From: Octopus sinensis
Lineage: Eukaryota
Assembly (NCBI RefSeq): GCF_006345805.1
Contig: NW_021836919.1
Coordinates: 1-22,496 of the forward strand
Direction: 5' to 3'
Length of the DNA: 22,496 nucleotides
The notes beneath the pieces were generated by a model. That model saw only the letters and a program-made list of their open reading frames with translations. It ran no database searches and was not told the origin of the DNA. Positions 1-22,496 of this stretch are shown here, piece after piece (the stretch's first letter is position 1; each line of letters begins with the position of its first letter). Position numbers and translations under genes: made by a program.

Positions 1-141
1 GTTTTAATAACACGATTGTTGCTCTTCCAGGGCAAGATTACAAACACAACAGCGGAGACAGCTCACGTGCCAATATTGGTCGTCTACTTTCAAGAGGAAT
101 TTCTCTCGAATGATCTCGTTGCACCCCCCACAGCGCTTGCC
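1..141 (-). CDS. Awh: Internal coding exon, first LIM domain of a LIM-homeobox transcription factor (Arrowhead/Lhx6/8-like); runs off the window edge; in-frame TAA at 6-4
   Basis: Minus strand from 141, phase 0: GKRCGGCNEIIREKFLLKVDDQYWHVSCLRCCVCNLALEEQQSCY*. This is C-x2-C-x17-H-x2-C-x2-C-x2-C, the LIM zinc-finger pattern. LLKV, WHVxCLxCxVC and QQSC[FY]IK fit Awh/Lhx6/Lhx8 better than Lhx1/5, Lhx2/9, Lhx3/4, Isl or Lmx as I recall them. A strong acceptor precedes it. Orthology is by eye, and no homeodomain lies in the window. Confidence 0.88.
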
Positions 142-182
142 CTGTAATAAGGAAAATGAAAAAGAAAATATAGCAATATTAG
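142..182 (-). other. 3' splice site: branch point, polypyrimidine tract and AG
   Basis: Minus strand reads ...cCTAATattgctatattttctttttcattttccttattaCAG|GGC. CTAAT is at 182-178, about 37 nt upstream of the AG at 143-142. Confidence 0.88.
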
Positions 183-413
183 GATAAAAATATCATTTTA
201 GAATTACTTAGAAAGCTTCATATTGTGAAGGAACTAAATTAGTTTTGTATTATGAATGCTGACTTAAAGAATCTCAATTGTATATTGGAACCGTCAAATT
301 CTTCAAAATAATGAACTTTGTACTGATTTAAAGCTTTTGATGCGAAGATGTTGGTAGACTGCAGAATCATAATCAGAAAAATAAAGATGCATTTGGATTT
401 GTAATAATGATAC

Positions 414-718
414 GTATGCATGTAAGCACGTATTTTCTCAAGTATGTAATGTATGTATGTATGTGTGTATGTATGCATGTATGTAACTATGTATGTTTGT
501 ATATATGTATGTATGTATGATCTGTAGATAAAGAGAAAGATATATAATTTACAATCTTATTGATCTATGTATGTACTTGAAAAAATAAAGAATGCTGAAT
601 ATGTACACATACGTATGTATGTATGTATGTATGTATGTATGTATGTATGTATGTATGTATGTATGTATGTATGTATGTATGTATGTATGTATGCATGTAT
701 GTATGTATATATATATAT
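414..718. repeat. (TATG)n microsatellite array ending in (TA)n
   Basis: Direct tetranucleotide repeats, near perfect at 613-700. Confidence 0.97.
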
Positions 719-1851
719 TGTTACGGTTGGCATTTCGGGTTTAATTAGTGTAGTGTTTCTGTTGACCCACATAGGAATAATGGCACCATCATGTCTGGTG
801 AAAATGTACAGTTTCTTGTTTAATGGGTTTTGGAAGGACCTTTGCCTTGTGCCGGTCGAGAAAGGGTCGTGAAGAAGTGAAGAGGAAGACAGATTAAGGA
901 ATCTGAGAGCAGATAGAGATAGAGTATAAGCAGTAGGGGACGGATGGAGAGGCTAAGAGACAGCATGCGATATAGATAGAGTAAGGAATCAGATAGCAAA
1001 TAGAAAGCTAAGAGACAGCAGGCGATATAGATAGGGTATAAGGACCAGGGCAGTTAGAAAGGGTAAGAGCGATATAGACAGAGGGAGAGTGGGGGAGTGG
1101 AAGAAGGACAGAGACGAAGTGAGTTCTGGTAGTTCGCATTGGTCGTCAAGAAGGGCAGTCGCTGGCCGGTCCTCGAAGAAGACAGACGGACCTTGGATTT
1201 AAGGAGCAAGCGTTGGAATTCTTAGGAGCAAGCAGCAGTTGGATGCAGAAAGCGTGGCGCCACAGAAGGGAATTAGCAGTATTCAGAGGAATTAGCAGTA
1301 TTGAGAGGAATGGGACACTGGCGATTCAATTAGGAATTGAGGTATGTGTTTGTGCATTGATACGTGTCACGATGTATTGAACAGTAAAAAAGAACAGTCA
1401 AGGACTCTGTCGATATGTCGATTATCGAGTTGTGGTATTTATGTTCAGAATTGAGTAAAGGACTTGTTGATGTGACTTTATCTGTGATGTTCAGAAAGAG
1501 ACTTTAAAGAACTGTTGTCTTCGGACGTGTACTCTTGAAATGCTGTTGTATTATGCGTTGATCTGTTGTATGATGTATTGAGTAGTCACGTGCATGTCTT
1601 CCTTTAGATGTCTGCCTTAAATGTATTTGATGTGTAGCAATTGTAATTGTCGTATAAACTGTTGTTTGAATATAAGCCAGTGTTGCCAGTTGTTGCCGTG
1701 CCTCTTTGGGTTGTATCTCGGGTGTGCTCTGTATCTCTGTGCTGTTGAGGTGTGGCAGTATCTATCTGTATCTCCTCTCTCCGCCCCTTGGGTTCCGTGC
1801 GGAACTTGTGTGAGCCGTTCGGGACGGGCGACGACGGGTGATTCCGTAACA
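719..1851. mobile_element. Solo LTR (Gypsy-like termini), 1133 bp
   Basis: Begins TGTTACGG (719) and ends CCGTAACA (1851): TG...CA ends with a perfect 8-bp terminal inverted repeat. Flanked by ATAT (715-718 and 1852-1855) within a TA tract. No PBS, PPT or gag/pol sequence adjoins either end. Composition differs sharply from the flanks. Orientation is not established; + is slightly favoured. Confidence 0.8.
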
Positions 1852-2699
1852 ATATATATAGGAGTTCAAGTAGCGGGATTGAACTTCATGAATTATGACA
1901 CTTCCCAGGGTTTATACGAATAAATATTGTATCTGAGTTAGTGTGTGCATATATGTAGCTGTATGCATCTGCAGTTGTGTTCTGTTTGAACACGTTGCAT
2001 TAGCCACTTGAGGATATACACGCACACTCATGTGTATGCACTGGCTGTGTCTTCACCTCTTTTTCTGTTTATCCAGCAAGTGGATATAACTCTGATTTAT
2101 TGCTTTTATGCCCTTTGGTTAGTAAATACTAACTAAGGTTAATCATGTAGATTCTGCAATGTGTGGAGGCCTGAGCAAGACAATTTTTTCTGGAAAATTG
2201 GCAGCAGCGCATGCATTAGTTAGAGTGGCGCCTATAATGCTAGAAAGATACTTTTCCCATTGCTGGTATATTTGTAATTAATTGATAACTAAACTGTATT
2301 ATTGTTATTAATAATATATATTTATTGTTAATACACAAATGAGAAATGTGTTTTAATATATTTAATTTTATTTCAACAAATATATTCGTCTTGAAATTAA
2401 TATTCATTTCATTATTTTGAATAAGCATCAAAGAACTATGTATATCAATTTGCATATCTCTTCATTTGAAGCAGAAAATACATGAGGGAGCTAAAGTTAC
2501 GTGTGAAAACACGCCAAACTGGCATCAAAATGTCTGGAAGTTGTATTTACAGGTTTGGTTTAGAAATCGATAGAATGTTCTAAGAAGTGCCATGAATGTT
2601 ACATGATGACAGCAAATAATTTTGAAAACTAACGTAAAATCGGGCTGATGTACATGTGATGTGAAATCGCATGGAATTTTGAATACGTGGAATGTTCAC

Positions 2700-3347
<648 letters not shown>

Positions 3348-3754
3348 ATATTTAAGAAGTACTTATATATACACATTGTAAATACAGGAAAACCTGGTAA
3401 AATATCCACATAAACTCACATACACACTCATGCAATTATGTACACAGATTTATATATTTCATATCGATACATACGTGCATGCAGTAGCTTCTACTTGCCC
3501 ACAAGTTCTTACAAATGCGTACACACAAGTGCACACAAATACAGGAAGTCATACACACACCCACATTCAAAAATATGCACTTACATATATGTCTAACTGC
3601 GGGCTTACATACATTCATACGTACATACACGCACACGCATGGAACTGCTCATAACTGTACAAACTAATATATATAAATATATTTTTAAAAGCACATATAT
3701 ATAGAATAACATAAAGAAATCCATAAAAACTTTAAACACGAGATATCGAATGAA

Positions 3755-3756
3755 AT

Positions 3757-3793
<37 letters not shown>

Positions 3794-4087
3794 AGTAAAG
3801 CATTGGAATGGACAGCTGAAAAGTAAAGGTGTGCGTGCATGCATATGTAAGCTTTCATATTTGTAAGTGTGTGTAAATATGTTTGTGTAAAATTATGTCT
3901 TTGTGTAAAATCGGAAGTATACACGCATACACAGTAGGAAATAAATGCATGCACTTAGTTTTACATACACATACATATATATACACTTGTATACATGCGC
4001 ATATATATATACACATTTAAGCACGCACATACATGTACATATGAAAATACAAACATATATACATATATATGTATATGTATATATGTA

Positions 4088-4160
<73 letters not shown>

Positions 4161-4555
4161 TATATAGACAATATATATGTATATATTATGTATAAATATA
4201 AATACACACATGTGTGTCTATAAAATGGGTATTTATGCGCATGTATATATCCGTGTGTGTGTGTGCGTGCGTGTGCGTTTATGTGCCTGTTTATGTATAC
4301 ATTATGTCACGAGATTTCACATCACAAATGGATAAACAAAGTTAAATGAATTTTCAAATTTTTTGCCGCCCTCACGTGACATTAACGGTATTTCATAGAA
4401 CTTTGCATCGTTTTCTAACTAAACTTATAAATGCCATTCTGAGAGGTTTTGATGCCGGCTTGATGAGAGTTTTCACACAAAACAATAGTTCATTTAATAA
4501 TCATACATACATACAAAGATACGTATATACATACATACATACATACATACATACA

Positions 4556-4589
<34 letters not shown>

Positions 4590-4700
4590 CAAAGATATGC
4601 ACATACATACAAACATACATACATGCATACATAATACATACATGCATATGTATATACATTCATACACACACAGACACACGCATATGAATATATAAATACA
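3755..4700. repeat. (TA)n, TA/CA-rich and (CATA)n microsatellite blocks with short unique spacers
   Basis: (TA)n at about 3755-3792 and 4088-4155; (CATA)n at about 4502-4625. Confidence 0.93.
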
Positions 4701-5394
4701 CATTGATTGAAATACATATACATATGTTTCAGTGTGTATTGTATGTTTGCGTGTGTGTATGTATGCAAGTATGTATCTATGCCTTTTATGGTTCTTTATA
4801 TTCTATGGAAAGAGTCTGCGCCTGCATAATAAAGTCACAGAGCCAAAAATTTGCCCAAGTGGTAAATGTACTCGTACTGCTTTATAAGTAAAAAGGCTTT
4901 ACTCTTTCTGGATATATTTGGTACGTATGAAGCAGATAAGATATGTATTATGTATTACTTAACTGCCAGTACCAAGTGAAATTTGAAAGAAAAACGTGCA
5001 CTTCTGCAACTGATATCATAAAAGATTAATTTATTTTATTTTCCCTTCTCTGGCAGCACGACTAAATCCTTTTTAAAATTATGGAAACCGGTAGTATATT
5101 TTGATAGAAATGTAATTATTTCTTTCTATTGTTCATGTTAGTGTTCTCAAACCATTTTTTATTTTTTAATGTGTGTGTATGTGTGTGTGTGCACGTGTAT
5201 AGATAAAGATTTTGAACATGCTAATACAATATATTGATATACATGTGTGCACCTACATGCGCACACAGGCACACTCATATTCTTAACAGGTTTAAATTTA
5301 TCACCCCTATATAATCGACTCTTTATCGATATTATTATGCACACGTTATATCTTTTGTCCAGAGGAACAACATCGAAACATTGTTACGTTGTTT

Positions 5395-5578
5395 ACTGTC
5401 GTTTACCATGAGTGAACCCTGTTTTAGGAAATCTATTACGAAAGATATTCCAACCGTAACCATTTCATCTCTTTTGGTTAGTTATCTTATATAATTTCCT
5501 ATTTTAATCAGTAGATTATGACTTGAAAGACGCTTTCCTTTTTATCTACCAGGTTAAGCAACCACGTAGAGGTTCTTT
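5395..5578 (+). repeat. Old ~190-bp interspersed repeat, copy 1 (class unknown)
   Basis: Collinear degenerate similarity to 11963-12147 and 12180-12305. Shared blocks: aaccct, ctat..aaag...ttcca, ttatataat, and caaccacgtagaggttc vs caactacgtggaagttc. Resembles a repeat I recall from octopus DNA. Confidence 0.5.
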
Positions 5579-6160
5579 CGATGGGTACTGAGCGATGAGA
5601 AACTGTGCAGAACTCTGCTGGAATGATTGTAGCTGTTGATGAATAGCAGACTTAAAGGTCACCTTGTTTAACACCACTAATTGGCTCTTAGTTGACTGTA
5701 ACCGAAACCCAGCTGTTGCATATATTTGGATCTAGTCTCTATTCTGAGGATACCTTGATATTATAATACATTGATTCTTGCTGCAGTAACTCATGAGTTA
5801 TGATTTCTTCCAATCCTTGCCATTATTAAGTATTGGAGACCCTTCAAAGGGATCATTGACACTGCTTCTTTTCATCATTTGTAAAAGATAGTAAAATTCA
5901 AGATGTATTAGGTTAATATAGTGTTTACTTGCTCTTTTTTCTTTTATCAGTAAAAGAATAATAAAGGGCTCTGGAGGTCGGTGAAAAGTTGGTAGAATAA
6001 AGGTACTTAGATAATATTTGGAGTTTGTTTCAGGAATTTATAAGTATAAGAACAGTGACTTACTGTCTGAGTTAGTTCTCAGTCAACAACTTAAGTATCC
6101 ACATACCTATCTACCTTCATACCTACAAACCTACGTGCTTGTTTCCATATCTATCTAGCC

Positions 6161-6199
6161 ATGTATGTATGTATGTATGAATGTATGTATGTATGTATG

Positions 6200-6233
<34 letters not shown>

Positions 6234-6275
6234 TGTATGTATGTATGTATGTATGTACGTACGTATGTATGTATG

Positions 6276-6345
<70 letters not shown>

Positions 6346-6420
6346 TTATCTGTCTGTCTGTCTCTCCGTCTGTCTGTCACGCTCTCCCTCTCCCTATATA
6401 TATATACACACACACACATT

Positions 6421-6471
<51 letters not shown>

Positions 6472-6480
6472 TATATGTAT
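6161..6480. repeat. Compound microsatellite (TATG)n-(TATC)n-(TGTC)-(TC)-(TA)-(CA)n
   Basis: Direct repeats. Confidence 0.97.
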
Positions 6481-6630
6481 ATATATTTCTATTAGTTATC
6501 TGTTTGGTTAATATCTTGTTAATCATCTTTCAAAAACCTATTTGTAATAAGGCCAAAATATTCAATTTATTTGGTGAAAACAAAGTAAACCAAAAAATGA
6601 CGAATGTAAAGGAAAGAAACAGAAGAATGT

Positions 6631-6631
<1 letters not shown>

Positions 6632-6667
<36 letters not shown>

Positions 6668-6810
6668 TGATGATAATAATAATAATAATAAGATGATGAT
6701 GATGATGAAGAAGGAGAAGAAGAAGAAAGAAGAAGAAGAAGAAGAAGAAGAAGAAGAAGAAGAAGAAGAAGAAGAAGAAAAGAAGAAGAAGAAGAAGAAG
6801 AAGAAGAAGA
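6632..6810. repeat. Compound trinucleotide repeat (AAT)n-(GAT)n-(GAA)n
   Basis: Direct repeats; source of the poly-N/M/E/K pseudo-ORF. Confidence 0.97.
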
Positions 6811-7146
6811 GTATTAACAGTATTAACAATATCAATATTTTGATTGTACTAAGCAATTAAAAGTCTGCATTAAATTTCACTTCACACACACACACACACA
6901 CACACAACACGTATATATACAGAATTAATGATTTTATGGTAGTAAATATCCGCCATATTTCATAACAAACGATAAGAACAAAAGTATTAAGATTTAATCT
7001 AATATTTTTGCCTATTTTCCTTTTTCTTCTTCAAATTTAAAGTAAGACGTAAAAAAGGAAAAAGAAAAGCGATTGCCCTATAATATATAAGAGTAACAAC
7101 AAACGAAAACAAGATCAACGATCGCAAGAAGAACAACACCAGCAGT

Positions 7147-7177
<31 letters not shown>

Positions 7178-7533
7178 ACAAAAACTAACAATTACTATAA
7201 AGCTTCAGAAACAATGACAAGAATAACAACTACATCTATGTAAATGAACAGAAAGCAAACAACGACTGAGAATGATTGCGTATTATTACTGTAAACGATG
7301 TGTTGAAATATCGTAGGAAGAAGACCAAAAAAGAGGTATATATAAAAAAAAGAGAAAATTAAAGCTATATATAAAGAGCATTTGGTATTTTAACAAATAT
7401 AAATAAAACACAAAATACATGAATTAGCAAGAAAAAAATCTAAACAAATCTAAACAAAAATAAAATAATCAGAATAATTAATATATCTCGTTGATATAAG
7501 TTAAGTGTAACACGAAAATTACTCCGCAGCCCG

Positions 7534-7757
7534 ATATATATATATATATATAAATATATATATATATGTATATATTTACAGATATGTGTATTATATAATA
7601 TATATATATATATATATATACATATATATGTATATATGTATATATATATATGTACACATATATGTATACATATACATATATATATGTATACATATATACA
7701 TGCCATATACGTACATATATATATATATATATACATATTATATATAATGCATATATA

Positions 7758-7818
<61 letters not shown>

Positions 7819-8096
7819 CTATATATATATATATACACATCAGTATAAACATAGGTGTGTCTCTAAGAAGTGTTCAGAAAACAATGCCAGATAATAATAT
7901 AATAATATTGTTGCTTTTTGTTTATTGAAACTAATTACCTATTGCAATCGATTTGTTGCAATTATAGCTTTAATAATGAATTTGTCTCATCCAGATAATG
8001 GTAGAGTTAAGGAGAAGAGAAGAGGAAATATAGATAAGATTAAGACAATGTAGTGTCATATAACAAATAATTAAATCATGTTCTCTCCCTCTCTCG

Positions 8097-8150
<54 letters not shown>

Positions 8151-8255
8151 CGTGTATGTGTTTATATATGTATGTATATATCTTTTTTTTATGTATATGT
8201 AGATATGTCGGATAATATTGTTATGTAGGCTATATATATATATATATATATATCC
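7534..8255. repeat. (TA)n and TA/TG-rich microsatellite blocks
   Basis: Arrays at about 7534-7840, 8098-8146 and 8231-8253. Confidence 0.93.
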
Positions 8256-8537
8256 TTGTGCTAATATTATAAAGTGTTCTCTCTATTTTATGTCCTTACA
8301 TATTTCCGTCCAATACATACGTTTAATGCTTTCTTTTGTTACTTTTTAGATTTTAAGGTACATGTTATTGTCTAGTGTTTAATATTGAGAAAATATCAAC
8401 TTGAACGATAGACTATTAAACATACTTAGATGCACAGTTCATATACCCTTAGATACTAACATACAGACACCACGAATACTCATACATATACACACAAGCA
8501 CGAGCATGCACACAATACACACATATATATGTATATA

Positions 8538-9089
8538 CAGAGTTATTAATAAAGAATGAGCCGATTTCGTTACGCAATATTTTAATAAGGAAAAGTAATA
8601 GAAGACTCCAGCTAAGACACAAGTATTTACTTACAATCAACTTTTATTTCCTGTCTCACAAGTGTTCAATATGGCCAACCACCTGCAGCATGGCAACATC
8701 AATGCGATAAGAGAATTCCACCCAGACGCGTATCAGCATATTATGATCTCTGAATTGATCGCTATTGTTATTCGATGTTTAAAATCACCGAGGTTAGCGG
8801 ATAGCGGTGGAACATAAACACGATCTTTTACATATCCCCACAAGAAAAAAAATCACACAACAGCGATCAACTCAGTGTATCGTGATATGCTGATACGTGT
8901 CTGGGAGGAATTCTCTTATTGCATTGATGTTACCCGTGCTGCAGGTGGTGGCAACATTGAGCACTTGTAAGACAGAAGTTGATTGTGAGTAAATACATGT
9001 GACTTAGCTGGAGTTTTCTATTACTTGTCCTTATTAAAATATTAAAATATTGCGTAAAGAAATCGATTTATTAATTTTGAATGACCTTA
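8538..9089. mobile_element. Fold-back non-autonomous Tc1/mariner element (DD41D rosa/Visitor- or DD37D maT-like) built from two inverted transposase 3' ends
   Basis: Arms about 8538-8772 and 8851-9089 are inverted copies (roughly 85-90% identical in the core by hand alignment). TA flanks both ends (8536-37, 9090-91). The + arm encodes TTAINSVYRDMLIRVWEEFSYCIDVTRAAGGGNIEHL*. The minus strand from 8850 encodes FFLWGYVKDRVYVPPLSANLGDFKHRITIAINS..., the segment that follows the last catalytic Asp. Confidence 0.9.
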
Positions 9090-9319
9090 TATATATTGTC
9101 ATATATAGAGACATACACCAACACACACACACCTACTCACATACACATACTCATACATATATATATATATATTATGTGTGTGTGTGTGTGTGTGGTGTGT
9201 ATGCATGTATGTATATATATAAACGTACATACACGTACTGCATATGCATCATACAAGTTTTCTAAATATTGATTTCCACCATTGAAACAATGTCACAAAT
9301 TTTGAGCGCAGAGGTTACA

Positions 9320-9356
9320 AAGTGGATTATATCGACCCCAGTACATCACTTATTTC
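9320..9356 (-). mobile_element. Short SINE core fragment
   Basis: gattatatcgaccccagtac...acttatt matches the core seen at 20833-20880 and 21055-21095. Confidence 0.45.
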
Positions 9357-10159
9357 ATTAAAGATGGAAGAAAGAAATTAGAAAATAGTTTCTTGTTGAA
9401 TCTAAGCTCACAAATTCCCAATATCAAGAACATAAACACCACTTCTTGGTATAACTTATGCAAAAATAAAACGATAAAATCTCCACTTTGAAAATAATAA
9501 TATTTCTAATCAAACCACAAACATACTTCAAAAACTAATATGTTACAAGATTGAGGATGTTGATATAGTTTGAAAATGTTTTGAAGAAAATAGAACTACG
9601 TTGTTTCATCAACTTGCTTGCGTGTATGACCGTTGCTAACATGATGAGATAACCTAATTTAATAATACGGGAAATAACACCATTCAGAAATTATATTCGA
9701 AGCTTTATGTTGAAGACTAACATATGCAAGAGGCGGATAAGTTACTAACATCAACTTAAATGCTGGAATAAGAAATATACATAGAAGCTGGTATCGTACA
9801 TAGTTTATCAAAGACTAAACGAGCCATTAAATGGAGGTGAGCAGAAAGCACTTAGTTTTAGTCAGTTAAACCACACCAGAAATTACCATTGAAATTGATC
9901 GAAGCAAAACTCAGAGTATCAAGTAAAATGCATTAAACTTTGGGAATGGGAGCAAGTTATACAATAAATTTCCTTTAAATTTACCTACGACATTAAGCAA
10001 TAAACAAAAGATACGACAGAAAGGGAAAGGAAAATGAAAAGACTTGTATGGTGTGGTCTTTAACCTACAAGATTAGCTTCAAAATCCATTATCTTTTCAT
10101 TCTTCTCTGTCGTCTCATACACTTTTATACAAATATACGCACTCTTACACGTAAACACA

Positions 10160-10164
10160 CACAG

Positions 10165-10200
<36 letters not shown>

Positions 10201-10420
10201 CACACATACATACACAAAATTTTACTCGTGTGTATGTGTATATATATATATATATATACATGTGCGTATGTGTGCGTGTGTGTGTTTGTGCGTATGTGTA
10301 TGAATAGCTGTATGTGTGTGCTTATGTATGTATAACTAGGACTATGTATATGTGTGTGTGAGAGAGAAAAGATGAGAGAAAGTGTGCGTGTGTGTGTGTT
10401 TGTTTATGTGTGTATGTGTG
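10160..10420. repeat. (CA)n/(TA)n/(TG)n microsatellite block
   Basis: Direct repeats. Confidence 0.93.
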
Positions 10421-10691
10421 TATGAAATCTTTTTACTGAAACCACTTAAATTGATCTGATCTATGGAATTCACTTATAGCAAATTAGCGGCTTAGAACAC
10501 AATTCTTAAATTCTAAGTAGTTTAAATTTAAAATGGCGTCTAATAGAAAATGAAGAATAAAGTATAAAAAAAAAATACGTGGATTCTTTCTAAAAATGAA
10601 TATTCTGTAGTTTGTTATTTAAAATGATATACCAAAGTTGGATTTTTCAGCCATTATTAAAAACATCGAAGTTGTTTATAAAAGTTCACTT

Positions 10692-10732
<41 letters not shown>

Positions 10733-11666
10733 CCTATGCCAATATTTCTTAATATAGCACATTTGGTATTCTGTACTCTTATTGGATTTCCTGTATCGTG
10801 AACAAAAGATGAGGAATTTCCTCTGAGAAATAACGTCATCATAATGCGTTGAACACAAGTTCATATCAGACTTGCATTAATATACCTAAGCGATGTATTA
10901 CGTGGGTGGTGAACGACTACACGTTTTGGGTGATGAATATATTCAATTCTTTTACACTCCTTACACTAATATTTGACTTTGTACTATATAGCAATGAAAC
11001 TGAAAATGACAGAAGCTGGACAAATTCCATCAACGATACTGACGTAAGTCCTTCATCAAGCAATCGTAAGTCAATAAATTCTCCCAGGTAGCAAATTCCA
11101 CTCGCTTCAAAACATGATGGTACTGCGTCACCTTCACGAAGCAGGTCAAAGTTCTCATCTGCCGATGTCTCTGTGGCGCAATCGGTTATCATGATCGGCT
11201 GTTAACTGAAAGGTCGGTGGTTCAAGTTTTCACAGGACAAGCTAACTCTACATTTCAGGTTCTATTCCAGATAGATTTGATGTTCTTCACATACCCTATT
11301 TATTTACAATATATGTGTTATTGCGTATTTTGGAAGTTAGATTTTGCTGCAAGGTGGACACCATCACGAGGGCTCACCCATGACGCATTGCTTAGAGACA
11401 AGACATTCAGTTACGATCCAACAACACTTCAAGTGTCACATAATATTTTAATTCCATCCACAAATGTATATCCCAAAATATTCATTACAACTTTCTATCA
11501 ATTTACAACTTTGAACTAATCTGTAACACTGTTGGGACAATCGTAGTTTCGTATCTCGGCAGAGAAGCTGCGCTATATTTTCAGCAAAGAAATTTAACCC
11601 TTAACGGATCATATAACCATTTGTAGTTGCTTCAAACAATCTTCCAAGAACATATTTCTCTTAATA

Positions 11667-11807
11667 TTAGGTTGTCCCAAAAGTTCGTAAACACTTGCGA
11701 AAATTGAATTTTTACTCGCCAAGTACTAACAAAAACAACAAAAATTATTCCTCAAAATAAAGACCATTATTTTCCAAGACTTTCTACGAACTTTTGGGAC
11801 AACCTTA
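11667..11807. mobile_element. Mariner-type MITE, 141 bp
   Basis: TA|TTAGGTTGTCCCAAAAGTTCGTA ... TACGAACTTTTGGGACAACCTTA|TA: 23-bp TIRs with one mismatch, TA duplication (11665-66, 11808-09), and a mariner-style TTAGGTTG terminus. Confidence 0.92.
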
Positions 11808-11962
11808 TATCACTCAGTTATAAAGCATTTCCTCTTTTAGAAAGTTAAACGTAAAAACAAAATTAATCAAATTAAGTTTGATAAAAAAAGATATTTCAGA
11901 TTTTATGACGATGACAATTATGATGATGATGGTGGCAGTTATTATGACAACGATTATTATTC

Positions 11963-12305
11963 ATTCTCGCCTCCAAGGCCAACCCTTGTCGAGCAGACAG
12001 ACCTATAATTAAAGTCTTTTATTCCAGTTTTGTAGAGCTACATAGGACTACGTTATATAATGTACTATCTACTTATTTAAAGCTGTTGAGTGATGGAGAT
12101 TTGGTTGGTCATTTTAGTACATCCATCAACTACGTGGAAGTTCCCTTATTATTTTCTAATTAGATTTACGGCGAGGACTATTGTTGTTGTTTAGCTCCAG
12201 GTAAATCTTGACAGAGAAGACTTATGATCAAAGACGTTCCAGTCATGTCTTACCGTCCTTCACATAATGGGCATTGCCTATCTAGCACTATGATATGCTT
12301 CATGT
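11963..12305 (+). repeat. Two tandem degenerate copies of the ~190-bp interspersed repeat (about 11963-12147 and 12180-12305)
   Basis: ctcca(a)gg...cttg..gag.agac.tat.at.aaag...ttccag occurs in both copies; similar to 5395-5578. Confidence 0.5.
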
Positions 12306-12401
12306 CACCTTACCACTAATATTTCTAAAAAAAATAGAGATGCGGTTGCCTTTCCAGTATGTTGAATGACTAGGCAGAAACTATGTCTAGTTGATTCATT
12401 T

Positions 12402-12460
<59 letters not shown>

Positions 12461-12735
12461 AATGACGACGACGAAAATGGTGTTGTGGTGGTAACGACAA
12501 CGACGACGATGGTGATGATGATGATGACGACGACGACGACGATGATGATGATGACAACGACGAAAATGGTGTTGTAGTGGTAACGACGACGACGATGATG
12601 GGGATGATGAGGATGATGATGATGACGACGACGAAAATGGTGTTGTGGTGGTAACAACGACGACGATGATGATGATGATGATGGTTGGCAATGGCGATGA
12701 TGGTGAAGAGGATGATGATGAGGTTGATGATGTTG
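12402..12735. repeat. (GAT)n/(GAC)n trinucleotide region with a three-copy higher-order unit
   Basis: Anchor ACGAAAATGGTGTTGT[G/A]GTGGTAAC at 12471, 12560 and 12631. Confidence 0.93.
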
Positions 12736-13097
12736 GCAAGATCAGGTCTAGTAGAAATACAATGAAATTAGTTGCACAGCTTGATTCTTCATACAATACG
12801 AATACAAGACAGGCAGCGGAGAATGGTTACTGATAAAAGCACAGCTATTATGACTCGGTAATATCAATATTATATTGTATATTGATATCGCTAATTGCAT
12901 GAAAATAAAGACGACGAGCAGACATATTTATATACCATGCCTATATGCATGCTTACACGTGCATATGAACATTTTATATACAAGCATGCATACATAAATA
13001 CATACGTACATACACATCATACACACATACCCACATCATACACACACACACATATATATATATATATGCATATATATACATACATATATAAATATGC

Positions 13098-13136
<39 letters not shown>

Positions 13137-13142
<6 letters not shown>

Positions 13143-13430
13143 GGTCAATAAGAAAACAAAAACACCACAGAATTAAATACGAAAATATGTATTAGGGACG
13201 TTTACAGTTAATAATATTAGGCTGACGTTCAAAGAAGGGAAAATACTATAGAGTCAAAGCTATAGGGTGAAGGGTTTCGGGAACAGTCCTTCGTTCGAGA
13301 CAAACAGTGAGTCCAGGGTAGCGAGGAAAGGAAGAGAGGAAGAGGGATAAGAAAAGAAAGAAGAGAAGAAAACCAGGGCAAAGCGCAGGTGGGTAACTCA
13401 CATGCTTGACTTCTGAGAGATAATTGTGGT
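13137..13430 (-). mobile_element. Probable Penelope-like element terminal-repeat remnant with a degenerate minimal hammerhead
   Basis: Minus strand: a pyrimidine-rich tract, then ctCGAACGA-A-GGA-ctgt-TCCC-GAAAC (13299-13274), two substitutions from the CTGACGA-A-stem-GAAAC core. An AT-rich tail follows and abuts (TA)n. No coding sequence is seen. Confidence 0.5.
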
Positions 13431-13843
13431 TTTTAATGACAAGAGAGTGCGTGTCGGTATGTATGTGTATAGATATGAGTGTGTGTGTGTGTGTGTGTGT
13501 GTATCTATGCTATAAAATAAATCAATAGAACTGTGAGAATGAAGACAACTGCTATTAGACAATAACCTCGTTGACAGAAGAAGAGATACCAGCTGAGCTG
13601 GTATAATTCATTACATTCTGATATCATCAGTGACTGATGATATCACGAAGGTGTTGTGTAGAAAGTCACTAATCATAAGTGCTTCAGAAAAATGGAGAAT
13701 CCGATTTGCGTAAACTAACGCATTTTTGGTAGTATGCATAACAGATGCGTTAACAGCGTTTTGTAATGATGCTATGATGCTCTATGGAATATATCTATAC
13801 GTTTAAGCAACCACTTTTTGTACTGATGGATGAAAGCAATTTT

Positions 13844-14000
13844 GGCTTTGGCTGTGTAGTTAAGAAGTACGGTTTGCAACAACGTGATTTCGAGCACATT
13901 TCCACTGCGTGGCACTTCGGGAAGGTGGTTTCTAGTATAACCACGGGGCGATCAATGCTTTGTGAGGGAATTTGGTAGTGGGAAACTATGTGGAAGCCTG

Positions 14001-14093
<93 letters not shown>

Positions 14094-14305
14094 TTGTGTT
14101 TGTCCCTTTCACGTCACTTGACAACTGGTGTTGGTATATTCACGACCTCGTAACTTAGCGGGTCGGCAAAAGAAACAGACAGAGCAAGTACTACATTTTG
14201 AAAAGTAAGTACTGGGATCGAGTTGTTCAATCAAACACTTCAAGGCGGTGCCCCCAGCATCGCCGCTTTCCAATAGCTGAAACAGGTAAAAAAAAAAAAA
14301 AGATA
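13844..14305 (+). mobile_element. Near full-length tRNA-derived SINE (octopus-type family A) with internal (TA)n(TG)n microsatellite and A-rich tail
   Basis: Head tggctgtgtagttaag (A-box-like) ... ccactgcgtggcac; body gtaacttagcgg...taagtactgggatcga...aaggcggtgcccccagcat...ctgaaacaggtaaaa(A)n. The 3' half recurs at 14575-14746 and 19400-19610. Confidence 0.85.
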
Positions 14306-14574
14306 ACTTTGTGAGTAGTAAAAGAGAGATTAGCTGATGCGGTTTTTATCTTTATAGTAGAACCTCGTCAAGGAGCAAATACCCCTTACAAATGAACACG
14401 GACTTATTACCTATAAAGTAACTATTAATAATAGCGTCAGAAAATCAGGTAAACGATAGTGTGTGGTAGCATCATAACAAAACCCAGGTAATGCACCAAT
14501 AATTTATAGTTTGATGTACTACTAAAGATGTATCTGTGTTAGTGTCACACCGTTCGGAAAGAAGCGGTGATATT

Positions 14575-14746
14575 CTTGGTGTATCCCTTTATGTCCCGTA
14601 ACTTAGCGGTTTGACAAATAGAGAGCGATAAAATAAGTACCAGACTGAAATAAGTACTGGGGTCGATATGATCGACTAAACCCTTCAAGGCGGTGCCCCA
14701 ACATGGCCGCAGTCCAATGACTGAAACCTGTAAAAGAACAAAAGAA
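14575..14746 (+). mobile_element. 5'-truncated copy of SINE family A
   Basis: cccgtaacttagcggtt...aataagtac...actggggtcgat...aaggcggtgccccaacatggccgcagtccaatgactgaaacctgtaaaaga aligns with 14140-14295. Confidence 0.88.
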
Positions 14747-14876
14747 TATGTATGTATACATATATATTTGTATGTATGCATATGAATATCTATGTGTATA
14801 TAAAAAATATATATATACATGCATGTATGTGTATATGTTGTAGGTATGCATATATATATGTAATGTAAATATATAT

Positions 14877-14908
<32 letters not shown>

Positions 14909-14935
14909 GTATATATATATGTATATGTATGTATG

Positions 14936-14981
<46 letters not shown>

Positions 14982-15105
14982 ATATATATATATATATATA
15001 TATATACATATCTATATACGTCACTAAAGTGTCAAAGGGCGCTAGTGCCCTTTGTCACTTTACTCTCTTTTCGGTGTAAAATTGCGAGTTACCACCCATA
15101 TTATT

Positions 15106-15153
<48 letters not shown>

Positions 15154-15419
15154 TATATACGTATATTTACATACATACATACGTGTATGTGTGTGTACTT
15201 ACATGTGTATATATAAATTTATGCACACACATGCACACACACACATGCACACACACACATGCACACACACACATGCACACACACACATGCACACACACAC
15301 ATGCAAACACACACATGCACACACACACACACATGCACACAAACACACATGCACACACACACACATACACATTTATTTATACATATTATTTTAGATACAT
15401 TCTTTATGCGAGTGTATAT

Positions 15420-15461
<42 letters not shown>

Positions 15462-15475
15462 GTGTGTATGTGTTT
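14747..15475. repeat. (TA)n, (TG)n and an (ATGC(AC)n) minisatellite-like array (about 15221-15360)
   Basis: Direct repeats; about 10 ATGC-punctuated CA units. Confidence 0.93.
15025..15062. repeat. 38-bp near-perfect palindrome
   Basis: taaagtgtcaaagggc-gctagt-gccctttgtcacttta; arms match 15/16. Confidence 0.92.
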
Positions 15476-15863
15476 CTCTGAGTCTGTATTTAAAACGATA
15501 GGTTTTCAAGGAAAAGTTGAATTGATTTCTTGTATCGTTAAAAAAATGTCGCATTGCTGTTTTATTTTCGGGACAAATACGATTGCAATTACTCGTATCC
15601 TTTATTAAAAGCCCATTTGCATGGCAATTGCATTGAGTGTATAACTTTAGCATTTCCTTACAGAATATAATACAGCTGAGTCGGCGAGTCTCTACTGTTT
15701 CTTCTTCTTCTTCTGTCTCCTCTCTTTTCAACGTTTTATATAATTTTTGCTTCCTCCATTTGCTTGAGGAAGAGATGCATTTATTTCCCCTCAGAAACAA
15801 CAGTCTAAAGAGCGGGCCATTTGTCTGACAACTATTCTTGTAAAGTAGAAAGAGAAAAAAAGT

Positions 15864-15868
15864 GAGAG

Positions 15869-15928
<60 letters not shown>

Positions 15929-16288
15929 GAAGTTGGATAGACAGAATGACAAAGAGGAAAAGCGAGTAAGCTAGAATAAGGAATGAAACATATCTGTAAA
16001 AATACATACATACATACACACACAACACATACATATAAATGCATATACACATATAAAATAAAGAGAGAGAGAAAGATAGTAAAGGAATATATATATATAT
16101 ATGTACAGTACATGTCTACATATATGATTATGTATATATATATATATATATATATATGCTTGCAGACACACAGACGCGCGCACATACACACATATATAAA
16201 ATAAAATAGAACATTTTCTTTTTCATTTTACCGCATGCACATCGCGTGCGAGTGCACGCACACACAAACACACACATACACACATACA

Positions 16289-16333
<45 letters not shown>

Positions 16334-16378
16334 CTATCTATCATCTATCTATCTCTATCCTATCTATCTATCTATCTA

Positions 16379-16419
<41 letters not shown>

Positions 16420-16441
16420 CTATATATATATATATATTAAA

Positions 16442-16516
<75 letters not shown>

Positions 16517-16816
16517 CTATATAGAGAAATACATATGCACGTTATATAAGTGTGCTCGTACACCTCTGTGTAAGTATATGTAAAGAATGTGACAAAAGCA
16601 TAAAAGAGAGGGAGAGAGAGAGGGGGGGAGGGACAGAGAGAAAGTTTGGGCGGGAAAGAAGATAGGCGACAGAGAAAAGAGGAGCAGTGAGAAAAGGTTA
16701 GGATAAAATGGTCAAAGGGAACGAGAGTAAGAGAGGGTAAGACTGTCAGCGAAAGAGAATTAAAGGGGAAAACATAGAAAAGAGAATGAGATAGAGAGTG
16801 AAACAGACAGAGAGTC

Positions 16817-16893
<77 letters not shown>

Positions 16894-16983
16894 TATAGGA
16901 AGATAGATAGGTAGATAGATAGATAGATAGGTAGATAGATAGAGAGATAGAAAGATAGATAGATAGACAGATAGATAGATAGG

Positions 16984-17029
<46 letters not shown>

Positions 17030-17037
17030 CAGAGAGG

Positions 17038-17072
<35 letters not shown>

Positions 17073-17235
17073 GGAGCAGGAAGGGAGGAGTAAGAGAGAA
17101 AGAGGAGAGAGGATTAGGGGACAGTAGAGGAAGAGAGAGAGAAGGAGGAGGGAGAGAGAGAAGGAGTAGGAGAAAAATGAGTGAAAAAAGAAAGTGTTGA
17201 TATGAGGGGGGGGGGGGGGTGGAGGAAGAAGGGGG
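15864..17235. repeat. (GA)n, (TA)n, (TATC)n, (GATA)n and purine-rich low-complexity region ending in poly-G
   Basis: Direct repeats: (GA)n 15864-15922, (TATC)n 16290-16515, (GATA)n 16817-17070, G-run about 17205-17219. Confidence 0.93.
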
Positions 17236-17954
17236 CACAGCGAATGCGTTCAGTGTCTCCTTACCCCTTCACCTCCTTCATTCATACCCCTATCGCCTGA
17301 AGAAGACCTGCTAGGGTTTAAGTAGAATGGCAACGAGCTGCTTGTATTGCTACAGACTTAGCGTGCACTGTTGGAGGAACTTAGGAAAAATGCACTTCCG
17401 GACTTTTGCGTTTCCACACGCGAAAGCACTTTCTTTTCTAATAGAAACGACTGAAAAGGAGGGCAATATAACATCGCAGAGGCCAAGCTATGTTTTTGTT
17501 AACGACGGGAAATGACCGTCTCTAGTTTTAAGTAATATTTTCAAAACGTTCTCTATTCAACGAATTCTAGAGTATACGAATATTCTTTGGGACTGTGCTG
17601 GTCATGATATTTTCGAATATTCCGTTGACTTCCGCAAACAGGCTTGTCTCGCTAAAATTGTGTTACAATTGTACACGTCATCATATGGTTTATTTTATTT
17701 TTATTTTTTAATTTTTTTTTTATTTTCTTCAGAGAAACTGTATGAAATTCTTCGCTCGAGTTTGGCATATATATCTATAATTAACTCATTCCGTGTTGAG
17801 TGGAAGGCTAAATCTGTATTTCAGGTTATATATGTAAGAACAAAAATATAGAGATAGGAGAAGGATGCCAATGAGGAATAAAAAAAAACAGGAGGCTGCA
17901 ATTCAAATATACAATGTGTGTGGTGTGTGTGTCGCCCCTTGTGGGTAATAAAGA

Positions 17955-17987
<33 letters not shown>

Positions 17988-18547
17988 CGTGTATGTGTAG
18001 GTATATTTGTGTGTGTTAATGTGCATTTACAAGAAAGAAATACCTTCATGTACAGGCATATACATGTACACTCACACACACACACCACACACACACACAC
18101 CACGCACACACACACATACATATATACTTGCTTCGGGGAGCTTTTAAGCTGGCTCCTGTGGAGGGTTCTTCATTGGGCGTTGAGCTCAATAATGACACTT
18201 TATGCATCGAGTACATATTAAATCTTATTAAACTTGAACAATATTTTTCAAGCAATGAACAGTTTTCGTCAAAACAATGTTATAATATGTCGACTTGGGA
18301 CTTATTGCAAAGCTTCATGATAAACAACATTTTTTGTCTTTACATTCAGGGGTCAGACTTTTGACGTCACCACTATCAACACCTTTGACTTCGCCGCCTT
18401 CCCCTCCACCACCATCACCATTGTCTTTCACATCCTCTACTATCACCATCATGCTTGACCGCCGCAGCTACCACCACCGCCACCACCATCATCACCGTCG
18501 CTTCCACCTTTATCACTACTACAGCCCATACTATTACTGAAGATTTG

Positions 18548-18690
18548 TCATGCCCAAATCTTCAGTGATAATGGACTGAACTGAACAGTAACTAATCTGC
18601 ACATCCTCTGATAACTCACGGATGGTGATCTGACAATTTCCTCTCACAGCTGCACGCAAATGTTTTTCTCAGTTCTTCTAAGCTAGAGCG
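18548..18690 (-). mobile_element. Mariner transposase fragment (second HTH region)
   Basis: Minus strand: LRAAVRGNCQITIRELSEDVQISYCSVQSIITEDLGM, matching the mariner pattern RRITIRELAEELxISxGSVxxILxEDLGM that precedes the WVP motif. Confidence 0.75.
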
Positions 18691-18802
18691 TTAAAACTTT
18701 GTGCACATGCACAACAGAGTCGAAGGTCGTCTGGTGTATCACATGCCTTATATATATATATATATATATATGAAGACCGTCGTATTTATGTATGTATATA
18801 TA

Positions 18803-19196
18803 TGATGACCGTCCACTCGTGACCGAGGAAGACCATTGCTGACCTTCAGGAACATTGTGAGCCCTAGGACTAACTTATATTTTGCATTTGCGGCTCCGGT
18901 GGTGGCTAATGACCCCTGCTCTTGACAAGCATAAACGACTGCAAACATTGCACACCAAGGTTTCCCCATTCACTACACCAGCAGTGTGCTTTCGAGCAGC
19001 ATGCTTAAGTTCTTCATGCTGAATACGTGCTCTCTCAAAAGTATCGACTCCTTCTTTAACCTGCTTCCTCCATCTGTGTGTCTGGAGTTTTTAAGGTCCA
19101 GCCGACTTTCAGAATGTGTCTGATACATCTCCGACGAAAGCGTTCAAGGACCCTTACATGTCTCTCATGAGTAAAGGAGCGATGTCACTACTGACA
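18803..19196 (-). mobile_element. RTE-clade LINE 3' fragment, 5'-truncated and internally deleted
   Basis: Minus strand: [11 protein letters not shown] / LERFRRRCIRHILKVGWTLKTPDT / HRWRKQVKEGVDTFERARIQHEELKHAARK...CNVCSRLCLSRAGVISHHRSRKCKI*, then a short 3' UTR ending gtcacgagtggacggtcatca. These are the post-RT and C-terminal Zn-finger-like motifs of RTE elements. Confidence 0.88.
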
Positions 19197-19221
19197 TATA
19201 TATATATATATGTATGTAATA

Positions 19222-19312
<91 letters not shown>

Positions 19313-19315
<3 letters not shown>

Positions 19316-19610
19316 CGTCGATAATATATATGTATATATACCTACACATATAATATATGTATATCTGTGTGTGTGTGTATATATATTATATGTATATACG
19401 TGTGTGTTTGTGTCTGTGTTTGTCCTCACGCCATCGCTTGACAACCAATGTTGGTGTGTTTACATCCTGTAACTTAGCGGTTCAATCAAAGAGAATAAGT
19501 ACGGGCTCGATTACATCCTGGAAGGTGTTCCACTTTTTTCTACTAAAATCCTTTTAGGTGGTGTTCCAGCATGGCTGCACTCTAATGATTGAAACAAGTA
19601 ACAAAATAAC
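19313..19610 (+). mobile_element. 5'-truncated copy of SINE family A
   Basis: gaccgtcg, a microsatellite, then tgtctgtgtttgtcc...catcgcttgacaacc...gtaacttagcggttc...ccagcatggctgc...gaaacaagta. Confidence 0.85.
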
Positions 19611-19626
19611 ACAATATGTATGTATG

Positions 19627-19658
<32 letters not shown>

Positions 19659-19747
19659 TGTATGTATGTATGTATGTATTATGTATGTATGTATATATAT
19701 ATAATATATATATTATAATATATATATTATATATATATTATAGATAT

Positions 19748-20625
19748 ACTCAGCATACGAAAGAAAGACTAAGTATGGGTAGGCTGCCCGGAAGCTTTGA
19801 AGAAGACAATAGAATTGATACGAAGCGCAGCCTCTCTTGGATACAAGAACCACTACATCACACTTTGAAGGCTATGCGTTTGCAATCCACGAATAGGTGA
19901 TTGCCGCAAAGTACTTGATGAACAAGACTCTCAGTGACGCTCTTGCAATTCCAAGGTACAACTGCATGTGTAGGCTATGTCATGTTTCTGTGAAAGACAT
20001 CACGCATGTGATTAATAGCTGTCCTAAAATGTCGTCAAGGTACTACATCCCTATGCAGCACGATGTTGTCGCTAAAGCAATTTACAATGCCATCCGCAAA
20101 AAAGATTGTCCTGAAACAAACTTTGAAAATCCCTCTGCTATGAAATACATTGATAAACACCAACTGAAGGAATAGTGGTGGAATATTCCCATCAAAACGT
20201 CATCAAATGTAAACTTAACAGGACGGATATTGTCGTTTGGGACTGTGGAGTAAAGGTACGTACAGCCATAGAGCTCAGCTGCGGATATAAATATTTCTTT
20301 GAAAATCAAAGGAAAAGAAGATATCTATGGAAAACTGCTTCGAAACTCAAGCTTGTATATCCGGAATATGAATTTATATTCATACAAATTATAATTGGAG
20401 CACTAGGTTTTGTTAGTAATGCTTAAAGGAGAATCTGAATAAACTGGGATTTTCAGAAAGAGAAATCAACTGGCTAATTCGTACATTGCAAGTGCAAAAA
20501 TGTGCAAGACTTTTCTCAAATTCCAAATGTGAATCTGTCTGTGTTAGCTACATCCCAAAGACAGAGACTTGTATCTTTGTTGGAAACTAGCTCCCTCTTC
20601 AGTGGAAGATATATAATAATTAAAA
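19748..20625 (+). mobile_element. Degenerate 3' fragment of an RLE-type non-LTR retrotransposon (R4/Dong-like)
   Basis: Across frameshifts and stops: TSHFEGYAFAIHE*VIAAKYL, CCHC knuckle CRLCHVSVKDITHVINSC (19969-20022), HDVVAKAIY, WWNIPIKT, KLNRTDIVVWD (RPD..D-type endonuclease, 20211-20243), IIIGALGFV, KMCKTFLKFQM* (stop 20530-32). A ~90-bp 3' UTR ends in tataataat. Confidence 0.9.
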
Positions 20626-20799
20626 AATAGAAGAGACATATTTTATCTTTTACTTGCTTCCACTTTCACGACGTAGTGATTTTTCTCTTATATTTTAAAC
20701 CAGGAAACAAAAAGGTCTTGTGGTTTGGTCTTATAATGATATATTTTTGCATGAATACGTACAGACTGAATATGGATAAATAATATAGGCTTCTGAATT

Positions 20800-20920
20800 A
20801 GACACGAGTTCATCAGTTTTGGGAGCAGGAAGTTAGTCATATCATCGACCCCAGTATATGATTGGTACTCTATTTTATCGATCCCGAAAGGCAAAATTGA
20901 TCTCTGTGGGATTCAAATGT
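20800..20920 (-). mobile_element. Truncated copy of tRNA-derived SINE family B
   Basis: ttagtcatatcatcgaccccagtatatgattggtactctattttatcgatcccgaaaggcaaa aligns with 21040-21140. Confidence 0.8.
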
Positions 20921-21007
20921 TGTACGTATCGAACCGGAAGAAATAGCGCAAGGCTTTTTCCCGATGCTCTGATGATTCTGTCAGTTCGCCACCATAAGGC
21001 TTTCGCT

Positions 21008-21204
21008 TTAGGCACAAGGCCAGTAAGTTTGACAGGAGAGAAGCAGACGACACCGTCGAACCCAGCAGTACTTGGTTAGTACTTCATTTTATTGACCACG
21101 CAGAGATAAAACGTGAAGTTGAGATCGGCGAAATTTGAACACAGAATTTAAAGTGTCGAAGAAATACCACCTGACATTTTGCTGAAGTCTAACGATTTTG
21201 CCAG
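21008..21204 (-). mobile_element. Near full-length, diverged tRNA-derived SINE family B
   Basis: Minus-strand head ctggcaaaatcgttag (A-box-like) and gtgttcaaatttcgccg (B-box-like), core taagtact...gggttcgac, tail ggccttgtgcctaa. Shares the taagtactggggtcgat core with family A. Confidence 0.8.
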
Positions 21205-21396
21205 TGGAAACAATAAAACGGAGTCACAGGTATACTATTTCTGAAAATGAGTTGGTCGTGGCTCGGTCAGAAGTAACACTAGGACTTAAGAAAACAATGT
21301 CGTCAATTCTAACTTTCAACTTCATTCAGCGTGAGTACCTTATAAAATTTGGAAGTACACATCGCGAATATAGGCTTACAATAAACACCCCTACAT

Positions 21397-21545
21397 ATAC
21401 AAGGTGCGAATCTAAAGTAGTTCTTTGAGAGAATGTTAGAGCGGCGGACGAGATGTCGTGCGGTATCTCTTTTAGCTCTATGCATTTTGAATTTTAAATC
21501 CCGCATCCTGTCACCGGAGAAATCCAAGCACTTCTGTACCCGGGT
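21397..21545 (-). mobile_element. Possible mariner 3' end fragment
   Basis: Minus strand RVQKCLDFSGD resembles the mariner C-terminal RWxKCxxxxGDY; ta|caaggtgcgaatctaaagt at about 21397 resembles a mariner TIR. Only one end is seen. Confidence 0.35.
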
Positions 21546-21619
21546 ATAATAGTGATAGACTTAAGAAGTCTTAAGCAAAGTATCTCAGCTAATCACTCTC
21601 ATTACATTCTGTGTGCATA

Positions 21620-22270
21620 CATATATATACACAGACATCTATGCCACTCACGATACACGTACACATGTATATATATACTTACATGTATGTATGTATGTAT
21701 GTATGTATGTATGTATGTATGTATGTATGTATGTATGTATGTATGTTGTATGTGTGTATGTATGTATGTATGCATGCATGCATGCATGTATGTATTTGTG
21801 TATGTGTTTACACACAGCCATACATACACATGTATATATATATATATGTACGCACACACAAATATATATATACATACGTACATGAATACGTGCATAGATA
21901 GCTAGATAGATAGATAATGCATGTATACATACATACATACATACATATATACATACATCATACATGTACCATAGATACATAATAGATAGATAGACACATA
22001 CATACCTACCTCTATTTATTTCTCCACTTACACCCTTGGTCACGTGTCCAAAACATTTTAAAAATAGTTTTTATACCAGAGTCCACAGCATTCTGTTTAT
22101 GATGCATGTCACTTCTAAAAGAGGTATCTTAAGGCAGTATGTTATCACTAACATGCATGCATACATGCATATTTACACATAAATATAAAAATGTATATGC
22201 ATGCAGGAATATATATATGTGTGTGTGTGCATGTATATATATGTATATATGTATATATATGTATATATGC
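21620..22270. repeat. (TATG)n, (TA)n, (CATA)n and (GATA)n microsatellite region
   Basis: Direct repeats. Confidence 0.93.
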
Positions 22271-22496
22271 TAGTTCATTGGTTTACATCCATGTTCAACA
22301 TTGTGTTTTGTTTGCTAGTTTATTTGATTTCTCATCAACCGGATTATAAGATGGCCTGGTGGCTTGTTGGATAGATATAGCTGCTTGTTAGGTTTGTTTG
22401 TCTACTACAATAATTCACCCACCACTACCAACAACACAGCATCCATCACCGCCTGCCGCCGCATCACTAGAACCACTATACCAAAATTTCATCTTA

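What the first reader, a model, noticed from the sequence alone, without database searches (positions are those of the whole stretch)
8538..9089. 552-bp fold-back transposon whose two arms are both the transposase C-terminus plus right end
Seen: ~235-bp inverted arms around a ~80-bp spacer with TA at both outer ends. Each arm encodes the ...RVWxEFSYxIDV...GxIEHL* end of a Tc1/mariner transposase, and the spacer continues the minus-strand frame (FFLWGYVKDRVY). Ordinary MITEs keep a left and a right end; this one has two right ends. Inference: either a deletion derivative of a long-TIR autonomous element whose TIR overlaps the ORF (I recall long-TIR relatives of the rosa/DD41D group from insects; verify), or a palindromic MITE born by template switching. 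If transcribed in the Awh pre-mRNA it forms a >200-bp hairpin. Such hairpins are established ADAR substrates and possible small-RNA sources, and coleoids edit RNA heavily.
Basis: partly seen in the sequence, partly recalled or inferred. Interest (0 to 1): 0.7.

Follow-up and report, generated by a model that had tools for sequence, protein, structure and literature searches.

The report
Fold-back transposon with two right ends
This is a decayed 550-bp non-autonomous Tc1/mariner transposon made of two copies of the parent's right end joined head to head, a kind already described in mosquitoes, so it is real but fairly ordinary.

Summary
Window 8540-9089 is a 550-bp element with inverted arms of about 230 bp (8540-8768 and 8857-9089, 85% identical) around an 88-nt spacer. 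As RNA it folds at -294 kcal/mol (z = -32). Both arms carry the transposase C-terminus, the 3' UTR and the right terminal repeat. The spacer continues the minus-strand frame (CDFFFLWGYVKDRVY).

The closest relative is a near-full-length 1.35-kb copy in the termite Cryptotermes secundus, 88% identical in DNA. Its terminal repeats are only about 41-45 bp and lie outside the ORF. This argues against a long-TIR parent.

The element is two right-end fragments of 320 nt and 233 nt, joined at a 3-nt inverted microhomology with no other sequence between them. This is the architecture of the Aedes MITE Goblin, which is explained by strand switching during gap repair.

At least six relatives in termite and marine metagenomes have the same two-right-end layout. 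One complex fold-back occurs at two different insertion sites, so such units do move.

Not settled:
- copy number in the source genome
- whether the region is transcribed or edited
- the host itself; only a LIM exon on the minus strand was confirmed

The parts
8538..8539 (.). Left flanking TA, the putative target-site duplication
   Evidence: The canonical terminus CAG(G/A)GT starts at 8540, by alignment to L001, L002 and L083. The flank is TA-rich, so this is weak evidence.
8540..8859 (-). Long right-end fragment (320 nt) in minus orientation. It holds the TIR, the 3' UTR and the last ~67 codons of the transposase, starting at CDFFFLWGY.
   Evidence: 88% nt identity to L083 6846-7167 and to L002. 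Translation.
8540..8580 (-). Terminal inverted repeat of the left end. It is the 3'-type terminus.
   Evidence: Aligns with the 41-nt TIR of L083. The sequence just inside it (ATTTTAATAAGG...) is the 3' subterminal sequence, not the 5' one of L083.
8656..8859 (-). Remnant of the transposase C-terminal coding region with its stop codon (8656-8658). It contains one frameshift.
   Evidence: Homologues.
8769..8856 (-). Spacer, the hairpin loop. It is the part of the long fragment with no partner, encoding DFFFLWGYVKDRVYVPPLSANLGDFKHRI.
   Evidence: Compared with L083 it has 75 matches and 11 mismatches.
8857..8859 (.). Junction. The trinucleotide ACA can be assigned to either fragment, an inverted microhomology (TGT of the Cys codon, ACA of a Thr codon).
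   Evidence: Alignment of both fragments to L083, read by eye.
8857..9089 (+). Short right-end fragment (233 nt) in plus orientation. It holds the last 37 codons from TTAINS, the stop at 8968-8970, the 3' UTR and the TIR (9049-9089).
   Evidence: 85% nt identity to L083.
9090..9091 (.). Right flanking TA, the putative target-site duplication
   Evidence: The flank is TA-rich.
1..141 (-). Context: a LIM-domain exon (Awh/Lhx6/8-like) preceded by a polypyrimidine tract and AG acceptor
   Evidence: Pfam LIM E = 2.3e-10.

Best explanation
Identity. The feature is a non-autonomous 'two-right-end' fold-back MITE. Its parent was a transposon of about 1.35 kb with short TIRs. The parent belongs to a Tc1/mariner lineage related to rosa/LTIR (Visitor). 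Its transposase has a DUF4817 helix-turn-helix, a DDE_3 catalytic domain and the CDFFLWGY motif at the third catalytic Asp.

Origin (inferred). After an element excised, the gap was repaired by copying a sister copy. The nascent strand copied about 320 nt inward from the right end. It then switched strand, or snapped back on itself, at a 3-nt inverted microhomology (TGT/ACA). It then copied the terminal 233 nt again in the opposite orientation.

Consequences.
- The product has two copies of the right TIR and subterminal region facing outward, so transposase supplied in trans can move it.
- This copy is old. Each arm carries about 6-7% private substitutions, and the ORF remnants are broken.
- If the region is transcribed, on either strand, the RNA would form an imperfect duplex of about 230 bp.

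Shown versus inferred. The anatomy, the homology, the short TIRs of the closest relative, the recurrence of the layout and the mobility of a related fold-back are shown. The repair mechanism and any RNA role are inferred.
For: 1. Both ends are 3'-type beyond the TIR. The arms align to the 3' 233-320 nt of L083, L002 and L001, including the UTR and coding region. The 5' subterminal sequence of L083 is different.
2. The closest near-full-length relative is L083 (Cryptotermes secundus NEVH01026108.1). It spans about 5817-7167. Only about 41-45 bp at its ends are inverted repeats. The ORF stop lies 120 bp from the end.
3. The two fragments abut with a 3-nt overlap and no foreign nucleotides.
4. 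Published precedent: in Goblin both subterminal regions derive from the right end of Ozma, with inverted microhomologies. The authors' model is template switching of the nascent left TIR onto the right TIR during SDSA, and they suggest that hairpin MITEs arise this way (PMC3814204).
5. The layout recurs in relatives:
- L084: 550 bp, TA-flanked, arms about 230 bp at 90-96%, junction within a few nt of the window's.
- L026 and L055.
- L085.
- L088: arms 363 nt at 96%.
- L089 and L090.
6. L089 and L090 share the same complex internal junctions, at 96.7% identity over 488 bp. Their flanks differ immediately after the terminal CCCTG-TA, so such units transpose.
7. A Mos1 element with two right IRs transposes 26-fold better in vitro than the natural left/right arrangement (PMC4505599). 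This gives a plausible reason why such derivatives succeed.
Against: - No second copy from the source genome could be examined, so amplification of this particular junction is unproven.
- The 90%-identity clusters of the junction-spanning ORFs of four related fold-backs (P0289/L084, P0227/L085, P0284, P0169) have only one or two members.
- Three nucleotides of microhomology are easily chance.
- The arms are no closer to each other (85%) than either is to the termite copy L002 (88%). They form a star phylogeny with L002. Arm identity at birth therefore cannot be shown, although the arms share 6 states that differ from both termite copies.
- L084 was found with a query that contained the window's junction, so the similarity of the two junctions is partly ascertainment.
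- The TA flanks are uninformative in TA-rich DNA.
Confidence: 0.65

Rival explanations
1. Deletion between two neighbouring insertions. Two ordinary copies inserted head to head close together, for example by local hopping. A later deletion joined by microhomology removed both 5' parts and left 320 and 233 nt.
For: The arms show a star phylogeny with L002 and are only 85% alike. In the marine relatives, separate copies lie within about 85-90 bp of each other (L089, L090), so close pairs do occur. A 3-nt microhomology fits any end-joining event.
Against: The same outward-facing two-right-end layout, with highly similar arms (90-96%), recurs at six or more unrelated loci and hosts. One such unit sits at two insertion sites. 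Repeated chance deletions are less economical than a route tied to transposon repair.
Confidence: 0.17
2. Internal-deletion derivative of a long-TIR autonomous element. The parent's ~233-bp TIRs would include the end of the ORF.
For: A long-TIR clade (TIR above 460 bp) exists next to rosa/DD41D in aphids. Its transposase (HDGAPPHF..WIGRGG..WPPRSPDLTPMDFFVWGYLKERVY..GGHIEQLL) resembles this family (PMC5490172).
Against: The closest relative is 88% identical to the arms. The inferred ancestor of the arms differs from the termite copies at only 6 of 223 sites. That relative is 1.35 kb with TIRs of 41-45 bp outside the ORF. The deletion would also have to start exactly at the inner edge of the left TIR, because nothing but 3'-end sequence is present.
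Confidence: 0.07
3. The hairpin is a functional RNA locus, kept for that role rather than being a dead transposon. It would be an hpRNA or ADAR substrate, or a Mu-killer-like silencer of the parent transposase.
For: The predicted duplex of about 230 bp is very stable. Both arms carry transposase coding sequence. Octopus shows very high hyper-editing linked to dsRNA-forming loci, and palindromic repeats are edited on their own in frog (PMC5625713).
Against: The arms have drifted apart to 85% with indels. There are no compensatory changes to assess. Transcription is unknown, and there is no Rfam match in the window. Any hairpin-forming repeat would fold this way.
Confidence: 0.08

Closest known systems
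Goblin, a Stowaway-like MITE derived from the Tc1/mariner element Ozma in Aedes aegypti (PMC3814204)
   Same: Both subterminal regions derive from the right end of the parent and have different lengths. The junction lies at microhomologies that are inverted in the parent. The parent has short TIRs, and the product is a long-arm fold-back.
   Different: Here the duplicated right end reaches into the transposase ORF, with 37 and 67 codons on the two arms. The parent belongs to another lineage. Goblin is a documented multi-copy family, whereas the copy number here is unknown.
rosa (DD41D) and LTIR-like (DD40-41D) Tc1/mariner elements, also called Visitor (PMC5490172)
   Same: The motif ...PRS(C/P)DLTPxDFF(L/V)WGY at the third catalytic Asp and a C-terminal ...GGH... 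motif. The size (1.3 kb) and short TIRs are like rosa. The Apismar4.1 TIR (AAGGGTGTCTCAAAAAGAACGCCGGATTT) resembles CAGGGT(G/T)ATT(A/C)AAAAAGAATG..CCGATTT.
   Different: The closest near-full-length relative, L083, has 46 residues between the second and third Asp, not 40-41. It lacks the >460-bp TIRs of the LTIR clade.
Mos1 pseudo-transposons with two right inverted repeats (PMC4505599)
   Same: An element bounded by two copies of the right end is a valid substrate for a mariner transposase, and for Mos1 a 26-fold better one.
   Different: That is an engineered construct in another mariner family. The end preference of this family's transposase is unknown, and Mboumar-9 prefers its left end.
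Whole-element hairpin MITEs and fold-back elements (C. elegans PALTA/CeleTc families, Arabidopsis Hairpin, Drosophila FB, Galileo), as listed in PMC3814204
   Same: Almost the whole element is an inverted repeat, whereas the related autonomous elements have short TIRs.
   Different: There are no tandem subrepeats in the arms, unlike FB. Here the parental sequence of the arms can be identified to the base.
Mu killer of maize (inverted duplication of part of MuDR) and read-through dsRNA from Tc1 TIRs in C. elegans. Both are cited from my own knowledge.
   Same: A hairpin whose arms match the transposon's own transcript could feed RNA silencing of the autonomous element.
   Different: No expression or small-RNA evidence exists here. 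This is an analogy only.
Palindromic Harbinger repeat of Xenopus, hyper-edited by ADAR (PMC5625713)
   Same: A single near-palindromic DNA-transposon copy can form an ADAR substrate without a second inverted copy.
   Different: Editing is documented there and untested here.

Membership tests
Tc1/mariner (ITm) superfamily | Encodes, or derives from, a DDE/D transposase of the superfamily | tested here: met
   The C-terminal peptide finds 364 homologues. Longer relatives are named Tc1-like transposase DDE domain proteins and hit Pfam DDE_3 (E = 8e-7) and, weakly and below the Pfam cut-off, DUF4817. L083 carries the near-full ORF.
Tc1/mariner (ITm) superfamily | Terminal inverted repeats flanked by a TA target-site duplication | tested here: inconclusive
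   The termini are conserved with relatives. TA lies on both sides, but in (TA)n-rich flanks. TA flanks are clear in L084, L088, L089 and L090.
rosa / Visitor (DD41D) | 41 residues between the second and third catalytic Asp | tested here: not met
   L083 and L001 have 46 residues from QQD to CD|FFLWG. The third Asp was placed as in the Apismar4 sequences of PMC5490172. The window element itself lacks the second Asp.
LTIR-like clade (DD40-41D) | Long TIRs (above 460 bp) on a full-length element of 2.3 kb | tested here: not met
   L083 is about 1.35 kb with TIRs of 41-45 bp. Full-length copies from the source genome were not available.
MITE | Short (under ~800 bp), no functional ORF, TIRs | tested here: met
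   550 bp. It holds only C-terminal ORF fragments, one with a frameshift.
MITE | High copy number with homogeneous copies | not testable with these tools
   The source genome is not searchable. There is only one copy in the window. The 90%-identity clusters of the junction-spanning ORFs of four related fold-backs have one or two members. The junction 20-mer gave one chance hit in a phage contig.
Goblin-type two-right-end MITE | Both subterminal regions derive from the same (right) end of the parent | tested here: met
Goblin-type two-right-end MITE | Junction at microhomologies that are inverted in the parent | tested here: inconclusive
   There is a 3-nt overlap ACA (8857-8859), from TGT and ACA in L083. 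This is too short to exclude chance.
Drosophila FB-type foldback elements | Arms built of tandem subrepeats | tested here: not met
   Tandem Repeats Finder reports no array between 8182 and 9110.
ADAR / hpRNA substrate | Long intramolecular dsRNA | tested here: met
   In silico only: -294 kcal/mol, z = -32.
ADAR / hpRNA substrate | Transcribed, with clustered A-to-G changes or small RNAs | not testable with these tools
   No expression data are available.

The most novel reading that the evidence does not exclude
This transposon lineage may be predisposed to make two-right-end fold-backs. Strand switching would occur in a zone of roughly 100 nt around the codons of the third catalytic Asp (CDFFLWG). 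Seven loci from termite hosts, marine plankton and the window's host show the layout, and in four of them besides the window's (L084, L026, L085, L089) a breakpoint falls within about 30 nt of CDFFLWG. The window and a termite element from a different sublineage have junctions within a few nucleotides of each other. The products would be better substrates than the parent. Because both arms carry the end of the transposase ORF, they would also be Mu-killer-like hairpin sources of dsRNA that feed back on the autonomous element and are visible to ADAR.
Probability: 0.12. Interest if true: 0.7.

Novelty: new member of a known kind. Interest (0 to 1): 0.4.

Why it matters
How MITEs acquire arms much longer than the TIRs of their autonomous parents is an old question with few base-level examples. 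Here the parental sequence of both arms and of the loop can be read directly. The same layout recurs in the same transposon lineage in very different hosts, and one related fold-back is seen at two insertion sites. This supports the strand-switching route proposed for Goblin.

The locus is also a concrete place to look for hyper-editing or small RNAs, if the host is a coleoid and the region is transcribed.

Separately, the inferred ancestor of the arms differs at only 2.7% of sites from copies in a drywood termite. If the window is molluscan, this is a candidate cross-phylum horizontal transfer.

Tried and rejected
- Pfam on the 65-aa C-terminal peptide alone found no family. Longer relatives were needed.
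- A protein search with the LIM exon, meant to identify the host, found no candidates.
- An exact look-up of a 277-aa window ORF, meant to find the source record, found nothing on record.
- Rfam on the whole window gave no match.
- The junction 20-mer in viral contigs gave one hit. It is an isolated 20-nt match in a GC-rich phage contig, so it is chance.
- An arm 24-mer in genome contigs gave no hit.
None came from the window's host.
- I looked for a 5' TIR upstream of the solo 3' fragment in L002 and found none on the 15.5-kb contig. It is a truncated copy with a different breakpoint, not the same junction.
- I considered that the many 69-aa hits marked a last exon or a MITE-specific ORF. They simply start at the Met of SPDMTPC.
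- I considered that the window is termite DNA. I rejected this because no other repeat is shared with 356 kb of the fetched, mostly termite-host loci. Composition also differs: perfect SSRs make up 11.9% of the window against 1.1% of those loci, and GC is 34% against 40%.
- I considered that the arms are each other's closest relatives. This is not shown, because the phylogeny is star-like.

Full report
OBSERVATION

The inverted repeat is real. A gapped local alignment pairs 8540-8768 with 9089-8857. Counting substitutions only, the arms are 85% identical. The right arm also has an 8-bp insertion and a 7-bp deletion. The 552-nt RNA folds into a single long hairpin at -294 kcal/mol. Dinucleotide shuffles average -117 +/- 5.5 kcal/mol, which gives z = -32.

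The plus strand of the right arm reads TTAINSVYRDMLIRVWEEFSYCIDVTRAAGGGNIEHL*. The minus strand reads CDFFFLWGYVKDRVYVPPLSANLGDFKHRITIAINS. After one frameshift it continues ...MLIRVWVEFSYRIDVAMLQVVGHIEHL*.

Comparison with relatives fixes the true termini at CAG(G/A)GT...ACCCTG. The element is 8540-9089, with TA at 8538-8539 and 9090-9091. The right terminus has decayed to ...ACCTTA. The flanks are TA/CA microsatellite, so the TA dinucleotides say little. No other copy of the family is in the window, and the arms contain no tandem subrepeats.

WHAT FAMILY

The 65-aa C-terminal peptide has 364 homologues. Nearly all are short ORFs from metagenomes. Many are 69 aa long simply because they start at the Met in SPDMTPC.

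A longer query found proteins named 'Tc1-like transposase DDE domain' in Cryptotermes secundus, and hypothetical or uncharacterised proteins in Blattella, Periplaneta, a skink and a sea spider. These hit Pfam DDE_3 and, weakly, DUF4817.

The supplement of PMC5490172 shows that rosa DD41D elements carry ...PPRSCDLTPCD|FFLWGY at the third catalytic Asp. It also shows that an aphid LTIR DD40D transposase reads HDGAPPHF..WIGRGG..WPPRSPDLTPMDFFVWGYLKERVY..GGHIEQLL, which is close to this family. In L083 and L001, however, 46 residues separate the second and third Asp. I therefore call the family a relative of rosa/LTIR (Visitor), not a member.

THE CLOSEST RELATIVE AND THE LONG-TIR QUESTION

P0121 led to L083, which is Cryptotermes secundus NEVH01026108.1. 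It holds a near-full-length copy of about 1.35 kb, at roughly 5817-7167. The ORF is recognisable from MASPQQKAFCVLEFAK to GGGHIEHL*, although frameshifted.

L083's last 320 nt are 88% identical to the window's long fragment. The match includes the UTR and the TIR. Its inverted termini are only about 41-45 bp. The stop codon is 120 bp from the end. Inside the 5' TIR the sequence (GCTTCAGTTCTCAAGC...) is unrelated to the 3' subterminal sequence (ATTTTATTAAAGG...). Both ends of the window element carry the 3' version. This argues against a long-TIR parent for this lineage.

ANATOMY OF THE JUNCTION

Aligned to L083, the minus-oriented fragment runs from the terminus to ...TGTGT|GAT (the Cys-Asp codons), which is 8540-8859. 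The plus-oriented fragment starts at ACA ACA GCG ATC (TTAI), which is 8857-9089. The two fragments overlap by ACA and nothing else lies between them. The 'spacer' is simply the extra 88 nt of the longer fragment.

This is the architecture reported for Goblin in Aedes aegypti. There the two subterminal regions come from the right end of Ozma, with different lengths. They are joined at microhomologies that are inverted in the parent. The authors explain this by the nascent left TIR switching to the right TIR during synthesis-dependent strand annealing. They suggest that hairpin MITEs in general arise this way (PMC3814204).

A snap-back of one nascent strand on itself would give the same product. 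I cannot separate the two models.

RECURRENCE IN RELATIVES

All of these loci have two right ends facing outward.
- L026 (termite-gut metagenome): arms at least 126 nt at 94%, spacer 77 nt. The long fragment also starts at DFFLWGY.
- L055 (termite-gut metagenome): arms of 132 nt at 95%.
- L084 (termite-host contig, inside an MCM2 gene): found by searching the junction-spanning ORF. It is 550 bp at 2769-3316 with TA on both sides. Arms are about 230 bp at 90-96% and the spacer is about 82-87 nt. Its junction is within a few nucleotides of the window's.
- L085: a degenerate fold-back with a different junction.
- L088 (Tara Oceans): a 929-bp element with 363-nt arms at 96%.
- L089 and L090 (marine metagenomes): a zig-zag of four strand switches.

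L084's arms align to the window by BLASTN only in the DFFLWG region. It belongs to another sublineage that has longer coding relatives, P0165/L087.

L089 and L090 are 96.7% identical over 488 bp and share their internal junctions. Their flanks differ immediately after the terminal CCCTG-TA. The same fold-back therefore sits at two insertion sites and was mobilised as a unit.

Two cautions apply. L084, L085 and the L088-L090 loci were found with a query containing the reverse-translated DFFLWGY, or among hits later screened for that reverse-translated motif. Clustering of their junctions is therefore partly ascertainment. The 90%-identity clusters of these ORFs are also singletons or pairs.

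WHY SUCH DERIVATIVES MIGHT SUCCEED (INFERENCE)

A Mos1 transposon with two right IRs transposes 26-fold better in vitro than the natural left/right pair (PMC4505599). In L083 the outer 12 nt of the two TIRs differ.

AGE AND RELATIONSHIPS

Left arm, right arm and L002 form a star: 17, 15 and 9 private substitutions respectively. Against both termite copies, the two arms share only 6 fixed differences in 223 sites, and they carry 28 arm-private changes.

The source of the arms was therefore about 97% identical to the Cryptotermes lineage, and the fold-back has since decayed. This pattern does not distinguish identical arms at birth from two separate copies. That is why the deletion-between-neighbours rival keeps some weight.

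HOST AND CONTEXT

A LIM-domain exon lies on the minus strand at about 1-141, behind a good 3' splice site (Pfam E = 2.3e-10). Its sequence, CLRCCVC...QQSCY, looks Awh/Lhx6/8-like from my own knowledge. The element is 8.4 kb upstream of this exon on the gene strand. It is intronic only if the preceding exon lies beyond 9089, which I could not establish.

I could not verify the host. It is not the termite, for three reasons.
- No other repeat is shared with 356 kb of the fetched, mostly termite-host loci.
- Perfect SSRs make up 11.9% of the window against 1.1% of those loci.
- GC is 34% against 40%.

THE dsRNA IDEA

The predicted hairpin is strong. Octopus has exceptionally high hyper-editing linked to dsRNA-forming loci, and a palindromic repeat is edited on its own in frog (PMC5625713). 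For this locus, transcription, editing and small RNAs are all untested.

VERDICT

The feature is real and well resolved, and it belongs to a known kind: a Goblin-type two-right-end fold-back MITE. Its parent is a short-TIR relative of rosa/LTIR. The template-switch option is the best explanation. The RNA role is open.

Noticed in passing
window 8540-9089 versus L083 (Cryptotermes secundus NEVH01026108.1) 6846-7167 and L002: The inferred ancestor of the two arms differs from two Cryptotermes-type copies at only 6 of 223 sites, UTR and TIR included. The window's composition (12% SSR, 34% GC) is unlike termite DNA. If the host is a mollusc, this is a candidate cross-phylum horizontal transfer.
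   Followed up: partly
L089 1-49 and 134-939; L090 3-490 and 577-608: In marine (Tara Oceans and ENA) contigs, a complex fold-back with four strand switches occurs at two different insertion sites. In each contig another copy's end lies only 85-88 bp away, which suggests a very high local density of this family in that unknown host.
   Followed up: partly
L084 2767-3318: A 550-bp two-right-end fold-back with the same geometry as the window's lies among exons of an MCM2 gene (Pfam MCM2_N, MCM_N, MCM_OB) on a termite-gut-metagenome contig, presumably from the termite host, so presumably in an intron.
   Followed up: partly
L045, L074, L047, L055 (termite-gut metagenome contigs): These loci hold a conventional MITE of a sister sublineage. 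Its 5' TIR (which translates as ...IRNDCRGFNNL...) is fused directly to the ORF at PPRSPD, about 27 nt upstream of the window's breakpoint. Deletion breakpoints of several independent derivatives fall within about 50 nt of each other.
   Followed up: partly
L002 5840-6171: An unrelated palindrome of about 330 bp (arms 68 nt at 99% and 70 nt at 90%) lies 40 bp downstream of the termite solo 3' fragment. It is probably another fold-back MITE.
   Followed up: no
window 1-141, minus strand: The LIM exon reads ...EEQQSCY and then TAA 12 nt before the window edge. Lhx6/8-type proteins continue IK... at this point. Either the exon ends earlier at a weak GTGTTA donor or there is a sequence error. This is not resolved.
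   Followed up: no
window 19897-20426, plus strand: ORF remnants of a retrotransposon tail (CxxC...H...C zinc knuckle, ...NRTDIVVWD..., ...IIGALGFVSNA). From my own knowledge this is a type common in aquatic invertebrates. The only Pfam hit is a faint zf-RVT match (E = 0.49).
   Followed up: partly
window 12402-12732 and throughout: A 330-bp (ATG/GAT)n array with an 89-bp higher-order period, and many (TATG)n, (TATC)n, (AC)n and (AT)n arrays. Perfect SSRs make up 11.9% of the window.
   Followed up: no
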